Source: an uncultured Alphaproteobacteria bacterium
Lineage (GTDB): Bacteria; Pseudomonadota; Alphaproteobacteria; RF32; CAG-239
NCBI GenBank assembly: GCA_944393175.1
Contig: CALXZH010000024.1
Span: 29,813 to 93,812, forward strand
Direction: 5' to 3'
DNA: 64,000 bases
The notes below the pieces were generated by a model. That model did no database searches, was not told the DNA's origin, and saw only the letters and a list, made by a program, of their open reading frames with translations. Every line of letters starts with the position of its first letter. Within the stretch, counting starts at the first letter, position 1. This document shows positions 1-64,000 of the stretch, in pieces. A program made the position numbers and the translations under genes.

Positions 1-3
1 AAA

Positions 4-1398
4 ATGGTTTTTAGTTCGTTAATTTTTTTGTGGATGTTCTTACCTATTGTTTTGGGTATGTATTTTCTGACAAAAGAAAGTTATCGAAACGTTTTGTTGC
101 TCGTAGCCAGTTTGTTCTTCTATGCTTGGGGTGAGCCGATTTATGTTTTGATTATGATTTTATCTATTCTCATTAACTGTGTTTGCGGTTTGAAAATCGG
201 TGTGGAAAATGAGAAAAAACGTAAAGTTGCGCTACTCTGGGGTGTGGTTATCAATTTGGCCTTGTTGGGCGTGTTTAAGTATTCCGGCTTCTTTATGGAC
301 AATTTTAATGCCTTGTTCGGTTTGAACGTTGAGGTTAAAAAACTGCCTCTGCCGATTGGTATTTCATTTTACACTTTTCAATCAATTTCTTATTTGGTGG
401 ATATTTATCGCAGAGTGTGTGAGCCGCAAAAAAGTTTGGTAAAAATGGGGCTGTTTATTTCTTTCTTCCCGCAATTGATTGCCGGACCGATTTTGAAATA
501 TTATGATATTGCCGCTCAGATTGATAACCGTAAAGTATCGTTCGTTTTATTTAATCAGGGAGCAGTGCGCTTTTTGCAAGGTTTGGCAAAAAAAGTTATT
601 ATTGCCAATATTATGGCAAAAACTGCCGATGAAATTTTTGGAATGGGCCTGAATGATGTTTCAACGCCGATGGCTTGGATTGGAATTGTGGCTTATACTT
701 TCCAGATTTATTTTGACTTTTCGGGCTATTCCGATATGGCTATCGGTTTGGGCAAAATGTTTGGATTCCACATTAATGAGAACTTTAATTATCCTTATAT
801 TTCAACCTCAATTAAAGACTTTTGGAGAAGATGGCACATTTCTCTTTCAACTTGGTTTAAGGAATATTTGTATATTCCCTTGGGCGGAAACCGAGAAGGT
901 AAGTTTAAGACTTATCGCAATTTGATGATTGTGTTCTTTACCACCGGTTTGTGGCACGGAGCCAGTTGGAATTTTGTAATTTGGGGCTTGTTCCATGGTT
1001 TCTTCTTGGTTATGGAACGTATTTTTCCGATTGATAAATTTTTGCGTTTTCGCATTATCCAAAATATATATGCCTTGCTTGTCGTTATGGTGGGGTGGGT
1101 GTTCTTCAGAGCAGAAACCTTAAGCTCGGCTTTGGGATATTTAAATAGAATGTTTGTGCCTTATAAGACAGATGTTTATTCGGCTTATCTCTCAAACGAG
1201 TTCTTGATGGTTTTGGTTTTGGCGGTCTTGAGCTGCGGTTTCTTGAAACTCGTATTTGATAAACTGCCAATTAAATTTGAATATAAATTCGGCTTAATGA
1301 GGTTATTAAATCCAGCTTGGTGTATGGTTATTGCTTATTTCAGCGTCTTACTTTTGGCCAGCAATACTTATAATCCGTTTATTTATTTCAGGTTCTGA
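4..1398 (+). CDS. MBOAT-family membrane-bound O-acyltransferase (AlgI/DltB/PatA-like polysaccharide O-acetyltransferase); may be N-terminally clipped by the window edge
   Basis: 464-aa polytopic membrane protein with MBOAT-type conserved His region (WRRWHISLSTWFKEYLYIPLGG); immediately followed by AlgJ/AlgX-like genes. Confidence 0.8.
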   Translation: MVFSSLIFLWMFLPIVLGMYFLTKESYRNVLLLVASLFFYAWGEPIYVLIMILSILINCVCGLKIGVENEKKRKVALLWGVVINLALLGVFKYSGFFMDNFNALFGLNVEVKKLPLPIGISFYTFQSISYLVDIYRRVCEPQKSLVKMGLFISFFPQLIAGPILKYYDIAAQIDNRKVSFVLFNQGAVRFLQGLAKKVIIANIMAKTADEIFGMGLNDVSTPMAWIGIVAYTFQIYFDFSGYSDMAIGLGKMFGFHINENFNYPYISTSIKDFWRRWHISLSTWFKEYLYIPLGGNREGKFKTYRNLMIVFFTTGLWHGASWNFVIWGLFHGFFLVMERIFPIDKFLRFRIIQNIYALLVVMVGWVFFRAETLSSALGYLNRMFVPYKTDVYSAYLSNEFLMVLVLAVLSCGFLKLVFDKLPIKFEYKFGLMRLLNPAWCMVIAYFSVLLLASNTYNPFIYFRF

Positions 1399-1400
1399 GG

Positions 1401-2528
1401 ATGAAAAAAGTATTTGTTATATATCGTCTGATACCGGCTTTTGTCTTTTGTGCAATGGTGTTTTGGCCTTTTGCCGCTAATTTGTTCTATTCTAATGCTG
1501 AATTGTTGGACAATCGCCCGTTGAAAGAAAAGCCTGTGAAATTTGATAAGAATTTTATGGCTAATTATGAGGCGTATTATAATGATACTTTTGCAGGCAG
1601 AAAATTTTTAGTTTCTAAATATATTAAATTGCAGCAAGCCTTAAAAATTGATACCGGACAGTATTTTTACGGCGAAAACGGTTGGATGTTCTATGATTCC
1701 GTAAAAGTAAACAACGGAAATACCATGATGGATTATTTTGGAGCGGCACGTTTTGATGAAAACGAACTGGCAAAAATGGCCGAAGGAATTAATATGGCTG
1801 CTGATTTTTATGCAAAACGAGGTGCCAAATATTTTATTGTCATTGCGCCTAATAAGGAAGGGATTTATTCCGAATTTATGCCGGCTCGTATGCAAAAGGC
1901 CAGAACCTCTGATAAATCAAGAATGGATGTGGCTGTTGAATATTTGAAAAAACATACAAGAGCAGTGTTTGTTAACTTAAAAGAGCCAATTTTAGAAGCA
2001 AAGTCAGAATATCCATATAATCTTTATTTTAAGAAAGATACCCATTGGAATAATATCGGCGCTTATGTCGGATTTGAGGCGGTTGCCAAAGCTCTTAATC
2101 AAAACGGCGTGTATGTTCCGCAAAAGCATTTAACACAAGAGATGATTACACCTTTGGGAAAAAGAACGGTTGATATGCATCCGGAAGCCCTGGAAATGGA
2201 TTACACTATTAATTATCTGAAAGATGTTCAATCTGACTGTAAACAAGAAAACGGCGAAAAATTTGTATTTGTTTGCAAAAATAAAACTAAGGCAAATGGT
2301 AAGACTTTGATGGTGTTGAGTGATTCTTTTGCCGTGGCGATTATGCCTTATCTTAATAAAGCTTTTGCCAAGACGGTTAATGCTCCGGCCGGAAATAAAA
2401 AATTGTCTTATTACCAAAATTTGATGGATAAATATAAGCCGGATGTTGTGATTGATGAATTGGTTGAGAGATATTTTTCACGCTATGCAAATTACGGACG
2501 TGTTTTTTCGGGGCATTATGATGATTAA
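1401..2528 (+). CDS. AlgJ/AlgX-like SGNH-fold O-acetyltransferase component (N-terminal membrane anchor/signal)
   Basis: 375 aa; N-terminal hydrophobic segment; KDTHWNNIGAYVG motif resembling the D-x-H-W motif of alginate AlgJ/AlgX; adjacent to MBOAT gene. Confidence 0.7.
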   Translation: MKKVFVIYRLIPAFVFCAMVFWPFAANLFYSNAELLDNRPLKEKPVKFDKNFMANYEAYYNDTFAGRKFLVSKYIKLQQALKIDTGQYFYGENGWMFYDSVKVNNGNTMMDYFGAARFDENELAKMAEGINMAADFYAKRGAKYFIVIAPNKEGIYSEFMPARMQKARTSDKSRMDVAVEYLKKHTRAVFVNLKEPILEAKSEYPYNLYFKKDTHWNNIGAYVGFEAVAKALNQNGVYVPQKHLTQEMITPLGKRTVDMHPEALEMDYTINYLKDVQSDCKQENGEKFVFVCKNKTKANGKTLMVLSDSFAVAIMPYLNKAFAKTVNAPAGNKKLSYYQNLMDKYKPDVVIDELVERYFSRYANYGRVFSGHYDD

Positions 2529-3660
2529 AAAATTATGGAAAAATATTTTTGTTTGGTATCGTTTGCTGCCGGCTTGTGTCTTTGTCTATTGGATTTTTTA
2601 TCCTTTTGTCTTGAATTTGGTCACAAGTAATACCGAATTGTTGGATAATCGTCCCTTAAAAACTAAACCGACCGAGTTAAGTCTTAATTTTGCAAAAGAT
2701 TTTGAGGCTTATTATAACGACACTTTTGCCGGACGTAAAAAATTGCTAAAAAAATACGGGAAAATTCAATATAAACTCGGTATCGACAGCGGCTATACAA
2801 TTCAAGGACAAAAGGGATGGGCTTTTTATGATTCCGCAAAAGTTCCAGATGGGTATACATTGATTGATTATTTCGGTGAAGTGCGCTTTAGTGAGGCCGA
2901 ACTTAAACAAATGGCTGAAGGCGTTGAAAAAGCCAGAGCTTTCTATGCTCGCCAAGGAATAGATTATATTATCATTATTGCGCCAAATAAAGAAGCTATG
3001 TATTCGGAATATATGCCGGAACGTTTGCAAAAACAACGTAAGTCAGATAAGTCGCGTATGGATTTGGCGGTAGAATATTTGCAAAAAAATACCAAAGTCA
3101 AAATTATTAATTTTAAAGATGCTCTTATGGCTGCAAAAAGTGAATTGAAAGAAGAAATTTATTATCCTTTAGACTCTCACTGGAACGGAATCGGAAGTTA
3201 TGTCGGTTATACGGCTATGGCTGAGTATTTGAACAAGTTTAATTATCATTTGCCGGTGAAGCATGTCTCTGAGAATATGATTTCAATTGTCGGAAGCCAA
3301 AAATCGGATTTAGATGTTGCCGGCGTGAAAGATATTAATTATAAAGTTAGTTTCTTTGATGATATGAATGTGAAAAATTTGAAAAATGAGGATAACGGTT
3401 TTATGCTCGTGTATGAAAATACTAAAGCTCCGGAAAAGAAGACGCTGTTTATGATTAGGGATTCTTTTGGGGTGGGGCTTATTCCTTATTTAAGCAAAGC
3501 TTTCAGAAAAACGGTATATGCCCACAATAAACATAATAAAAGAGAGCAATTAGAGGCTCTGATTCGTGAGCATAAACCAGATATTATGGTGGATGAGTTG
3601 GTTGAACGCTATTTTGACCGTTTCTTGAAATATAACGACTTGTATGGAGATAAAAAATGA
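2518..3660 (+). CDS. second AlgJ/AlgX-like SGNH O-acetyltransferase paralog
   Basis: Paralog of preceding gene (same LLDNRPLK...YYNDTFAGRK...DSHWNGIG motifs); ATG at 2518 overlaps upstream stop (ATGATGATTAA), longer ORF-track start 2452 lies inside upstream gene. Confidence 0.7.
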   Translation: MMIKKLWKNIFVWYRLLPACVFVYWIFYPFVLNLVTSNTELLDNRPLKTKPTELSLNFAKDFEAYYNDTFAGRKKLLKKYGKIQYKLGIDSGYTIQGQKGWAFYDSAKVPDGYTLIDYFGEVRFSEAELKQMAEGVEKARAFYARQGIDYIIIIAPNKEAMYSEYMPERLQKQRKSDKSRMDLAVEYLQKNTKVKIINFKDALMAAKSELKEEIYYPLDSHWNGIGSYVGYTAMAEYLNKFNYHLPVKHVSENMISIVGSQKSDLDVAGVKDINYKVSFFDDMNVKNLKNEDNGFMLVYENTKAPEKKTLFMIRDSFGVGLIPYLSKAFRKTVYAHNKHNKREQLEALIREHKPDIMVDELVERYFDRFLKYNDLYGDKK

Positions 3661-4688
3661 AGTCTATTCTCGTAACCGGAGGAGCCGGCTTTATCGGCGC
3701 TAATTTTGTTCCGTATTTTGCAAAAAAATATCCCGATTATCTGGTGATTAATTTGGATAAGCTTACCTATGCCGGTAATTTGGATAATTTGGATGATTGC
3801 AAAGATTGTCCAAACTATAAATTTGTAAAAGGCGATATTTGTGACCGTGATTTAATTGAAAAACTCTTTAGAGAATATGATATTAGGGGCGTGGTCCATT
3901 TTGCTGCCGAAAGCCATGTTGATAATTCCATTACAGGTCCAAAAGCCTTTATTGAAACCAATGTTTTGGGAACGTTTACGCTTTTGGATGTAGCAAGAAA
4001 CTATTGGATGAGTGCTCCGAACCAATTTAAGGAAGGGTATGAAGGATGTCGTTTCCATCATATTTCTACCGATGAGGTTTATGGGGCTTTGGGTGAAACC
4101 GGATATTTTTATGAGACAACTCCTTATGACCCGAGTTCTCCTTATTCGGCTTCAAAAGCCAGTTCGGATATGATTGTGAAAGCTTATCATCGCACTTATG
4201 GGATGAATGTGACGATTTCTAACTGCTCTAATAATTATGGTCCGAAGCAACATCCCGAAAAACTTATTCCGAAAATTATTTCTAATTGCTTGGAAGAAAA
4301 AAATATTCCGATTTACGGGGATGGCAAAAACGTTCGAGATTGGTTATATGTTTTGGATCACTGCAAGGCGATTGATTTGATTTTCCATAAAGGAAAATCA
4401 GGCGAAACCTATAATATCGGCGGGCATAATGAAAAAAATAATTTGGAAATCGTTGATGCCATTTGCTCTATCTTGGATAAGAAAATGCCTAAAAAATCAG
4501 GTGGTTCTTATAAAGATTTGGTTGTCTTTGTTAAAGACAGACCGGGACACGACCGCCGTTACGCTATTGATGCAACCAAACTTTCAACTCAGTTGGGTTG
4601 GAAAGCTGATGAGAATTTTGCCAGCGGAATCGTTAAAACCGTTGATTGGTATTTGGCAAAATTAACTGGTTCAAAAGCTGCTGAATAA
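3657..4688 (+). CDS. rfbB: dTDP-glucose 4,6-dehydratase
   Basis: 343 aa; GGAGFIGANFV Rossmann motif, YSASKASSD catalytic Tyr-x3-Lys motif, overall RmlB-like sequence; start overlaps upstream stop (ATGA). Confidence 0.9.
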   Translation: MKSILVTGGAGFIGANFVPYFAKKYPDYLVINLDKLTYAGNLDNLDDCKDCPNYKFVKGDICDRDLIEKLFREYDIRGVVHFAAESHVDNSITGPKAFIETNVLGTFTLLDVARNYWMSAPNQFKEGYEGCRFHHISTDEVYGALGETGYFYETTPYDPSSPYSASKASSDMIVKAYHRTYGMNVTISNCSNNYGPKQHPEKLIPKIISNCLEEKNIPIYGDGKNVRDWLYVLDHCKAIDLIFHKGKSGETYNIGGHNEKNNLEIVDAICSILDKKMPKKSGGSYKDLVVFVKDRPGHDRRYAIDATKLSTQLGWKADENFASGIVKTVDWYLAKLTGSKAAE

Positions 4689-4697
4689 GGCATTATT

Positions 4698-5861
4698 ATG
4701 CTTGGTAAAAAGATAAAAAAAATCAGAAATTGGTGGCAGAATAAAAAAAATCTGCCCCAATTTCGTGCCAAGCTGGCAAAACTTAAATCTGGTAAAGCGC
4801 CTTATAAAGTTGCTCTTATTTCTCATGAATTATCTTCAACCGGCGCCCCTTTGATGTTGTTGGCTGCCGCTAAAGCTATTTTACAAGATGGCGGACAGGT
4901 GAGGGTGCTGTCTTATCTGGATGGAAATTTAAAAGATAAATTTCAACATCTGGGGGTAGAAGTTTTCGTTCATCCCGAATTTCGGGATAATAAAAATTTG
5001 CTTAATGAATTTGCCGGTGATTGTGATTTTGCCGTGGCAAATACGGTTGTGACTTATCCTGTGATTTCTTTGCTTAAAGGACCACAAATTTTATGGTGGA
5101 TTCACGAGGGAAAAGTCATTGATGATGATTATATTGCTCGTTTCAGAAAAAAGAAATTTCGACCCGATTTGGAAGAAACTTTACGCTCGGCTCCAAAGGT
5201 GGCTGTTGTCAGCGATTATGCCAAGCAAGTAGTGGCTAAATATAATTCAAAGGTTCAAATTTTGAATTTGGCGGAAGATGATTGGTTTGGTGATTGTCTT
5301 GAGACAAAGAAAGTAGGCAATATTGTTCAAATTGCCATGATTGGTGCGGTTTGTCCGATTAAAGGACAAGATGTTGCCTTGCAGGCCATAAGTTCTTTAT
5401 CTGATGAGTATCAAAAGCAAATTTCTTTGGTCATTGCCGGAAAAAATGATAATGATTATGCTTATGGTTTAAGAGAAAAATATAAGCATTTATCCAATGT
5501 GCAATGGTATGGTGCTTTGCCTTTTGAAAAGCTTAAAGGTTTTTATGAGGAGCAAGATGTGATTTTGGTTGCCTCACGCGACGAATCTTTCTCTTTAGTG
5601 GCCTTAGAGGCTTGTATGGCAGCAAAACCTTTGATTGTCAGTTCAAATGTCGGGGCTAAATTCTTGGTTGAAAACGAAAAAAACGGTTTTGTATTTGACA
5701 GCGAAAACGCAAAAAATTTACAAGAGGTGCTGATTAAGCTGATTGAGAATCGTCAAAAGCTAAATCTGATGGGACAAGAATCGCGTAAAATTTACCTAAA
5801 ATATGGGAGTATTGACAGCTTTAGAAAAAATTTTTTGCACTTATTGAAAAATAATTTTTAA
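4698..5861 (+). CDS. glycosyltransferase, GT4/group-1 family
   Basis: 387 aa; C-terminal GT-B retaining glycosyltransferase-like region (EESFSLVALEACMAAKPLIVSSNVGA...). Confidence 0.6.
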   Translation: MLGKKIKKIRNWWQNKKNLPQFRAKLAKLKSGKAPYKVALISHELSSTGAPLMLLAAAKAILQDGGQVRVLSYLDGNLKDKFQHLGVEVFVHPEFRDNKNLLNEFAGDCDFAVANTVVTYPVISLLKGPQILWWIHEGKVIDDDYIARFRKKKFRPDLEETLRSAPKVAVVSDYAKQVVAKYNSKVQILNLAEDDWFGDCLETKKVGNIVQIAMIGAVCPIKGQDVALQAISSLSDEYQKQISLVIAGKNDNDYAYGLREKYKHLSNVQWYGALPFEKLKGFYEEQDVILVASRDESFSLVALEACMAAKPLIVSSNVGAKFLVENEKNGFVFDSENAKNLQEVLIKLIENRQKLNLMGQESRKIYLKYGSIDSFRKNFLHLLKNNF

Positions 5862-5934
5862 ATTTTAAACTTTATTTCACTTTATTTGTATCTATTTATT
5901 CTTGATTAATTTTATATATCAAGAAAGGTTGTTT

Positions 5935-7284
5935 ATGGATACAAGTAGTATTGCGGAGGCCTCCCAGTTAATTTTGGGGATGAATCCGAAAATTGTGGCG
6001 ATTGCTATCGTGACAATTTGTTATTTAGTAATTTTTTCTGAAAAAGTTAATCGTGCAATTATGGCTTTGCTCGGTGCCGCTGCCATGGTTATCAGCGGTA
6101 TTCTGACACAAAAGACAGCTTTGGCCGGAATTGATTTTAATACCATTGCTTTGTTAGTAGGTATGATGATTATCGTAGCTATTTGCGAAAGATCGGGTAT
6201 GTTTCAATTTGTGGCGATTTGGGGAGCAAAACGTGTGCACGCAAATCCGCGCGGATTGTTGGTTGTCCTTGGATTGGTGACCGCTCTATTCTCCGCTTTT
6301 TTGGATAATGTGACGACGGTTTTGTTAATTGCTCCGGTTACTTTTAGAATTTGTCAGCGTTTGAAGCTTAATCCTTATCCTTATTTGGTGATGGAAATCT
6401 TTGCTTCCAACCTCGGCGGAACAGCTACACTTATCGGTGATCCACCGAATATCTTAATCGGTTCATCAATTAATTTAAGTTTCAATGATTTCTTGGTTAC
6501 TTTGGGGCCGGTGGTTGCTGTTTCTATGCTTATTTTGGTCGGTATCTTCGATTTTGTGGTCGGACGTAAATTGACCGCGACCGAAGAAGATAAAGCTAAA
6601 GTTATGCAGATGAATGAGGTGCAATGTATTGCCGATAAAGGTTTGCTCATCAAATCGTTAGTCGTTTTGTGCGGTGTTATTGCCAGCTTTATTTTTGCAC
6701 ACCAACTCAATATGGATAACGGAACCATTGCTCTGACCGGTGCTGCCGTTTTGATGTTGCTTTATACTTTTAAGGGCAATGCCGAAGAAAGAGATGATAA
6801 AGTACGTAATGCTTTGTCTGCTGTGGACTGGACTACAATTTTCTTCTTTATCGGTTTGTTTGTAATGGTTTATGGCTTGGAAGTTACGGGTATTCTATCT
6901 TATTTGGGACATAAATTTATTGAAATGACCGAAGGAAGTGTTAATCGTTTGGTCTTCCTCATTTTGTGGAGCTCAGCTATCTTATCCAGCATTATTGATA
7001 ATATTCCTTTTGTGGCTACAATGATTCCAATGTTAAAATCTATGGAACCATCTTTAGGCGGACGAGAGGCTATGATGCCGGTTTGGTGGGCCTTGTCTTT
7101 GGGTGCTTGTTTTGGCGGAAACGGTACGTTGGTCGGTGCTTCGGCTAATGTGGTCGTTGCAGGCTTGGCTATGCGCGAAGGTCATCCGATTAATTTTATG
7201 AAATTCTTACTCTGGTCAATACCGGTTATGTTGATGAGCGTCATCGTGGCATCGGTATTCCTGTATCTAGAATTTATTATGTAA
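5935..7284 (+). CDS. ArsB/NhaD/CitMHS-superfamily ion transporter
   Basis: ~450-aa polytopic membrane protein with duplicated halves typical of the ArsB/NhaD permease fold; ATG at 5935 preceded by AAAGG RBS. Confidence 0.6.
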   Translation: MDTSSIAEASQLILGMNPKIVAIAIVTICYLVIFSEKVNRAIMALLGAAAMVISGILTQKTALAGIDFNTIALLVGMMIIVAICERSGMFQFVAIWGAKRVHANPRGLLVVLGLVTALFSAFLDNVTTVLLIAPVTFRICQRLKLNPYPYLVMEIFASNLGGTATLIGDPPNILIGSSINLSFNDFLVTLGPVVAVSMLILVGIFDFVVGRKLTATEEDKAKVMQMNEVQCIADKGLLIKSLVVLCGVIASFIFAHQLNMDNGTIALTGAAVLMLLYTFKGNAEERDDKVRNALSAVDWTTIFFFIGLFVMVYGLEVTGILSYLGHKFIEMTEGSVNRLVFLILWSSAILSSIIDNIPFVATMIPMLKSMEPSLGGREAMMPVWWALSLGACFGGNGTLVGASANVVVAGLAMREGHPINFMKFLLWSIPVMLMSVIVASVFLYLEFIM

Positions 7285-7292
7285 TTAATCAC

Positions 7293-7328
7293 AAAAGAAA
7301 AACCTCCGCTTGCGGAGGTTTTTCTTTT
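7293..7328. terminator. bidirectional rho-independent terminator between convergent genes
   Basis: CCTCCG-loop-CGGAGG hairpin flanked by A-run upstream and T-run downstream. Confidence 0.6.
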
Positions 7329-8289
7329 AGGCCTTTTTGTTTTTGGTAGAAATCAGTGAAGCGGCAATGCCAATGAAGATAATTGAAAATGTTATTGACA
7401 GTGAATGCCAAGCTTCAAGCTTTATTCCTACGTATGGGAGAAAGATTTTGCTTCCGATAAAAATTAAAATGATTGATAAAGCTTGTTTTAAGTAAACAAA
7501 ACGGTAAACTGCAGCTTCCAATAAGAAATATAATGCTCTTAAGCCCAGAATGGCAAAGATGTTACTGGTGTAGATGACAAATATATCTTGCGTAATCAGG
7601 AAAATTGCAGGGATACTATCTAGTGCGAAAATAACATCCATGGTTTCCACAATTAACAAAGCAAAGAATAATGGAGTGATGTAATGATGTCCATTTCTTT
7701 TCATAAAAAAGTGTTCGCCGTGTATTTCGTGGGTTACGTGAAAAAATTTAGAAATTGTTTTGTATAAGCGGGTTTCTTTTAGAGGTGTTTCTTCTTTGGA
7801 GGAAGGTAGTACCATCTTGATACCCGTATAGAGCAAGAATGCAGAAAACAAGTATAATACCCAGTGGAATTCTTTTATTAATGCATCTCCTACAAAAATG
7901 AGAATAGCTCGCATTACCAGTGCGCCTAAAATACCCCAGAACAGAACGCGGTGCTGATACATTCTTGGAATTTGTAACGAGGTGAAGACTAAAGAGATGA
8001 TGAAGACGTTATCTAAAGATAAGCTCTTTTCTACCAAAAATCCGGTAAAGAATAACATACCTTTATCAAATCCTTCTTCGTACATAACAAAGACGCCGAA
8101 AATGCAGGCGGCTAAAATATATACAATGCACAAAACCAATGTATGCATAAAATTTGGGACTTCGTTCTTGCGGTTAAAAAACAGTAAGTCCCAGAGTAAT
8201 AAAACAATTACGGCTATGCCGAATATTGTCCACATCCACGTTGAAGATAATGTGGCGTGATGTGTAAATAAATATTGTAATCTTTCCAT
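7327..8289 (-). CDS. TerC-family integral membrane protein
   Basis: 320 aa, multiple TM helices, TerC-like conserved segments (ALDSIPAIF, DNVFII). Confidence 0.75.
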   Translation of the reverse strand: MERLQYLFTHHATLSSTWMWTIFGIAVIVLLLWDLLFFNRKNEVPNFMHTLVLCIVYILAACIFGVFVMYEEGFDKGMLFFTGFLVEKSLSLDNVFIISLVFTSLQIPRMYQHRVLFWGILGALVMRAILIFVGDALIKEFHWVLYLFSAFLLYTGIKMVLPSSKEETPLKETRLYKTISKFFHVTHEIHGEHFFMKRNGHHYITPLFFALLIVETMDVIFALDSIPAIFLITQDIFVIYTSNIFAILGLRALYFLLEAAVYRFVYLKQALSIILIFIGSKIFLPYVGIKLEAWHSLSITFSIIFIGIAASLISTKNKKA

Positions 8290-8487
8290 AGTTCTTTCAG
8301 TCTTAAAAAAATTAATTTTCTTTTTAGATTTACGCTATTGAAGGTTTATCGTCAAATTTTATCTTTGCTTAATTAACAAAGAAAATTTGTTTGTTTTATT
8401 TAAATCTGTTGATTGTTTTTTTTATGGTTGATATTTATTTAGTTGTGTATATAAATAATTTTATTAATTAAAAAAATCTATTTTGAG

Positions 8488-10827
8488 TTGCTTATGAATA
8501 TTTCTTGTATTTCTGACGAGCAGTGTTACGGATGTTCTGCGTGTTTTAGTATTTGTCCGGTGCATGCTATTGATATGTCCTCTGATAATGAGGGGTTTTT
8601 GCGCCCTATTGTGAATGAAGCTGTTTGTATTGACTGTACAAAGTGTATGACAGTGTGTCCGGTTCAGAATATGCAAAGGCTGAAAGATTATGCCGAAAAG
8701 AAGTATTTGGCGCTCAGAAATTCCAGTACTGATTTGGTGAAAAAAAGTTCATCGGGCGGTGTCTTTGCCTTGTTGGCTGAATATGTTTTAGAGAACAAAG
8801 GGGTTGTTTACGGTGCAGCCTTTGATAAGTGTAATATTTTACACCATGAGCGCGTTGATAGTTTGAGCACTCTTGAGAGGTTGATGGGGTCCAAATATGT
8901 TCAAAGTGATTTAGGGCATATTTTTTCGCAAGTAAAAGCAGATTTAAAAAATAACAAAAAAGTATTGTTTGTCGGAACCCCTTGTCAGGTGGCCGGCTTG
9001 AAAGCTTTTATCAGAAAAGAATATGATAATTTAATTACGGCCGATTTGCTGTGCCACGGTGTGCCTTCGCCTGCGGTTTGGCAAAGCTATTTGCACCATT
9101 TAGGTATTGAAAATTCTGTTCCTATTGAATTCAGAAACAAAAGTGAAGGCTGGAAAAATTATCATATGGTAGTTGGTTCGGTTGTGAACGAAGAACATGA
9201 ACAAAACAGTTATATGAAAGGGTTTCTTCAGAATCTTTATTTGCGTAAAAGCTGTTATAACTGCCAATTTTGCGGAACTCAGAGATGTGCTGATTTTACT
9301 TTAGGAGATTTTTGGGGCGCAGGACTTTTTAGAAAATCTTTAGATGATGATACCGGCACATCAATTATTTTGCTGAATTCGCTTAAAGCACAAAAGGTGT
9401 TTGAGCATTTGAGTGCAAAGTTTGATGTGTGTGAACAAGTTGAGCCTTATTTTGTGGCAAGCCATAATATATCTTTGCTTAAGCCGGCTGAAAAAAATAA
9501 AGATCGGGGTGACTTTTTTGAAGATTTTAGAGCTGGTATGTCTTGGGATGATTTGTGTCAACGCTATTTACACAAACCGTCAACTTCTTTTCGAAAAATC
9601 GGTATTTTGAATTTGCAAAACTCTCATAATTTTGGCGCTTGTTTGGTTACATTTGCTTTACAAAATGTCATACAAAAACTCGGATATAAGGTTGAGGTTA
9701 TTGATTTTAGGCCGGAAAATAGGAAGCATTTGTCTGCTAAGCAGAGAAAAAATCTGCAAAAACTTGGGCAGGTTTTTGAAAGTTTTAGAAAAAAATTTCT
9801 TATTCGCAGTCGTGTTTGCTTTAATTTTGATGATTTGTGCGAACTAAATTCACGCTATGATACTTTTGTGGTCGGAAGTGACCAAGTTTGGCGTTATGGA
9901 TATGTGGCAAATTATTTACCAGAATTTTTCTTAAAATTCGCCGATGATGATAAGGTTTTGTTATCTTATGCGGCTAGTTTCGGAGTGGATTATTGGGAAG
10001 GTGATGATAAGTCGGTTAATGAGGTTTCTCAGGCTCTAAAGCGTTTTCAGGCTATTTCCGTACGCGAAAAAAGCGGAGAAAAAATTTGTCATGATGTTTT
10101 TGGAGTTGAGGCTCAACATGTTTTGGATCCGACTTTGCTCCTTAAAGCTTCTGATTATGATGCTATTATTGATTCGGCTTCTTCTGCCGCTCGTTTGCAA
10201 AAGAAATACGTGGCATATATGTTTTTAGATAATGATGATGCAAATGTGGAGAAAATACGTTCTTGGGCTAAGCAGAAAAATTTTGAAGTCATTAATCTTG
10301 GCGCAAATGAAAATGAGTATCGAAATGTCGGTGAATGGTTGAGCTTGATTAAAAATGCTGAATATGTCATTACAGATTCGTTTCACTGTGTTTGCTTTGC
10401 TCTGATTTTTCATAAAGCTTTCTTATGTGTCAAAAACAGGGGAAGAGGAATTGAAAGACTTAAAAGTTTGCTTAAAAGTTTGAACTTAATGCCGCATTTG
10501 GTTGAAGAGTTGGATGGAAATCTTGCCTCAATAATGGCTGTAAATTACAAAGAGGTTGATGCTTTGTTAGAAGAGAAGAAAAAAGCATCGCTTGATTTTT
10601 TGATAAAAAGCTTGGCTCTTCCTGCAAAACAGTTACCTAAAAGAAAAACAGTTACGTCGTTTTTGCTTTTTAATAAGGTTATTTTGTGGCGTGTCGTGAC
10701 TAAGCGGAATGTCGGTATGGTTAAGCTCTTTAATATTTTACCAATTTTAAAAATTATAAAAACCCCGCATCGTCGTAAATATTTACTTTTTGGTGTTTTA
10801 CCGCTTTTTACCACCAAAATTAAATAG
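8488..10827 (+). CDS. fusion protein: FrhB/F420-dehydrogenase-beta-like 2x[4Fe-4S] domain + polysaccharide pyruvyl transferase domain
   Basis: 779 aa; two CxxCxxCxxxCP ferredoxin motifs at N-terminus (CYGCSACFSICPV, CIDCTKCMTVCPV); C-terminal half resembles CsaB/WcaK-type pyruvyl transferases; terminal ~65 aa low-complexity. Confidence 0.65.
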   Translation: MLMNISCISDEQCYGCSACFSICPVHAIDMSSDNEGFLRPIVNEAVCIDCTKCMTVCPVQNMQRLKDYAEKKYLALRNSSTDLVKKSSSGGVFALLAEYVLENKGVVYGAAFDKCNILHHERVDSLSTLERLMGSKYVQSDLGHIFSQVKADLKNNKKVLFVGTPCQVAGLKAFIRKEYDNLITADLLCHGVPSPAVWQSYLHHLGIENSVPIEFRNKSEGWKNYHMVVGSVVNEEHEQNSYMKGFLQNLYLRKSCYNCQFCGTQRCADFTLGDFWGAGLFRKSLDDDTGTSIILLNSLKAQKVFEHLSAKFDVCEQVEPYFVASHNISLLKPAEKNKDRGDFFEDFRAGMSWDDLCQRYLHKPSTSFRKIGILNLQNSHNFGACLVTFALQNVIQKLGYKVEVIDFRPENRKHLSAKQRKNLQKLGQVFESFRKKFLIRSRVCFNFDDLCELNSRYDTFVVGSDQVWRYGYVANYLPEFFLKFADDDKVLLSYAASFGVDYWEGDDKSVNEVSQALKRFQAISVREKSGEKICHDVFGVEAQHVLDPTLLLKASDYDAIIDSASSAARLQKKYVAYMFLDNDDANVEKIRSWAKQKNFEVINLGANENEYRNVGEWLSLIKNAEYVITDSFHCVCFALIFHKAFLCVKNRGRGIERLKSLLKSLNLMPHLVEELDGNLASIMAVNYKEVDALLEEKKKASLDFLIKSLALPAKQLPKRKTVTSFLLFNKVILWRVVTKRNVGMVKLFNILPILKIIKTPHRRKYLLFGVLPLFTTKIK

Positions 10828-10855
10828 TGCAGCTTTGAGGACAGGTGCCGATAGT

Positions 10856-11503
10856 TTAATTGATGTCTTTTAATAAAATGGCGAGGTTATGGGTGAATAA
10901 TTTTACGGAGATAGCCAAGAGGATAATGCCGAAAAATTTTTGAAGCATATAGATGGTTCCTGCTCCTAAAATGCGGTCAATTTTTTTGCTTAGTTTGAGA
11001 ACTATATATACCCATAAAACATTTAGCAAAACGGCTAAGATAATATTAATGTCGTCATATTGTGAGCGAATGGATAGCAAGGTTGTCAGGCCTCCGGCTC
11101 CGGCAATGAGCGGAAATACCACGGGAATAAATGTTGCATCTTTTGGAGAATCGGGTGAGTTCTTAAATATTTCAATGTCCAATATCATTTCCATCGACAT
11201 TACAAAAATAATCAATGAACCGGCTATAGCGAAAGATGATATATCAACGTGGAAGAGGTGTAAAAAGGCTTCACCAACATAGAAAAAACCCATAAACATG
11301 ATGAGCGAAAATAGGGCAGCTTTGAGAGCGTTAATCTTTTTGCCTTTTTTCTTGAGGCTTAAAAATATAGGTATGGAGCCTGTCACATCAATGACGGCAA
11401 ATAAGACCACAAACGCGCTGATAAATTCCTGAATGTTAAATTGTTGAAACATTTTTTCCTGCCTTTCGATTAGGGACATATCAGCTTGAGCTGTGAAAGT
11501 CAA
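10856..11503 (-). CDS. MarC-family (UPF0056) integral membrane protein
   Basis: 215 aa, 6 predicted TM segments, MarC-like pattern; internal Met may be true start. Confidence 0.55.
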   Translation of the reverse strand: MTFTAQADMSLIERQEKMFQQFNIQEFISAFVVLFAVIDVTGSIPIFLSLKKKGKKINALKAALFSLIMFMGFFYVGEAFLHLFHVDISSFAIAGSLIIFVMSMEMILDIEIFKNSPDSPKDATFIPVVFPLIAGAGGLTTLLSIRSQYDDINIILAVLLNVLWVYIVLKLSKKIDRILGAGTIYMLQKFFGIILLAISVKLFTHNLAILLKDIN

Positions 11504-11508
11504 GAGGC

Positions 11509-12171
11509 TTAAATTTCTAAGCGGACGACTACTCGGCGGTTTTTTTCTTGATTTTCGGGAATATATTCCCCATATGAGTTGGTGTTGGGATATTTGGGAA
11601 CAATGTGTCCCATGCCGATTGCCTTAAATCTTTCTTCTTTGAGACCGCGAGCAATGAGCGCATGGACTATTGCTCCGGCGCGGGCTGATGATAATTCCCA
11701 ATCCGACTGATAGCCGGAAGCTTTTGTTTCAATCGTATCAGTGTGGCCTTCAACGCTTATGCTAAAGCGACGATATTTTTCGCCTTTCAGCAGTTCTGCA
11801 ATTTGATTTAGGAGTTTATCGCTGCCTTTTTTGAGTTTGTCAGATCCTTTTTCAAATAATATGGAACTGGTAATATCTAATGTTGCACCGCATGAATCCG
11901 AGCCTATGCCGATGCCTTCTCCTAGATTAGCTTTGGCGGCATCATCTAAAAAATTTAGTATGGTTCCGTTCATTTGGTCAGCAGCCATTCCTCCAAATGC
12001 TGCAGCAAAGGCATATTGAATTTGGGCGGCTTTTTGTTTGTCCAGAGAAGAAGATGCAAAAAGAACAATAAACAAAGCCAAAAGCAGTGTTAATAAGTCG
12101 GAATAGGGAATCAGCCAAGTTTCGTCGGCATGTTCTTCATGGGGGGCTTCGGCAGGTTTCTTTTTGACCAT
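11509..12171 (-). CDS. motB: flagellar motor stator protein MotB-like (OmpA-like C-terminal domain)
   Basis: 220 aa; single N-terminal TM, C-terminal OmpA/MotB peptidoglycan-binding region (VEGHTD...SSARA...RRV); directly downstream of motA-like gene. Confidence 0.7.
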   Translation of the reverse strand: MVKKKPAEAPHEEHADETWLIPYSDLLTLLLALFIVLFASSSLDKQKAAQIQYAFAAAFGGMAADQMNGTILNFLDDAAKANLGEGIGIGSDSCGATLDITSSILFEKGSDKLKKGSDKLLNQIAELLKGEKYRRFSISVEGHTDTIETKASGYQSDWELSSARAGAIVHALIARGLKEERFKAIGMGHIVPKYPNTNSYGEYIPENQEKNRRVVVRLEI

Positions 12172-12180
12172 TTTTTACCT

Positions 12181-12951
12181 CTAGTCGTGCAAAGGTTTGC
12201 GTTCGGAAACAGGGATGAAAGATTGAAGTTTTGATTCCATCGCCATTGATGAGGCTCCGGATTGCAGAGCTAATGCTCCTTCTAGAATCATTTTTTTGAT
12301 TTCAACTTCGGCAGCCGATATTCTTTTGAGCTTATTGGCAAACGGGTGCCAACAAACATAACCGGTAAAAATACCCAGTAAGGTGGCAACAAATGCGGCT
12401 GCTATGGAGTGACCTAACTTATCTATATCAGATAAGTTTCCTAAGGCCGCAATTAATCCGATTACGGCACCAAGAACACCAAGGGTAGGGGCATACATTC
12501 CGCCTTGCGAAAAGATGGATGCATTGGCGCGGTGACGTTCTTCCATCTGTTTGATGTCATTATCGGCAACCTCATAAATAAAATCTGCACTGAAACCATC
12601 GGCTACCATAGAAAGCGTTGATTTGATAAAAGGGTCTTCAATTTCATTGGCGCGCTTTTCTATGGCCATAACACCTTCTTGTTTGGCTGATTTTGCCAGG
12701 CTCACAAATAATTCAAGTACTTCTTGTTTGCTGATTTGCGGTTTGCCGCAAAATATAATTTTACATAGTGTCGGAAAGCGTTTCAATTCCTCCATGGTAA
12801 AAGCATTGAAGAGTGCGGCGCCGGTTCCGGCAAAAATAATTAAATATGCGGCAGGGTTAATAAGTGCATGTGGGTCGGCTCCTTTTAAGTACATACCTAT
12901 ACCAATAGAGGCTATGCCGGCAGAAAGCCCAATAATCGTTGATTTTTCCAT
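12181..12951 (-). CDS. motA: flagellar motor stator protein MotA/PomA-like (MotA/TolQ/ExbB family)
   Basis: 256 aa, 4 TM, MotA-like topology and conserved C-terminal TM3-TM4 region (PTLGVLGAVIGLI...AAFVATLLG). Confidence 0.7.
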   Translation of the reverse strand: MEKSTIIGLSAGIASIGIGMYLKGADPHALINPAAYLIIFAGTGAALFNAFTMEELKRFPTLCKIIFCGKPQISKQEVLELFVSLAKSAKQEGVMAIEKRANEIEDPFIKSTLSMVADGFSADFIYEVADNDIKQMEERHRANASIFSQGGMYAPTLGVLGAVIGLIAALGNLSDIDKLGHSIAAAFVATLLGIFTGYVCWHPFANKLKRISAAEVEIKKMILEGALALQSGASSMAMESKLQSFIPVSERKPLHD

Positions 12952-13146
12952 AAGTTATACCTTTAATTGTTTTATTTTTGCATTATAGATATAACTCTTT
13001 AATATTATGTAAATATTTTCGTATCATTCCTTTTAGAATAAGGTGTTGTCGGAATAACATTTGAAAATAGTTTATGAATTGATTGCTTTTATTTGATATA
13101 AGGCTTATATTAATATTATATGACTTACAGAATATGGAGTTTTTTA

Positions 13147-14039
13147 TGCAAAAATTTAATACCTTTTTGGCTTTTGACATCGGTGGAACAAAAATTGCTT
13201 ATGCATTGGTTGACGCTAAGGGAAATTTATTGGCAGAACAGGTTAGAATTCCAACGCCGAAAGATAATCAGGTTTTATTTGATACCTTAAAAAATGTTGT
13301 TCAAAAATTTGAAAGCCAAATTGATGGTATTGCAATTGCAACCGCAGGCGAAGTTAATAAAGATAATACTCATATTATTGCTTCGGTCGGAAATATGCCC
13401 AAAGGCTATATGAATACTGATTTTACGGCCCTATCGGATAAGCCGGTTTATGTGGAAAATGATGCTAATGCCGCAATGTGGGGCGAATATCTTTTGGGCG
13501 CGGCTAAAGGAACGGAAAATGCCATGTTGGTGGCTATCGGAACCGGTGTCGGGTTAGCGTTTATTGTTAACGGAAAAATATTAAAGGGAAAATCCGGTGC
13601 CGGTGGTGAAGCTCATTTTTCGGTTAATCGTGAGAAAAAGCGTCATTGCAGTTGCGGTTTGTGGGATTGTTATGAAATTTATGCTTCCGGTACGGCTTTG
13701 GGATTGGATGCTCAAGAAGTTTACGGACGAGATGATGTTTCCAGCCACGACGTGATTAAAGGGCTGAAAGAAAAGAATCCTTTGGCTGAAAAAGCTTATC
13801 ACATTTGGGAAAGTGATGTGGTTAGAGGAATTGCCGGTTTGGCAAATATATTTGATCCTGAAATTGTGGTGCTGTTTGGGTCATTGACGGCATTCATGGA
13901 TTTTGATAAATTGCAGGATGAAGTTAATCAGCAGATTGTTACCATGCCCTTGAAATTAAAGCATGCGCAATTGGATAATAATGCCGCACTGGTCGGAACT
14001 ACTTTGGCTGCCGCAGAAAAATTTAATAAGGATGCTTAA
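13147..14039 (+). CDS. ROK-family sugar kinase (glucokinase/N-acetylhexosamine kinase-like)
   Basis: ATP-binding DIGGTKIAYALVD motif; ROK zinc motif CSCGLWDCYE; ATG at 13147 with GGAG RBS. Confidence 0.8.
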
Positions 14040-14042
14040 ACG

Positions 14043-14306
14043 ATGCGACAGATTGATTCTTTTGTGCTATGGCTCGCTGCTTGTGTCTTGGTCTTGGGTG
14101 GGTTTGTGTTTTCGGTTTATTTGTTGTCGTTTATTCTGCCGGTCGTTGTCGTGTTCTTGTTAGGTGATTTTTTATGGAATATCGGAAGACGATGGTATTA
14201 TCAAAAAAAATTCGGTGGCGAAAAAATAGTGATTGTTAAAAGTAAGCCTCAAAAAAATAAAGATAATATTATTGATGCCGAATATGAAATTTTAGATGAA
14301 AAGTAA
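14043..14306 (+). CDS. small hypothetical membrane protein (2 TM)
   Basis: 87-aa ORF, two hydrophobic helices, abuts ROK gene stop; no recognisable family. Confidence 0.35.
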   Translation: MRQIDSFVLWLAACVLVLGGFVFSVYLLSFILPVVVVFLLGDFLWNIGRRWYYQKKFGGEKIVIVKSKPQKNKDNIIDAEYEILDEK

Positions 14307-14311
14307 GTAAT

Positions 14312-14347
14312 AAAAAAACAACCCGCTCAGCGGGTTGTTTTTTTATT
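14312..14347. terminator. bidirectional rho-independent terminator
   Basis: AACAACCCGC-TCA-GCGGGTTGTT hairpin flanked by A-run and T-run between convergent genes. Confidence 0.65.
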
Positions 14348-14359
14348 ATTGTAATTTTA

Positions 14360-15934
14360 TTAGATAGCTTTTTGTTTTTTGCGGGCGATGATGTCGCTGG
14401 CGCTAATTTTTAAAGAGCCATCTTGTTTTTGACTGTCAAAAGAAACAACGTTGCTTTGATTTTCACGCGCGTTCAGAACTTTTTGAACGATTTGGTCTTT
14501 TTGTTCTGAAATCTTTTGCCATGTTAAATTATTGCGAACATAAGTATTGCCGTTTTCTGCAATCTTTTGGCGTAACGGTTCATTGTTTAACAATAATTTC
14601 AAAGCTTTAACTTGACGCCAACGGTCGCTCTCTTGTGAGGGCGCATATAAGCCGATGGCTTTGCTGTAATCTTGATTGTCATCGCGGATGTCAGCGCAAT
14701 GTGCAAAATCATTAAAGCCGCTGCGTCCAACAATCACTGCCGTTTTACAACCCATAGCTTCAATCGGAACCATACCAAAGGCTTCGTTTAAGCTCGACAT
14801 TACAAAAATTGACGAAACATTGTAAACTCTTGCCATCTCTTTTTGATTTAATGATGGCAGAAAGATTACTCGATCTTCAAAATCTTTAAGAATTTCGTGG
14901 CATTCTTGGGTTACAGGATTACCAATTTCTCCGCTGACCATATAAATCACCGATGGGTCTTCCTTCATTACTTCGGCCATAGAACGAGAGAGTTCACTGA
15001 AGCCTTTGTCTCTTACAACACGACCAAGTGAAGATACAACTTTCTTGTCGGTTAAATCAATAACCTTATCTTCATTGTAGATGTTCTTATATTCAAAGTG
15101 ATATTTTAACTTATGCAGGTTTTGCGGGGTTAAAGGTTGGAAAATTTCATCATTATAACCGGGAGGAATAATGGTGATTTTATTGATGTCTGCAAGGTAT
15201 GGCTCAGCTAATAAGCGGGTTTGCTCATCAGGTGAGGTGGCTATGATAATGTCTGCCTTATGGAAGGCAAAAGTTTCATGTTCAATGCGTTTTTCAAAAT
15301 TATGCCATTGCCATTCTTCTTCGCTGATTTTTCCGGCTTCGTATTGCGGTAGGTTGCGTTCATATTTTTTGTGGCCCAAAGAGTGGCTCGTAACCAACAT
15401 CACCGGACGACGACCCGTTTCAGCTTCAATCTTGCTGCAGAGCATGTCAGCGGCTAACATACCGTCACGGTAGTGTCCTTCTACAACCTCAATGTTATCC
15501 AGTGCATTTTCTTTTTTGTAGAAATCATATAAGTTGTTGATGAGTTCGGGAAGTAACGGTACAATTTCTTCTTTGGGTACAAAATTGAAGTTTCCTCCTG
15601 CAGGAACGCGTAAAACGCGGCTGCGGATAGCTGAACTCTCGTGCCATTGCTGTTCAATCGTGTAGTTGATGTCAGCACCCAAATCGCGCGGTGTCCCTCC
15701 AAATTGCGGGCAAATGCGCGGATCAACACGGCGAGTTACCAAATCAACATCGTAGTTGTTTGAGTTGGCGGCAAGTGCCTTAACATAGTAAACCTGACCG
15801 CCGGTATCTTGTCCGGTGATAACTTTTTTGGAAATGACTTTGGTGGTCGGATAACCTTTTTCATCTAATTCAAAACCAAAGTCACCTTCAACCAAGCCAT
15901 GTGTAGAAAACATGACTTTTAATTTTTTTGACAT
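14360..15934 (-). CDS. sucrose-phosphate-synthase-like GT4 glycosyltransferase
   Basis: ~525 aa; N-terminal QDTGGQVYYV motif characteristic of sucrose synthase/SPS glycosyltransferase domain; start MSKKLKV chosen because GGAGA RBS precedes it (ORF-track ATG lies in the RBS). Confidence 0.55.
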   Translation of the reverse strand: MSKKLKVMFSTHGLVEGDFGFELDEKGYPTTKVISKKVITGQDTGGQVYYVKALAANSNNYDVDLVTRRVDPRICPQFGGTPRDLGADINYTIEQQWHESSAIRSRVLRVPAGGNFNFVPKEEIVPLLPELINNLYDFYKKENALDNIEVVEGHYRDGMLAADMLCSKIEAETGRRPVMLVTSHSLGHKKYERNLPQYEAGKISEEEWQWHNFEKRIEHETFAFHKADIIIATSPDEQTRLLAEPYLADINKITIIPPGYNDEIFQPLTPQNLHKLKYHFEYKNIYNEDKVIDLTDKKVVSSLGRVVRDKGFSELSRSMAEVMKEDPSVIYMVSGEIGNPVTQECHEILKDFEDRVIFLPSLNQKEMARVYNVSSIFVMSSLNEAFGMVPIEAMGCKTAVIVGRSGFNDFAHCADIRDDNQDYSKAIGLYAPSQESDRWRQVKALKLLLNNEPLRQKIAENGNTYVRNNLTWQKISEQKDQIVQKVLNARENQSNVVSFDSQKQDGSLKISASDIIARKKQKAI

Positions 15935-16140
15935 TCTGTAATTCTCCATAAATTGTTGTGAAATTTATGGTTTCAATTTAACAACTATTACTTATAAATC
16001 AAGCTATTTTTACTGCATCAAACTATTTTTTTGTTTATAACTTGGTATTTTTTTATTCACGGGTTTTAATTGGTAATTTTGTAGGTGCCTTTGTTAGCTC
16101 TCTTTATTTATGTTTTTTTATCACCCGATAAAAATAATTA

Positions 16141-16169
16141 TTGACATTGTGTTTGGAATTGATTATTAA
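16141..16169 (+). promoter_or_regulatory. sigma70-like promoter for tRNA-Met (TTGACA-17 nt-TATTAA)
   Basis: TTGACA at 16141, 17-nt spacer, TATTAA at 16164, ~16 nt upstream of the mature tRNA 5' end. Confidence 0.4.
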
Positions 16170-16185
16170 ATACTTCGTGTCCGAT

Positions 16186-16262
16186 GGCGGGGTAGCTCAG
16201 TTGGTTAGAGCGGTGGAATCATAATCCATGTGTCGGGAGTTCGAATCTCCCCCTCGCTACCA
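16186..16262 (+). tRNA. tRNA-Met (anticodon CAT; elongator Met or tRNA-Ile2/lysidine type, not initiator)
   Basis: 77-nt cloverleaf: GGCGGGG acceptor, TAGCTCAGTTGGTTAGAGC D-arm, anticodon loop ATCATAA, GGGAGTTCGAATCTCCC T-arm, encoded CCA; anticodon stem lacks the three G-C pairs of initiator tRNA. Confidence 0.9.
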
Positions 16263-16375
16263 AGATTTAGTAACAGTCCTTAGGGGCTGTTTTTTTGTAT
16301 CTGTTTACTTTTTAATGTTAGCAGAGCTCGGCAGTTTGTAAGCCTACAAACTGTGGGAGATTAGCACTTAGGCCG
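16246..16375 (+). repeat. 130-bp direct repeat copy 1 (includes last 17 nt of tRNA-Met plus trailer/terminator)
   Basis: Near-identical to 16474-16605 (one extra T, one C/T difference). Confidence 0.9.
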
Positions 16376-16473
16376 CTAATTAAAATTTCGAAAGTTATCG
16401 CTTTCTCATTTTAATAAGCGTTTCTAAGATTTTGCAGACAAAAACAATCAATCCGCTGATTGTTTTTGCTTAG

Positions 16474-16605
16474 CAATCCCCCTCGCTACCAAGATTTAGT
16501 AACAGTCTTTAGGGGCTGTTTTTTTTGTATCTGTTTACTTTTTAATGTTAGCAGAGCTCGGCAGTTTGTAAGCCTACAAACTGTGGGAGATTAGCACTTA
16601 GGCCG
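16474..16605 (+). repeat. 130-bp direct repeat copy 2 (begins with tRNA-Met 3'-end mimic AATCCCCCTCGCTACCA)
   Basis: Read directly; ends exactly at the stop codon of the downstream minus-strand ArsR-like gene. Confidence 0.9.
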
Positions 16606-16609
16606 TTCA

Positions 16610-17263
16610 TTAAAAGTCTGATTTGTCAGACAGAGAATCATAGCGTTTGTGGATGCATTGTACGGCGGTTTTGTGGACACCGGGGGTGATGTCATAAATA
16701 ATGAATCGACCCTCGCGGTGGCTGGTGACAAAGCCGTCATCCCGCAAGCGTTTGAGGTTTTGCGAGACTTTGAGCTGCTCACTTTCAATGCCGGTGATAA
16801 TGTCTGACACGCACGAAGAACCAAACAATGTGAGGTATTCCAATATCCGCATCTTATCAACATTGGCAAAAAGTTTGATTTGGTTGGCGGCCATCATTGT
16901 ATAATCTCTGGGAAGAAGGGCTTTGTAATCTTCTTGGAGGTAGTTAAAACTATCCGTCATATAACCATAGAGTTTGCGTAGGCAGGTAAATAAGCTGGCC
17001 GGATATTCCTCACAGATTTGATAAAAGATGAAAAGACCGCGGCGTTGGGTTTTAACCAAGTTGGCATCCCGCAATTTTTTGAGGCTTTGTGAGACAATCA
17101 TTTGCTCTTCTCTTACACCTTTGGCAATGGCCGAAACGCAAGACGCCCCATAAACATCGAGATATTCCAAAATTTGCAGCCTTAAGGGATGAGCTATGTA
17201 GCTCAATCCCTTAACGGCTTTTTTCATGGTTTCAAGAGGAAGTTGTTGTTCCATTAGTCTCAC
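16610..17263 (-). CDS. transcriptional regulator with two tandem ArsR/SmtB-family winged-HTH domains
   Basis: 217 aa; two internally repeated ~95-aa units each with ArsR-like HTH (CVSAIAKGV..SQSLKKLRDANLV / CVSDIITGI..SQNLKRLRDDGFV). Confidence 0.7.
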   Translation of the reverse strand: MRLMEQQLPLETMKKAVKGLSYIAHPLRLQILEYLDVYGASCVSAIAKGVREEQMIVSQSLKKLRDANLVKTQRRGLFIFYQICEEYPASLFTCLRKLYGYMTDSFNYLQEDYKALLPRDYTMMAANQIKLFANVDKMRILEYLTLFGSSCVSDIITGIESEQLKVSQNLKRLRDDGFVTSHREGRFIIYDITPGVHKTAVQCIHKRYDSLSDKSDF

Positions 17264-17628
17264 TTATTCAAATAAGGTTTAACATATTCTTCAAACTGAG
17301 CAGCATTTTGGTCTGACCAACCCATAATATATTTATCATCCATGCAAAACAGAGGGGTTCCAATTTGATTACCGAGTTGAAATTTTTCGGCACATTTGAA
17401 TAAAAGCTCATAACCTTGTTGAGTGCTGACATTTTCCATACTTAATTTTAAGTTAGGGTGATTTTTGTTTAAATAAGCAATGGCATCGTGGCAATGCGGG
17501 CAACTGGTGGAATAAAAAAAGTAGATTGTATTTGGTAAAAGTTCATTGTTGGTTTGTGCCGTTTGGTGTTCTTGGCAAGCTCCAAGCAAGCCCATAACGC
17601 AAATCAGTGACAGTAATAACTTTTTCAT
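17260..17628 (-). CDS. thioredoxin/glutaredoxin-fold lipoprotein with CPHC active site
   Basis: Signal peptide with lipobox (MKKLLLSLICVMGLLGAC); CPHC redox motif; start at MKK (AAGG RBS) rather than upstream ORF-track Met. Confidence 0.6.
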   Translation of the reverse strand: MKKLLLSLICVMGLLGACQEHQTAQTNNELLPNTIYFFYSTSCPHCHDAIAYLNKNHPNLKLSMENVSTQQGYELLFKCAEKFQLGNQIGTPLFCMDDKYIMGWSDQNAAQFEEYVKPYLNK

Positions 17629-17639
17629 GATATTTGGCC

Positions 17640-18224
17640 TTATTCTATACAACAATCAACGGCTTTGCGGACAAAGGCTTTCATCTTGGCCAGAGCGCCC
17701 GTGGGCTGCTCGGTAACGGTTTCTTTTATCGGAGCGGTCTGCATGGCTTCGTTGACCTTTGAGGTGAGTTGTTTGACATCTTCAACGCTATCTTTTACCC
17801 ATTTTACATCGGCAGTGTTGAGCATATTCATATTTAAGCCCCAAAACAGGCAATATAAATCATAGGCTTGATTAAATAAGTCATAAGCGGTTTCTTTGTG
17901 GCCTAAACTTTGTTGCTTGGTGCCAACTTCCATAAGGCGCATGGATGAGGCAAGCAAATGTTTGGAGATACACCAGACTTCTCCCTCATAGGAAGGAATA
18001 ATTTTTTGCATAAGAGCTTTTCTTTTGTCGCGAATTTCTTCAATCAAGTCATAAAAAGAGTTTTTGCCGGTTTTGGCACCTGAGAATACCAAATGTTCCT
18101 CAATGCTGATGAGGTTCATAATGGCAATGGTTAAATCTTGGTCAGAAGATAAGTCTTTGGGATTAACTTTTTTGGAAGAATCAATCCGTTCAACAAACTC
18201 TTTCACATTTTCAATTTTTTTCAT
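17640..18224 (-). CDS. hypothetical protein
   Basis: 194-aa ORF between thioredoxin-like and flavodoxin genes; no family recognised by eye. Confidence 0.4.
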   Translation of the reverse strand: MKKIENVKEFVERIDSSKKVNPKDLSSDQDLTIAIMNLISIEEHLVFSGAKTGKNSFYDLIEEIRDKRKALMQKIIPSYEGEVWCISKHLLASSMRLMEVGTKQQSLGHKETAYDLFNQAYDLYCLFWGLNMNMLNTADVKWVKDSVEDVKQLTSKVNEAMQTAPIKETVTEQPTGALAKMKAFVRKAVDCCIE

Positions 18225-18360
18225 AGCGAATCTCCTAATTAACTTTATTTATATGTATAATAAATTCTATATATCAAAAGAGTCAAGTGTTAAAAGTTAT
18301 TCAATCATTGTTTTTTTATTTTCAACTGTTATATTGAAGAAAAATAACCAAGGAGGGAAC

Positions 18361-18975
18361 ATGAAATATGTATTGTATGTAATTGCTGCAGCAGTTGTAT
18401 GCGGTCTGCTTATCGGCGGGGTGCATTTGTTCAGAGTATCACAAAAAAACAAAAAAGAGATGGCGCAATATGATGGTCCGCAAGTCAGTCTAAACAAAAA
18501 ATTGGGTAAGGTGTTGGTGGTGTATTATTCTTTGAGTGGGCATACCAAACAAATTGCCGAAATTATCAAGCAAGAAACCAATGCCGATATATATGAAATT
18601 AAAACTATGGAAAAAGTGGATACCGTTCCTTGGTTTTATATGACATTGCGTGAGCAATTAAAAGACAAAACTTATCCCGAGATTCAAAAAGATTTTCCGG
18701 ATTTCTCACAGTATGATATGATTTTTGTGGGCGCACCGGTGTGGTGGTATACCATGGCAACGCCACTGTACAGCTTTTTGCAACAGGTTGATTTCGGCGG
18801 CAAAAAAGTTGTGCCGTTTTCAACTCAGGGAAGCAATTTCGGTACTTATTTTGAAGATTTTGCCGCTCAGGCTAAAAATGCCGATATTCAACTTTCGCAA
18901 TCTTTTAACAATTTGCCGGAAAAATATCGCGAAGAAGAGCATAACAAAATTATACAATGGCTGAATCAGCTTTAA
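18361..18975 (+). CDS. flavodoxin-like protein with N-terminal membrane anchor
   Basis: VLVVYYSLSGHTKQIAE flavodoxin FMN-binding signature; N-terminal TM helix; ATG 18361 preceded by GGAGGGA RBS (ORF-track start 18064 overlaps the divergent minus gene). Confidence 0.7.
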   Translation: MKYVLYVIAAAVVCGLLIGGVHLFRVSQKNKKEMAQYDGPQVSLNKKLGKVLVVYYSLSGHTKQIAEIIKQETNADIYEIKTMEKVDTVPWFYMTLREQLKDKTYPEIQKDFPDFSQYDMIFVGAPVWWYTMATPLYSFLQQVDFGGKKVVPFSTQGSNFGTYFEDFAAQAKNADIQLSQSFNNLPEKYREEEHNKIIQWLNQL

Positions 18976-19048
18976 TTTGCGATCAAGGCTTGAAATTCAG
19001 AGCTCCGATTATACATCTTTGAGGATGTTATAATCGGAGTTTTTTTAT

Positions 19049-21238
19049 ATGAAATACGGATATTTTGGATTTTGCTGTGGTTTGTTATTGGGAACAACAT
19101 CTATTGCTTGGGCCGATATTCCGGCAGGAACAACGGAAAGCGGTGGAAGCGTGGCCAGAGGAACAGTGCAAAATGTGTATGGTACGGCGGTAGATTTTTC
19201 GGTAAACGGAACGCAAAATATTATGTCGGGAGGAAATAGTCAATACACGGCACTTTATTCTTCGGGACGGCAGGTCGTAAATTCCGGAGGTTATGCTTTG
19301 GCAACGCAGGTTAATAATAATGCCGTGCAAACCGTATTAGGAAAAGCCGAACAGACTTTGATTAATTACGGACAACAAGTTGTTGCTGATGGCGGAACGG
19401 CTCTTAATTCAACCGTAAAATACGGCACCATAACCGTTCAAACCGGTGGAACGGCTCAAGGAACAAATGTGTCGTATCGCGGAGTGGAAAATGTGTCCGG
19501 ACTGGATATTGGTTCCACCATAAATTCTCGTGGTACGCAAAATGTTATGTCGGGAGGACAAGCCCAAAACACCACCATTAACAGCGGCGGAAATCAATAT
19601 GTGTATGCCGGAGGGGTGAGCTCGGGTACAATTATCAACGGCGGCTATCAGTTGGTTGAAGGTGAAGCTCAAAATACCGTGATGTATGACGGTTCGCAAG
19701 TGGTGGATGGTGGAACACTGGACGGAGCTGTGGTTAATGGCTATGGAGGTTTGAGTTTTTCTTCAGGCGGCAAGGGAAATAATCTGAGCTTAAATGATGA
19801 AGGCAGTATTATGGCCTTTAGCGGTACAAAAATTTCAGATGTTACTGTCAATAGCGGGTATTTGTTGGTTGAGGGACAAGCCGAAATGAATAATCTTACG
19901 CAGTTTGGCGGTTCAACTTTGTTAGAAAACGGTGCCGTGGTTTCCGGTGTGACTAAACTTTCGGGCGGGGAATTTAAAGTGCAAGGTGCAAATACTATTC
20001 CTGTTTTGGAAATGAACAATGCTACGGTTGATATGATTAATGATAATCAATATGCCAAATTGACAATCGAAAATATTTCGGGGCAGGGCAAATTTTATCT
20101 CAATAGTCAGGCGGCAGCGTCACAAAGTGATGAATTAGTCATTAATGGTGGCAGCGGAAATTTTGGTATAGCCATGGTGGATAGCAGTTATGAAGAAATT
20201 TTTCCGCAAAATATTCCCATTGTGGATGTAGCAGGGGGTAATGCCCAGTTCTATTTGTTGGGCGGCGCGGTTGATGTCGGGGCTTATAAGTATGATTTGC
20301 ACCATATCGGAGATGAGTGGATTTTGGAAAAGACGTCTCAACTTACGGATACGGCAATCTTAACCAAGAATACTTATTCGGCAATCAATTCGGTTTTTTT
20401 GGCACAAATGGAAACGATGAATAATCGTTTTGATGATTTACATTTGTATAAAGACAGTGGCTTTTGGATTAAAACCGGATGGCGTAACTTAAAACTCAAT
20501 TTTAAAGACAGTACGGAAAGCGATGCGGATGTTACCACCATACAAGCCGGTTATGATATGAAAATTAAACAAGATTTGGTAGATGTGATGATGGTAGGTT
20601 TTTCGGCTGGATTTAGTGATTCCTTAATTGAATTTGACCGTAGCGGAAAGGCAAAAGGAGATACACTCAATGTTGGTCTGTATTCTTCTTTAATGACTCA
20701 AGATAAATATTTTTTGGATTTGATGGCCCATTATTCTTGGCATAGCCAAAAACTCAAAAGTTTCTTGCCGCATGGCGATGATGTCGACGGCAAATATGAT
20801 GTGAACGGTTGGAGCGTCGGTGCCGAAATAGGGAAAAAACTCGACTTGGCAAATGGGTGGTTTGCCGAACCTCATTTGAAGTTGAAATATATTGATCTTG
20901 GTTCGATGGAGTATCGCACAACTCTTAATACCAGAATTAAAGGAAGAGGAGCGACCTCTTTGGAAGGGCGTGTGGGCGCGTCTGCCGGTTATACCTGGGA
21001 TGATAAAGAAGTGTATGCCGAATTTAACTTGGTGGAAGAGTTTGACGGCAAAAGTAAAATTGATGTTGCCGGAGAAACGCTGCATGAAGATATTTCGGAT
21101 ACAATGTATGAGCTTGGCGCAGGTTTTAAGTTTCAACCAAGAGAAGATTTATATTCTTATGTGAGTGTTTCAACTCAATTGGGGGACAAAATAGAGGTGC
21201 CGATAGATGTGAATTTTGGTTTGAGGTATGAATTTTAG
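19049..21238 (+). CDS. autotransporter (type Va) with repetitive passenger and C-terminal beta-barrel translocator
   Basis: 729 aa; N-terminal signal peptide; passenger rich in degenerate SGG/NSGG ~20-aa repeats; C-terminal ~270 aa autotransporter barrel-like ending in aromatic residue (RYEF). Confidence 0.75.
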   Translation: MKYGYFGFCCGLLLGTTSIAWADIPAGTTESGGSVARGTVQNVYGTAVDFSVNGTQNIMSGGNSQYTALYSSGRQVVNSGGYALATQVNNNAVQTVLGKAEQTLINYGQQVVADGGTALNSTVKYGTITVQTGGTAQGTNVSYRGVENVSGLDIGSTINSRGTQNVMSGGQAQNTTINSGGNQYVYAGGVSSGTIINGGYQLVEGEAQNTVMYDGSQVVDGGTLDGAVVNGYGGLSFSSGGKGNNLSLNDEGSIMAFSGTKISDVTVNSGYLLVEGQAEMNNLTQFGGSTLLENGAVVSGVTKLSGGEFKVQGANTIPVLEMNNATVDMINDNQYAKLTIENISGQGKFYLNSQAAASQSDELVINGGSGNFGIAMVDSSYEEIFPQNIPIVDVAGGNAQFYLLGGAVDVGAYKYDLHHIGDEWILEKTSQLTDTAILTKNTYSAINSVFLAQMETMNNRFDDLHLYKDSGFWIKTGWRNLKLNFKDSTESDADVTTIQAGYDMKIKQDLVDVMMVGFSAGFSDSLIEFDRSGKAKGDTLNVGLYSSLMTQDKYFLDLMAHYSWHSQKLKSFLPHGDDVDGKYDVNGWSVGAEIGKKLDLANGWFAEPHLKLKYIDLGSMEYRTTLNTRIKGRGATSLEGRVGASAGYTWDDKEVYAEFNLVEEFDGKSKIDVAGETLHEDISDTMYELGAGFKFQPREDLYSYVSVSTQLGDKIEVPIDVNFGLRYEF

Positions 21239-21240
21239 GT

Positions 21241-21280
21241 AAAATAATCCCCCTCAGAAGATTTTGAGGGGGATTTTTGA
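21241..21280. terminator. bidirectional rho-independent terminator
   Basis: TCCCCCTCA-GAAGATTT-TGAGGGGGA hairpin with flanking A/T runs. Confidence 0.65.
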
Positions 21281-21649
21281 TTATTTGGCTGGGATGATTT
21301 GGATAGAATCAACTTCAACTTTTGTGGGTTTGGTCCAGCTCTTATCGACTTCGCCTTGAATTTGAATTCTATCTTCAGGGCCTACGACCAGACCGTTCCA
21401 ATCATCTTCGTCTATTTCAATTTTAATGGTGCCGGTTGCGTCTTTAAACATGTATTTTTCATGTCCGACTTGTGAGGTGATATTACCTTGCATGGTTACA
21501 TAGGTTTCGTCGGGCAGATTTTCAATTTGGTTAACGGTGGTAATGGCTGTATTGCCGGTATTGCCGGTGAATCCGCCTTTCATTTGCGCTGAGGCAAGTG
21601 CGGCAAACGAACAAACCAATGCCGTTGTCAGAAATAAAACTTTTTTCAT
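21281..21649 (-). CDS. BOF/YgiW-family periplasmic OB-fold protein
   Basis: 122 aa, signal peptide, YgiW-like pattern (VTMQGNI...F.D.TG.I.IEIDEDDW......IQGEVDK). Confidence 0.65.
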   Translation of the reverse strand: MKKVLFLTTALVCSFAALASAQMKGGFTGNTGNTAITTVNQIENLPDETYVTMQGNITSQVGHEKYMFKDATGTIKIEIDEDDWNGLVVGPEDRIQIQGEVDKSWTKPTKVEVDSIQIIPAK

Positions 21650-21707
21650 GGTTTTCTCCTTTGTTAAAGTTAACCCAAAATTTGACCCTATTACTTTACG
21701 ATAAACT

Positions 21708-22076
21708 TTATTTTTGGGAAAGTTGTTTTTTTAATCTGGGTGCATATTTGCTGACCATATCTGCTTTAACCTCAACATCGGTCCAGCCATTGTGCACTTC
21801 GCCTTGAACCTCTACCAAATCTTTGGATGTGATGCTTTCGGCGTTCCAATCTTCATCATTGATAAGTAGCAAAATATTGCCGGACGAATCCTGAAAATTA
21901 TAACTTTCATCGTCCAGCTTCTCGACAATATAACCTTGCATATTGACATAAGAGCCGTCTTCCATGGTTTTGACTTCGGCAACTTGATTGATGGTTTGAT
22001 TATATTCACTATGCGCCGGCGACAAAAGACCGAAGGCGGCTATTGTTACCAAACTTATCATCACAAATTTAGACAT
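21708..22076 (-). CDS. BOF/YgiW-family periplasmic OB-fold protein (paralog)
   Basis: 122 aa, signal peptide, same family pattern as adjacent gene. Confidence 0.65.
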   Translation of the reverse strand: MSKFVMISLVTIAAFGLLSPAHSEYNQTINQVAEVKTMEDGSYVNMQGYIVEKLDDESYNFQDSSGNILLLINDEDWNAESITSKDLVEVQGEVHNGWTDVEVKADMVSKYAPRLKKQLSQK

Positions 22077-22140
22077 CTTTCTTCTCCTTAATCAATACAG
22101 AAAAATGTAGTCCTTATTTGCGCAATTTAAATAGGAACGA

Positions 22141-24468
22141 TTAAACCTTGGTTACATAATCTTTGTGCAACTTTTTGTGCCCGAATTTATCAAACATAAT
22201 TTCGAGTTTGTTCCCCTCGGCGGCAACAACTTTGCCATAGCCGAAAGTGGGGTGATAAACTCTCATGCCGATTGTGGCATTGTTGGTGCTTCTGGGAGCA
22301 TAATACTCCGGCTCTTTGACATAGCTGAAGCGATTGTTGTCATTATATTGCTTCGGTTGAGATATTTTTTTATTTTTATACCATCCGTTATAATTTGAGC
22401 TGGAATCATATTCATTATTATAGCGATTATAGGTATTTCCATAACCATTGGAATAAAAACTGTTGACGTTATTGCAAATTTCAATATTTGATGGCGGAAG
22501 TTCATTAATAAAACGAGACGGAATATTGTTTTGCCATTGACCGTAAATACGCCGATTTAGTGCCGTTAAAATATAGAGTTGTTGCTTGGCGCGCGTAATG
22601 GCCACATAAGCCAGACGGCGCTCTTCTTCCAGAGCTGAGGTGCCGCCCTCGTCCAAGCTCCTTTGATGTGGGAAAAGTCCTTCTTCCCAACCGGGTAAAA
22701 AGACAACATCAAACTCCAGACCTTTGGCGGAGTGAAGTGTTATCAACATCACTTTGTTGCTGTCTAAGGCGTCATCATTATCCATTACCAAGCTGACGTG
22801 CTCCAAAAATTCACCCATAGTTGGGTATTTTTCAGTATCGCCCATTACGGTAACCAATTCTTTTAAGTTCTCAAGACGTCCGTTGGCTTCCTCAGTGCCT
22901 TCTTGTTTGAGCATTTCGCGATAACCCGAATCTTCCAAAATTTGGTCGGCCAAATCATCGGGCGTGAGTGCGTTGAGGGCTTGGCGCCAGTGCTCAAAAT
23001 GGCTCAAAAATTCACTCATGTTGGCTTTGGCCTTGCCTGTGATTAAGCCTTCGTTGACGGCTTTTTCAACAGCCATATAAAGCGAGATGCCGTTTGTGCG
23101 CGCAATGTCTTGGAATTTTTCTAAAGTTTTGGCACCGATGCTACGTGCCGGTTTGTTGATGATACGTTCTAAGGCCAAATCATCATGAGGTTGCAAAACA
23201 ACGCGGAAATAAGCCAAAGCATCGCGGATTTCTTGACGCTCATAGAATTTCGGCCCGCCGATAACCTGATAAGGAATCGCCTCGGCAATGAATTTTTCTT
23301 CAAACTCGCGGGTTTGAAATGCGGTTCTGACCAAAACGGCCATTTGCGAATACTCATAGCCTTGGCGGCGTTTGGCTTCAATTTCATCTACCACATATTT
23401 GGCCTCGTCTTCACCGCTGTAAACGCTGATGACTTTGATTTTGGCATTATCACAATTTTTGGCGGGGCTGTTTTCGGCCACTTTAAGGGTTTTGCCTAAG
23501 CGCCCTTCGTTATGGCTAATTAAGGCCGAAGCAGCTGACAAAATATTGGCCGTAGAGCGGTAGTTGCGTTCCAAACGGATGGTCTTGCAGTCGCTGAAGT
23601 CTTTTTCAAAACGCAAGATGTTTTCAATCTCAGCCCCGCGCCAAGAATAAATGGATTGGTCGTCATCACCAACACAGCACAAATTGTGGTGCTTTTGCGA
23701 TAATAAACGCAAAAATAAATATTGCGTAACGTTGGTGTCTTGATACTCATCCACCATAATGTATTTGAAACGATTTTGGTAGCCTTCCAAAACATCGGCA
23801 TTGGAGAGCAAAATCGTTAGCGCATAGAGCAAAATATCACCGAAATCGACACAGTTCAATTCCAAGAGGCGTTGTTGGTAGCGTTGATAAACCTCGGTCA
23901 AAACATTGGATTTGTAGTCTTTTTGCAGTTTTTCGACCGTCAGACCTTTATCTTTCCAGCGTTGGATACGGTCAATAATGGCTTGTGGGGGATATTTTTT
24001 GTCATCCACCCCCATGGCTTCACAAATTTGCTTAACGACTCTTTTTTGGTCGTCGGTATCCAAAATGGTGAAGTTGGAGTGAAGACCGACCAATTCGGCA
24101 TGAGCCCGCAAAATTTTGACGCAGATGCTATGAAATGTGCCAAGCCAAACCGAATTGGCAAGGTCGCCAATCATATTTTGCACACGCTCTTTCATTTCTT
24201 TGGCGGCACGATTGGTAAAGGTTACAACCAGACAATTCCAAGGGTTGGCTTTCATATTGGCCAAAATATAAGCCAGACGCGTGGTCAAAACCTTCGTTTT
24301 GCCCGTGCCGGCACCCGATAATACCAAAACCGGTCCTTCGGTGGTTTGTACTGCCAATTTTTGTTCCGGGTTTAGATTATCGAGCCAATCAAAATGAGGC
24401 ATTAAGGCCGCGGTATTGTTATAAACCGGGGCAGTGTTTCCTTCTTCCAAATCAAATATATTATCCAT
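22141..24468 (-). CDS. uvrD: ATP-dependent DNA helicase, UvrD/Rep/PcrA family
   Basis: 775 aa; Walker A GAGTGKT, helicase motifs (DEYQDTN, VGDDDQSIYSWRGA), UvrD-like C-terminal domain. Confidence 0.85.
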   Translation of the reverse strand: MDNIFDLEEGNTAPVYNNTAALMPHFDWLDNLNPEQKLAVQTTEGPVLVLSGAGTGKTKVLTTRLAYILANMKANPWNCLVVTFTNRAAKEMKERVQNMIGDLANSVWLGTFHSICVKILRAHAELVGLHSNFTILDTDDQKRVVKQICEAMGVDDKKYPPQAIIDRIQRWKDKGLTVEKLQKDYKSNVLTEVYQRYQQRLLELNCVDFGDILLYALTILLSNADVLEGYQNRFKYIMVDEYQDTNVTQYLFLRLLSQKHHNLCCVGDDDQSIYSWRGAEIENILRFEKDFSDCKTIRLERNYRSTANILSAASALISHNEGRLGKTLKVAENSPAKNCDNAKIKVISVYSGEDEAKYVVDEIEAKRRQGYEYSQMAVLVRTAFQTREFEEKFIAEAIPYQVIGGPKFYERQEIRDALAYFRVVLQPHDDLALERIINKPARSIGAKTLEKFQDIARTNGISLYMAVEKAVNEGLITGKAKANMSEFLSHFEHWRQALNALTPDDLADQILEDSGYREMLKQEGTEEANGRLENLKELVTVMGDTEKYPTMGEFLEHVSLVMDNDDALDSNKVMLITLHSAKGLEFDVVFLPGWEEGLFPHQRSLDEGGTSALEEERRLAYVAITRAKQQLYILTALNRRIYGQWQNNIPSRFINELPPSNIEICNNVNSFYSNGYGNTYNRYNNEYDSSSNYNGWYKNKKISQPKQYNDNNRFSYVKEPEYYAPRSTNNATIGMRVYHPTFGYGKVVAAEGNKLEIMFDKFGHKKLHKDYVTKV

Positions 24469-24564
24469 TGTTTGTGACTTCTTGTTTTTTATCTGCTTGT
24501 ATTTTTCATCTTTAGCCCATATATATATTATTATTGAAATGATTGCAAAGGAGTTTTTTGAATT

Positions 24565-25506
24565 ATGCCTAGAACATTAAACGGAGAACTTATTACCGAA
24601 GCATCAAAAAAATTTCAGGCCGGCGACGATTTTTGGCATGAAGGTGCTTATGAAGAGGCGAGAAAGGCTTATTTGGAAGCGGCTGATTTGTACCACAAAA
24701 AACAAGATGTGGAAGGCGAAGCCTTTGTTTATTCTCGTCTGGGCGAACTGGAACTCAGTTTGGATAATTTTGAAGAGGCTGAAAGAGCTCTGAAAAACTC
24801 CACAGAGTTGGTGAAAGATTTTATTGACGGGCAAAATACTTACGGCGAATCTTTAATCAAACTCTCAAAAGTGCAAAGCAACAGCGGTAAGCTGGATAAG
24901 GCTTTTAAGACCATTCAGAAAGCCGAAGAGGTTACTTCCGCAATCGATAATAAAAATTTGTTGGGCGATGCCTATGAGCAAGAAGCCTATCTGCATTTGA
25001 TGGAAAATCACGAAAAACAAGCTTTGGAGAAATATAAACTTGCGGCCGATTTGTTTGAACAAGACGGTACAACCTTGAAAGAGGCTGCGTCTTTGCGCGC
25101 AATGGCTCGGTTGGAAATGAAGTTTAAAAACTATGATAAAGCTCATGATTTGCTCGAAAAATGCCGCGATTTGTATCGGGAAAACGGCGATTTGCTCGGA
25201 GAGGCGAGCGCCTTGTCGGCAATCGGGTGTCTGCGCTATATTATTCGCGATATTCCCAATGCCAGAAAAGCCTTGATGAAGTCGGTTTATTTGTATGGTA
25301 AAGTTTCACATCATTATGCAGAGGCCGAGGCTTTGCTTTATTTGGCCAGAGTGGAAGCTTTTAATCGGGAGCAAGGTGATTTTGAACGCGCAAAAATGCA
25401 CTATAAACGCTCAATTGAATTGTTTGATTTCTTAGAAAATGAGACCATGAAACAAGCAGTACTTAATGAATATCATGATTTCTTAAACAGAACTTCGATA
25501 TTATAG
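24565..25506 (+). CDS. TPR-like repeat protein
   Basis: 313 aa of repeated helical ~34-aa units with conserved Ala/Tyr/Leu spacing. Confidence 0.5.
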   Translation: MPRTLNGELITEASKKFQAGDDFWHEGAYEEARKAYLEAADLYHKKQDVEGEAFVYSRLGELELSLDNFEEAERALKNSTELVKDFIDGQNTYGESLIKLSKVQSNSGKLDKAFKTIQKAEEVTSAIDNKNLLGDAYEQEAYLHLMENHEKQALEKYKLAADLFEQDGTTLKEAASLRAMARLEMKFKNYDKAHDLLEKCRDLYRENGDLLGEASALSAIGCLRYIIRDIPNARKALMKSVYLYGKVSHHYAEAEALLYLARVEAFNREQGDFERAKMHYKRSIELFDFLENETMKQAVLNEYHDFLNRTSIL

Positions 25507-25520
25507 AGAGGGTATAAATA

Positions 25521-26483
25521 ATGGCTGATACAAAAGCAAAAATTATTGCATTAAAAAATTATTTGGAAACCAAAATTATTGGGCAAGAAGAGTTGGTCAG
25601 AAAGTTATTAATTACACTTTTGGCCGATGGGCATGCCTTGGTGGAAGGAGCTCCGGGTTTGGCCAAAACTAAGGCAATTAAAACTTTGTCGGAGTGTATC
25701 AGTGCCGGATTTAACCGAATCCAATTTACGCCTGACTTACTGCCGTCCGATATTACCGGAAGTGATATTTATGTGGCAGACAAAGGTGAATTCGAATTCA
25801 GAAAAGGTCCGGTGTTTGCCAATTTAGTTTTAGCCGATGAAATTAACCGTGCGCCAGCTAAAGTGCAATCCGCGCTCTTAGAGGCTATGGCCGAACGTCA
25901 GGTGAGCGTCGGCGGCAAAAGATATTTGTTGCCGGAGTTGTTTATGGTGATGGCAACGCAAAACCCGATTGAGCACGAAGGAACATATAATTTACCCGAA
26001 GCGCAACTTGACCGTTTCTTGATGTTTATTAAAATTGACCAACCGGATGCGGAATCCGAAAAGAAAATTTTACACCTTGTCAGAAGCGAAGTGGCTAAGT
26101 CGCCGAGTGAAAAATTTACGCCTTTGGCTATTGAAGATATTTTGGCAGCAAGAAAAGATGTTCTTAATGTTCATATGAGTGATGAAATTGAAGAATATTT
26201 GGTGCAATTGATTGTGGCGACCAGACATCCCGAAAAATATGATGCAAAACTGGCCGGACAGGTGATGTTTGGGGCCAGCCCGCGTGCTACAATCGCTCTT
26301 GACAGATGTGCCAAAATCAATGCTTGGATTGACGGACGCGATTTTGTGACGCCGGAGGATATTCATGCAGTTATTTATGATATTTTGCGCCACAGAATTA
26401 TTTTGAGTTTTGAGGCGCAGGCTGAAGGCGTTACTACGGATAATATCATTACCTCACTTTTGAATGTGGTTCCGTTGCCGTAA
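25521..26483 (+). CDS. MoxR-family AAA+ ATPase
   Basis: 320 aa; Walker A GAPGLAKT, Walker B LADEINRA, MoxR-like overall pattern. Confidence 0.85.
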   Translation: MADTKAKIIALKNYLETKIIGQEELVRKLLITLLADGHALVEGAPGLAKTKAIKTLSECISAGFNRIQFTPDLLPSDITGSDIYVADKGEFEFRKGPVFANLVLADEINRAPAKVQSALLEAMAERQVSVGGKRYLLPELFMVMATQNPIEHEGTYNLPEAQLDRFLMFIKIDQPDAESEKKILHLVRSEVAKSPSEKFTPLAIEDILAARKDVLNVHMSDEIEEYLVQLIVATRHPEKYDAKLAGQVMFGASPRATIALDRCAKINAWIDGRDFVTPEDIHAVIYDILRHRIILSFEAQAEGVTTDNIITSLLNVVPLP

Positions 26484-26498
26484 TATAAGCGTGAAAGA

Positions 26499-27458
26499 TT
26501 GGAAAATATGAAACGCTTGAAACATATTACCAAATTTTTTACTTCCGTTGCTCCAGAGCTCGGAGGAGGTGGTTTATTTGCCAGTTTGGAGGAGTTGACT
26601 GAGCAAAGAAAATATGTTGCATATCTTCATCAACTGAGCCAAGTGAAAACCTTGTCGCATATGGCAGGTGATGTTAAGTCAGCTTTTAAGGGACGCGGCA
26701 TGGAGTTGGAAGAAATCCGCAGCTATGCCTATGGTGATGATGTACGTGATATGGACTGGCGGGTAACGGCTCGTAAAGGACAACCTTTTACCAAACTTTA
26801 TGCCGAAGAAAGAGACAGAGAAATTTATGTCTTACTTGATTTGTCACCCAGTATGGTGTTTGGAACAAAAAATGAGCTGAAATCCGTTGCTGCGGCCAAA
26901 ATTGCAGCTTTGCTCGGTTGGATGAGTTTGGAAAATAAAGATCGTTTCGGTTGTTTGATTTTTGACGGAGAAGAAAATTTATTCTTTAAACCGCAAAACA
27001 GCAAAGCCAATATGATGGTGGTTTTGAAAAAAATAAGTGAAATCAGTAAAAAAATTTTGAAGCGAAATTCTTGGCCGCAAAATGCTCAAGATAAAGCCGT
27101 AAAATTGTTGCAATCCAATATTAAAAGTCAGGCGGTGGTGTTTGTGGTTTCGGATTTTTCTGATTTTGGTGAAAAAATGCGGAGAAGCTTAGCTACTTTA
27201 GCTAAAAAAGCACGCGTGTATGCCATAAATGTTTTTGATGTGTTGGAGGAAATGCCTCCTCAGGCCGGAGAATATATGGCTGAAAATAGCGGCGAACGCT
27301 TGGTATTTGATACCAAGTCAAAATATTTTCAGAAAGAGTATAAGGCCTATTTTAAAGATAAACGTGCTAAAATTAATGATTTTTGTAAACGCTTCGGAAT
27401 TCGTTATTTGGAAATTAGAACCGATATTCCTTTGCATCAACAACTGAAAATCAGTTAA
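26499..27458 (+). CDS. DUF58 (vWA-like) protein, MoxR partner
   Basis: 319 aa; conserved DMDWRVTARKG...LSPSM segment typical of DUF58 proteins downstream of MoxR. Confidence 0.7.
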   Translation: MENMKRLKHITKFFTSVAPELGGGGLFASLEELTEQRKYVAYLHQLSQVKTLSHMAGDVKSAFKGRGMELEEIRSYAYGDDVRDMDWRVTARKGQPFTKLYAEERDREIYVLLDLSPSMVFGTKNELKSVAAAKIAALLGWMSLENKDRFGCLIFDGEENLFFKPQNSKANMMVVLKKISEISKKILKRNSWPQNAQDKAVKLLQSNIKSQAVVFVVSDFSDFGEKMRRSLATLAKKARVYAINVFDVLEEMPPQAGEYMAENSGERLVFDTKSKYFQKEYKAYFKDKRAKINDFCKRFGIRYLEIRTDIPLHQQLKIS

Positions 27459-27550
27459 TTTAATATGCGAGAAAACTTGACTTTTGTTCTTAAGAGTGAT
27501 ATTCGTAAACTTAAATTATTTTGTAACTATAATTTGAAAAGAGAAAAAAT

Positions 27551-28543
27551 ATGGTTAAATCTAATGAAAACAGTGCTTATAAAAGAGGGCAAGAATTGCT
27601 CGATCAAGGCATGTATAAAGAAGCTATCGCTCAATTCGACGAAGCTATTGCCGAGCAGCCTAAATCTTGGAAGGCCTTAAATAGTAAAGGCTTTGCTTTT
27701 CAAAAAATGAGCAAATATACGGAAGCTGTCGAATGCTTTGATAAAGCTTTACAGCTCAATCCTGAGTCTGTCGAAGTCTTAAATAATAAAGGCGTTACTT
27801 TAAGTATGCGTGGGTTGTATAAAGACGCAATTGCCTGTTTTGATCAAGCTGTGGCTATCGACCAGACTTCATTAGAGGCTTTAAATGGTAAAGCTATTGC
27901 TTTACAACATATGTTCGCTTACAAAGAGGCTTTGGATGTTTTGGAACAAGCTATGAAAATTGACAGCAAACATCCGCAGACTTTATTGTCTATTGCCGTT
28001 ACGTTACAAAAATTAAAACAATATGATCGCGCAATTTCATTCTTTAAAAAAGTTTTATCTAACGACAAAACCAATATTAAAGCTTGGAATGGCGTCGGTG
28101 TTACTTATCAATTGATGGGGGATAATAATTCCGCTCTCAAGTGTTTTACAAAAATTTTGAATATTGACAGTCATGAAATTCAGGCATGGATTAGTATCGG
28201 TTTCGTGTACCAAAAAATGCTTAAATTTAATGATGCTCTGAAATGTTATAAAAAAGCACAATCCTTAATTAATAACAATTATCATCACAAGCTTTATGAC
28301 GGTTTGGCCAGTTGTTTGACCAAGCTATCTGAATTTGATCAGGCTATTGAGGTTTACAAACAAATTTTTCAAAGAGAAGAGGGAAAGAAAAAGTGGGATG
28401 CTCAGCGCTCGATTAAGTTTGTAAACAAGTTAAAACGCAAAAAAGCTATTGGTGCATTGCCTGAAATCGTACCATCCGGAAGTGCTAATCCAGCGACTTC
28501 CACAGCACCGAATAGTTCATCTACAGATAGTGGTGCAATGTAG
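27551..28543 (+). CDS. TPR repeat protein
   Basis: 330 aa with ~8 clear 34-aa TPR units (W-LG-Y, A--F--A pattern). Confidence 0.7.
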   Translation: MVKSNENSAYKRGQELLDQGMYKEAIAQFDEAIAEQPKSWKALNSKGFAFQKMSKYTEAVECFDKALQLNPESVEVLNNKGVTLSMRGLYKDAIACFDQAVAIDQTSLEALNGKAIALQHMFAYKEALDVLEQAMKIDSKHPQTLLSIAVTLQKLKQYDRAISFFKKVLSNDKTNIKAWNGVGVTYQLMGDNNSALKCFTKILNIDSHEIQAWISIGFVYQKMLKFNDALKCYKKAQSLINNNYHHKLYDGLASCLTKLSEFDQAIEVYKQIFQREEGKKKWDAQRSIKFVNKLKRKKAIGALPEIVPSGSANPATSTAPNSSSTDSGAM

Positions 28544-28552
28544 TTTATATTT

Positions 28553-28586
28553 CAAAAAAAAGCTCTTTTTTAAGAGCTTTTTTTAT
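28553..28586 (+). terminator. rho-independent terminator
   Basis: AGCTCTT-TTTT-AAGAGCT hairpin followed by T-run. Confidence 0.55.
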
Positions 28587-28606
28587 GGTGTAAAGGATTG
28601 AGAACA

Positions 28607-28933
28607 ATGCATTATATGCGTTTGCAAGAGAAATATTTTAATTTGGTAGAAAGTGGTATAAAAACAATTGAATTGCGTCTTTGTGACGAAAAAAGACAGC
28701 TTATTTGTGAGGGTGATATAATAGAATTTTCCAAAACAAATAATCCAATGCAGAAATGTCTCAAAAAAGTTAAAGCTCTTTATGCGGCGCGAGATTTCGA
28801 ACAACTTTGCGAGAAGATAGATATTGCTAAAACCGGATTTCAAACCTCTGCAGAATTAGTACGTGTGTTAAATCAATTTTATTTAGCTGAAGAACAAGAA
28901 AAGTATGGCGTATTGGCAATAGAATTAGAATAA
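28607..28933 (+). CDS. ASCH-domain protein
   Basis: ~108 aa; EKYFNLVESGIKTIELR N-terminal ASCH/PUA-like signature. Confidence 0.5.
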   Translation: MHYMRLQEKYFNLVESGIKTIELRLCDEKRQLICEGDIIEFSKTNNPMQKCLKKVKALYAARDFEQLCEKIDIAKTGFQTSAELVRVLNQFYLAEEQEKYGVLAIELE

Positions 28934-29011
28934 GTGCCTCTTGCAAAGAATTGAAAAAAAACAGAATCGTGATTATCTCCAAAATGTGTGATTATTTTGA
29001 GGAGATTAATT

Positions 29012-29257
29012 ATGAAAACAGTCGTGAAATATATTTTTTATTTGGCATTACTCGCAGTGGTGTATATCGTTGCAAAAGGTGTTTGGGAGGGGAGCATTAC
29101 CGATCAATCCACCGTATCACAAGTGGCCACAGATGTTAAAGATGGAGCGCAGAATATGGCTAACGGTGTTGTGCGTGAAGCCAAAAAATTTAATACACAC
29201 GTAGATGAAGAAATGGAAAAAGATGTCAATGAGATGAAATCAGATGCAACGAAGTAG
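29012..29257 (+). CDS. small hypothetical membrane-anchored protein
   Basis: 81 aa from ATG at 29012 (GAGGAG RBS), one N-terminal TM helix, charged C-terminus. Confidence 0.4.
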   Translation: MKTVVKYIFYLALLAVVYIVAKGVWEGSITDQSTVSQVATDVKDGAQNMANGVVREAKKFNTHVDEEMEKDVNEMKSDATK

Positions 29258-29259
29258 TC

Positions 29260-29295
29260 AAAAAAAACACCGCTTTCAAAGCGGTGTTTTTTTAT
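29260..29295. terminator. bidirectional rho-independent terminator
   Basis: ACACCGC-TTTCAAA-GCGGTGT hairpin flanked by A-run/T-run. Confidence 0.65.
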
Positions 29296-29894
29296 TATTT
29301 TGATTTAGCTTGCAAATCTTTAATCAAGGCATCAATGCCGCCGGGATTGTTCTTGATATAGGCGGTGTATTCATTACGGGCTGAAATTGCTAAGCTGACG
29401 TTTTCAATAATGATGTCAACAATTTTGAATTTGTCGCCGGTTTGTTTAACTCTCCAAACTACTTTTGCCGGTTCTCCTTGCTCCATCGGAACAACGGAAT
29501 TTACAAAAACTTGATTGGCTGATTTTGAAGGACTGGTGCCCTTAAAAATAAAGTTTTTACCTTTAAATTCATCAAAACGTTGAGACCATGTTTTAATATT
29601 TAAAGCACGATACGCTTCAATAAAATCGGTTCTTTGTTGCGGCGTTGCTGTTCTCCAATAACGCCCCAAAACAAATTGGCCAATGAAATCCAAATCTAAG
29701 GCATTATTAAAAAGTTTTTTGAAGCGGGCATCTTTTTCGGCTTGCGGAATGTTGGCATTGATTATATCTTTAATGCCGTTGTCGGTTACTTGTATTACAA
29801 ATGTTTCTGCCTTTTGCGCATCTACGGCAGCTTGTGCAGCAGTCGTGTGCATAAATAAAGCTAAAGCCAAAATCATAAGGAAGTTTTTTTTCAT
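29295..29894 (-). CDS. mlaC: MlaC/Ttg2D-family periplasmic phospholipid-binding protein
   Basis: 199 aa, signal peptide, conserved MlaC segment (FVLGRYWRTATPQQRTDFIEAYRAL). Confidence 0.7.
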   Translation of the reverse strand: MKKNFLMILALALFMHTTAAQAAVDAQKAETFVIQVTDNGIKDIINANIPQAEKDARFKKLFNNALDLDFIGQFVLGRYWRTATPQQRTDFIEAYRALNIKTWSQRFDEFKGKNFIFKGTSPSKSANQVFVNSVVPMEQGEPAKVVWRVKQTGDKFKIVDIIIENVSLAISARNEYTAYIKNNPGGIDALIKDLQAKSK

Positions 29895-29915
29895 TAGTCA
29901 TTACTCCAGTAGACG

Positions 29916-30716
29916 TTATTGGTTTTCCATTTCGTTGTAAATTTCATCTTCATCTTCAACGCCAAAGTCAAAGTCATAAGCGGCTTGAGCATTGCTTTCG
30001 GTGTCATTGTAACACCCGCTTTGACCACGGTTTTGCAGATATGCCGAACGCATTGCCGCATAGAAGTCAACCGAATTGCGCTCTAAATCGTTCCAAATAT
30101 CCATCACAGATTCACGGGTAGCCACACCAGAAACAACGGCGTAAGAATAGGTGACTTTATCGTGTACATTGGCATCATTATAAGTTGCCCAATATAATGG
30201 GTTGAAGGCGGAATCAAGTGCTAAGGAAACAGCCGCACGCGGTGTGCTCGGACCAAAAATCGGCAAAATCAGGTACGGACCGTCTTTTACACACCATTTG
30301 GCCAAAGTCGAATCAAAACCGGCTTGCTTACGCGGAAAACCCCAGCCTTCGGCAACATCATACATGCCGGCTAAGCCCAGAGTGGAGTTTACGGCAAAGC
30401 GGAAAAGGCTTATTCCGCTGTCCTTAAACTCACCTTGCAGAAGATTATTGGTGGCATAAAGCGGTTCTTTTAAGTTGGCAAGAGCGGTGTTGACGCGTCT
30501 GCGAATATAAGGGGTGGTAATATCACGATAGCCTTCAGCCAAGGGTTTTAGAATATATTTATCAAATTCATAGTTGAACTTGAACATTGCACGGTTATAC
30601 GCTTCAAGGGTATCGGTTTGATCGTGTTCATCGGTGACTGAACGGGAAGTAGTACATGAGGTTGTTGTTACCATCATAAAAGACAGCAGTACCACAAACA
30701 AAACTTTTTTCTGCAC
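29916..30716 (-). CDS. mlaA: MlaA/VacJ-family outer-membrane lipoprotein
   Basis: 266 aa; lipoprotein signal (TTSC); VacJ-like conserved segments (NRAMFKFNYEFDKYILKPLAEGY, GPYLILPIFGPST). Confidence 0.75.
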   Translation of the reverse strand: MQKKVLFVVLLSFMMVTTTSCTTSRSVTDEHDQTDTLEAYNRAMFKFNYEFDKYILKPLAEGYRDITTPYIRRRVNTALANLKEPLYATNNLLQGEFKDSGISLFRFAVNSTLGLAGMYDVAEGWGFPRKQAGFDSTLAKWCVKDGPYLILPIFGPSTPRAAVSLALDSAFNPLYWATYNDANVHDKVTYSYAVVSGVATRESVMDIWNDLERNSVDFYAAMRSAYLQNRGQSGCYNDTESNAQAAYDFDFGVEDEDEIYNEMENQ

Positions 30717-30852
30717 GGAATTTCCTTTCTTGGCAGTTTTTCAAGTTAATAATTGTCCAAAATATAACATTATTTTTTTTGAAATCAATAGATTTATTAT
30801 TAAATGGTTAATAGTTTGAAATGTATATTAGGTAAGTTGTAGGAGAAAAAAT

Positions 30853-31629
30853 ATGTTTGTTGCTCATATTTCGGATTTGCATATCGGCGATAGAACCAAA
30901 AATGGAACTCAAAATTTGCAGAAAATGGTCGATGTCCTCAATCATTTTAATCTGGATTTTGACTGCGTTATCGTGACGGGAGATATTGTGCACGGCAGTT
31001 CTAAACAAGATTACAAAGTTGCATTTGAGCTCCTTAATCAACTCAAATATCCTTATTTTGTAATTACGGGCAACAAAGACGGAACGCAAAATCTTCAAGA
31101 AGCATTAGAACTTTATTGCCCCGGTCATCCCCGAGGAGAAGATGGGCTCGGTCTGCAATATGAGGTTGATGATTTTGCAGTGAAAATCTTAGCGCTTGAT
31201 ACATATCAAACAGGTGTGATGAACGGTGAGCTAAGTGTCAAAAAATTAGCCTGGTTGGAGCAAAAGCTCAAAAAAAATACTGAACAACATGAGCCAAAGC
31301 CGGTCATGATTTTGGTGCATCAATTCCCGTTTGATTGGCGTTCTCACACTTTCGATAACAAGAGGCCAAGCTGGTATGAGGATTTTAAGATGATTGTCAG
31401 CCAATACGAATCGTCTATAAAGCTCGTAGCTTGCGGTCATTTGCATAATCCCGTGTCAGGCAATATTGACGGCGTACCCGTAGTGGTGGCTCCGAGTGTG
31501 AATTGGCGGGCGAAATATGATTTTACACCGGTACAAGATATTGTGGCTGATAAGACGTCTTTAGGCTTTTATGTGCACCAAATTGATAAAAATCAGGTGA
31601 TTTCTTGTTTGGTAACCTTTCCGCTCTGA
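30853..31629 (+). CDS. calcineurin-like metallophosphoesterase
   Basis: 258 aa; DLHIGD, GDIVH, GNKD, GHLH metallophosphatase motifs. Confidence 0.7.
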   Translation: MFVAHISDLHIGDRTKNGTQNLQKMVDVLNHFNLDFDCVIVTGDIVHGSSKQDYKVAFELLNQLKYPYFVITGNKDGTQNLQEALELYCPGHPRGEDGLGLQYEVDDFAVKILALDTYQTGVMNGELSVKKLAWLEQKLKKNTEQHEPKPVMILVHQFPFDWRSHTFDNKRPSWYEDFKMIVSQYESSIKLVACGHLHNPVSGNIDGVPVVVAPSVNWRAKYDFTPVQDIVADKTSLGFYVHQIDKNQVISCLVTFPL

Positions 31630-31723
31630 TTTTGTTACAAAGACGTAACCTTTTGTGTTTTGCTTTTAGAAAATAATTGTCTTAGTATCACTTTCAGTTA
31701 AAAACTTTATGAAGGATAATAAA

Positions 31724-32884
31724 ATGACTAGTAAACCAGCAAAACCATTAAATTTGTTTGACTGTGCTACAACTCAAAAAGTTATCGGTCAAGAAAAATT
31801 CTTGGATGCTTTTAAGACTATTTTGAATCACGGTGGATATGCCCAAGGTCCGGAAACTCGTGAGTTAGACCAAAAATTGGCTGAATATTCCGGCACTAAA
31901 TTTGCAGCTACCTGCGGTTCAGGTACAGATGCTTTGACCTTGGCTTTGATGGCTTGGGGTGTAAAACCGGGCGATGCCGTATTTGTTTCTTCTTTCACAT
32001 TCGTTGCTTCGGCCGAAGCTCCGGTTTTGCTCGGCGCTACTCCGATTTTTGTTGATTCTGATCCTGAAACCTACAATATGAATCCGAAAGATTTGGAAAA
32101 AGCTATCGAAGAAGTTAAAAAAGAAGGAAAACTTAATTTGAAGGCCGTTGTCGCCGTTGATATTTTCGGTTCTCCTTGTGATTATGATGCAATTCTTGAA
32201 ATTGCTCACAAAAACGGTATGAAAGTTTTGTCTGACTCTTGCCAATCTTACGGCTCTGTTTATAAAGGCAAAAAAGCTGGTTCTATTGCCGATATGTCTG
32301 CTACTTCTTTCTATCCGACAAAACCGTTGGCTGCTTATGGTGATGGCGGTGCCGTATTTACCAATTCCGAAGAAGAAAATGAATTGGTTAAATCTTGCCG
32401 TGTTCACGGTATGAGCCCTGAAGATCACTATGATAATGTTCGCTTGGGTATTACAGGTCGTATGAACTCTTTCCAAGCTGCCGTTTTGTTGCAAAAATTG
32501 AAGGTATTTGATCAAGAGCTCAAAGACAGATATCGTGTTGCCAGCCGTTATGACAATGAATTGGATAGCTATTTTGGCAAACAACGCATTTTGGATAACT
32601 GCCGTTCTGCATACGCTTTGTACACCATTAACTGTGAAGACCGTGATGAATTGATGGCCTTCTTAAAAGAAAACGGTATTCCTTGCGGTGCTTATTATCC
32701 GCGTCCGGTTCACACACAAACTGCTTATGCTAAGTGGAACACTCGTTCTTTGCCGGTTTGTGAAAAACTTTCTAAGAGTGTCTTGTCTATCCCGATGACA
32801 CCGTATCTGGATAATGAAGATTTGGATTATGTCATCTCGAAGATGAACGAATTTGCTCAAATGAAAAAAAGCAAAGCCGCTTAA
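31724..32884 (+). CDS. DegT/DnrJ/EryC1/StrS-family PLP-dependent sugar aminotransferase
   Basis: ~386 aa; family-typical segments (CGSGTDALTLAL, SFYPTKPL PLP-Lys region); ATG 31724 preceded by AAGGA RBS. Confidence 0.85.
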   Translation: MTSKPAKPLNLFDCATTQKVIGQEKFLDAFKTILNHGGYAQGPETRELDQKLAEYSGTKFAATCGSGTDALTLALMAWGVKPGDAVFVSSFTFVASAEAPVLLGATPIFVDSDPETYNMNPKDLEKAIEEVKKEGKLNLKAVVAVDIFGSPCDYDAILEIAHKNGMKVLSDSCQSYGSVYKGKKAGSIADMSATSFYPTKPLAAYGDGGAVFTNSEEENELVKSCRVHGMSPEDHYDNVRLGITGRMNSFQAAVLLQKLKVFDQELKDRYRVASRYDNELDSYFGKQRILDNCRSAYALYTINCEDRDELMAFLKENGIPCGAYYPRPVHTQTAYAKWNTRSLPVCEKLSKSVLSIPMTPYLDNEDLDYVISKMNEFAQMKKSKAA

Positions 32885-32897
32885 TTGATTTGAGTGT

Positions 32898-32933
32898 AAA
32901 AAAACCTCCGCTTTTGAGCGGAGGTTTTTTTTA
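32898..32933. terminator. bidirectional rho-independent terminator
   Basis: CCTCCGC-TTTTGA-GCGGAGG hairpin with flanking A/T runs. Confidence 0.65.
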
Positions 32934-32937
32934 TGTT

Positions 32938-33666
32938 CTATCGGCGTTTGGGAGTTTTATAGAAAAACTCATAAATATTGAGATAAATCACACACTGAAT
33001 GACCGTAAACAAGGCGCTGAAAAAAGCACGCAAAAACCATGAGTTGGCAGAAAGCAAAAATATGGCAAAAGGCAGTAAGCCATAAATGATAAAACAGATA
33101 AAGAATATGCGCCAATAGTTATCTTTGGCGTGGAAAAAGGTGAGGGTGATGGAGGCATTGCGTCCAATAACTGCTGATACCCAAGCCAAAGCCGGAATAT
33201 AAAATAACACTGTTAAAAGCAGGAACATGGCGCCGTATAAAGCGTAACGAAATGTTTGGGAGGTGATAAAATTGGCCCAAAAATTCTTGATGTGTGGAAA
33301 AATCTCCAGCGGGGTGAGCAGCCATAAGCCGAAAAGTAACAGCATTTTTAGAAACATCAGACAAGCAAAAGCCAAAAGTGAAATGGTAATGGCTCTTATT
33401 AAAGCATTAATAAATTCGGCTTTTTTTATGAGAGGACGACGTTTGAAATAAACACGGACAAAACAAAAGTAAAAAATATAGGTATAGATGATATAAATAA
33501 GACCGCCTAAAGGATTGTCCATGAGATTGAAACCACCTAAAAGGTATATCCCCACAAAAGAGAGCAGAAAAAAAATGCTGAGACTTGCAAGGTGGTGCTT
33601 GATATGCAAATAGCTATGATAAAAGATAGAAAAAATCGGCAAATGTTTCGTCATGATTGACCTCAC
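32938..33666 (-). CDS. hypothetical polytopic membrane protein
   Basis: 242-aa ORF, ~6 hydrophobic helices, aromatic-rich, no family recognised. Confidence 0.4.
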   Translation of the reverse strand: MRSIMTKHLPIFSIFYHSYLHIKHHLASLSIFFLLSFVGIYLLGGFNLMDNPLGGLIYIIYTYIFYFCFVRVYFKRRPLIKKAEFINALIRAITISLLAFACLMFLKMLLLFGLWLLTPLEIFPHIKNFWANFITSQTFRYALYGAMFLLLTVLFYIPALAWVSAVIGRNASITLTFFHAKDNYWRIFFICFIIYGLLPFAIFLLSANSWFLRAFFSALFTVIQCVIYLNIYEFFYKTPKRR

Positions 33667-33772
33667 AACAGTTAGATATATATTCTTACTCTAGCCGATT
33701 TTTTAGAAAAATAAACCCCTAATTTAGAAAAAACAAAACCTCCTTTTCAAAAGGAGGTTTTGTTTGCTTGGT

Positions 33773-35122
33773 TTATTTGCCGGCTTTTTTCTTTTCAATA
33801 AATTGCTCAAGCCAGTGAATATTATATTGACCATCAATATATTCGGCTTGGGAAATAATCTCTTGATGCAGAGGAATCGTTGTCTTGACACCTTCAATGA
33901 CAAATTCTTCCAAAGCACGACGTAACCGCATGAGTGCGGCATTACGGGTTTTGCCGTGAACAATCAACTTGGCAATCATACTGTCATAAAACGGCGGTAT
34001 GGTATAGCCGGAGTAAATTTCAGAATCAACACGGATGCCTAGGCCTCCGGGAGCATGCCACTCGGTGATTTTTCCGGGGCAGGGAACAAAAGTTTCCGGA
34101 TCTTCGGCATTGATACGGCACTCAATGGCATGACCATGGAAGGTGATGTCATCTTGTGTGTAGCCAAGTTCAGCTCCGCTGGCAATGCGAATCTGCTCTT
34201 TAACAATATCAATACCGGTAATGGCTTCGGTAATCGGGTGTTCTACTTGCAGACGTGTGTTCATTTCCATAAAATAGAAACGGCCGTCTTCATATAAAAA
34301 TTCCAGAGTTCCGGCGTTGGTATAACCGATTTTTTCGATGGCTTTGCGGACAATTTCACCGATTTCGCGGCGTTGCTGGTTGTTCAAAGCCGGAGAAGGG
34401 CATTCTTCAATAACCTTTTGGTTGCTGCGTTGGATGGAACAGTCGCGTTCGCCCAAGTGAACAACGTGTCCGTATTTATCGGCCAAAATTTGCATTTCGA
34501 TATGACGCGGTTTTTGCAAATATTTTTCCATATAAACCACATCACTGGTGAAAGCAGCTTTGGCTTCGGCACGAGCCATGGTGTAGGCTTCTTTAATTTC
34601 TTCGTCATTAAAGGCAATTTTCATACCTTTGCCGCCACCGCCGGCGGTTGCTTTAACAATTACCGGATAACCGATTTTATGGGCCCACTCAATGGCCATG
34701 TCCACACTCTCAAGTGCCGGAGAGCCCGGTGTTACCGGAATGCCTGCTTCTTGTGCAACTTTACGTGCGGTAATTTTATCGCCCATCAGGCGCATTTGGT
34801 CGGCGCTCGGGCCGATAAATGTGATGCCGTGTCTTTCAACCATTTCGGCAAAGTCGGCATTTTCAGATAGAAAACCGAATCCGGGGTGGATGGCATCGGC
34901 TCCCGTGATGAGTGCAGCGGAAATAATTGCCGGCTTGTTAAGGTAAGAATCGGCTGAACGGGCAGGTCCGATGCAGACAGCTTCATCAGCTAAACGAACA
35001 TGCATCGCATCGGCATCAGCCTCAGAGTGTACGGCAACCGTACGAATACCCATTTCGCGACAAGCACGATGAATTCTCAGGGCTACTTCTCCACGGTTGG
35101 CAATCAGTACTTTTTCAAACAT
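33773..35122 (-). CDS. accC: acetyl-CoA carboxylase biotin carboxylase subunit
   Basis: 449 aa; ATP-grasp biotin carboxylase signature throughout (MFEKVLIANRGE..., EMNTR), adjacent to accB. Confidence 0.9.
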   Translation of the reverse strand: MFEKVLIANRGEVALRIHRACREMGIRTVAVHSEADADAMHVRLADEAVCIGPARSADSYLNKPAIISAALITGADAIHPGFGFLSENADFAEMVERHGITFIGPSADQMRLMGDKITARKVAQEAGIPVTPGSPALESVDMAIEWAHKIGYPVIVKATAGGGGKGMKIAFNDEEIKEAYTMARAEAKAAFTSDVVYMEKYLQKPRHIEMQILADKYGHVVHLGERDCSIQRSNQKVIEECPSPALNNQQRREIGEIVRKAIEKIGYTNAGTLEFLYEDGRFYFMEMNTRLQVEHPITEAITGIDIVKEQIRIASGAELGYTQDDITFHGHAIECRINAEDPETFVPCPGKITEWHAPGGLGIRVDSEIYSGYTIPPFYDSMIAKLIVHGKTRNAALMRLRRALEEFVIEGVKTTIPLHQEIISQAEYIDGQYNIHWLEQFIEKKKAGK

Positions 35123-35140
35123 ATATTTATCCTAGAAATG

Positions 35141-35629
35141 TTATTCAATAACGATTAACGGTTCACCATATTCAACCGGGTCGCCGCCTGAAACCAAAAT
35201 CTTGGTTACTTTACCTGCCGTGTGGGCTTTTACGGGGTTAAAGGTCTTCATGGCTTCAATTAAGCAAACCGTGTCACCGACATTTACACTGTCGCCGACT
35301 TTAACATAGTCCGGAGAGTTCGGATCGCTGGAGAGGTAAACAACGCCAACCATCGGAGATTTTACGCAACCCGGAAGTTTGGCATAATCTTCTTCGGATA
35401 CCGGAGCAGGTGTCGCAGGCGCTGCAGGTGCTGCAGGCGCAACTGCCGGTGCGGCAACAGGAGCGGCAATAACGGGAGCCGGAGCTGAAACCATCGGTGC
35501 GGCATGCGGTAATTCTCTGGTTAAACAGATGCGGCAGCCTTCATCTTCATATTCAAGCTCGGTCAGGTTGCTTTTATCCAAGATTTCAGCTAATTTGCTG
35601 ATTACTTTTGTATCTAATGGATTAGACAT
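35141..35629 (-). CDS. accB: acetyl-CoA carboxylase biotin carboxyl carrier protein
   Basis: 162 aa; Ala/Pro-rich linker; biotinylation motif EAMKT in C-terminal lipoyl-like domain. Confidence 0.85.
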   Translation of the reverse strand: MSNPLDTKVISKLAEILDKSNLTELEYEDEGCRICLTRELPHAAPMVSAPAPVIAAPVAAPAVAPAAPAAPATPAPVSEEDYAKLPGCVKSPMVGVVYLSSDPNSPDYVKVGDSVNVGDTVCLIEAMKTFNPVKAHTAGKVTKILVSGGDPVEYGEPLIVIE

Positions 35630-35883
35630 ATTGTTATTCTCTCTTTCTTAATAAAAGTTATTATTCCTAGCTGCATTTTTACCGCTTATTTTTCATAAAA
35701 ACAACAAAAATCTTCTTTTTTTACCAAAATTGAGCAAAAAATAGCCCATTTTTGCTAAAAAATGCTCATTTTTTAATCATATATAAAAAATATGGAAATC
35801 GGTTGTGGGAATACTATCTCACAGTTTGCTTGGCATAAGATATGCATTATTTATAACAGGCTTTTATGGGAAAGGAGAATAAT

Positions 35884-36318
35884 ATGGAAAATTATTTATG
35901 GCTTATTTATGCGTTGTTATCGGCAGTATGTGCCGCTTTGGTCAGTGTGTGCGGAAAAATCGGGTTGCAAGGATTAGATGCAAATACAGCTACCGTTATT
36001 CGGGCGGTGATTATGGCGTTGTTTTTGGTTTGTGTAATGTTGGTACAACAAAATTTCAGCCATGTCAGCGGCATTTTGTCTGACAAAAAAGCCATGCTTT
36101 GGATTGCTATCAGCGGTATTGCCGGAGCATTGTCTTGGTTGTTTTATTTTGTGGCTTTGAAATACGGAAAAGTCTCGCAGGTGGCACCGGTGGATAAGTT
36201 AAGCGTGGTTTTAGCAACAATCATTGCCGTGGCTTTTTTGCACGAAACCGTTTCTTGGCTGAGCGCCGGAGGAATTGCGTTGATTACGGTCGGAATTATT
36301 TGTGTGGCCCTTGGATAA
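35884..36318 (+). CDS. small EamA/DMT-superfamily membrane protein (4-5 TM)
   Basis: 144 aa from ATG 35884 (AAAGGAG RBS); EamA-like half-transporter pattern. Confidence 0.5.
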   Translation: MENYLWLIYALLSAVCAALVSVCGKIGLQGLDANTATVIRAVIMALFLVCVMLVQQNFSHVSGILSDKKAMLWIAISGIAGALSWLFYFVALKYGKVSQVAPVDKLSVVLATIIAVAFLHETVSWLSAGGIALITVGIICVALG

Positions 36319-36375
36319 AATGGCACAAAATTTGCATATAACTTCTTAAAGATTAACTTTGTGAGGATTCTTGAT

Positions 36376-37596
36376 ATGGCTTTAAGCAGTTTTACTCCTT
36401 CGGTTACCGGTATGACGGCGCAAGCTCATGCTATGGAAACCGTCAGTACAAATATTGCCAATATGCGTACCGTCGGTTATAAACCGAATGAAACCTTATT
36501 TAGTACACTGTTGGGAAGAAGCTCAAATTACAGCAATACAGTTGATGAGTTGAGTTCAAGCCATGTCGGTGTAAACGGCGTGAATTATTATGACAGAACA
36601 CTGATTAATTCGCAAGGATCAATCACTGCTACGGGAAATAATTATGATGTCGCCATAAATGGTGAAAATGCCTTTTTTGAGGTTAAAAGCGTCGTCGGGG
36701 GTGATGTTTTTTATACCCGTGCCGGTGATTTTACGACCATGACGCAAGACGGTACAACTTATTTGGTAACGGGAAGCGGCTATAAGGTCCAAGGCTTTCC
36801 GGCTACGGAAGATGGCTTTGGCGGTTCAACCGAAGATATTGAAATCTTATATCAAGAAAAAGTGCCGTCTACGCCAACGACTAAAGCTTCCGTTATTGCA
36901 AATGTGCCGGCTGACGGGGTAGATACCAGCAGTTATGGTGTTACCGTCTATGGGCCGAATAATGACGGACGTACCATGAATATGCTCTTTTCCAAAGTGG
37001 AAGGAAAAATAAATACTTGGGAAATTACTTTTTCAATTGAAGATGGTAGTGTTACCGGTGGTCCGATTGAAGCTGTTTTTGATTCTGATGCGCAGTTGAT
37101 TAGCCCGAAAAATTTTGATATTACGGTTGATTGGGATGATGGATCATCAAATACCGTGGCTATGGATATTTCCAAAATGACGCAATATGCTGGTAGTTCG
37201 GGAATTACCAAAGTAGAACAAGACGGTTCGCCGAGCGGTAATTTTATCAAAAGTTTTATTGACGATAACGGTATTGTAAAAGCTTCTTACAGCAATGGTA
37301 AAGAAATTGCTTTTGCAAAGTTGGCTTTGGTCGGTTTTGAGTCTCCGGATAATTTAACACCAATTAATAATACCATGTTTGAGGCAAACGGAGATACGGG
37401 CGAAAGTCATTATGTTAACGGTGCAGATAAAAATATAACCGGACTTTTGCAGCCTCAGGCTGTCGAAGCTTCAGCCGTGAATGTGGAAAGCGAATTTTCT
37501 AAAATGATTGTGGTACAGCGTGCCTATACTTTAAATACGCAGTCATTCAGTGCAAATAATGAAATGTTGCAAACAATCGTTAATTTAAAATCTTAA
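36376..37596 (+). CDS. flgE: flagellar hook protein FlgE-like (FlgE/F/G rod-hook family)
   Basis: ~407 aa; N-terminal FlgE/FlgG conserved region (TGMTAQAHAMETVSTNIANMRTVGYK) and C-terminal VVQRAYTLNTQSFSANNEMLQTIVNLK; size fits hook rather than rod; GAGGA RBS before ATG 36376. Confidence 0.6.
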   Translation: MALSSFTPSVTGMTAQAHAMETVSTNIANMRTVGYKPNETLFSTLLGRSSNYSNTVDELSSSHVGVNGVNYYDRTLINSQGSITATGNNYDVAINGENAFFEVKSVVGGDVFYTRAGDFTTMTQDGTTYLVTGSGYKVQGFPATEDGFGGSTEDIEILYQEKVPSTPTTKASVIANVPADGVDTSSYGVTVYGPNNDGRTMNMLFSKVEGKINTWEITFSIEDGSVTGGPIEAVFDSDAQLISPKNFDITVDWDDGSSNTVAMDISKMTQYAGSSGITKVEQDGSPSGNFIKSFIDDNGIVKASYSNGKEIAFAKLALVGFESPDNLTPINNTMFEANGDTGESHYVNGADKNITGLLQPQAVEASAVNVESEFSKMIVVQRAYTLNTQSFSANNEMLQTIVNLKS

Positions 37597-37611
37597 ATTT
37601 CACTCTCTTTA

Positions 37612-37655
37612 GGAAAAAAAAGCGTGAAAGTCATTGACTTCCACGCTTTTTTTTG
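37612..37655 (+). terminator. rho-independent terminator
   Basis: AGCGTG...CACGCT long hairpin followed by TTTTTTTT. Confidence 0.5.
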
Positions 37656-37695
37656 TGTATCTTGAATAAGTCATATTATCAGAGGAGACATAGCG

Positions 37696-39693
37696 GTGCC
37701 CGAGTATGATGAAACATTCTTAAATTTAAGATTTATGACTACTTTTGCTTCAATGGCCGCTAAACTTGCCGGAAAAACAAAATCTTTTGTAAAATCACAT
37801 CCGCTGTTTTCGGCTTATGTTAATAGTTTTGCAGATGTTTATCCCGCTTTGGAAAATTTGGCGCTTTCGGCAAATATTGATTTTAATCTTAATCTTTATC
37901 TTCCAAAAGTCGATAAAAATTGCACCTATGATAAGGTTAATGCATTTTTTTCTGTGGCTCCGGAACTTGCTCAAAAGTTATCAGCAAAATTTCCGCATGT
38001 TTATCCTTGGTATGAGTTTGGAAATTCAGAGCAATTATATGCCGCAAAAGTTAATGTCGATGAATCGTCCGATAAAGTTACAAATAAGTATTGGATGAAT
38101 GCCACGCTTAAATTGGCTAATACAGAAATCTTATTGCGCAAATACAACTTGAAATATTATTTGTTTGAAAGTATTGATGAGGCGCTTTTACCTGAAAAGT
38201 TAGCACAGTTGGTACAAGCGCATCTCTATGAAAAAAATTTGAAATGTGACGATACGGACGTTGCTCAAATTTTATATGAAGTTGGTCATAATTTTTTGAT
38301 GAATCATGCCAAAGTCACTTTGCCTGATTTATCGGAAACGGTTGGCGTTCAGTTAGCTAAAAAATACCAAGTGTCGGAAAATCTTACAGCTCATGCAACT
38401 TGGAAAAAAAGTATGGAACAGTTGCATTCCATTATTAGTTCTTCCCAGAAAAAAGATGCGTTTTTTAATCTTTATGAAAGGTATTTGGAAAGACATAGAA
38501 AGGGTTTTGCCGATGCTTTGAGTGATAAAGATATGTTAGAAAAAATTGTTGCCGGAAATAAAATTGTATTTCCATCTGAAACAGAATTGAACAATTATAA
38601 CGTCTCTCATTTGGAAAAAGTGAAGCAATATGAAGAAAATGGTCGTGTTTTTGAAAAAGAGTGTGCTTTGCAAATTACTTCTGTTCTGAGTATGGTTTCT
38701 GCTCAATTATATCGTAAATCTTCCGGTGTGTATGATGCCGTACTTGGGGAAAGTTTTTCTGCATTCGATACCATGCAAAGCTCCCTAAAGAAAAATATTC
38801 CATTTGATTTTTTTGATGCGGTTACAAAAGTTGCCCGATTGGGGAAGCAATCGCAAAATCAAAATACTCATCCGTTTATTTGTGATGATAAAACGCTTTT
38901 AATACTTAAAGAAAAAGAACATTTAACAGATGTCGATAAGAGTATTTTGTTTGCACAATTAGATGCTTTTATTGAGAATTATGCCGCTTTCAGAAAAAAT
39001 GAGAAAAATACTTTCAATCAAACATTTGAAAATGTTTTAGACGATATTTCACTTAGAAAATCTTGTTTACCTAAGCTAAACCTACTTTCCTTAATGAAAT
39101 GGTCGTATAATGAGCAAATTGCAGAACAAAATTTCAATCAAATTCAAAATAAGCAAGATATTGCGTCCAGGCTGGAACACTTGCATCATCATAAATTTGA
39201 CTATTTAGTGGATTATTTAGATACGGCAAAAAATATTTTTCCGGAATGTGCACACATTAATTCGCTTGAGAAAGCCGCTGAAATTGATAAAAATGTGTGT
39301 GTTAAAATCTTAATTCCTTTTTATTGCGGACAGTCTACTCAAATAAATCACAGCCAACAGCAGAATTTTTTTGAAAAATTGTTCTATGATTATGCTCGTT
39401 CCGTGTTCCCTCAGCATAAAGCTATATACAAAATGTTAGAGAGCAAAACAGTACCGCAGGGGAAAGAAGGGCAAAAAATTTTTGGTTTAGGAAAAAAAAT
39501 AAAAGATTTGCAATTTAATTTGCAAAAAAAATCTTATTTGTTTTCAGTATTGAAACAGGTGGATAATTCACTTGAAAATGAGAAAAATGTATATTCTAAC
39601 TACTTGAAAATAAAAAATAATAAGGTTGATGTATTATCCATGAATCAAATGCAAAATTTGGTATTGTCTGTTTGGAAAGAAAGAAAAAAATAA
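37696..39693 (+). CDS. hypothetical protein, Lys/Asn/Glu-rich orphan (665 aa)
   Basis: Long uninterrupted ORF, AT-rich codon usage, no recognisable motifs; ends ~80 bp before tRNA-Phe. Confidence 0.45.
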   Translation: MPEYDETFLNLRFMTTFASMAAKLAGKTKSFVKSHPLFSAYVNSFADVYPALENLALSANIDFNLNLYLPKVDKNCTYDKVNAFFSVAPELAQKLSAKFPHVYPWYEFGNSEQLYAAKVNVDESSDKVTNKYWMNATLKLANTEILLRKYNLKYYLFESIDEALLPEKLAQLVQAHLYEKNLKCDDTDVAQILYEVGHNFLMNHAKVTLPDLSETVGVQLAKKYQVSENLTAHATWKKSMEQLHSIISSSQKKDAFFNLYERYLERHRKGFADALSDKDMLEKIVAGNKIVFPSETELNNYNVSHLEKVKQYEENGRVFEKECALQITSVLSMVSAQLYRKSSGVYDAVLGESFSAFDTMQSSLKKNIPFDFFDAVTKVARLGKQSQNQNTHPFICDDKTLLILKEKEHLTDVDKSILFAQLDAFIENYAAFRKNEKNTFNQTFENVLDDISLRKSCLPKLNLLSLMKWSYNEQIAEQNFNQIQNKQDIASRLEHLHHHKFDYLVDYLDTAKNIFPECAHINSLEKAAEIDKNVCVKILIPFYCGQSTQINHSQQQNFFEKLFYDYARSVFPQHKAIYKMLESKTVPQGKEGQKIFGLGKKIKDLQFNLQKKSYLFSVLKQVDNSLENEKNVYSNYLKIKNNKVDVLSMNQMQNLVLSVWKERKK

Positions 39694-39724
39694 AAATTTT
39701 TTTGTGGTATATATCATTTTTAGC

Positions 39725-39753
39725 TGGACAAGCCCAAAAATATGTTTTATAAG
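39725..39753 (+). promoter_or_regulatory. sigma70-like promoter for tRNA-Phe (TGGACA-17 nt-TATAAG)
   Basis: -35/-10-like hexamers with 17-nt spacing, -10 ends 17 nt before tRNA 5' end. Confidence 0.4.
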
Positions 39754-39770
39754 CTTTCTCGTTGAGCGTT

Positions 39771-39846
<76 letters not shown>

Positions 39847-39974
39847 TCTAAAAGCCTTGGTTTTCCAAGGCTTTTTTTGTATTCAGTTCATGGCGTTTTT
39901 CTTGATGCATTCAACCAGTAAGCAAATAGTAAGCACTTCTATAGTAAATTCTTATAAGTTTGTGTAAGATTTGT

Positions 39975-40301
39975 TTAAATACAAAAGCAGACAATCCTTT
40001 CTTCTGTGTTTATATATAGGCTGTTACTTTCTACTCTTTTTATGAAATCTTCATCTGTTTCCTCCTCTGATTTATATTCGTCAAAATTACCCCAATCGCC
40101 ATTGATGATTGCATTATCTACGACAATATCTGGACGATTATTCTCGGAAATTCCACATTCACGGATTAAATCGCAAAAATAGTCCCATAAACAATCGGGA
40201 ATATGCCAATTGTAATGAGATTCTACAAAATTGCGTCGATTATCTAATAAATCAATATAATCATCGACGTCTAACTCAATTTTTATGGTATTATTTGTCA
40301 T
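39975..40301 (-). CDS. small acidic hypothetical protein (island cargo)
   Basis: ~108 aa from MTNNTIK (AAAGGA RBS); very acidic (DVDDYIDLLD, EEETDEDF); no family recognised. Confidence 0.4.
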   Translation of the reverse strand: MTNNTIKIELDVDDYIDLLDNRRNFVESHYNWHIPDCLWDYFCDLIRECGISENNRPDIVVDNAIINGDWGNFDEYKSEEETDEDFIKRVESNSLYINTEERIVCFCI

Positions 40302-40772
40302 TATCTTTTCCTTTAAGAATAACAGTTGAATAGACAATGTTTTTTTCAAAACATCACTAATCACTTGAAAAATTGGAAAAGCAAACGAATTTTCGTGTTC
40401 TAGGATAACATTAAAATGCGGTAACTTGTTGATTTTTCATGTATAAGTTTTGTTTAAGTGTTATTTTTGTCTTGTATGTATATATAAGTTAAAAAGTTAC
40501 AGAGTAATTTTGAGATTGAAGAGAAATATATTTATTGGCTTTCTATAAGTAAGGTAAAGAAAAATAACGTATTAAAAAAGTATTACATCCCCCATAGTTC
40601 CCAAAATAGGGGGAGTATGTATATGGCTAAAATCTATATATGACCTTAATAGCATGTGATTATCATTTTAGAGTATTTACATCTATAACTCAACTTGATG
40701 TTTTATTAATTTATATTTTACTATTGTGAGATATCTTTTATAGCCTAGATGTTTTTATGGAAAGGAAGAAAC

Positions 40773-41066
40773 ATGAAGAAAGTTTTAGTTGTTTGGGCTG
40801 GTATGTTGGGATTATCAGCTTGTGTAACTCATGTTGATGTTGCTTACCAGCAACAAGGAAGTAATTGCTTGTATTCAGAAAAAGTTTCAGGTGAAGGTCT
40901 TTTTGGCAGAGATAGAGTATTGGAAAAAACGATATCTTATGAAGCAACACAATGTTCTCAAGTTATTGCCAGTGATTTAAAAAATAACAATAATAAGGAT
41001 CAATCAATTGTGACCACTACAGGCTTTTTTGATGATAGTCCGGTAGTTGCTAGAGCTGTTAAGTAG
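40773..41066 (+). CDS. small lipoprotein (island cargo)
   Basis: 97 aa; signal peptide with lipobox LGLSAC; AAGGAAG RBS before ATG 40773. Confidence 0.45.
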   Translation: MKKVLVVWAGMLGLSACVTHVDVAYQQQGSNCLYSEKVSGEGLFGRDRVLEKTISYEATQCSQVIASDLKNNNNKDQSIVTTTGFFDDSPVVARAVK

Positions 41067-41346
41067 TTACAGTTATGCTATGACACATCATAGAGAAGGT
41101 GCTTTGTTAGCGCCTTCTTTTTTTATGTCAATATGTTATGGTGTATATTTCTTGTCCATCTCTTTAATATATAGAGAGATGGACAGAGAAAGAAAAATAA
41201 TCCTTGATTTTGAGAAGTATTATCGCTAACATTTTGTTAGCTAATATTTTATTAGTTAGTGCCTGAAGAGGTGCGGAGCTTTCATCGGCTCCTACTACAT
41301 TCGGTGTTAGGGATAACATCGTTAATTGTTATTATAACAATAATAT

Positions 41347-41380
41347 CCCCGACTATGGCTCAATGGTCGGGGAGCTTTTA
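41347..41380 (+). terminator. hairpin + U-tract (terminator-like) within structured leader
   Basis: CCCCGAC-12 nt-GTCGGGG followed by AGCTTTT. Confidence 0.4.
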
Positions 41381-41473
41381 GCATATGTTCAGAAATCATA
41401 TTTCTGTCTTTGAAAGAATGTGGTTTTAAAAGCTATAAGAATCATTTAATGTAGTATGATTGATGAACTCTCC

Positions 41474-41507
41474 GACCACCTTCTAAACAGGTGGTTTTTC
41501 TTTTAGA
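41474..41507 (+). terminator. hairpin + U-tract immediately upstream of DUF805 gene RBS (possible attenuator)
   Basis: ACCACCT-TCTAAAC-AGGTGGT followed by TTTTTCTTTT; RBS GGAGAGG begins 5 nt later. Confidence 0.45.
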
Positions 41508-41524
41508 TTTTGGAGAGGTATTTC

Positions 41525-42277
41525 ATGAATTCTTTGGTTCAGCTAGTGAAACATTCATTGAATGATGTTAATTCTACAAAAAATATTGATGTAATAAATG
41601 TAACAACTCGTTCAACACTATTACACGCAAAACATGTAAATAAATTTGAAAATCAATCAGATCAAACAAGTGAAATACAACAAATAGATAGCAATGTAGA
41701 GCATCCAATGCAATATCACATATCGCAAGGTACTATGATTTTGTATTTGCTATTTTTGGGTATAATAGGTGCTATTATATTTTATTTTATATTTCGAAAA
41801 GATAAGCATGATATGAAAGAAGTTAAAATGTTGAAAAATAAAAAATTTTCTATTTACAATCCTGCATTTGGCAATTTATTATTTTGTTCTGGTAGAATAA
41901 ATCGTTTACATTATTTTATCTATACACTTATTTTATCTGTGTTTTTTATGTTTCTGGTTTGGGGAATGATTTCCCTCAAAATAGATCCTGAATCCATTTT
42001 ATACACCGTAATTATTTTACGGTGGGTGGTTGGTCTCCCTCTTGTGTCCAAAAGATGCCATGATATTAATGTCAGTGTAAGTTATTATATTATGTATTCT
42101 ATATTTTGCTGCTTACTCTCTTTGTTTTCAGCAGATGAGTTTAGTCAGATTGTAACGTTTTTAATTAGAGGAGTTGATACTATAATTGCATTAATATTGT
42201 TGTTTAAGAAAGGAACTAATGGCAATAATAGATTTGGTATTTCCCCTTTGAAGACTAAGGAGAAAAAAAATGACTAG
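41525..42277 (+). CDS. DUF805-family inner-membrane protein with ~70-aa N-terminal cytoplasmic extension
   Basis: C-terminal 3-TM region with DUF805 hallmarks (GRINRLHY, KRCHDINVS, NRFG near C-terminus); ATG 41525 preceded by GGAGAGG; stop overlaps next gene start (ATGA). Confidence 0.65.
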   Translation: MNSLVQLVKHSLNDVNSTKNIDVINVTTRSTLLHAKHVNKFENQSDQTSEIQQIDSNVEHPMQYHISQGTMILYLLFLGIIGAIIFYFIFRKDKHDMKEVKMLKNKKFSIYNPAFGNLLFCSGRINRLHYFIYTLILSVFFMFLVWGMISLKIDPESILYTVIILRWVVGLPLVSKRCHDINVSVSYYIMYSIFCCLLSLFSADEFSQIVTFLIRGVDTIIALILLFKKGTNGNNRFGISPLKTKEKKND

Positions 42278-43829
42278 AAAATTTAAATATAGCCTTTGTG
42301 GCTTTGTTATATTTATAATTCTTGCCGTTTCTGCTTGTATATGCACGAATAATCAAGATGAGCTTATTCAGGATGATAAAGTTGCTTTTTCTCCTTCTAA
42401 AGAGTGTGAAAATACAATTATTAGCCTTATAAAACATTCTGAGAAAATTGATATAGTCGTGTTTGATATTAATAATGATAATATTGTTGAGGCTTTGCAG
42501 AAAGCTGAAAAACAAGGTAAAAAAATCAGAATACTTACGGATAAAAGACAAGCAGCGACTAAAGCCTCTAAAGTTATAGATTTGTATAAAGCTGGGATTA
42601 ATATTCGTGTAAATTCAAAGAACAAAATTGAACATAACAAATTTGCGGTATTTGATAATAAGTATGTGATTACAGGTTCTTATAATTGGACTAATCCGGC
42701 AAGTGAGAGAAATAGTGAAAATTGCCTTCTTTCTGTGGAAAATGAAGATATTATAGAAGATTATAATAATCGTTTTGAGTATTTGTGGCAGATAAATACA
42801 AAGAAAAAATCTGAGGCGTGGTTCCACAAAAAATTAAATCAAAAACAATATAATAATCGTAAATATATTACCAAACAGCAGCAAAAAAAGATAGAAAAGG
42901 TCTTAGATGATAGTATTCAGACCTTTTCGGCTAAGGGTGGCGCGGTTATTGTTTTAGATGCAGATAGTTCTCAAGTGCTATCGATGACTTCTATCCATAA
43001 AGGGGAGGGTGTTGTTGATTATATTGCGGATTATACATACCAACTTGGTTCGATTTATATGCCGTTTACAGTTGCTTTGGGTATAAAACAAAATGTTGTT
43101 TCAAATACGACGGAATTTGATGTTTCTAAGCCTTTGAATGTTCAAGGGTATAACATTTCAGACGTTAATCCTCTAAAAGTTGATAAAATTACTCTGCAAG
43201 ATGTGTTGTCTAAAAGTTCTAACATTGCGACTGCACAAATTGCTACGGATATAACGCCTAAACAACATAATAAATTTTTAAAATCTTTAGGTTTGGGAGA
43301 ACCGATTGTTTTAGAAAATTTGCATACAGCTAAGCCGATTTTACCGGATTTAGATGATGAAATTACTATAGCCAATTTGGGATATGGTTTTGGTATTTAT
43401 GCAACGCCATTACATGTGGCAGCAGCTTATGCAGCTTTGGTCAATGGCGGTCAATATCATGCCCTATATCTCAAAAAATCTGAAAAAACGGATGGTAAAC
43501 AAGTTATTCCTTCCCAAATATCGAAAGAAATGCGTGAATATTTACGTCAAGTCGTTACAAATGGTTCGGCAAGAAAAGCTAATCTTTCGTATGTAGATGT
43601 TATGGCAAAGACAGGAACTGTGTCTAAAATGATTGATGGAAAGTATCATGACAATATTGTTATAACTCATGTTGTGGGAAATTTTGAATATAATGGTATG
43701 CACTATGTTGTATATGTTTTACTTGATGAACCGCAACCGACAAAACAAACTTATGGGTTTGTAACGTCAGGTTGGAATGCGGTTCCGACGATGGCTCAAA
43801 TTATTAATATCATAGCAAAAAAATCTTAA
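42270..43829 (+). CDS. lipoprotein fusing an N-terminal single-HKD phospholipase-D/Nuc-like nuclease domain to a C-terminal class-B PBP transpeptidase-like domain with degenerate SxxK (SIYM)
   Basis: Lipobox AVSAC; HKD motif H122-x-K-x4-D129 followed by GSYNWT (Nuc/PLD family); C-terminal domain shows PBP motifs SSN (316-318) and KTG (447-449) at canonical spacing, but the SxxK position reads S261-I-Y-M264. Confidence 0.65.
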   Translation: MTRKFKYSLCGFVIFIILAVSACICTNNQDELIQDDKVAFSPSKECENTIISLIKHSEKIDIVVFDINNDNIVEALQKAEKQGKKIRILTDKRQAATKASKVIDLYKAGINIRVNSKNKIEHNKFAVFDNKYVITGSYNWTNPASERNSENCLLSVENEDIIEDYNNRFEYLWQINTKKKSEAWFHKKLNQKQYNNRKYITKQQQKKIEKVLDDSIQTFSAKGGAVIVLDADSSQVLSMTSIHKGEGVVDYIADYTYQLGSIYMPFTVALGIKQNVVSNTTEFDVSKPLNVQGYNISDVNPLKVDKITLQDVLSKSSNIATAQIATDITPKQHNKFLKSLGLGEPIVLENLHTAKPILPDLDDEITIANLGYGFGIYATPLHVAAAYAALVNGGQYHALYLKKSEKTDGKQVIPSQISKEMREYLRQVVTNGSARKANLSYVDVMAKTGTVSKMIDGKYHDNIVITHVVGNFEYNGMHYVVYVLLDEPQPTKQTYGFVTSGWNAVPTMAQIINIIAKKS

Positions 43830-43911
43830 AACATACATCGAGTAACACAAAATAATTATATGCCTGTCCAATATATTATATATATAAATATTGGACAGGC
43901 TATATTATATG

Positions 43912-44970
43912 TTATTTTTCAGCTTTCAGAATGTTGCCGATAGTTGATTTGGAAATTCCTGTTGTATTAGCAATTTCTCTATAGCTTGCACCTTGTTCAT
44001 GCAATGTTTTTACGATAGAATAAGTATCAACCCAAGCAATACCTCCGTCCGTAGTATCTACTAAATCAATATTAAAATTTGAAATGTCTTTGCTCGAAAG
44101 GTTACGGTTCTTTTCAAATTTTAAACGACATCTACCGCCGTAAATCGCATATTCGTCTGATATATCTGAATAGTTTTCTTCAGCTTCTTCTGTTTTGGTG
44201 AGCTTTTTCTTGTTTGGTGTCGTGACTTCAAGATTAATCACTGTATCTAGTATATCTTCTCTTTTAGATATTCCTCTTTGGCCACCTCTCTTTCCAGAAT
44301 GATGAACTAATAATACAGCAATTCCTTGTTTCCTTAGCTCCATTAGCCACTCTTGAATTATAAGCCAAGCATTCCCGTCTAATTCATCTATCTTAGTTAA
44401 AGATGATATATTATCTAAGATAACAAATTTTATATTTTCGTTGAAAATAATATCATTAATATTTTTTTGCATTAAACCATACGCAATATCAATTGAGGTA
44501 AATGGTTGTAAATCCGCTGAAAAAATATGCAAGTTGTCCATTGCATTCACTTCTGTATCAAAATTTTTAGCTATTTTTGAAAAGCGTTCTTGAAGTAAGT
44601 TTGCTTGCATTTCCCCATCAATATATAACACATTTGAAGGTTTATAGGCTTTCCAACGTAAGAATTTACTTCCAGTTGCAATTGCGTAAGCTAAAGACAT
44701 AGCAAAAAAGCTTTTTCCTACTCCTCTATAAGCATGTAACATTGTTAGACTTTTAGCGTGAATAATCGGATCAAGTAGCATTTCTGGCTTAGGCAAATTC
44801 AATTGCATAAAATTCTTTAAGTTAAATATTTTACAAGGATTTTTATTCTCTTGATTATTTGTAATATTTATATTATTGTCGTTTGCAGGATTGGTTGATA
44901 AATCAATCGTTTGTTCTACTCCGTCTTGTTCCAGCAAGGCGGAATTTTTTATATCCATATTATCTTCCAT
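43912..44970 (-). CDS. RepA/DnaB-like RecA-fold ATPase (AAA_25-like) with C-terminal HTH; island replication/mobilisation protein
   Basis: Walker A AYRGVGKS, Walker B FVILDN, HHSGK motif; C-terminal HTH (SYREIANTTGISKSTIGNIL). Confidence 0.65.
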   Translation of the reverse strand: MEDNMDIKNSALLEQDGVEQTIDLSTNPANDNNINITNNQENKNPCKIFNLKNFMQLNLPKPEMLLDPIIHAKSLTMLHAYRGVGKSFFAMSLAYAIATGSKFLRWKAYKPSNVLYIDGEMQANLLQERFSKIAKNFDTEVNAMDNLHIFSADLQPFTSIDIAYGLMQKNINDIIFNENIKFVILDNISSLTKIDELDGNAWLIIQEWLMELRKQGIAVLLVHHSGKRGGQRGISKREDILDTVINLEVTTPNKKKLTKTEEAEENYSDISDEYAIYGGRCRLKFEKNRNLSSKDISNFNIDLVDTTDGGIAWVDTYSIVKTLHEQGASYREIANTTGISKSTIGNILKAEK

Positions 44971-45217
44971 AGTTTATCTCCTTTTTTGAATATTCAGAAG
45001 TTGATGTTACTTTAGAGGTTTGCGAATCTAACCAATCTAAAACGTCTTGCTTTTTGTATAGTCGCTTGTTTCCCAATTTTATATAAGGGATACCACCGCC
45101 TGATACAGCTTTGCAGTTAAACCATGAGATTGATTTGTTGAGATATGCAGCAACAATTTTTGTTGGCAACAATGCATCTGCCGGAGCAGATAGAAAATTA
45201 TTTAAATTATTATTCAA
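44960..45217 (-). CDS. AlpA-family phage/island regulatory protein (excisionase-like HTH)
   Basis: 85 aa; AlpA-like pattern (PTKIVAAYLNKSISWFNC...GIPYIKLGNKRLYKKQDVLDWL); overlaps repA-like start by 11 nt. Confidence 0.65.
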   Translation of the reverse strand: MNNNLNNFLSAPADALLPTKIVAAYLNKSISWFNCKAVSGGGIPYIKLGNKRLYKKQDVLDWLDSQTSKVTSTSEYSKKEINYGR

Positions 45218-45345
45218 ATCTTTTTCCTTTCTTTAAAAGGTTACAGTTTCAATCAACTGCATTCAAAGAATTAGGAAAAATCTTTAGAGAAGTATAGTCC
45301 TCAACTTAGATGATGTTGTACCCTACTGGGTAAATGTACAAACTT

Positions 45346-46029
45346 TTATTGAATATTCTTTTTCTTCTTGGGATATAACATTCTTCGAATCGATAAAGAA
45401 TAGTCTGAATTGCACCAATTATATGCTATTTCTTTTGCATATTCCTGAAGTTTTTTTATATTTTCTTCTTTATTGGCAAAATGATTTATGGTTAATTTTT
45501 TATTCAAGTTTTTTTGCTGTTCAAATAAATCCTTGGTATATTTCTTTAGTCTCTCATGCTTGTCGTTTTTGGCTTTTACTCCTGCGTTGCTTATTTCGAG
45601 CTGTCTTTCTTGTAATATTTGTTTAGCCAGTTCTGCATCGGTATATTTGAGATGTTTGATACAAATATCAAATCCATTAGAAAATACTAAGAAGGCAAGG
45701 TATAATCCGTCTTTGTTATTTTGAAGTCCTGTATATATATTGTGTAGCTTTTGTTGTAGAACTGTCAGTTCTTTATTGGGATAAACTTTATTACCTTTCC
45801 AAAAATCAACTACTGTCTTTATGGTTAAATTTTTTTCTTCTTTTTCTAGCAAAAATACAGAAATATTGATTAAATTTATGAATAATGAGCTTGTTGCATA
45901 ATTATCAGCCCCAAACCCCGTTAAATTATAAAAATATTCGCTGGGATCTAATATAAAATAATCCTGATTAAGATTATAAGCATCGGTTATCAATAATTCA
46001 TAAATTTCTCTGATTTCTTGTCTTTTCAT
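45346..46029 (-). CDS. hypothetical protein (island, between int and alpA)
   Basis: 227-aa ORF, no recognisable motif; sits where satellite regulators are often found. Confidence 0.4.
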   Translation of the reverse strand: MKRQEIREIYELLITDAYNLNQDYFILDPSEYFYNLTGFGADNYATSSLFINLINISVFLLEKEEKNLTIKTVVDFWKGNKVYPNKELTVLQQKLHNIYTGLQNNKDGLYLAFLVFSNGFDICIKHLKYTDAELAKQILQERQLEISNAGVKAKNDKHERLKKYTKDLFEQQKNLNKKLTINHFANKEENIKKLQEYAKEIAYNWCNSDYSLSIRRMLYPKKKKNIQ

Positions 46030-46047
46030 AAAATAACCTTCTCTGTG

Positions 46048-47274
46048 TTATACTATTTTATTAAATATGTTTACCACATTATTGGTTTCATTTTCTTTAA
46101 CTCCGGCTTGTTTTAGTATGTAATCTTCTATAAGTTGCATTGGCTTACGCAAGGTTTCAGTTTCAAATTGGATATATCCTGCGGTAACATCATCTTCGGA
46201 ATGGTTTAAGAGCTTTTTTAGTGTAAAATTTGTTATTCCGGCAATATGATTATTGGCAATACTGGCAAAAGTTCGGCGAATATCATGTAAAGAGAATTTA
46301 ATACCGCTGTTTTCTGCAATGTGTTGTACAGTTTTTCTTTGATTTTCAACATGCCCACTTTTATTTTGAGCTGGAAAAACGTATATCGAATCGTTATTTT
46401 CTTTTAATTTTAACAAAAACTCTCTTAAATATTCTCCCATCGGTAGAATGTGTTCTTTGTGGTTTTTGGTATGTTCAAAGGTAATGGTGTTTAATTTGAA
46501 GTCAATATTGCACCATTTTAGAGTTCCGGCTTCTTGGTCTCGACATCCAGTAAATAGAATGAATAAACATTGATTTTTAACTGTTTTTACGTTTTCAGTG
46601 TCTTGTTCATGGTGTTGAAGTCCAAAAAAGAAGGTTTTAATTTGAGATGGGTGAATGTAACTTTGTCTTCTGGGTACTTTATTCCATAATTTGAAGGCTT
46701 TTAATCGATTGCAAGGATTGGAAGGAATGATTGGTTCTCCATTTACTATATATTTTTCCATTGCAAAATTAAATACGGCTCTTAAAAATCTAAAATCAGA
46801 GTTAGCAATAGATTTTGATGATTTAGATGTATCCAGAAATCTATTTTCTATCATTTCACGAGAGATATTCGTTAGAGCTTTATTTGCCCAATCTTTAAAA
46901 CAAAGGCGCATACTCCGTTCATATTTTATTTTTGTGCTTTCAGTAATGGTTTTAATCTTAATGTATTCTTCATAGGCTTGTTGTAGGGTAATACTTTTTG
47001 TCTTTTCTTCCTTTTCTCTGGTTGTAATGTCTATGCCTTGAGCTAGATCACCTAGATATTTTTTTGCTATTCTACGAGCTTCTTCGGGAGTAAAAACATT
47101 AATCTGACCTATTTTTTTACGAATTGTTTTTCCTCTATCGTTTCTCGCTTGTATAATATAGCTGATTTTTTTCTTGGTTACTTTTATGCCGAATCCTTTT
47201 AGGTCATCATCCCAGTAAAATTCTTCTTTGTCTGTGAATTTTAACTTATCAATATTTGATTTATTAATTTTCAT
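46048..47274 (-). CDS. int: tyrosine site-specific integrase, P4-type (N-terminal DUF4102-like arm-binding domain)
   Basis: 408 aa; catalytic R (GCRDQEAGTLKW), HDIRRT, and C-terminal VTAGYI Tyr; N-terminal MKINKSNIDKLKFTDKEEFYWDD...GFGIKV typical of P4-family integrases that target tRNA genes. Confidence 0.9.
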   Translation of the reverse strand: MKINKSNIDKLKFTDKEEFYWDDDLKGFGIKVTKKKISYIIQARNDRGKTIRKKIGQINVFTPEEARRIAKKYLGDLAQGIDITTREKEEKTKSITLQQAYEEYIKIKTITESTKIKYERSMRLCFKDWANKALTNISREMIENRFLDTSKSSKSIANSDFRFLRAVFNFAMEKYIVNGEPIIPSNPCNRLKAFKLWNKVPRRQSYIHPSQIKTFFFGLQHHEQDTENVKTVKNQCLFILFTGCRDQEAGTLKWCNIDFKLNTITFEHTKNHKEHILPMGEYLREFLLKLKENNDSIYVFPAQNKSGHVENQRKTVQHIAENSGIKFSLHDIRRTFASIANNHIAGITNFTLKKLLNHSEDDVTAGYIQFETETLRKPMQLIEDYILKQAGVKENETNNVVNIFNKIV

Positions 47275-47446
47275 TTTAAATTTCCTTTCTAAAATCAGTA
47301 AGCAAATAGTAAGCAGATTTGATAGAAATGCTTATGAGATGAGAAATGTTTCTGTAAGAATGAAAATTAAATAAATCAAGTAAAAACAATTGGTTATATA
47401 AGAAACTGTAAACAGAACAAATATGTTGTAATATCGCTTTACCAAA

Positions 47447-47526
47447 ACTGAAAATCCTCGTGTCGGCGGTTCAATCCCGTCCCCGAGCACCATCTAAAAG
47501 CCTTGGTTTTCCAAGGCTTTTGTTGT
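47447..47526 (+). repeat. attR-like direct repeat: copy of tRNA-Phe nt 31-76 plus downstream terminator
   Basis: ACTGAAAATCCTCGTGTCGGCGGTTCAATCCCGTCCCCGAGCACCATCTAAAAGCCTTGGTTTTCCAAGGCTTTT identical to 39801-39875. Confidence 0.9.
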
Positions 47527-47930
47527 ATGGTGCTCTCGCCAATCGAGCGGCGCAGGGCTTGCTCTCTTGGGGACGGGCCTCGCTTTGAAACTTAATTTCA
47601 CTTCCGAAACTGTTCGTTTCGTCGTTCAATAAATTTTCAAAGATGTTGCATACAAAAACAATCAATCGTGATTGTTTTTGCTTAGCCATCCCAACTCGCA
47701 CCATCTAAAAGCCTTGGTTTTCCAAGGCTTTTGTTGTATGGTGCTCTCGCCAATCGAGCGGCGCAGGGCTTGCTCTCTTGGGGACGGGCCTCGCTTTGAA
47801 ACTTAATTTCACTTCCGAAATTGTTCGTTTCGTCGTTCAATAAATTTTCAAAGATGTTGCAGACAAAAACAATCAATCGTGATTGTTTTTGCTTAGCCAT
47901 CCCAACTCGCACCATCTAAAAGCCTCCGAT
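47493..47930 (+). repeat. 211-bp tandem repeat, 2 complete copies + 16-bp start of a third; each unit ends in a tRNA-3'-end mimic (CCCAACTCGCACCA)
   Basis: Units 47493-47703 and 47704-47914 near-identical (period 211); third begins TCTAAAAGCCT then diverges. Confidence 0.9.
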
Positions 47931-48063
47931 TAAGAAAGTTTTGTGTGGCTAAAAGAATTTATTATCTTGTGTCTTACGCCTTATCCTTATATTGTATGAG
48001 TCTAAATTGAAAAAACACTTAGTTTTTTTTTGTCTTTCAGTGATTGATATTATGGATAGGTAG

Positions 48064-48789
48064 ATGAAAATATTTCGTTCGGTGATTTCTTCACGCGGTA
48101 CGTGGCGTTTATATTTCTTGGGAATTAAAATTTTTTCGGTTAAACGAAAGTTGCCTAGTATTTGTGTGGATGCAAAAAATGATGTCTCTGTTCCAAAATT
48201 GAAATATTTGAAAGTTTCTGTTCACGGAAAAAATAATAAGATTTATGTTACTTCGGATATGGATGAAAATACGCGAATATCCTTAATGGTTTTTGGTAAT
48301 AATAATGTTATTCGCATCAATACAAAGCGCTTTATTAATGCTGATATTATTATTGGTTTAAATGATGTTAAAATAGAAAATGCTTTTCTGCTTATTGATG
48401 ATGAAACCTCTATAAACGGTGTAAAAATTTTAATGTCTGAAAACGGTAGCAGGGTTGTTATCGGAAAGGACTGTATGTTTTCTTCAGGGGTAGAAATGTG
48501 GTGTTCGGATACTCACTGTGTATTGGATTTGCAAGGAAATTTATTAAATGTCGGACAATTTATTGAAATAGGGAATCATGTTTGGGTGGGAAAAGATGTT
48601 CACTTTACCAAAAATACTAAAATTGCAGATAATAGTATTGTCGGGTGGTGTTCTAATATTACGGCTCAATTTGATGAGAAAAACGTTATTGTGGCTGGAA
48701 ATCCGGCTAGAATTGTTAAGCGCAATATTCAGTGGAACAGTATGCGTCCGAATGAATATTTAACGTACCAAGTTCTACAGAATAAATAA
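48064..48789 (+). CDS. left-handed beta-helix (hexapeptide-repeat) acetyltransferase
   Basis: 241 aa; hexapeptide repeats in C-terminal half (IGNHVWVGKDVHFTKNTKIADNSIVGWCSNI...VIVAGNPARIV). Confidence 0.55.
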   Translation: MKIFRSVISSRGTWRLYFLGIKIFSVKRKLPSICVDAKNDVSVPKLKYLKVSVHGKNNKIYVTSDMDENTRISLMVFGNNNVIRINTKRFINADIIIGLNDVKIENAFLLIDDETSINGVKILMSENGSRVVIGKDCMFSSGVEMWCSDTHCVLDLQGNLLNVGQFIEIGNHVWVGKDVHFTKNTKIADNSIVGWCSNITAQFDEKNVIVAGNPARIVKRNIQWNSMRPNEYLTYQVLQNK

Positions 48790-48914
48790 TATCTTGTGTT
48801 TTTTCTTTAATGTGCAATTTTTTTTAGAAAATTTCTTTTTTTCTTCATTTATAAATAGTTTTTTAACTTCTTTTCGTTATATGTAGTATAAACATTTTAC
48901 GAAAGGACAAAACG

Positions 48915-49196
48915 ATGAAAAACTTTAACTCTACTTCTAATTCTTCTTTAAACTTAAGTGAAAGCGCTATTCGTGAAGCTGCTTACTATATTTGGAAAAA
49001 TAACGGTTGCCCGGCTAACACCAGCTTGAGCGACTGGAATGCTGCTATTAACCAACTTTCTTCTATGGCTGCTTTGAACTCTGCTGCTAAGAAAATTTCT
49101 ACAAAGACTTCTTCTTGCAAAGCTTCTACCTTGGTTAAGAAAACTCCGGTTAAAAAAGCTGCTAAAACTACTGCCAAAAAGAAATCTTCTAAATAG
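48915..49196 (+). CDS. DUF2934-family small protein
   Basis: IREAAYYIWKNNGCPANTSLSDWNAA matches DUF2934 signature; Ala/Lys-rich tail. Confidence 0.5.
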   Translation: MKNFNSTSNSSLNLSESAIREAAYYIWKNNGCPANTSLSDWNAAINQLSSMAALNSAAKKISTKTSSCKASTLVKKTPVKKAAKTTAKKKSSK

Positions 49197-49302
49197 TTGG
49201 TATGTTGGTAAACTAAAGGCTCCGCAAAAGGAGCCTTTTTTCATAATTATTTAATCTTTTTGATTTAATATGCTTTTATTATTAAGTGTTGGGAGATGTC
49301 AT

Positions 49303-49545
49303 ATGTTTGATGAAAAAACTATTCGTGAGACGGCTTATTATATTTGGAAAAATAACGGTTGTCCGGCTAATACTTCTACTCAGGATTGGAATGCCGCAAT
49401 TGAGCAATTAGAGCAGAAAGATGCTTTGGCTACCGCTAAACAAATATCTTCTTTGTATCAAGCGGCTTTCTTGAATTCTTTGACCAAAAGCAAAAGCCGT
49501 AAAAAAGATAGCTTACAGTTAATGCGCCAAATCATTTTGAAATAA
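49303..49545 (+). CDS. DUF2934-family small protein (paralog)
   Basis: IRETAYYIWKNNGCPANTSTQDWNAA; ATG 49303 preceded by GGGAGA RBS. Confidence 0.5.
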   Translation: MFDEKTIRETAYYIWKNNGCPANTSTQDWNAAIEQLEQKDALATAKQISSLYQAAFLNSLTKSKSRKKDSLQLMRQIILK

Positions 49546-49561
49546 AATTTCTTTGTGATAA

Positions 49562-49598
49562 CAAAAGCCCCGAAGTTTTAAGCTTTCGGGGTTTTTTG
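49562..49598. terminator. bidirectional rho-independent terminator
   Basis: CCCCGAA-loop-TTCGGGG hairpin flanked by A-run/T-run between convergent genes. Confidence 0.65.
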
Positions 49599-49603
49599 TT
49601 GGA

Positions 49604-52057
49604 TTATTTTTTGGCGGCCATAATTTTGAGGGCATCTTCCAGGGTTAATTCTTTATCCTTAAATTCTTTGGGGATGGCATAATTGTTTTTGCCGCATTTA
49701 ATATAAGGACCATATCTGCCGCTCAAAACCGTAATATCGGCTTTGTCTTTGGGGTTTTGACCCAAAATTTTGCCGCTCGGGCGTTCGGCAACATTTTTTA
49801 ATATCTCTTCGGCACGCTCTAACGTAATGTTAAAAATGGTATCGTTGCCGGTTAAAGATTTTGATTTGTTGCCTTGTTTGAGGTAAGGGCCGAACTTGCC
49901 GATATTAACTTCTATGCCGTTGCCGAGCGTACGGGGAAGTGAGGCTAAAATTTGGGCTTGTTCGGGGGTTATTTCTTCTGGTTTTAAGTTTCTGGGCAGG
50001 GCAATCCTTTTGGGTTTTTCGGTGGTGGCGGTTGCATCTTCACCCAGCTGGACATAATAACCATAAGGTCCTTTTTTAAGATATACTTTTAAGCCGTTGA
50101 TTTCACCCATTTCTTTGTCTTCCGGATTGGGGGCCTTGGGTGTATCGTTGCTCATCTCTTCGGTGACATCGGTCAAGGGTTTGGTGTATTTGCATTCAGG
50201 GTAGTTTGAGCACCCCAAAAAGGCGCCGAATTTGCCCAGTTTAATACTTAGCCTGCCTTTGCCGCATTCCGGACATATGCGCGGGTCTGAGCCGTCTGCA
50301 CGGGGCGGAAACAGGTGATACGACAAAACTTCATCAATTTTATTGATAACTTCGCTGATTTGTAAGGGTTGTACGGCGTCAATATTTTTGATGAACTTGG
50401 TCCAGAAGCCGCCCAAGAGTTTTTTCCAATCCATTTCGCCGTTGGATATGTCATCCAGATATTCCTCTAACTGAGCCGTGAAATCATATTCAACATATTT
50501 TTTGAAGAAGTTTTCCAAAAAGACGGTGACAATACGGCCGCGGTCTTCAGGAATAAAACGCAACTTCTCAACGCGAACATATTTGCGCTCTTGCAAAACG
50601 GCAATAATCGAAGCATAAGTTGACGGACGACCAATACCCAATTCTTCCAGCTTTTTGACCAAACTTGCTTCGGTAAACCGCGGAGGAGGGGTGGTGAAGT
50701 GTTGTTCCGGCGTAATCTCGCCTTTGGTTACGGCTTCTCCGGTTTCAACATTCGGCAAAATGCGATTTTCATCATCGTCATCACTGTCGTCTTTGCTTTC
50801 AACGTATAATTTTAAGAAACCGTCAAAGTTGATAACCTGTCCATTGGCACGCAATAAAATTTGTCCGTCGGCGGAGGTGGCATCAACCGTTACTTTATCC
50901 ATAATTGCCGGGTTCATTTGACAAGCGACGGTTCTTTTCCAGATGAGCTCATAGAGTTTATGAGAATCGGAATCCAGTTTGCTTTCGAGTTTTTTCGGAG
51001 TTTCATCAACATGAGCCGGACGAATAGCTTCGTGGGCTTCTTGGGCATTTTTAGACTTAGTTTTATATTCTTTGGCCGTTTTGGGCAAATAGGCTTCGCC
51101 AAAATACTTCAAAATCGCGGCACGGCAAGCCTCAATGGCTTCTTTGGATAAGTTAACCGCATCGGTACGCATATAGGTGATAAAACCGGCTTCGTAGAGC
51201 TTTTGGGCAATTTGCATGGTTTTTTTGGCACTGAAACGCAGTTTGCGTGCGGCTTCTTGTTGCAAGGTTGAGGTGGTGAAAGGTGGCGCCGGATAGCGGT
51301 TGGTCTTTTTGCGCTCAACATTGGAAATGGCAAATTCTTGCGCTTCAATCTTTGCTTTAGCTTCCAGTGCCTTGGCCTCTGAATTTAAATCAAATTTTTC
51401 TAATTTCTTGCCGTCCAGATTAATCAGGTGCGTTTTTATCAGGGCTTGGGTTTTGGTAATTAAATCGGCGTCAACCGTCCAATATTCTTCGGCTTTGAAT
51501 TTTTCAATTTCGGTTTCGCGGTCGCAAATCAGACGCAAAGCAACCGATTGAACACGTCCGGCTGACTTGGAACCGGGAAGTTTGCGCCACAAAACCGGAG
51601 ATAACGTAAAACCAACCAAATAATCTAAGGCTCGGCGCGCCATATAGGCTGAAACTAAGTTCTCGTCAATTTGGCGGGGATGTTTGATGGCTTCGGTAAT
51701 GGCCGATTTGGTGATTTCATGGAAGACAACACGCTCGATTTTTTTGTCTTTGATTTTTTTGCGGGCGGTCAGTTCTGCCAAAATGTGCCAAGCAATTGCT
51801 TCTCCTTCTCTATCCGGGTCGGATGCGAGAATAATGGTGTCGGCGTCTTTGACTGCGGCAATTATATCGTTGAGGTGTTTTTTGCCGCCGGGGCTTAACT
51901 CCCATTTCATTGCGAAATCTTCATCGGGATTGACCGAACCGTCTTTGCTCGGCAAATCTCTGATGTGGCCGAAACTCGCCAGTACTTTATAGTCACTTCC
52001 TAAATATTTGTTGATTGTTTTGGCTTTGGCAGGAGATTCCACAATAACTAATTTCAT
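49604..52057 (-). CDS. topA: DNA topoisomerase I
   Basis: 817 aa; TOPRIM N-terminus (MKLVIVESPAKAKTI), catalytic region, C-terminal zinc-ribbon (CPECGKGRL...CSNYPEC). Confidence 0.9.
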   Translation of the reverse strand: MKLVIVESPAKAKTINKYLGSDYKVLASFGHIRDLPSKDGSVNPDEDFAMKWELSPGGKKHLNDIIAAVKDADTIILASDPDREGEAIAWHILAELTARKKIKDKKIERVVFHEITKSAITEAIKHPRQIDENLVSAYMARRALDYLVGFTLSPVLWRKLPGSKSAGRVQSVALRLICDRETEIEKFKAEEYWTVDADLITKTQALIKTHLINLDGKKLEKFDLNSEAKALEAKAKIEAQEFAISNVERKKTNRYPAPPFTTSTLQQEAARKLRFSAKKTMQIAQKLYEAGFITYMRTDAVNLSKEAIEACRAAILKYFGEAYLPKTAKEYKTKSKNAQEAHEAIRPAHVDETPKKLESKLDSDSHKLYELIWKRTVACQMNPAIMDKVTVDATSADGQILLRANGQVINFDGFLKLYVESKDDSDDDDENRILPNVETGEAVTKGEITPEQHFTTPPPRFTEASLVKKLEELGIGRPSTYASIIAVLQERKYVRVEKLRFIPEDRGRIVTVFLENFFKKYVEYDFTAQLEEYLDDISNGEMDWKKLLGGFWTKFIKNIDAVQPLQISEVINKIDEVLSYHLFPPRADGSDPRICPECGKGRLSIKLGKFGAFLGCSNYPECKYTKPLTDVTEEMSNDTPKAPNPEDKEMGEINGLKVYLKKGPYGYYVQLGEDATATTEKPKRIALPRNLKPEEITPEQAQILASLPRTLGNGIEVNIGKFGPYLKQGNKSKSLTGNDTIFNITLERAEEILKNVAERPSGKILGQNPKDKADITVLSGRYGPYIKCGKNNYAIPKEFKDKELTLEDALKIMAAKK

Positions 52058-52071
52058 AACTCTTCTTCCAT

Positions 52072-53202
52072 TTACTTAATTAATGCGACTTTGTTGCCTG
52101 CTAGATACTCAATCTTGCCGTCTAATTCCAATTCTAATAATTGGAGCGACAAGGTTGAAGAATCGAGCCCGGATATACGGATGATTTCATCAATGCCGAC
52201 GCCTTCAGGGGTCAAATATTGCAAAATATCCGCTTGCCTTGATGAAGACAACAACGGGGATTGTGTGTCTGGAATATTTGCAATTTTTACCTCTTTGTCA
52301 AGAGGCTTGGCAAATAAATCCCCTTGTTTGACTTTAGGTGTTGCTCGCTTAAAATCGTGCGAAGTTAGGGTTTCCAAGATGTCTTGCGCGGTTTCAATTA
52401 AGGCTGCACCTTCTTTTATCAGTTTATTCGGGCCGTGGGAGCGGGCATCATTGGGCGAGCCCGGTAGGGCATAAACCTCACGCCCTTGTTCGAGCGCAAA
52501 ACCGGCGGTGATGAGTGAGCCGGAGTGCAAAGTGGCCTCAATAATCAAAGTTCCGTCGCTTAAGCCCGAAATGATACGATTGCGTCTCGGAAAATTGGCG
52601 GCATTTGGTTGTGTGCCCAAAGGAAATTCAGATACAATAGCTCCTTGGGCAGCGATTAGCTCATAGGTGGCAGTATTTTCTTTGGGATAGATGACATCAA
52701 CACCTGTTCCTAATACGGCAATGGTTGCTCCGGTTTGATTGTTGGCATAAAGTGCACCTTTGTGGGCCGAAGTATCAATGCCTCTGGCTAATCCGGAAAC
52801 CACCATAACGCCGGCATTGCTTAAATCAAAGGCAATTTGGGAGGCAAGTTTGCGGCCAGGCAATGAAGCATTACGAGCACCGGCAATGGCTAATGATTTT
52901 TCGGGATTGAGGCACTCTGGGTTTCCTTTAACATAGAGAATCGGTGGGGCATCGGCAATGTGGCGTAATCTTTGCGGGTAAGCATCGTCGGCAAAGGTTA
53001 GAATATGAATACCTAATTTATGCGCCAGCTCTAATTCTTTTTGGGCAAGGGTACTCGGATAAGGGGTAAAACGTTGCGGCAAGTGTTTAAGTGCGCTTGA
53101 TACGCTCTTGTATTTCTGCAAAAGTTTGTAGAAAGTTATCGGACCGATGTTCTCGGTGTTTATCAGCCGTATAAAATCTATTATCTCTTGAGTACTTGCC
53201 AT
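52072..53202 (-). CDS. dprA: DNA-processing protein DprA/Smf
   Basis: 376 aa; DprA Rossmann-like core (GARNASLPG, VVVSGLARGIDTSAH). Confidence 0.85.
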   Translation of the reverse strand: MASTQEIIDFIRLINTENIGPITFYKLLQKYKSVSSALKHLPQRFTPYPSTLAQKELELAHKLGIHILTFADDAYPQRLRHIADAPPILYVKGNPECLNPEKSLAIAGARNASLPGRKLASQIAFDLSNAGVMVVSGLARGIDTSAHKGALYANNQTGATIAVLGTGVDVIYPKENTATYELIAAQGAIVSEFPLGTQPNAANFPRRNRIISGLSDGTLIIEATLHSGSLITAGFALEQGREVYALPGSPNDARSHGPNKLIKEGAALIETAQDILETLTSHDFKRATPKVKQGDLFAKPLDKEVKIANIPDTQSPLLSSSRQADILQYLTPEGVGIDEIIRISGLDSSTLSLQLLELELDGKIEYLAGNKVALIK

Positions 53203-53209
53203 TAGACGT

Positions 53210-53851
53210 TTATTTCTTTTTGAAGCTGATTTTGCTTTCTTGTCCTTTAATCAAACGGATAATGTTGCCGCGGTGGCGAACCAAAACCAATAAGGCAATG
53301 GCTGAATAAAAAATCGTGTAGGTCGGTTCGCTTAAGAAAAAGGCATAAAACGGCGTTGCAACGGCGGCTATGATGGCCGATAAAGACGAGTAACGCGTAA
53401 TAAAAGCGCAAGCCAACCAGGTGCCTAAGTCAAGCAAAGCAATTTGCGGCGAGGTAGCTAAAATAAAACCAAATGTTGAGGCAACACCTTTGCCGCCTTT
53501 GAACTTGAGCCAAATCGGAAAATTGTGGCCGATGACGCCAAAAGAACCGGCGATTAATCCGGAAACAATGTTGACTTGAGTCATATTGCCAAAAATTATG
53601 CAATCGGCACTCGGCGTGAAACTTGCGGCAAGAAATGCGGCAATGCCTGCTTTGGAGGCGTCGAAAATGACTGTTAATAAAGCTAAGTCCTTGCGACCGG
53701 TACGCAAAACATTAGTGGCGCCTATGTTGCCGGAGCCGATTTTACGGATGTCGCCTAATCCGGCCATACGCGTTAAAACCAAACCAAAGGGAATTGAACC
53801 CAATAAATACCCACCAAATGCACAAATCAAAAAAATTGAAGGAACACTCAT
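53210..53851 (-). CDS. plsY: glycerol-3-phosphate acyltransferase PlsY
   Basis: 213 aa membrane protein with PlsY motifs (GSGNIGATNVLRTG, FKGGKGVAT). Confidence 0.85.
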   Translation of the reverse strand: MSVPSIFLICAFGGYLLGSIPFGLVLTRMAGLGDIRKIGSGNIGATNVLRTGRKDLALLTVIFDASKAGIAAFLAASFTPSADCIIFGNMTQVNIVSGLIAGSFGVIGHNFPIWLKFKGGKGVASTFGFILATSPQIALLDLGTWLACAFITRYSSLSAIIAAVATPFYAFFLSEPTYTIFYSAIALLVLVRHRGNIIRLIKGQESKISFKKK

Positions 53852-54049
53852 AGTTTCTGGCCTATATAATTGTTAAAACTCAACTTATTGTTAAACGTAT
53901 CGTAACCTTTTTTCAACTATATTTTTATATCATGTGCATGGAAGATAAGATGAAAAGTGTCTTTTCTGCATAAAAGCTGAAATTTATAGATGACAAGACG
54001 ATAAAAATAGTTAATATGAAAAAAACTACTCGAGAAGGTTATAAAAATT

Positions 54050-54769
54050 ATGAAACCAATTTATAAACGCATCTTACTTAAACTCTCAGGCGAGGGCTTG
54101 ATGGGGGATAAAAACTTCGGTATGTCGGCCGAGGTCATTATGCGTTTGGCAAAACAAATCAAATCCGTTCAAGACAGCGGTGTCCAAGTTTGTTTGGTAG
54201 TTGGCGGCGGAAATATCTTTCGCGGGGCTAAAGAAGCCGTGAATGGAATGAACCGTACCGTGGCTGACCAAATCGGTATGCTGGCAACCGTGATGAATGC
54301 TTTGTCTTTACAAAACGCTTTGGAAAGTTTGGGCTGTGAGGTCAGAGTGTTGTCCGGAATTCATATTCCGGATGTGTGTGAGAACTATGTCTATCGCAGA
54401 GCCTTAAGACATTTGGAAAAGAATCGAATCATTATTTTTGCCGGAGGAACAGGTAATCCTTATTTTACAACAGATACAGGTGCTGCCCTGAGAGCATCAG
54501 AAATGCAATGCGACGCTTTGCTCAAAGCTACGCAAGTCGACGGCGTGTATGATGCCGATCCGAAAACAAATCCTCAAGCGCAACGTTTTAGCGTAATTTC
54601 TTATGATGAAGTTATTGCAAAACAGCTCAAAGTTATGGATATGACGGCAGTCGCGCTTGCTCGAGAAAACAATATTCCAATTATCGTCTTTGCTCAAAGC
54701 GGTGAACAGTCTTTGGCAGATGCCGTGGCGGGAAAAGGCAATTTTACAATCATTAAAAAAGAGGTATAG
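54050..54769 (+). CDS. pyrH: UMP kinase
   Basis: 239 aa; RILLKLSGE, VVGGGNIFRG signatures. Confidence 0.9.
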   Translation: MKPIYKRILLKLSGEGLMGDKNFGMSAEVIMRLAKQIKSVQDSGVQVCLVVGGGNIFRGAKEAVNGMNRTVADQIGMLATVMNALSLQNALESLGCEVRVLSGIHIPDVCENYVYRRALRHLEKNRIIIFAGGTGNPYFTTDTGAALRASEMQCDALLKATQVDGVYDADPKTNPQAQRFSVISYDEVIAKQLKVMDMTAVALARENNIPIIVFAQSGEQSLADAVAGKGNFTIIKKEV

Positions 54770-54770
54770 T

Positions 54771-55334
54771 ATGGCTGATTTTAATCAAATCAAAAATGAC
54801 AGCAAAAACAGAATGGAAAAAACACTTGAAACACTGAGAGGCGATTTCGGTGGTTTGCGTGCCGGTAGAGCTCATGTGAGCTTGCTCGACGGTATTATGG
54901 TGGAAGCATATGGCTCGATGACACCTTTATCTCAAGTCGGTACAATCAGTGTGCCCGATCCAAGAACATTGTCGGTAAGTGTTTGGGACCGCTCTTTGGC
55001 AAAGGCCGTTGATAAAGCGTTAAGAGAATCCGATTTGGGACTCAATCCGGCATCAGATGGTCAACTTATTCGTATTCCGATTCCGCCATTGAGTGAGGAA
55101 AGAAGAAAAGAACTGGTTAAAATTGCCGGAAAATATGCCGAGCAAACCAAAGTGGCTATTCGTAATATTCGTCGCGATGCTTTGGATGATGTGAAAAAAC
55201 TTAAAAAAGATAATCAAATCTCCGAAGATGATGAAAAAAGATATGAAAACGAAATTCAAAAATTAACCGACGACTCTATCAAAAAAATAGAGGATATGCT
55301 CGAGACAAAAGAAAAAGATATTATGCAGGTCTAA
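54771..55334 (+). CDS. frr: ribosome recycling factor
   Basis: ~187 aa from MADFNQIKN (ATG right after pyrH stop); RRF-like throughout; ORF-track N-extension overlaps pyrH. Confidence 0.9.
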   Translation: MADFNQIKNDSKNRMEKTLETLRGDFGGLRAGRAHVSLLDGIMVEAYGSMTPLSQVGTISVPDPRTLSVSVWDRSLAKAVDKALRESDLGLNPASDGQLIRIPIPPLSEERRKELVKIAGKYAEQTKVAIRNIRRDALDDVKKLKKDNQISEDDEKRYENEIQKLTDDSIKKIEDMLETKEKDIMQV

Positions 55335-55380
55335 TATTGGCATAAGTAGGGATAACTTTTAGTATTTAAGGTTTTTTGTT

Positions 55381-56091
55381 TTGACTAAAGAAGAAAATAG
55401 TTTAGAGCATATTGCAATTATCATGGATGGTAACGGTCGTTGGGCAACCAAAAGAGGATTGCCTCGTTCCATGGGACATAAAAAAGGTGCTGAAGTCGTT
55501 AAAGAAATTGTGCGTGCTGCCGGAGAGGTCGGTGTTAAGTATTTAACACTTTATGCCTTTTCTACGGAAAACTGGCAAAGAAGCAAAGATGAAGTCGATA
55601 CGCTTATGGGCTTATTGCGGCAATATCTCAAATCAGATTTGAAAGAGTTGCAAGAAAATAACGTACGTATCAAATTTATCGGTGAAAGCGAAATGCTGGC
55701 TGCAGATATTGTTTCGGCTATGCGGAAGTTGGAGGTCGATACCGCGCAAAATGACGGTTTGACGCTTTGCATTGCTTTGAGCTATGGCTCCAGACAAGAA
55801 ATCGTTAATGCAGTTAAAAAAACCGCTGCTTTAGTAAAAAAAGGTGATATATCAGTTGATGATATTGATATTAAAATGTTTTCTGATATGCTCTATACCA
55901 AATCCATTCCTGATCCGGATTTGCTTATTCGGACCAGCGGAGAACAACGTATAAGCAATTATTTGCTGTGGCAGATTGCTTATGCGGAACTCTATTTTAC
56001 AAAAACTTTGTGGCCGGATTTTAATAAAGATGAACTGGTCGCTATTATTAAGGACTACAAAACTCGGGAGAGAAGATATGGAAAAGTCTAA
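55381..56091 (+). CDS. uppS: undecaprenyl-diphosphate synthase
   Basis: HIAIIMDGNGRWA and cis-prenyltransferase motifs; apparent TTG start. Confidence 0.85.
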   Translation: MTKEENSLEHIAIIMDGNGRWATKRGLPRSMGHKKGAEVVKEIVRAAGEVGVKYLTLYAFSTENWQRSKDEVDTLMGLLRQYLKSDLKELQENNVRIKFIGESEMLAADIVSAMRKLEVDTAQNDGLTLCIALSYGSRQEIVNAVKKTAALVKKGDISVDDIDIKMFSDMLYTKSIPDPDLLIRTSGEQRISNYLLWQIAYAELYFTKTLWPDFNKDELVAIIKDYKTRERRYGKV

Positions 56092-56866
56092 AATGGTTGC
56101 CGTTACAAAAAGAGTTGTTACATCGTTAATTTTGGCTCCCGTGGTCTTGGGATGTGTGTTTTTAGGTTCTCCGGTGATTAATGTTTTGGTATTGTTGTGC
56201 GGAGCCCTGCTTGCTTGGGAGTGGGCTCATATGGTGCCAAACCAAAATAATGTTGTGTATGCACTTGCTTATTTGTTTTCTTTGGCAGTTGCCGTGTTGG
56301 TCAATGATGCGGTTACAATCTTGTGGGTGATGGCTTTGACGGCTCTCTTCGTTTGGTATAAAGCAATCGGCGAACAACACAGAAAATTATTAACCTTAGG
56401 CGTGGTTTATATTACCCTGGGTTTAGGTGCTGTTATTTGGTTGTTTAATTGCGTCGGGGTTCCGACTACGATTTGGTTCATTTTGGCTATTTGGAGCGTT
56501 GATATAGGCGGTTATGTCGTCGGTTGCTCGCTCAAAGGTCCAAAGTTGGCTCCAAAAATCAGCCCTAATAAAACTTGGGCCGGTTTGGGCGGCGGTATCT
56601 TATTTTCGGTTTTAGTCAGCGTTGCTTATGCCTATTGGTTAGGAACTAAAGAGGCAGCACTTGCATTTGCTTTGCTCGGAGTATTTCTGGCCATTATCGA
56701 ACAAGCGGGAGATTTAATCGAATCTGCAATCAAACGCCATCTCGGTTTGAAAGATTCAAGTAATTTAATTCCCGGACATGGCGGAATCTTTGATAGAATT
56801 GACGGAATGATTTTTGCAGCTCCGGCAGTGGCTTTGTTGTTTCAATATGGTTTGCTGTATTTGTAA
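56078..56866 (+). CDS. cdsA: phosphatidate cytidylyltransferase
   Basis: ~262-aa membrane protein with CdsA C-terminal signature (SAIKRHLGLKDSSNLIPGHGGIFDRID); start ATG 56078 overlapping uppS end. Confidence 0.8.
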   Translation: MEKSKMVAVTKRVVTSLILAPVVLGCVFLGSPVINVLVLLCGALLAWEWAHMVPNQNNVVYALAYLFSLAVAVLVNDAVTILWVMALTALFVWYKAIGEQHRKLLTLGVVYITLGLGAVIWLFNCVGVPTTIWFILAIWSVDIGGYVVGCSLKGPKLAPKISPNKTWAGLGGGILFSVLVSVAYAYWLGTKEAALAFALLGVFLAIIEQAGDLIESAIKRHLGLKDSSNLIPGHGGIFDRIDGMIFAAPAVALLFQYGLLYL

Positions 56867-56879
56867 AGGTTATTGAATT

Positions 56880-58013
56880 ATGGAATGGCTGGTTAATAGT
56901 TTGTATTATGTTGTGCCGTTTGTTGTTTTACTCGGTATCTTGGTTTTTGTGCATGAGTTTGGACATTTTATTGTCGCGCGGTTGTGCGGTGTTCAGGTCG
57001 AGGCGTTTTCTATCGGTTTTGGTAAGACACTGTGGAGTAAAAAAGATAAGAAAGGTACAGAGTGGAAAATTTCTGCCGTTCCTTTAGGCGGATATTGCCA
57101 GTTTTTGGGCGATGCCGATGCATCTTCCTCAACAACAGATGAAAAAGTTGAAGAACTCTCCGAGGAGCAAAAGAAAGTAGCTTTTCCTTATCAAAATCCT
57201 TTTAAGAAATTAGCCATTGTTTTGGCAGGTCCGGGAGCTAATTATTTGTTTGCCGTTTTAGTGTTTACGGCTGTTTTCTTTTTTGTGGGTAAAATCGTTT
57301 TTCCGCCGATTGTCGGTGAGGTATTTAAGGGAAGTGCCGCTGAGGCTGCCGGAATTATTCCCAATGACAGAATACTGTCTATTAACGGGCATAAGGTGAC
57401 TTATTTTGATGATATAAGAAAAGAAGTCGATTTAACAACCAATGGACAAGCAGTTGTTGAGTTGTTGCGTAACGGCGAAAAAATGACGCTTTCTTTCCCG
57501 CTGAAGGAAATTGAAGTACAAGAATATAACGGACAAAAATCTAAAAGACCGATGCTGGGGGTTAAGTCCGTCAGTACAATCGAGGTGGAACAACTCAATC
57601 TTTCTTTGGGTGAGGCTTTTTATGAGGCTTTGCTGGAGACTTGGGATGTGACCGAGGCAACTTTGCGCGGCGTCGGCCAAATGATTACCGGAAAAAGAGG
57701 AAGTGAAGATTTAGGCGGAATTGTCAGAATTGCTGAAATGTCCGGTGATATTAGCAAACAAAGCGGCTTTTTGGATTTCTTAGTCTTTATGTGTTTACTG
57801 TCTATTAACTTGGGATTGATTAATCTGTTTCCTATTCCGGTGTTGGACGGTGGGCATGTGGTCATTTATTTGGTGGAAATTTTTACAGGCAGAGAAATTA
57901 ACACCAAAATTAAAGATACTTTATTTAAACTCGGTTTTAGTTTAATAATTGCCTTAATGGTATTCGCAACTTGGAATGATATGGTTCGTTTGTTCCATCG
58001 GTGGTTTGCATAA
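56880..58013 (+). CDS. rseP: RIP site-2 metalloprotease RseP
   Basis: 377 aa; HEFGHF zinc motif in TM1, PDZ domain, C-terminal LDGGH motif. Confidence 0.85.
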   Translation: MEWLVNSLYYVVPFVVLLGILVFVHEFGHFIVARLCGVQVEAFSIGFGKTLWSKKDKKGTEWKISAVPLGGYCQFLGDADASSSTTDEKVEELSEEQKKVAFPYQNPFKKLAIVLAGPGANYLFAVLVFTAVFFFVGKIVFPPIVGEVFKGSAAEAAGIIPNDRILSINGHKVTYFDDIRKEVDLTTNGQAVVELLRNGEKMTLSFPLKEIEVQEYNGQKSKRPMLGVKSVSTIEVEQLNLSLGEAFYEALLETWDVTEATLRGVGQMITGKRGSEDLGGIVRIAEMSGDISKQSGFLDFLVFMCLLSINLGLINLFPIPVLDGGHVVIYLVEIFTGREINTKIKDTLFKLGFSLIIALMVFATWNDMVRLFHRWFA

Positions 58014-58038
58014 TGATAAAAGGGTTTGAGGATAAATT

Positions 58039-60304
58039 AATGAAAAAAACTACTTTAGCGGCTTTTATTTTTAGTTTGATGGTCAGTACGCGTGCGGGAG
58101 CTGCAGAGGTGTATGTCAGTTCAATTAATGTGCAAGGTTTGCAACGTGTTGAGCCTGAAACCGTTTTGTCTTATTTGGATATTGAGGAAGGCGCAAATGT
58201 TTCGGAGGAAACTTTGGATGCCGCTATGAAACGTTTGTTTGCAACAGGTTTGTTTGCCGATGTTAATTTTAATAGCCTTAGTGACGGAAGTTTGCAAATC
58301 AGAGTTGTGGAAAATCCGATTATTAACAAAAGAGTATTTGACGGTAATGATAAGCTTGATGATGCTATTTTGGAGACGGAAGTTCAGCTTAAATCCGGCT
58401 CCATTTACAGCATTGCCAAAGTGCAAGAAGATGTACAACGTATTTTGGAAGTTTATAAACGTTCCGGCAGATATGCAACGGTGGTAGAACCGCAAATTAT
58501 TAAGCGCGACCAAAATCGCGTGGATTTAATTTATGAAATTACAGAAGGACCGACGGCTACAATTAATAAAGTTAATTTTGTCGGAAATGTGCATTATTCG
58601 GATGATGATTTACAATCCGAAATTATGAGTAAAGAAAGTCGTTGGTATCGTTTGTTCGGGTCTTCGGAAAATTATGATCCCGAAAAAACAAATTACGATA
58701 AAGAGCTCCTGCGTCGTTTCTATTTAAAACGTGGTTATGCTGATTTTAGAGTTGTGTCGGCTGTGGCAGAGTTAAGTCCCGATAAAAAATCTTTTGTGGT
58801 GACTTATGTCGTTGAAGAAGGACCGCGTTATAAAATTGATGATATTCAGATTAATTCTGCTGTTAAAGGTGTGGATACCGCAGCTTTGATGGATGAAGTC
58901 TTGGTTGAAAAAGGCGAGTGGTATAATGCAGAATTGGCTGAAAAGTCAGTTTATGCCATTACGGAAGAATTGGGCAAAAAAGGTTTTGCCTTTATTGATG
59001 TTAATCCGGATATTAAAAAAATCGGCGATAATAAATTGGTGTTGACTTTTGATATTGCAGAGGGAGACCGCGTATTCGTTGATAAGATTAATATTACGGG
59101 TAATACCAGAACTGAAGATAAGGTTATCAGAAGAGAGTTTAGAATAGATGAAGGAGATGCTTTTAATGCTGCTAAAATAAGAGCTTCTCGCAGAAATGTT
59201 GAAAATCTGGATTATTTCAGCAAAGTTGATATTCAAACCGTTCCGAATCCAAACGATGACAGCAAAGCAGATATTAATGTTAATGTAGAAGAAAAATCTA
59301 CCGGTGCATTTAATGTCGGGGTCGGTTATTCTACTGTTAACGGTGCTTTGTTCAGAGCAGGTGTGGCTGAAAACAACTTCCAAGGAAAAGGGCAAAAACT
59401 CAGTGCAGATGTAGCCGTTTCTCAACGTACTTCTGAATATGACTTGAGCTTTACCGAGCCTTATTTCTTGGGACGGCGTTTGAGTGCCGGTATTGATTTG
59501 TTCCGTACGGAAGAAGATTATCAAGATGAAGGATCTTATGATAGCGAATCTACCGGTGTAAGATTGCGTACTGGTTGGAATTATACCGATGACTTTGCTC
59601 AGTATCTCCGCTACACCTTAAAAGAAGATAAAATCAGTAATGTTGATTCTACGGCTTCTCGCTATATTAAAGAGGAAGAAGGGACATACAGCAACTCTTC
59701 AATCGGTCAAACCATGGTGTATGACAAACGCGACAGTGCCATTAATCCGAAAGAAGGTTATTATTTGTCCTTTGGTAATGATGTGGCCGGTTTGGGCGGT
59801 GATGAAAAGTATTTGAAGTTTGACGGTAAGGCTTATAAGTACTTTACAATTGCCGATTACTATACTTTCAAATTATTTGTTAACGGCGGTTATATCGTTG
59901 GCTACAACGGACAAGATGTTCGTTTGTCTAACAGATACTATTTGGGCGGCTCTAATATGCGTGGTTTTGAGTTTGCAGGTATCGGTGCTCGTGATAAATA
60001 TACTAAAGATGCCTTGGGCGGTAACTGGATGGTTTATTCGGGGGCAGAAATGTCTTTCCCAATCGGGTTGGATGAACTGGGTGTTCGAGGCCGTACGTTT
60101 GTTGATGTCGGTATGCTCGGTAAACCTGATAATTTTGATAAACGTTATATCGATTATTCGGATACACCGCGCGTGGCTGCAGGTTTCGGTTTCCAATGGC
60201 AATCCCCAATGGGACAAATCGATGTTGATTTTGCTTTCCCGATTGTTAAGGAAGATTATGATGAAACTGAAGTATTCCGCTTGAATTTTGGTTCAAGATT
60301 GTAG
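58039..60304 (+). CDS. bamA: outer membrane protein assembly factor BamA
   Basis: ~755 aa; signal peptide, POTRA repeats, C-terminal Omp85 barrel; conserved position between rseP and lpxD. Confidence 0.85.
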
Positions 60305-60322
60305 AGGAAAGGAGAGCTGATT

Positions 60323-61336
60323 ATGGTTGATACTCGCTTTTATGACAATAAAGGTCCGTTTACTTTGCAACAGATTGCAGAGATTTGTGAGGCTGAATTG
60401 CAGGATAAATCAAAGGCGTTGGTTGAGATTAAAAATATTGCAACCATGTCTAAAGCGAGTACGGATGATATTTGCTTTTTCTATGATAAAAAAGTTAAAG
60501 AAAAAGCTGCAGATATTCAAGCAACAGCTTGCGTGACAACTGCAGAGTTGGTGGGTTGTGTGCCAGAAAATGTTATTTGTTTGATTGCTCAAAATCCAAA
60601 AATTTCATTTTTGAAGCTTAATCAGGCCTTTTATGCGGAAGTGTTACCTAAACCAAACATTGCATCGTCTGCCAGAATCCATCCTTCGGCTATTATCGGA
60701 GAAAATGCTTTTATCGGTGATAACGTGGTGATTGGCGAACATGTGAAAATCGGTGTTAATTGTATGATTGAACCGGGCGTCGTGATTGGAAGAGGCTGCC
60801 AAATCGGTAATAATTGCAGAATCGGTGCAAATGCGTCCATTTCATATACAATTATGGGTGATGATTGTTATATTTACACCGGTGCACGTATCGGGCAAGA
60901 CGGTTTTGGTTTCCAATTGATAAACGGTCAGCATAAACGTATTCCCCAAGTCGGACGGGTGATTATCGGAAACGATGTGGAAATCGGGGCTAATACTTGT
61001 GTGGACAGAGGTGCTCTCGATGATACGGTTATCGGTGACGGTGTCAGAGTGGATAATTTGGTTCAAATTGCTCATAATGATAAAATGGGCAGGGGATGCG
61101 TTATTGTTTCGCAAACAGGAATTGCCGGTAGCTGCACTTTCGGAGATTATGTGGTTTGCGGCGGTCAAACAGGTTTTGCTGATCACCTTAATGTTGGAAG
61201 CGGAGCTCAGGTTGCAGCACAATCGGGTGTAATGAGAGATATTGAACCAGGTGCAGTTTTGATGGGATATCCCGCAGTGCCGATTAAAGATTTTATGAGG
61301 CAAGTATCTTACTTACAGAAAGTTTCAAAAAAATAG
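60323..61336 (+). CDS. lpxD: UDP-3-O-acylglucosamine N-acyltransferase
   Basis: 337 aa; LpxD N-terminal domain followed by hexapeptide repeats. Confidence 0.85.
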
Positions 61337-61368
61337 TCTTAACCTAATAACTATGCAAAGGAAAAGTT

Positions 61369-61818
61369 ATGTCTGAAAATAAAATTTATCATATTGAAGA
61401 AATTATGCAGATGCTGCCGCATCGCTATCCGTTCTTACTCGTTGATCGTTTGGAAGTTGAAGTTCCCGGCGAAAAAGGTGTTGGTATTAAAAATGTTACT
61501 ATGAATGAAGAGTTTTTTCAAGGACATTTCCCCGGAAATCCGGTTATGCCCGGTGTGTTGCAAATTGAAGCTATGGCACAAACCGCAGGTGCAATCGTGG
61601 TTGCAGGAAAAGGTGATTTTAACGATAAAAAACGCAGTGTTTTGTTTATGTCAATCGATGGTGTTAAATTTCGCAAACCGGTTAAACCAGGCGATCAACT
61701 GCGTATGCATGTTGAGAAAGTTAAAGAACGTCGCAATATCTTTGTCTTTAAGGGACAAAGTATGGTCGATGGAAATGTGGTTTCTGAGGCTGAATTTACT
61801 GCAATGATTGTGGAATAA
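61369..61818 (+). CDS. fabZ: 3-hydroxyacyl-ACP dehydratase FabZ
   Basis: 149 aa; LPHRYPFLLVDR and FFQGHFPGNPVMPGVLQIEAMAQ hot-dog signatures. Confidence 0.9.
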   Translation: MSENKIYHIEEIMQMLPHRYPFLLVDRLEVEVPGEKGVGIKNVTMNEEFFQGHFPGNPVMPGVLQIEAMAQTAGAIVVAGKGDFNDKKRSVLFMSIDGVKFRKPVKPGDQLRMHVEKVKERRNIFVFKGQSMVDGNVVSEAEFTAMIVE

Positions 61819-61837
61819 TATTGTTCTATTGTGCAAA

Positions 61838-61867
61838 CAAAAGCCGGATTATTTCCGGCTTTTTTGT
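61838..61867. terminator. bidirectional rho-independent terminator
   Basis: AGCCGGA-TTATT-TCCGGCT hairpin with A-run/T-run. Confidence 0.6.
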
Positions 61868-63147
61868 TGCTTGTTTTTTATGAGTTGGGCTAAATTTTGT
61901 GGTTTGAGCATTGTTTCAATTTGGGGTTTTAAGATTTTTCGATACTCATTTAAGTAAGGTTGAAGTTCCGGATTGGTATATTTATCCAGTAATTTATATA
62001 AATTGGCTTTTTCAGCCGGATTATAAGCCATTTCTCCTAAGTCTGCAAACAATCTATAATAAGGATTAAAAGGATTGTATTTTTTGTGAAATCTTAAGGC
62101 TTCGAGATAATCATAATGCCATTGGTCGTATTGCGATGAACTATATTGGGTTAAAGTTTCGGGAGTTTGTAACGGATATTGGGTTAGGGTTTGGTAATTC
62201 TCGTGATTATATCCTTGTTCAATGACAACTTCGGCGCAAATGTCTGCTAGATTTAGAAAATCAATGGCGCCATCAGAGAGATAGTATTTTTGTATATTGT
62301 TATGAAGACTATCAAACCGGATACGGTTCAGCATAGTACGAGTGGCTGCAAAACCACAGTAAATAGAATTGTGTTTCTTTTCTACAACGTTCTTAAATTT
62401 TAATGCCATGTTATAAAGGGCATTTTTGTAGATTTTAGGATTGTTTACTTCTTTGAGAGCCAAACAACTATATGCAAAACAATCCGCAAAACTTTCCTGG
62501 AGCATGCATGTTTCTTCATAATATTGATTAATTTGTTTTTTTAAATTTTCGTCAGGGTGATTGCGGCCATATTTTTTGTATAATTCGAGGTATTTTTGAT
62601 GAGAGGTGCTATGTCTGAAAAAATGGTATTTATTATCAATGGCATGAGCATATTCGTGGTAGAGCGTGGCAAGGGTATCTGTTGGGTTAAAGCCATATAT
62701 GCCATATATGATGATGGTGTTTTTACGGTCTTTGCTGTGAAAGCAATAACCTTTGGTATGGCTGAGACACTTTTGAAAATTAGCGGTAATATTTAACATA
62801 TCCATTTCTTTTAGAATAGATGTGTACTGTATTCCCAAATTTTTTTTGCAAACAGAAAAGAGCTTGTGACGGTTTAAGACAACGTTATTGTTGCTATTGG
62901 TTTGCCAATAATCATTGACGCAAATGGCAAAGGAGTGGAAACCATCTTGGTTGCACAGCTGATTGAGGCGTATCATATCCGGTAAGATATATTCTTTGAA
63001 TTGCTTATAGAATCTTGGTTTCCAGAAGGCCTTACGACCATGTGGTTGTAGAAGATATTTGATGTCTTTATGAATATCGGTGATGGTATAAGTAATCATT
63101 TTTGCTCCTTGGAGGAGTAAAATAATTGTTTTGTTAAATTTTGTCAA
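61849..63147 (-). CDS. hypothetical protein with HExxH motif (possible zinc metallopeptidase-like), Tyr/Asn/Lys-rich orphan
   Basis: 432-aa ORF; LATLYHEYAHAID contains HEYAH; no other family features; occupies the position where lpxA usually follows fabZ. Confidence 0.4.
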   Translation of the reverse strand: MTKFNKTIILLLQGAKMITYTITDIHKDIKYLLQPHGRKAFWKPRFYKQFKEYILPDMIRLNQLCNQDGFHSFAICVNDYWQTNSNNNVVLNRHKLFSVCKKNLGIQYTSILKEMDMLNITANFQKCLSHTKGYCFHSKDRKNTIIIYGIYGFNPTDTLATLYHEYAHAIDNKYHFFRHSTSHQKYLELYKKYGRNHPDENLKKQINQYYEETCMLQESFADCFAYSCLALKEVNNPKIYKNALYNMALKFKNVVEKKHNSIYCGFAATRTMLNRIRFDSLHNNIQKYYLSDGAIDFLNLADICAEVVIEQGYNHENYQTLTQYPLQTPETLTQYSSSQYDQWHYDYLEALRFHKKYNPFNPYYRLFADLGEMAYNPAEKANLYKLLDKYTNPELQPYLNEYRKILKPQIETMLKPQNLAQLIKNKQQKSRK

Positions 63148-63232
63148 TATTTGACTTGAAGAGTTTAGTTTTTAGTGCTATAAGCGTCTATATTTTTATT
63201 ATTAATCTATGTTTCATTAAAAAAATTTACTT

Positions 63233-63820
63233 ATGAAAACAATTATTGTAGAAACTTGGGAGCAATTGCGTCGCGCAATTGAATTAGAAGAGGCTGATGA
63301 AATTATCATTAAAGGAATGGTTGCTTGTCAGTATTCTCCTTTGATTGTGAAACAGGGGCAAAAGCTGGTGGGCTTTAACTCATACAGTGGTTTGATATTT
63401 AAGTATGAAAAAGCGCAAAGTGCAATTTTGCTTGAAGGCGGAATGTTGGATACTTTAAAAATTGAGGTGCTGGCCGAAACTTATCCGGCAAAAGAGAGAA
63501 TGCAAGCGGTGGTGGAGATAAATGCTTATCATTCAGCTCTGAAAGATGTTACTTTTGATATTTGGGTTAAAGATCCGGAAGTATCTTGTATGCATTTGCA
63601 ATATTCAGGCCTTTACATTCGGCATGAAGCGGTCTTGGCCGGGACAATCAAGATAAAAAGCCGCGGGCACAACGTTGTTCCGATTGCAGATTGTCCCTTG
63701 GCTACTTCTGCAATTAGCGGCGATAAGTTTAGCTTGTTGCTGGAAGGAAGTGTTAAAGGTTTGCAAGGACTTGAAATTAGAGGGCAGCACAATATGATTG
63801 CTTTACAAGTAAATGCTTAA
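63233..63820 (+). CDS. hypothetical protein
   Basis: 195-aa ORF with terminator downstream; no recognisable motif. Confidence 0.4.
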   Translation: MKTIIVETWEQLRRAIELEEADEIIIKGMVACQYSPLIVKQGQKLVGFNSYSGLIFKYEKAQSAILLEGGMLDTLKIEVLAETYPAKERMQAVVEINAYHSALKDVTFDIWVKDPEVSCMHLQYSGLYIRHEAVLAGTIKIKSRGHNVVPIADCPLATSAISGDKFSLLLEGSVKGLQGLEIRGQHNMIALQVNA

Positions 63821-63821
63821 A

Positions 63822-63862
63822 CAAATCCCCATATCAGGTGTTGATATGGGGATTTTTTGTTT
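63822..63862 (+). terminator. rho-independent terminator
   Basis: CCCCATATCA-loop-TGATATGGGG hairpin followed by T-run. Confidence 0.6.
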
Positions 63863-64000
63863 TTTTATCCTAGATCCAAGAACATTCAAAGATGAAAACA
63901 TTGTCATCTTTGGGGATTAGGGCTTTCCAGATTTCGCTATAGAAAAACTCTTGGTTGGGCATTTCAAGCAAAGAGCTCTCGATATAGGCGAGCTCTTGTG

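Follow-up and report, generated by a model that had tools for sequence, protein, structure and literature searches.

Candidate tRNA-linked repeats behind both tRNA genes in a 64-kb region of an uncultured gut alphaproteobacterium

A tandem repeat beside a displaced tRNA-Phe 3' end

The window examined here, a 64-kb stretch of DNA from an uncultured gut alphaproteobacterium, holds two tRNA genes, and these are the only matches to Rfam across the whole window at the gathering threshold. The intact tRNA-Phe (GAA) lies on the forward strand at 39771-39846 (ARAGORN; 69 bits for the Rfam tRNA model). Its 3' half and trailer come from the side of an integrated island and make up attL (39801-39882, forward strand), one copy of an 82-bp direct repeat (D2) that joins the last 46 nt of tRNA-Phe (anticodon loop to CCA) to a 36-nt trailer with a terminator hairpin. 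The second copy, attR (47447-47528, forward strand), is 99% identical to the first and comprises the displaced 46-nt 3' part of tRNA-Phe (47447-47492) and the trailer, confirming the partial tRNA-Phe copy recognized in an initial sequence-only reading of this DNA. The 7.6-kb island between them (39883-47446), delimited from Pfam matches, repeat D6 and its absence in L001 and L002, encodes a tyrosine integrase (46048-47274, minus strand), an AAA_25/HTH protein, a PLD-transpeptidase fusion and a DUF805 protein, all as assigned by Pfam. A repeat found near each end of the island, CAGTAAGCAAATAGTAAGCA, may be an arm-type site of the integrase. The island parts tRNA-Phe from the repeat array with which this report is concerned.

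The array begins within attR, the trailer of which (47493-47528) doubles as the first segment of repeat unit 1. Tandem Repeats Finder calls a single array at 47487-47925, with a period of 211 bp, 2.08 (∼2.1) copies, 99% matches, no indels and a score of 864. Two complete 211-bp units on the forward strand, unit 1 (47493-47703) and unit 2 (47704-47914), were also recovered by blastn and by nhmmer with a profile of the alphaproteobacterial units (E 1e-54 for unit 1), and the sub-parts of unit 2 are those of unit 1 offset by 211 bp. The repetition had first been described as exact; the tandem arrangement and the period hold, but direct comparison of the two units gives two mismatches (47610 C/T and 47651 T/G). 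A third copy had likewise been extended to 47930, whereas agreement stops at 47925 (TCTAAAAGCCT) and what lies beyond belongs to a third, degenerate trailer/terminator, TCTAAAAGCCTCCGATTAAGAAAGTTTTGTGTG (47915-47947, end approximate, forward strand; direct repeat family D3), in which 11 nt agree with the unit start and which resembles a decayed form of the terminator that follows tRNA-Phe in L001. Whole units recur every 211 bp with no spacers, so the array is not a CRISPR, as had been said, and blastn found no further copies in the window beyond the two tRNA loci.

That the repeat is an assembly artefact, or else a small protein gene like E. coli tpr, is hardly credible. Contigs often break in the repeat, L002 has an N-gap within it, and the array does contain open reading frames of 77 aa (minus strand) and 22 aa (plus strand). 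Nevertheless, the two copies differ at two positions, and the same tandem junction is present in the independent metagenome assemblies L001, L002 and L003; therefore, the repeat is not an artefact of this assembly, a possibility that the initial reading had named as refuting it. The reading frames exist only through the repeat and differ between copies, and neither the frames nor their start codons are conserved, because indels separate the units of L001 and there is no ATG in L012 or L014. On sequence grounds they are by-products of the repeat, in keeping with the noncoding status first proposed. Since several contigs break in the repeat or have an N-gap, copy number determined from short reads could be an underestimate.

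Anatomy of the tRNA-Phe unit

Each unit has the same orientation as the tRNA upstream and is built in four parts. It opens with a terminator, continues with a reverse complement of the tRNA T-stem/acceptor strand and then with a structured core, and closes with the tRNA 3' end copied directly (...ACCA), after which the terminator comes again. As originally noted, every unit opens with the trailer hairpin of tRNA-Phe (AAAAGCCTTGGTTTTCCAAGGCTTTT). In unit 1 this is T1, AAAAGCCTTGG-TTTT-CCAAGGCTTTT (47496-47521; inverted repeats I5-I7), and the hairpin recurs at 39850-39875 and 47707-47732. By its sequence it looks like a two-way intrinsic terminator; a simple terminator scan did not call the hairpin at 47496-47521.

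The inverted and interrupted copy of the tRNA end, another feature of the initial description that is borne out, consists of TGGTGCTC (47528-47535, forward strand), which complements the tRNA-Phe acceptor end GAGCACCA without a mismatch, and GGGGACGGG (47569-47577, forward strand), the exact complement of CCCGTCCCC, which covers the 3' strand of the T-stem and the start of the acceptor strand, with 33 nt between the two. In the predicted fold, GGUGC of the first part pairs with GCACC at the 3' end and closes the unit. The interruption is a G+C-rich hairpin, GCTCTCGCC/GGCG(c)AGGGC (47532-47558, forward strand), delineated from alignment A1 and from hand pairing of the L012, L014 and L009 variants. 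Of five variant changes to this hairpin among relatives, three keep the pairing, as U-G or U-A and on the tRNA-sense strand only; one pair is broken in L009, and unit 2 of L001 has a deletion.

The conserved core, X (47586-47690, forward strand), was defined by alignment comparison as the part held in common with the unit behind tRNA-Met described below. It is not tRNA-like, in that it has no ARAGORN or Rfam tRNA match. Its 3' portion is a long hairpin, GAUGUUG..ACAAAAACAAUCA-loop-UGAUUGUUUUU..GCUUAGCCAUC (47642-47690, forward strand; RNAalifold and pair counts), the inner AT-rich part of which (47654-47679) is a motif that a metagenome scan also found in Clostridia-type units. The unit ends with the direct mimic CATCCCAACTCGCACCA (47687-47703, forward strand), which is, as first suggested, a degenerate copy of the tRNA-Phe 3' end, here from the T-loop to the CCA: it agrees at 13 of 17 positions in a hand alignment allowing a 3-nt gap, with contiguous identity to the tRNA-Phe end limited to 6 nt (GCACCA).

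A second array behind tRNA-Met

The other tRNA of the window, tRNA-Met (CAU; 16186-16262, forward strand; ARAGORN), is directly followed by a repeat array of its own (16263-16621, period ∼230 bp, ∼1.5 copies), so that both tRNAs in 64 kb have one behind them. The complete unit (16263-16491, forward strand; sequence comparison and nhmmer profile) has, in order, a terminator (16272-16291), a hairpin, an inverted mimic GGGAGATT (16355-16362), core X with its AT hairpin at 16440-16467, and a direct mimic AATCCCCCTCGCTACCA (16475-16491) that includes 15 contiguous nt identical to the tRNA-Met end. A partial second unit (16492-16621, forward strand) has its own terminator (16501-16520), followed by the 5' third of the body, beyond which it diverges; terminators thus flank the tRNA-Met units. 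The core is that of the tRNA-Phe units, with 59% identity over columns 63-116 of the alignment and 88% over columns 117-168 (52 columns), but the end copies tRNA-Met. The same core at a second tRNA, together with related units behind other tRNAs elsewhere, answers the question of whether the repeat is unique to one locus. The proposal of a miniature element associated with tRNA ends and amplified in tandem was therefore close to the mark, although it did not recognize the class of repeat to which the units appear to belong.

Resemblance to the tRNA-linked repeats of E. coli

tRNA-linked repeats (TLRs) have been known since 1978; no function has been assigned to them, and reports of them are confined to E. 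coli and its relatives (PMC8144298). The class as defined in that work has 22 copies in E. coli K-12, behind tRNA and 5S rRNA genes. A TLR directly follows a tRNA or rRNA gene, with which it shares operon and orientation, and comes in one to five tandem copies; the 3'-terminal 18-19 bp of the unit are the same as the 3' end of that gene (PMC8144298). The 178-bp repeat of tyrT/tyrV was described by Egan & Landy 1978 and Rudd 1999 (as cited in PMC8144298). The small RNAs rrA, rrB and rrF, located between the terminators T1 and T2 of rrnA, rrnB and rrnD, are reported to be transcribed by read-through of T1 and to have ends made at RNase E sites by the 3'-end copy (Stenum et al. 2021, PMC8144298), and they bind Hfq and CsrA via GGA motifs (PMC8144298). 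A further trailer-derived RNA, 3'ETS-leuZ, is released by RNase E from a tRNA-operon trailer and acts as a sponge for other small RNAs (cited in PMC8144298).

Examination of the E. coli sequences reveals the plan of the units described here. The tyrT/tyrV unit consists of the trailer, GGGGAAGGAT..TTCGA (an interrupted complement of the tRNA-Tyr T-loop, T-stem and acceptor), a two-hairpin core, and AATCCTTCCCCCACCACCA, and the RtT consensus closes the RNA via pairing of its two tRNA-Tyr mimics. The rrnB spacer runs from the 5S end through T1, a body and the mimic AACTGCCAGGCAT to T2, and its core hairpin is held in common with RtT. Similar to tyrT/rtT (RttR, RF00391), our units are situated 3' of a tRNA in the same orientation, are tandem, and have a CCA-ended 3' copy with which an upstream complement is predicted to pair; the core is shared between loci and the ends are locus-specific. 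They likewise share with rrA, rrB and rrF the succession of gene 3' end, first terminator, body, 3'-end copy and second terminator, even though those elements are linked to 5S rRNA and are single copies. In the model proposed below they would also resemble 3'ETS-leuZ as small RNAs from the trailer of a tRNA transcript, which in that case is unrepeated and has no tRNA-end mimic. The units stand directly behind a tRNA in its own orientation, with the island now intervening at the Phe locus of the window, and copy numbers of 2.08 (Phe), ∼1.5 (Met) and one or two (relatives) are within the range of E. coli TLRs.

There are also clear differences. No sequence or covariance-model similarity to tyrT/rtT is detectable: RtT (RF00391) gave no match at E<=10 in 47300-48100, nor in the window at the gathering threshold (45 bits), whereas all four E. 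coli RtT copies used as controls were matched, at 133-137 bits. Other Rfam matches in 47300-48100 were weak chance matches only (FasX, driven by the terminator). The core hairpin here is AT-rich (AAAAACAATC..), theirs is GAACGTTGC..GCAACGGCCCG, and the E. coli TLR core (GAACGTTGC..GCAACGGCCCGRAGGGTG) differs from ours by eye. In addition, each unit here has its own hairpin resembling an intrinsic terminator, the Phe mimic is degenerate (6 contiguous nt against 18-19), and the host, an uncultured gut alphaproteobacterium, is no enterobacterium. As there is no sequence or covariance-model similarity, kinship to the E. coli TLRs is architectural and common descent is unproven; because neither sequence nor Rfam connects them to the E. 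coli elements, we regard the units as a new sequence family of the TLR class. Taking sequence and analogy together, we consider it probable, with some reserve, that the 211-bp units are TLRs, from which read-through would yield a trailer RNA and whose copy number would change by recombination. Counting against this are the missing similarity to the E. coli elements, the degenerate Phe mimic and, as set out below, thin covariation, an equally good fold of the opposite strand, divergence of the units between strains with near-identical flanks, and close relatives that have no unit.

Units with and without the island

One or two units are found directly 3' of an intact tRNA-Phe in L001, L002, L009, L012 and L014. 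Of these, L001 and L002 are of the same species as the window, have flanking genes that are 99-100% identical, and are free of the island. tRNA-Met-linked units occur in the window and in L016. Overall, relatives have no unit, one or two, and copies resemble each other more within than between genomes. A search for empty sites found close relatives with no unit (L155 and L157) and a relative, L159, whose core is different. Divergence of the flanks prevented insertion boundaries from being set. When the filled site of L012 is set against TLR-free L155, which is not a matched empty site, the difference looks like a body plus a duplicated 'ACCA + trailer'. Some genomes have integrase islands at both of the tRNA loci. 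Searching for homologues of the 665-aa protein encoded upstream returned a single, uninformative match.

These comparisons bear on the suggestion, made in the initial reading, that the units are serial attR remnants of decayed tRNA-Phe islands. The array does adjoin attR, trailer types are shuffled among positions across strains, a remnant of the left end of the island follows the unit in L014 and L011, and there are the genomes with islands at both loci. Like the att repeats of islands that integrate at tRNA genes through P4-type tyrosine integrases, the units place partial 3' copies of a tRNA beside the tRNA gene. However, island-free strains have the units and the att repeat starts in the anticodon loop, so the units are not scars of this island: the att repeat is 82 bp long, whereas the units copy the tRNA 3' end only and share with it the last 6 nt of the tRNA and the trailer. 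The unit body is without similarity to either end of the island, the same body lies behind tRNA-Met, and the E. coli TLRs linked to 5S rRNA cannot be att scars. The units are neither confined to sites of present or past islands nor do they share the att core of the island; present in island-free genomes, they predate the island and are independent of it. We conclude from the sequence that the 211-bp array is not a scar of the 7.6-kb island, and hold an origin from serial attR remnants to be very improbable.

Folding and strand

The long hairpin of the core is paired in 99.6% of cells in the alignment, and includes one compensatory pair, G-C in the Phe units and U-A in the Met units. Two invariant wobbles, U-G and G-U, would be A-C mismatches on the opposite strand. 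Modelled pairing of this hairpin and of the G+C-rich hairpin, where C-to-U changes likewise remain paired on the sense strand only, favours an RNA from the sense strand. Covariation lends only thin support, since few pairs vary and the alignment itself served to derive the structure. The unit of the window folds better than shuffled sequences (z -3.7), into a closing stem of GGUGC/GCACC around four internal hairpins, and the opposite strand folds equally well (z -4.8). No sigma-70-like promoter was found inside the units on either strand.

Compact units and the case for a mobile element

Scanning gut metagenome contigs with the core hairpin recovered no further alphaproteobacterial units, but did turn up a family of compact units, which follow Arg, Glu, Tyr, Ser and Leu tRNAs on contigs of the type found in Clostridia (one carrier typed). 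Their flanks match the local tRNA, with 3' identity to the tRNA end of 13-21 nt in six of seven units (10 in L024), and both junctions fall in the palindromic T-loop TTCGAA. A left mimic that reads CTCGAA adjoins a tRNA-Leu with the T-loop TTCGAG, and L107 has four more nt complementary to the acceptor strand. L019 is a chimera of units from two tRNA loci. Across ten units from three lineages, the inverted and the direct mimics match the adjoining tRNA at least as well as the other nine in 17 of 20 comparisons, the three exceptions involving closely similar or TTCGAA-sharing tRNAs. Compact units have no Rfam match, including RtT, at E<=1. The minimum-energy fold of L107 combines an outer stem of 13 bp and an inner stem with two hairpins and a UCCGCCA tail; the RtT-type topology, in which an outer stem formed by the mimics surrounds hairpins and a single-stranded ..CCA tail follows, is therefore seen in the predicted folds of L107 and of the unit of the window.

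Could the units simply be decayed partial duplicates of tRNAs, functionless and kept only by recombination between repeats? The 95-98% identity of units between two strains with flanking genes 99-100% identical, which gives no sign of purifying selection at that scale, would fit such an origin, as would close relatives without units, the degenerate Phe mimic, and the further direct copy of the tRNA-Tyr variable arm and T-arm (CTTCGACCAAGGTTCGA) in the body of E. coli RtT. We nevertheless think it quite improbable. The left mimic is no direct copy but a reverse complement, as the tRNA-Leu CTCGAA unit and L107 demonstrate, and the core, which is not tRNA-like, is common to unrelated tRNAs and has a hairpin conserved across lineages.

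A stronger competitor, although still unlikely in our judgement, is a non-autonomous mobile DNA element aimed at the tRNA 3' end or T-loop, with flanks built from the target, a recombinase encoded elsewhere, and tandem copies arising by reinsertion. It would account for one core with local flanks behind both tRNAs of the window and behind five tRNA types in the Clostridia-type contigs, for the compact-unit junctions in TTCGAA, and for the presence and absence of units among close relatives, including the L012 and L155 pattern and the L019 chimera. The sequence of the AT-rich hairpin is also identical in Alphaproteobacteria and Clostridia-type units, but this identity is partly an effect of how the search pattern was worded, and the wobble pairs point to constraint at the level of RNA. 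Furthermore, neither an autonomous copy nor a linked recombinase gene was found, and no known transposition chemistry makes target-derived inverted and direct repeats so long. IMG/VR viral contigs contain no family members, the hairpin matches there being unrelated terminators, and the units have no blastn match in PLSDB or INPHARED; consequently, there is no evidence for the unit as part of a phage or plasmid attachment site. One version of the mobile-element explanation, a hairpin attachment site like that of CTX phage, with two inverted copies that mimic a duplex in single-stranded DNA, is attractive on geometry but has no element attached. The mobile-element and TLR explanations overlap, in that the former could be the origin of TLRs.

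Three more specific candidates were set aside. A MITE would not have inverted repeats derived from the local tRNA that differ per locus, and the units show no short target duplication and are not dispersed in the window. The inverted mimic of the compact units stops short of the CCA end, contrary to a retrovirus-like primer-binding site. A bridge or guide RNA is not supported, because no IS110, TnpB or IscB gene is nearby and because the mimics overlap and do not cover adjacent target halves.

A model for the units

If the units are TLRs, the behaviour of their E. coli counterparts suggests how they might be expressed. By analogy with rtT and rrA/B/F, RNA polymerase would pass the first terminator and transcribe the unit on the tRNA-sense strand. 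The complementary stretch and the 3'-end copy would then pair to give a closed RNA of several hairpins, and its tRNA-like 3' end could allow the enzymes that trim tRNA 3' ends, with an RNase E type cut just after the mimic, to free a small RNA. Copy number would shift when the ∼41-nt 'GCACCA + trailer' junctions undergo unequal homologous recombination with one another, and the copies of any one genome would be homogenised. In the genome studied here, insertion of the island in the anticodon loop of tRNA-Phe has left the array 7.6 kb from the tRNA promoter, and the displaced array is probably untranscribed.

On a wider scale, TLR-like modules may exist across phyla, in Gammaproteobacteria, Alphaproteobacteria and Clostridia, with a lineage-specific core that spreads among the ends of tRNA and rRNA operons and a closing stem rebuilt each time from the T-loop-to-acceptor part of the resident tRNA. 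We put this forward tentatively, as somewhat doubtful. Were it correct, the modules would be either mobile elements of a new kind, with flanks taken from the target, or a family of RNAs that offer the acceptor/T-arm half of a particular tRNA, its CCA end free, as a decoy or substrate for tRNA-binding enzymes, and the 211-bp array of the window would be one instance of a cross-phylum class.

Significance

One E. coli TLR occupies the T1-T2 spacer of rrnB, a terminator cassette that is common in expression plasmids. The TLR plan is now seen at both tRNAs within 64 kb of an uncultured gut alphaproteobacterium, and the core hairpin of these units also identifies units that follow at least five other tRNA types in gut metagenome contigs resembling Clostridia. 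Such arrays sit at the integration sites of genomic islands, cause short-read assemblies to break, and may be taken for att scars, pseudo-tRNAs or small open reading frames. If our favoured interpretation is right, TLRs become open to comparative study of which parts track the tRNA, which stay constant, and how fast units are gained and lost.

Tandem units behind both tRNA genes share a core

The tandem repeat beside attR extends over 47487-47925 with a period of 211 bp, 2.1 copies, 99% matches and zero indels. The sequence-only reading had described exact copies and the start of a third; period and copy number stand, with small corrections, as there are two mismatches (47610 and 47651) between units 47493-47703 and 47704-47914 and the third copy contributes only 11 matching nucleotides before a degenerate terminator-like stretch. 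The array begins where a 46-nt partial copy of tRNA-Phe ends. As also described in that reading, each unit opens with the trailer hairpin, terminates in a mimic of the tRNA-Phe end, CATCCCAACTCGCACCA, and contains an inverted, interrupted copy of that end: TGGTGCTC and GGGGACGGG, located 33 nt apart, are exact complements of GAGCACCA and CCCGTCCCC of tRNA-Phe. Just downstream of the array, two adjacent DUF2934 genes (48915-49196 and 49270-49545) share a 63-nt stretch that is 86% identical, indicating a local gene duplication.

A blastn search of the window with the unit gave an unexpected match behind tRNA-Met, the only other tRNA gene present. This Met array (16263-16621), missed by TRF, has a period of about 230 bp and 1.5 copies, and follows the plan of the Phe units: a terminator, a hairpin, GGGAGATT, which is the complement of tRNA-Met AATCTCCC, approximately 100 nt homologous to the Phe unit, and finally AATCCCCCTCGCTACCA, a copy of the tRNA-Met end. 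Arrays are therefore located behind both tRNA genes of the 64-kb window. Identity between Phe and Met units is 88% across the 52 alignment columns of a long hairpin and 59% across the 54 columns before it, and the units are unrelated elsewhere; therefore, the core is common and the ends are specific to each tRNA. The proposal of a miniature element tied to tRNA ends was thus roughly right, given the same core behind tRNA-Met with ends that follow the local tRNA. A pseudo-tRNA and a protein-coding interpretation of the units are each unlikely.

An island separates tRNA-Phe from its array

Intact tRNA-Phe is located at 39771-39846, and an 82-bp direct repeat that starts in its anticodon loop and extends past CCA to include 36 nt of trailer (39801-39882 and 47447-47528) brackets a 7.6-kb island. 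The island encodes a tyrosine integrase with an arm-binding domain, an AAA_25/HTH protein and a PLD-transpeptidase fusion. The last of these, a 519-aa protein encoded at 42270-43829 (+), combines a PLD-like nuclease/phospholipase domain (PF13091) with a penicillin-binding-protein transpeptidase domain (PF00905), an unusual pairing, and its gene adjoins those of a DUF805 protein and the AAA_25 and HTH protein. Just inside each island end is a direct repeat (39913-39958 and 47293-47338; core CAGTAAGCAAATAGTAAGCA, 76% over 46 nt) that probably represents a group of arm-type binding sites of the integrase.

The position of the units against attR had suggested that they are serial attachment scars. 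However, two loci of the same species that lack the island (L001 and L002), with flanking genes 99-100% identical to those of the window, carry two units directly behind an intact tRNA-Phe, so that this reading is wrong. Their units are more diverged, and the three trailer positions hold three different terminators. An assembly artefact is likewise unlikely, since the unit-to-unit junction recurs in independent assemblies, including a third (L003). Therefore, the Phe array is chromosomal and older than the island, which is inserted between tRNA-Phe and its array. The exact protein of the gene just downstream of the array (48064-48789) is also encoded on independent metagenome contigs.

At two related loci, L014 (2520-2625, minus strand) and L011 (about 7760-7865), a single Phe unit is followed by an island-type trailer, ~70 nt of the island left end and a DUF2934 gene. 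Here the island remnant adjoins the pseudo-3' end of the unit instead of the true tRNA, suggesting that repeated 'ACCA + trailer' junctions recombined. At locus L013 (about 1100-1447), the start of an integrase-like gene adjoins a tRNA-Met fragment (T-loop to CCA), and two Met units come next; the arrangement would reflect integration of an island at tRNA-Met, again displacing an array.

Distribution and turnover among relatives

When one genome per species was scanned with the core pattern, units were detected only in MAGs of uncultured gut Alphaproteobacteria. They always follow a tRNA gene, either tRNA-Phe (L009, L012, L014 and, in part, L011) or tRNA-Met (L013 and L016), in one or two copies. 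We then compared relatives anchored on topoisomerase I (TopA). Two loci with 95% and 92% TopA identity (L155 and L157, respectively) have tRNA-Phe and a terminator without such a unit, and one with 88% (L159) has a unit whose core differs. In L159 (13900-14400), the orientation of tRNA-Phe is opposite to that in the conserved gene order; the core of the unit that follows it comprises TGGTATTC.., three hairpins and AAATCCCGTCCCC, and two identical two-way terminators flank the unit. Copies within a genome resemble each other more than they do orthologous copies in other genomes, and the units are less conserved than the neighboring genes. Together with presence and absence among the TopA-anchored relatives, these features indicate frequent recombination, homogenization, gain and loss.

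Many metagenome contigs (L003-L008, L002 at 5563-5663, L158 and L160) start, end or have an N-gap in or beside the repeat; the arrays are a recurrent break point of short-read assemblies. A 26-nt sequence, CAATCGAGAGATTGTTTTTGCTTAGC, similar to the core hairpin in its 3' half together with GCTTAGC, also occurs in an rRNA/tRNA operon, in the nearly identical 16S-tRNA-Ile spacers of a Kordia genome (L010, 62-87) and a MAG labelled Parasphingorhabdus (L017, 3446-3471). This likeness is probably due to chance.

Compact units in gut metagenomes

Scanning metagenomes for the AT-rich hairpin only (AAAAACAATC, 3-14 nt, GATTGTTTTTGC) returned 107 stretches. Ordinary terminators account for most of them; at least 27 stretches are units of a compact type, 80-130 nt long, which follow either a partial copy of a tRNA or a tRNA for Arg, Glu, Tyr, Ser or Leu. 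The 5' part is a terminator followed by the reverse complement of the tRNA T-loop, the 3' strand of the T-stem and 1-4 acceptor nucleotides; then come AAGGA.., a variable hairpin, the AT hairpin, ..CGCGG.. and a direct tRNA copy from the T-loop towards the 3' end. This direct mimic reaches CCA in five of seven units and is decayed after 10-14 nt in both tRNA-Arg units. The left mimic is truly inverted, for example CTCGAA beside a tRNA-Leu with the T-loop TTCGAG. In a comparison of 10 units with 10 tRNAs, covering both mimics, no tRNA gave a longer match than the cognate one in 17 of 20 cases; in the other three, a tRNA that is closely similar or shares TTCGAA is involved. Tandem compact units are found at L021 and L026. 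One contig belongs to uncultured Clostridia, judged by the names of the homologues of a neighboring protein, and no compact unit matched an Rfam family. Comparison with L024 and L027 showed that the unit at L019 is a recombinant between units of two different tRNA loci, its left half deriving from a tRNA-Arg locus unit and its right half (mimic and trailer) being as in L027.

Relationship to tRNA-linked repeats of Escherichia coli

The same plan is seen in E. coli tyrT-tyrV (L154), where each tRNA-Tyr is followed by a trailer, GGGGAAGGAT..TTCGA, which is an interrupted complement of tRNA-Tyr TTCGAATCCTTCCCC, a two-hairpin core and AATCCTTCCCCCACCACCA. All four units match Rfam RtT (133-137 bits), in whose consensus structure exactly the two mimics pair, closing the RNA and leaving a ..CCACCA tail. 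The RtT body also contains a direct copy of the 5' part of the tRNA-Tyr variable arm/T-arm, besides the inverted mimic. At E. coli rrnB (L163) the order is 5S end, T1, body, AACTGCCAGGCAT and T2, and the T1-T2 spacer has a core hairpin, GAACGTTGC..GCAACGGCCCGRAGGGTG, in common with the RtT units; this constant core with locus-specific ends parallels the Phe, Met and compact units. The predicted fold of the compact unit at L107 has the RtT topology (-55 kcal/mol, z -6.4), and that of the Phe unit has a GGUGC/GCACC closure around four hairpins (z -3.7).

Such elements, first described by Egan and Landy in 1978, are termed tRNA-linked repeats (TLRs); in E. coli K-12, 22 copies are spread over ten loci, one to five at each (PMC8144298). 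[quoted passage not shown] The three 5S-linked copies, each placed between dual terminators, are expressed through transcriptional read-through and have their ends at RNase E sites, and their RNAs bind Hfq and CsrA in vitro (PMC8144298). By architecture, the element reported here is a TLR, although it is unrelated in sequence to the E. coli copies and lies outside the one order from which TLRs are described.

Origin, expression and significance

Comparison of sequences establishes the module layout, the linkage to tRNAs, ends that track the tRNA, the shared core, copy-number variation and independence from the island. Tandem copies would arise when the 'GCACCA + trailer' junctions, roughly 41 nt long, recombine unequally. 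A mobile element as the source of the units, which would fit a core common to many tRNAs and two phyla, junctions in the palindromic TTCGAA, the chimeric unit at L019 and presence or absence among relatives, is rather improbable in our judgment, as searches yielded neither an autonomous copy nor a linked recombinase, and no copy in phages or plasmids.

In the long hairpin, 99.6% of alignment cells are paired. One pair is compensatory (G-C/U-A) and lies where the Phe mimic differs from its tRNA, and two invariant wobble pairs would be mismatches on the opposite strand; C to U variants of the G+C hairpin keep pairing only on the tRNA-sense strand. The interior of the units has no promoter-like sites. 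Taken together, this is modest evidence for unit RNA on the tRNA-sense strand: most pairs are invariant, the alignment also supplied the structure, and folding is just as good on the antisense strand. Given that the island intervenes and the adjacent integrase gene points away, the Phe array lacks an upstream sense-strand promoter and is therefore probably silent in this genome.

Judged by the searchable literature, this comparative pattern is new: a constant core with tRNA-specific inverted and direct mimics, in several phyla, turning over fast beside island integration sites. TLRs are a known but obscure class, and this pattern makes the old question about them testable.
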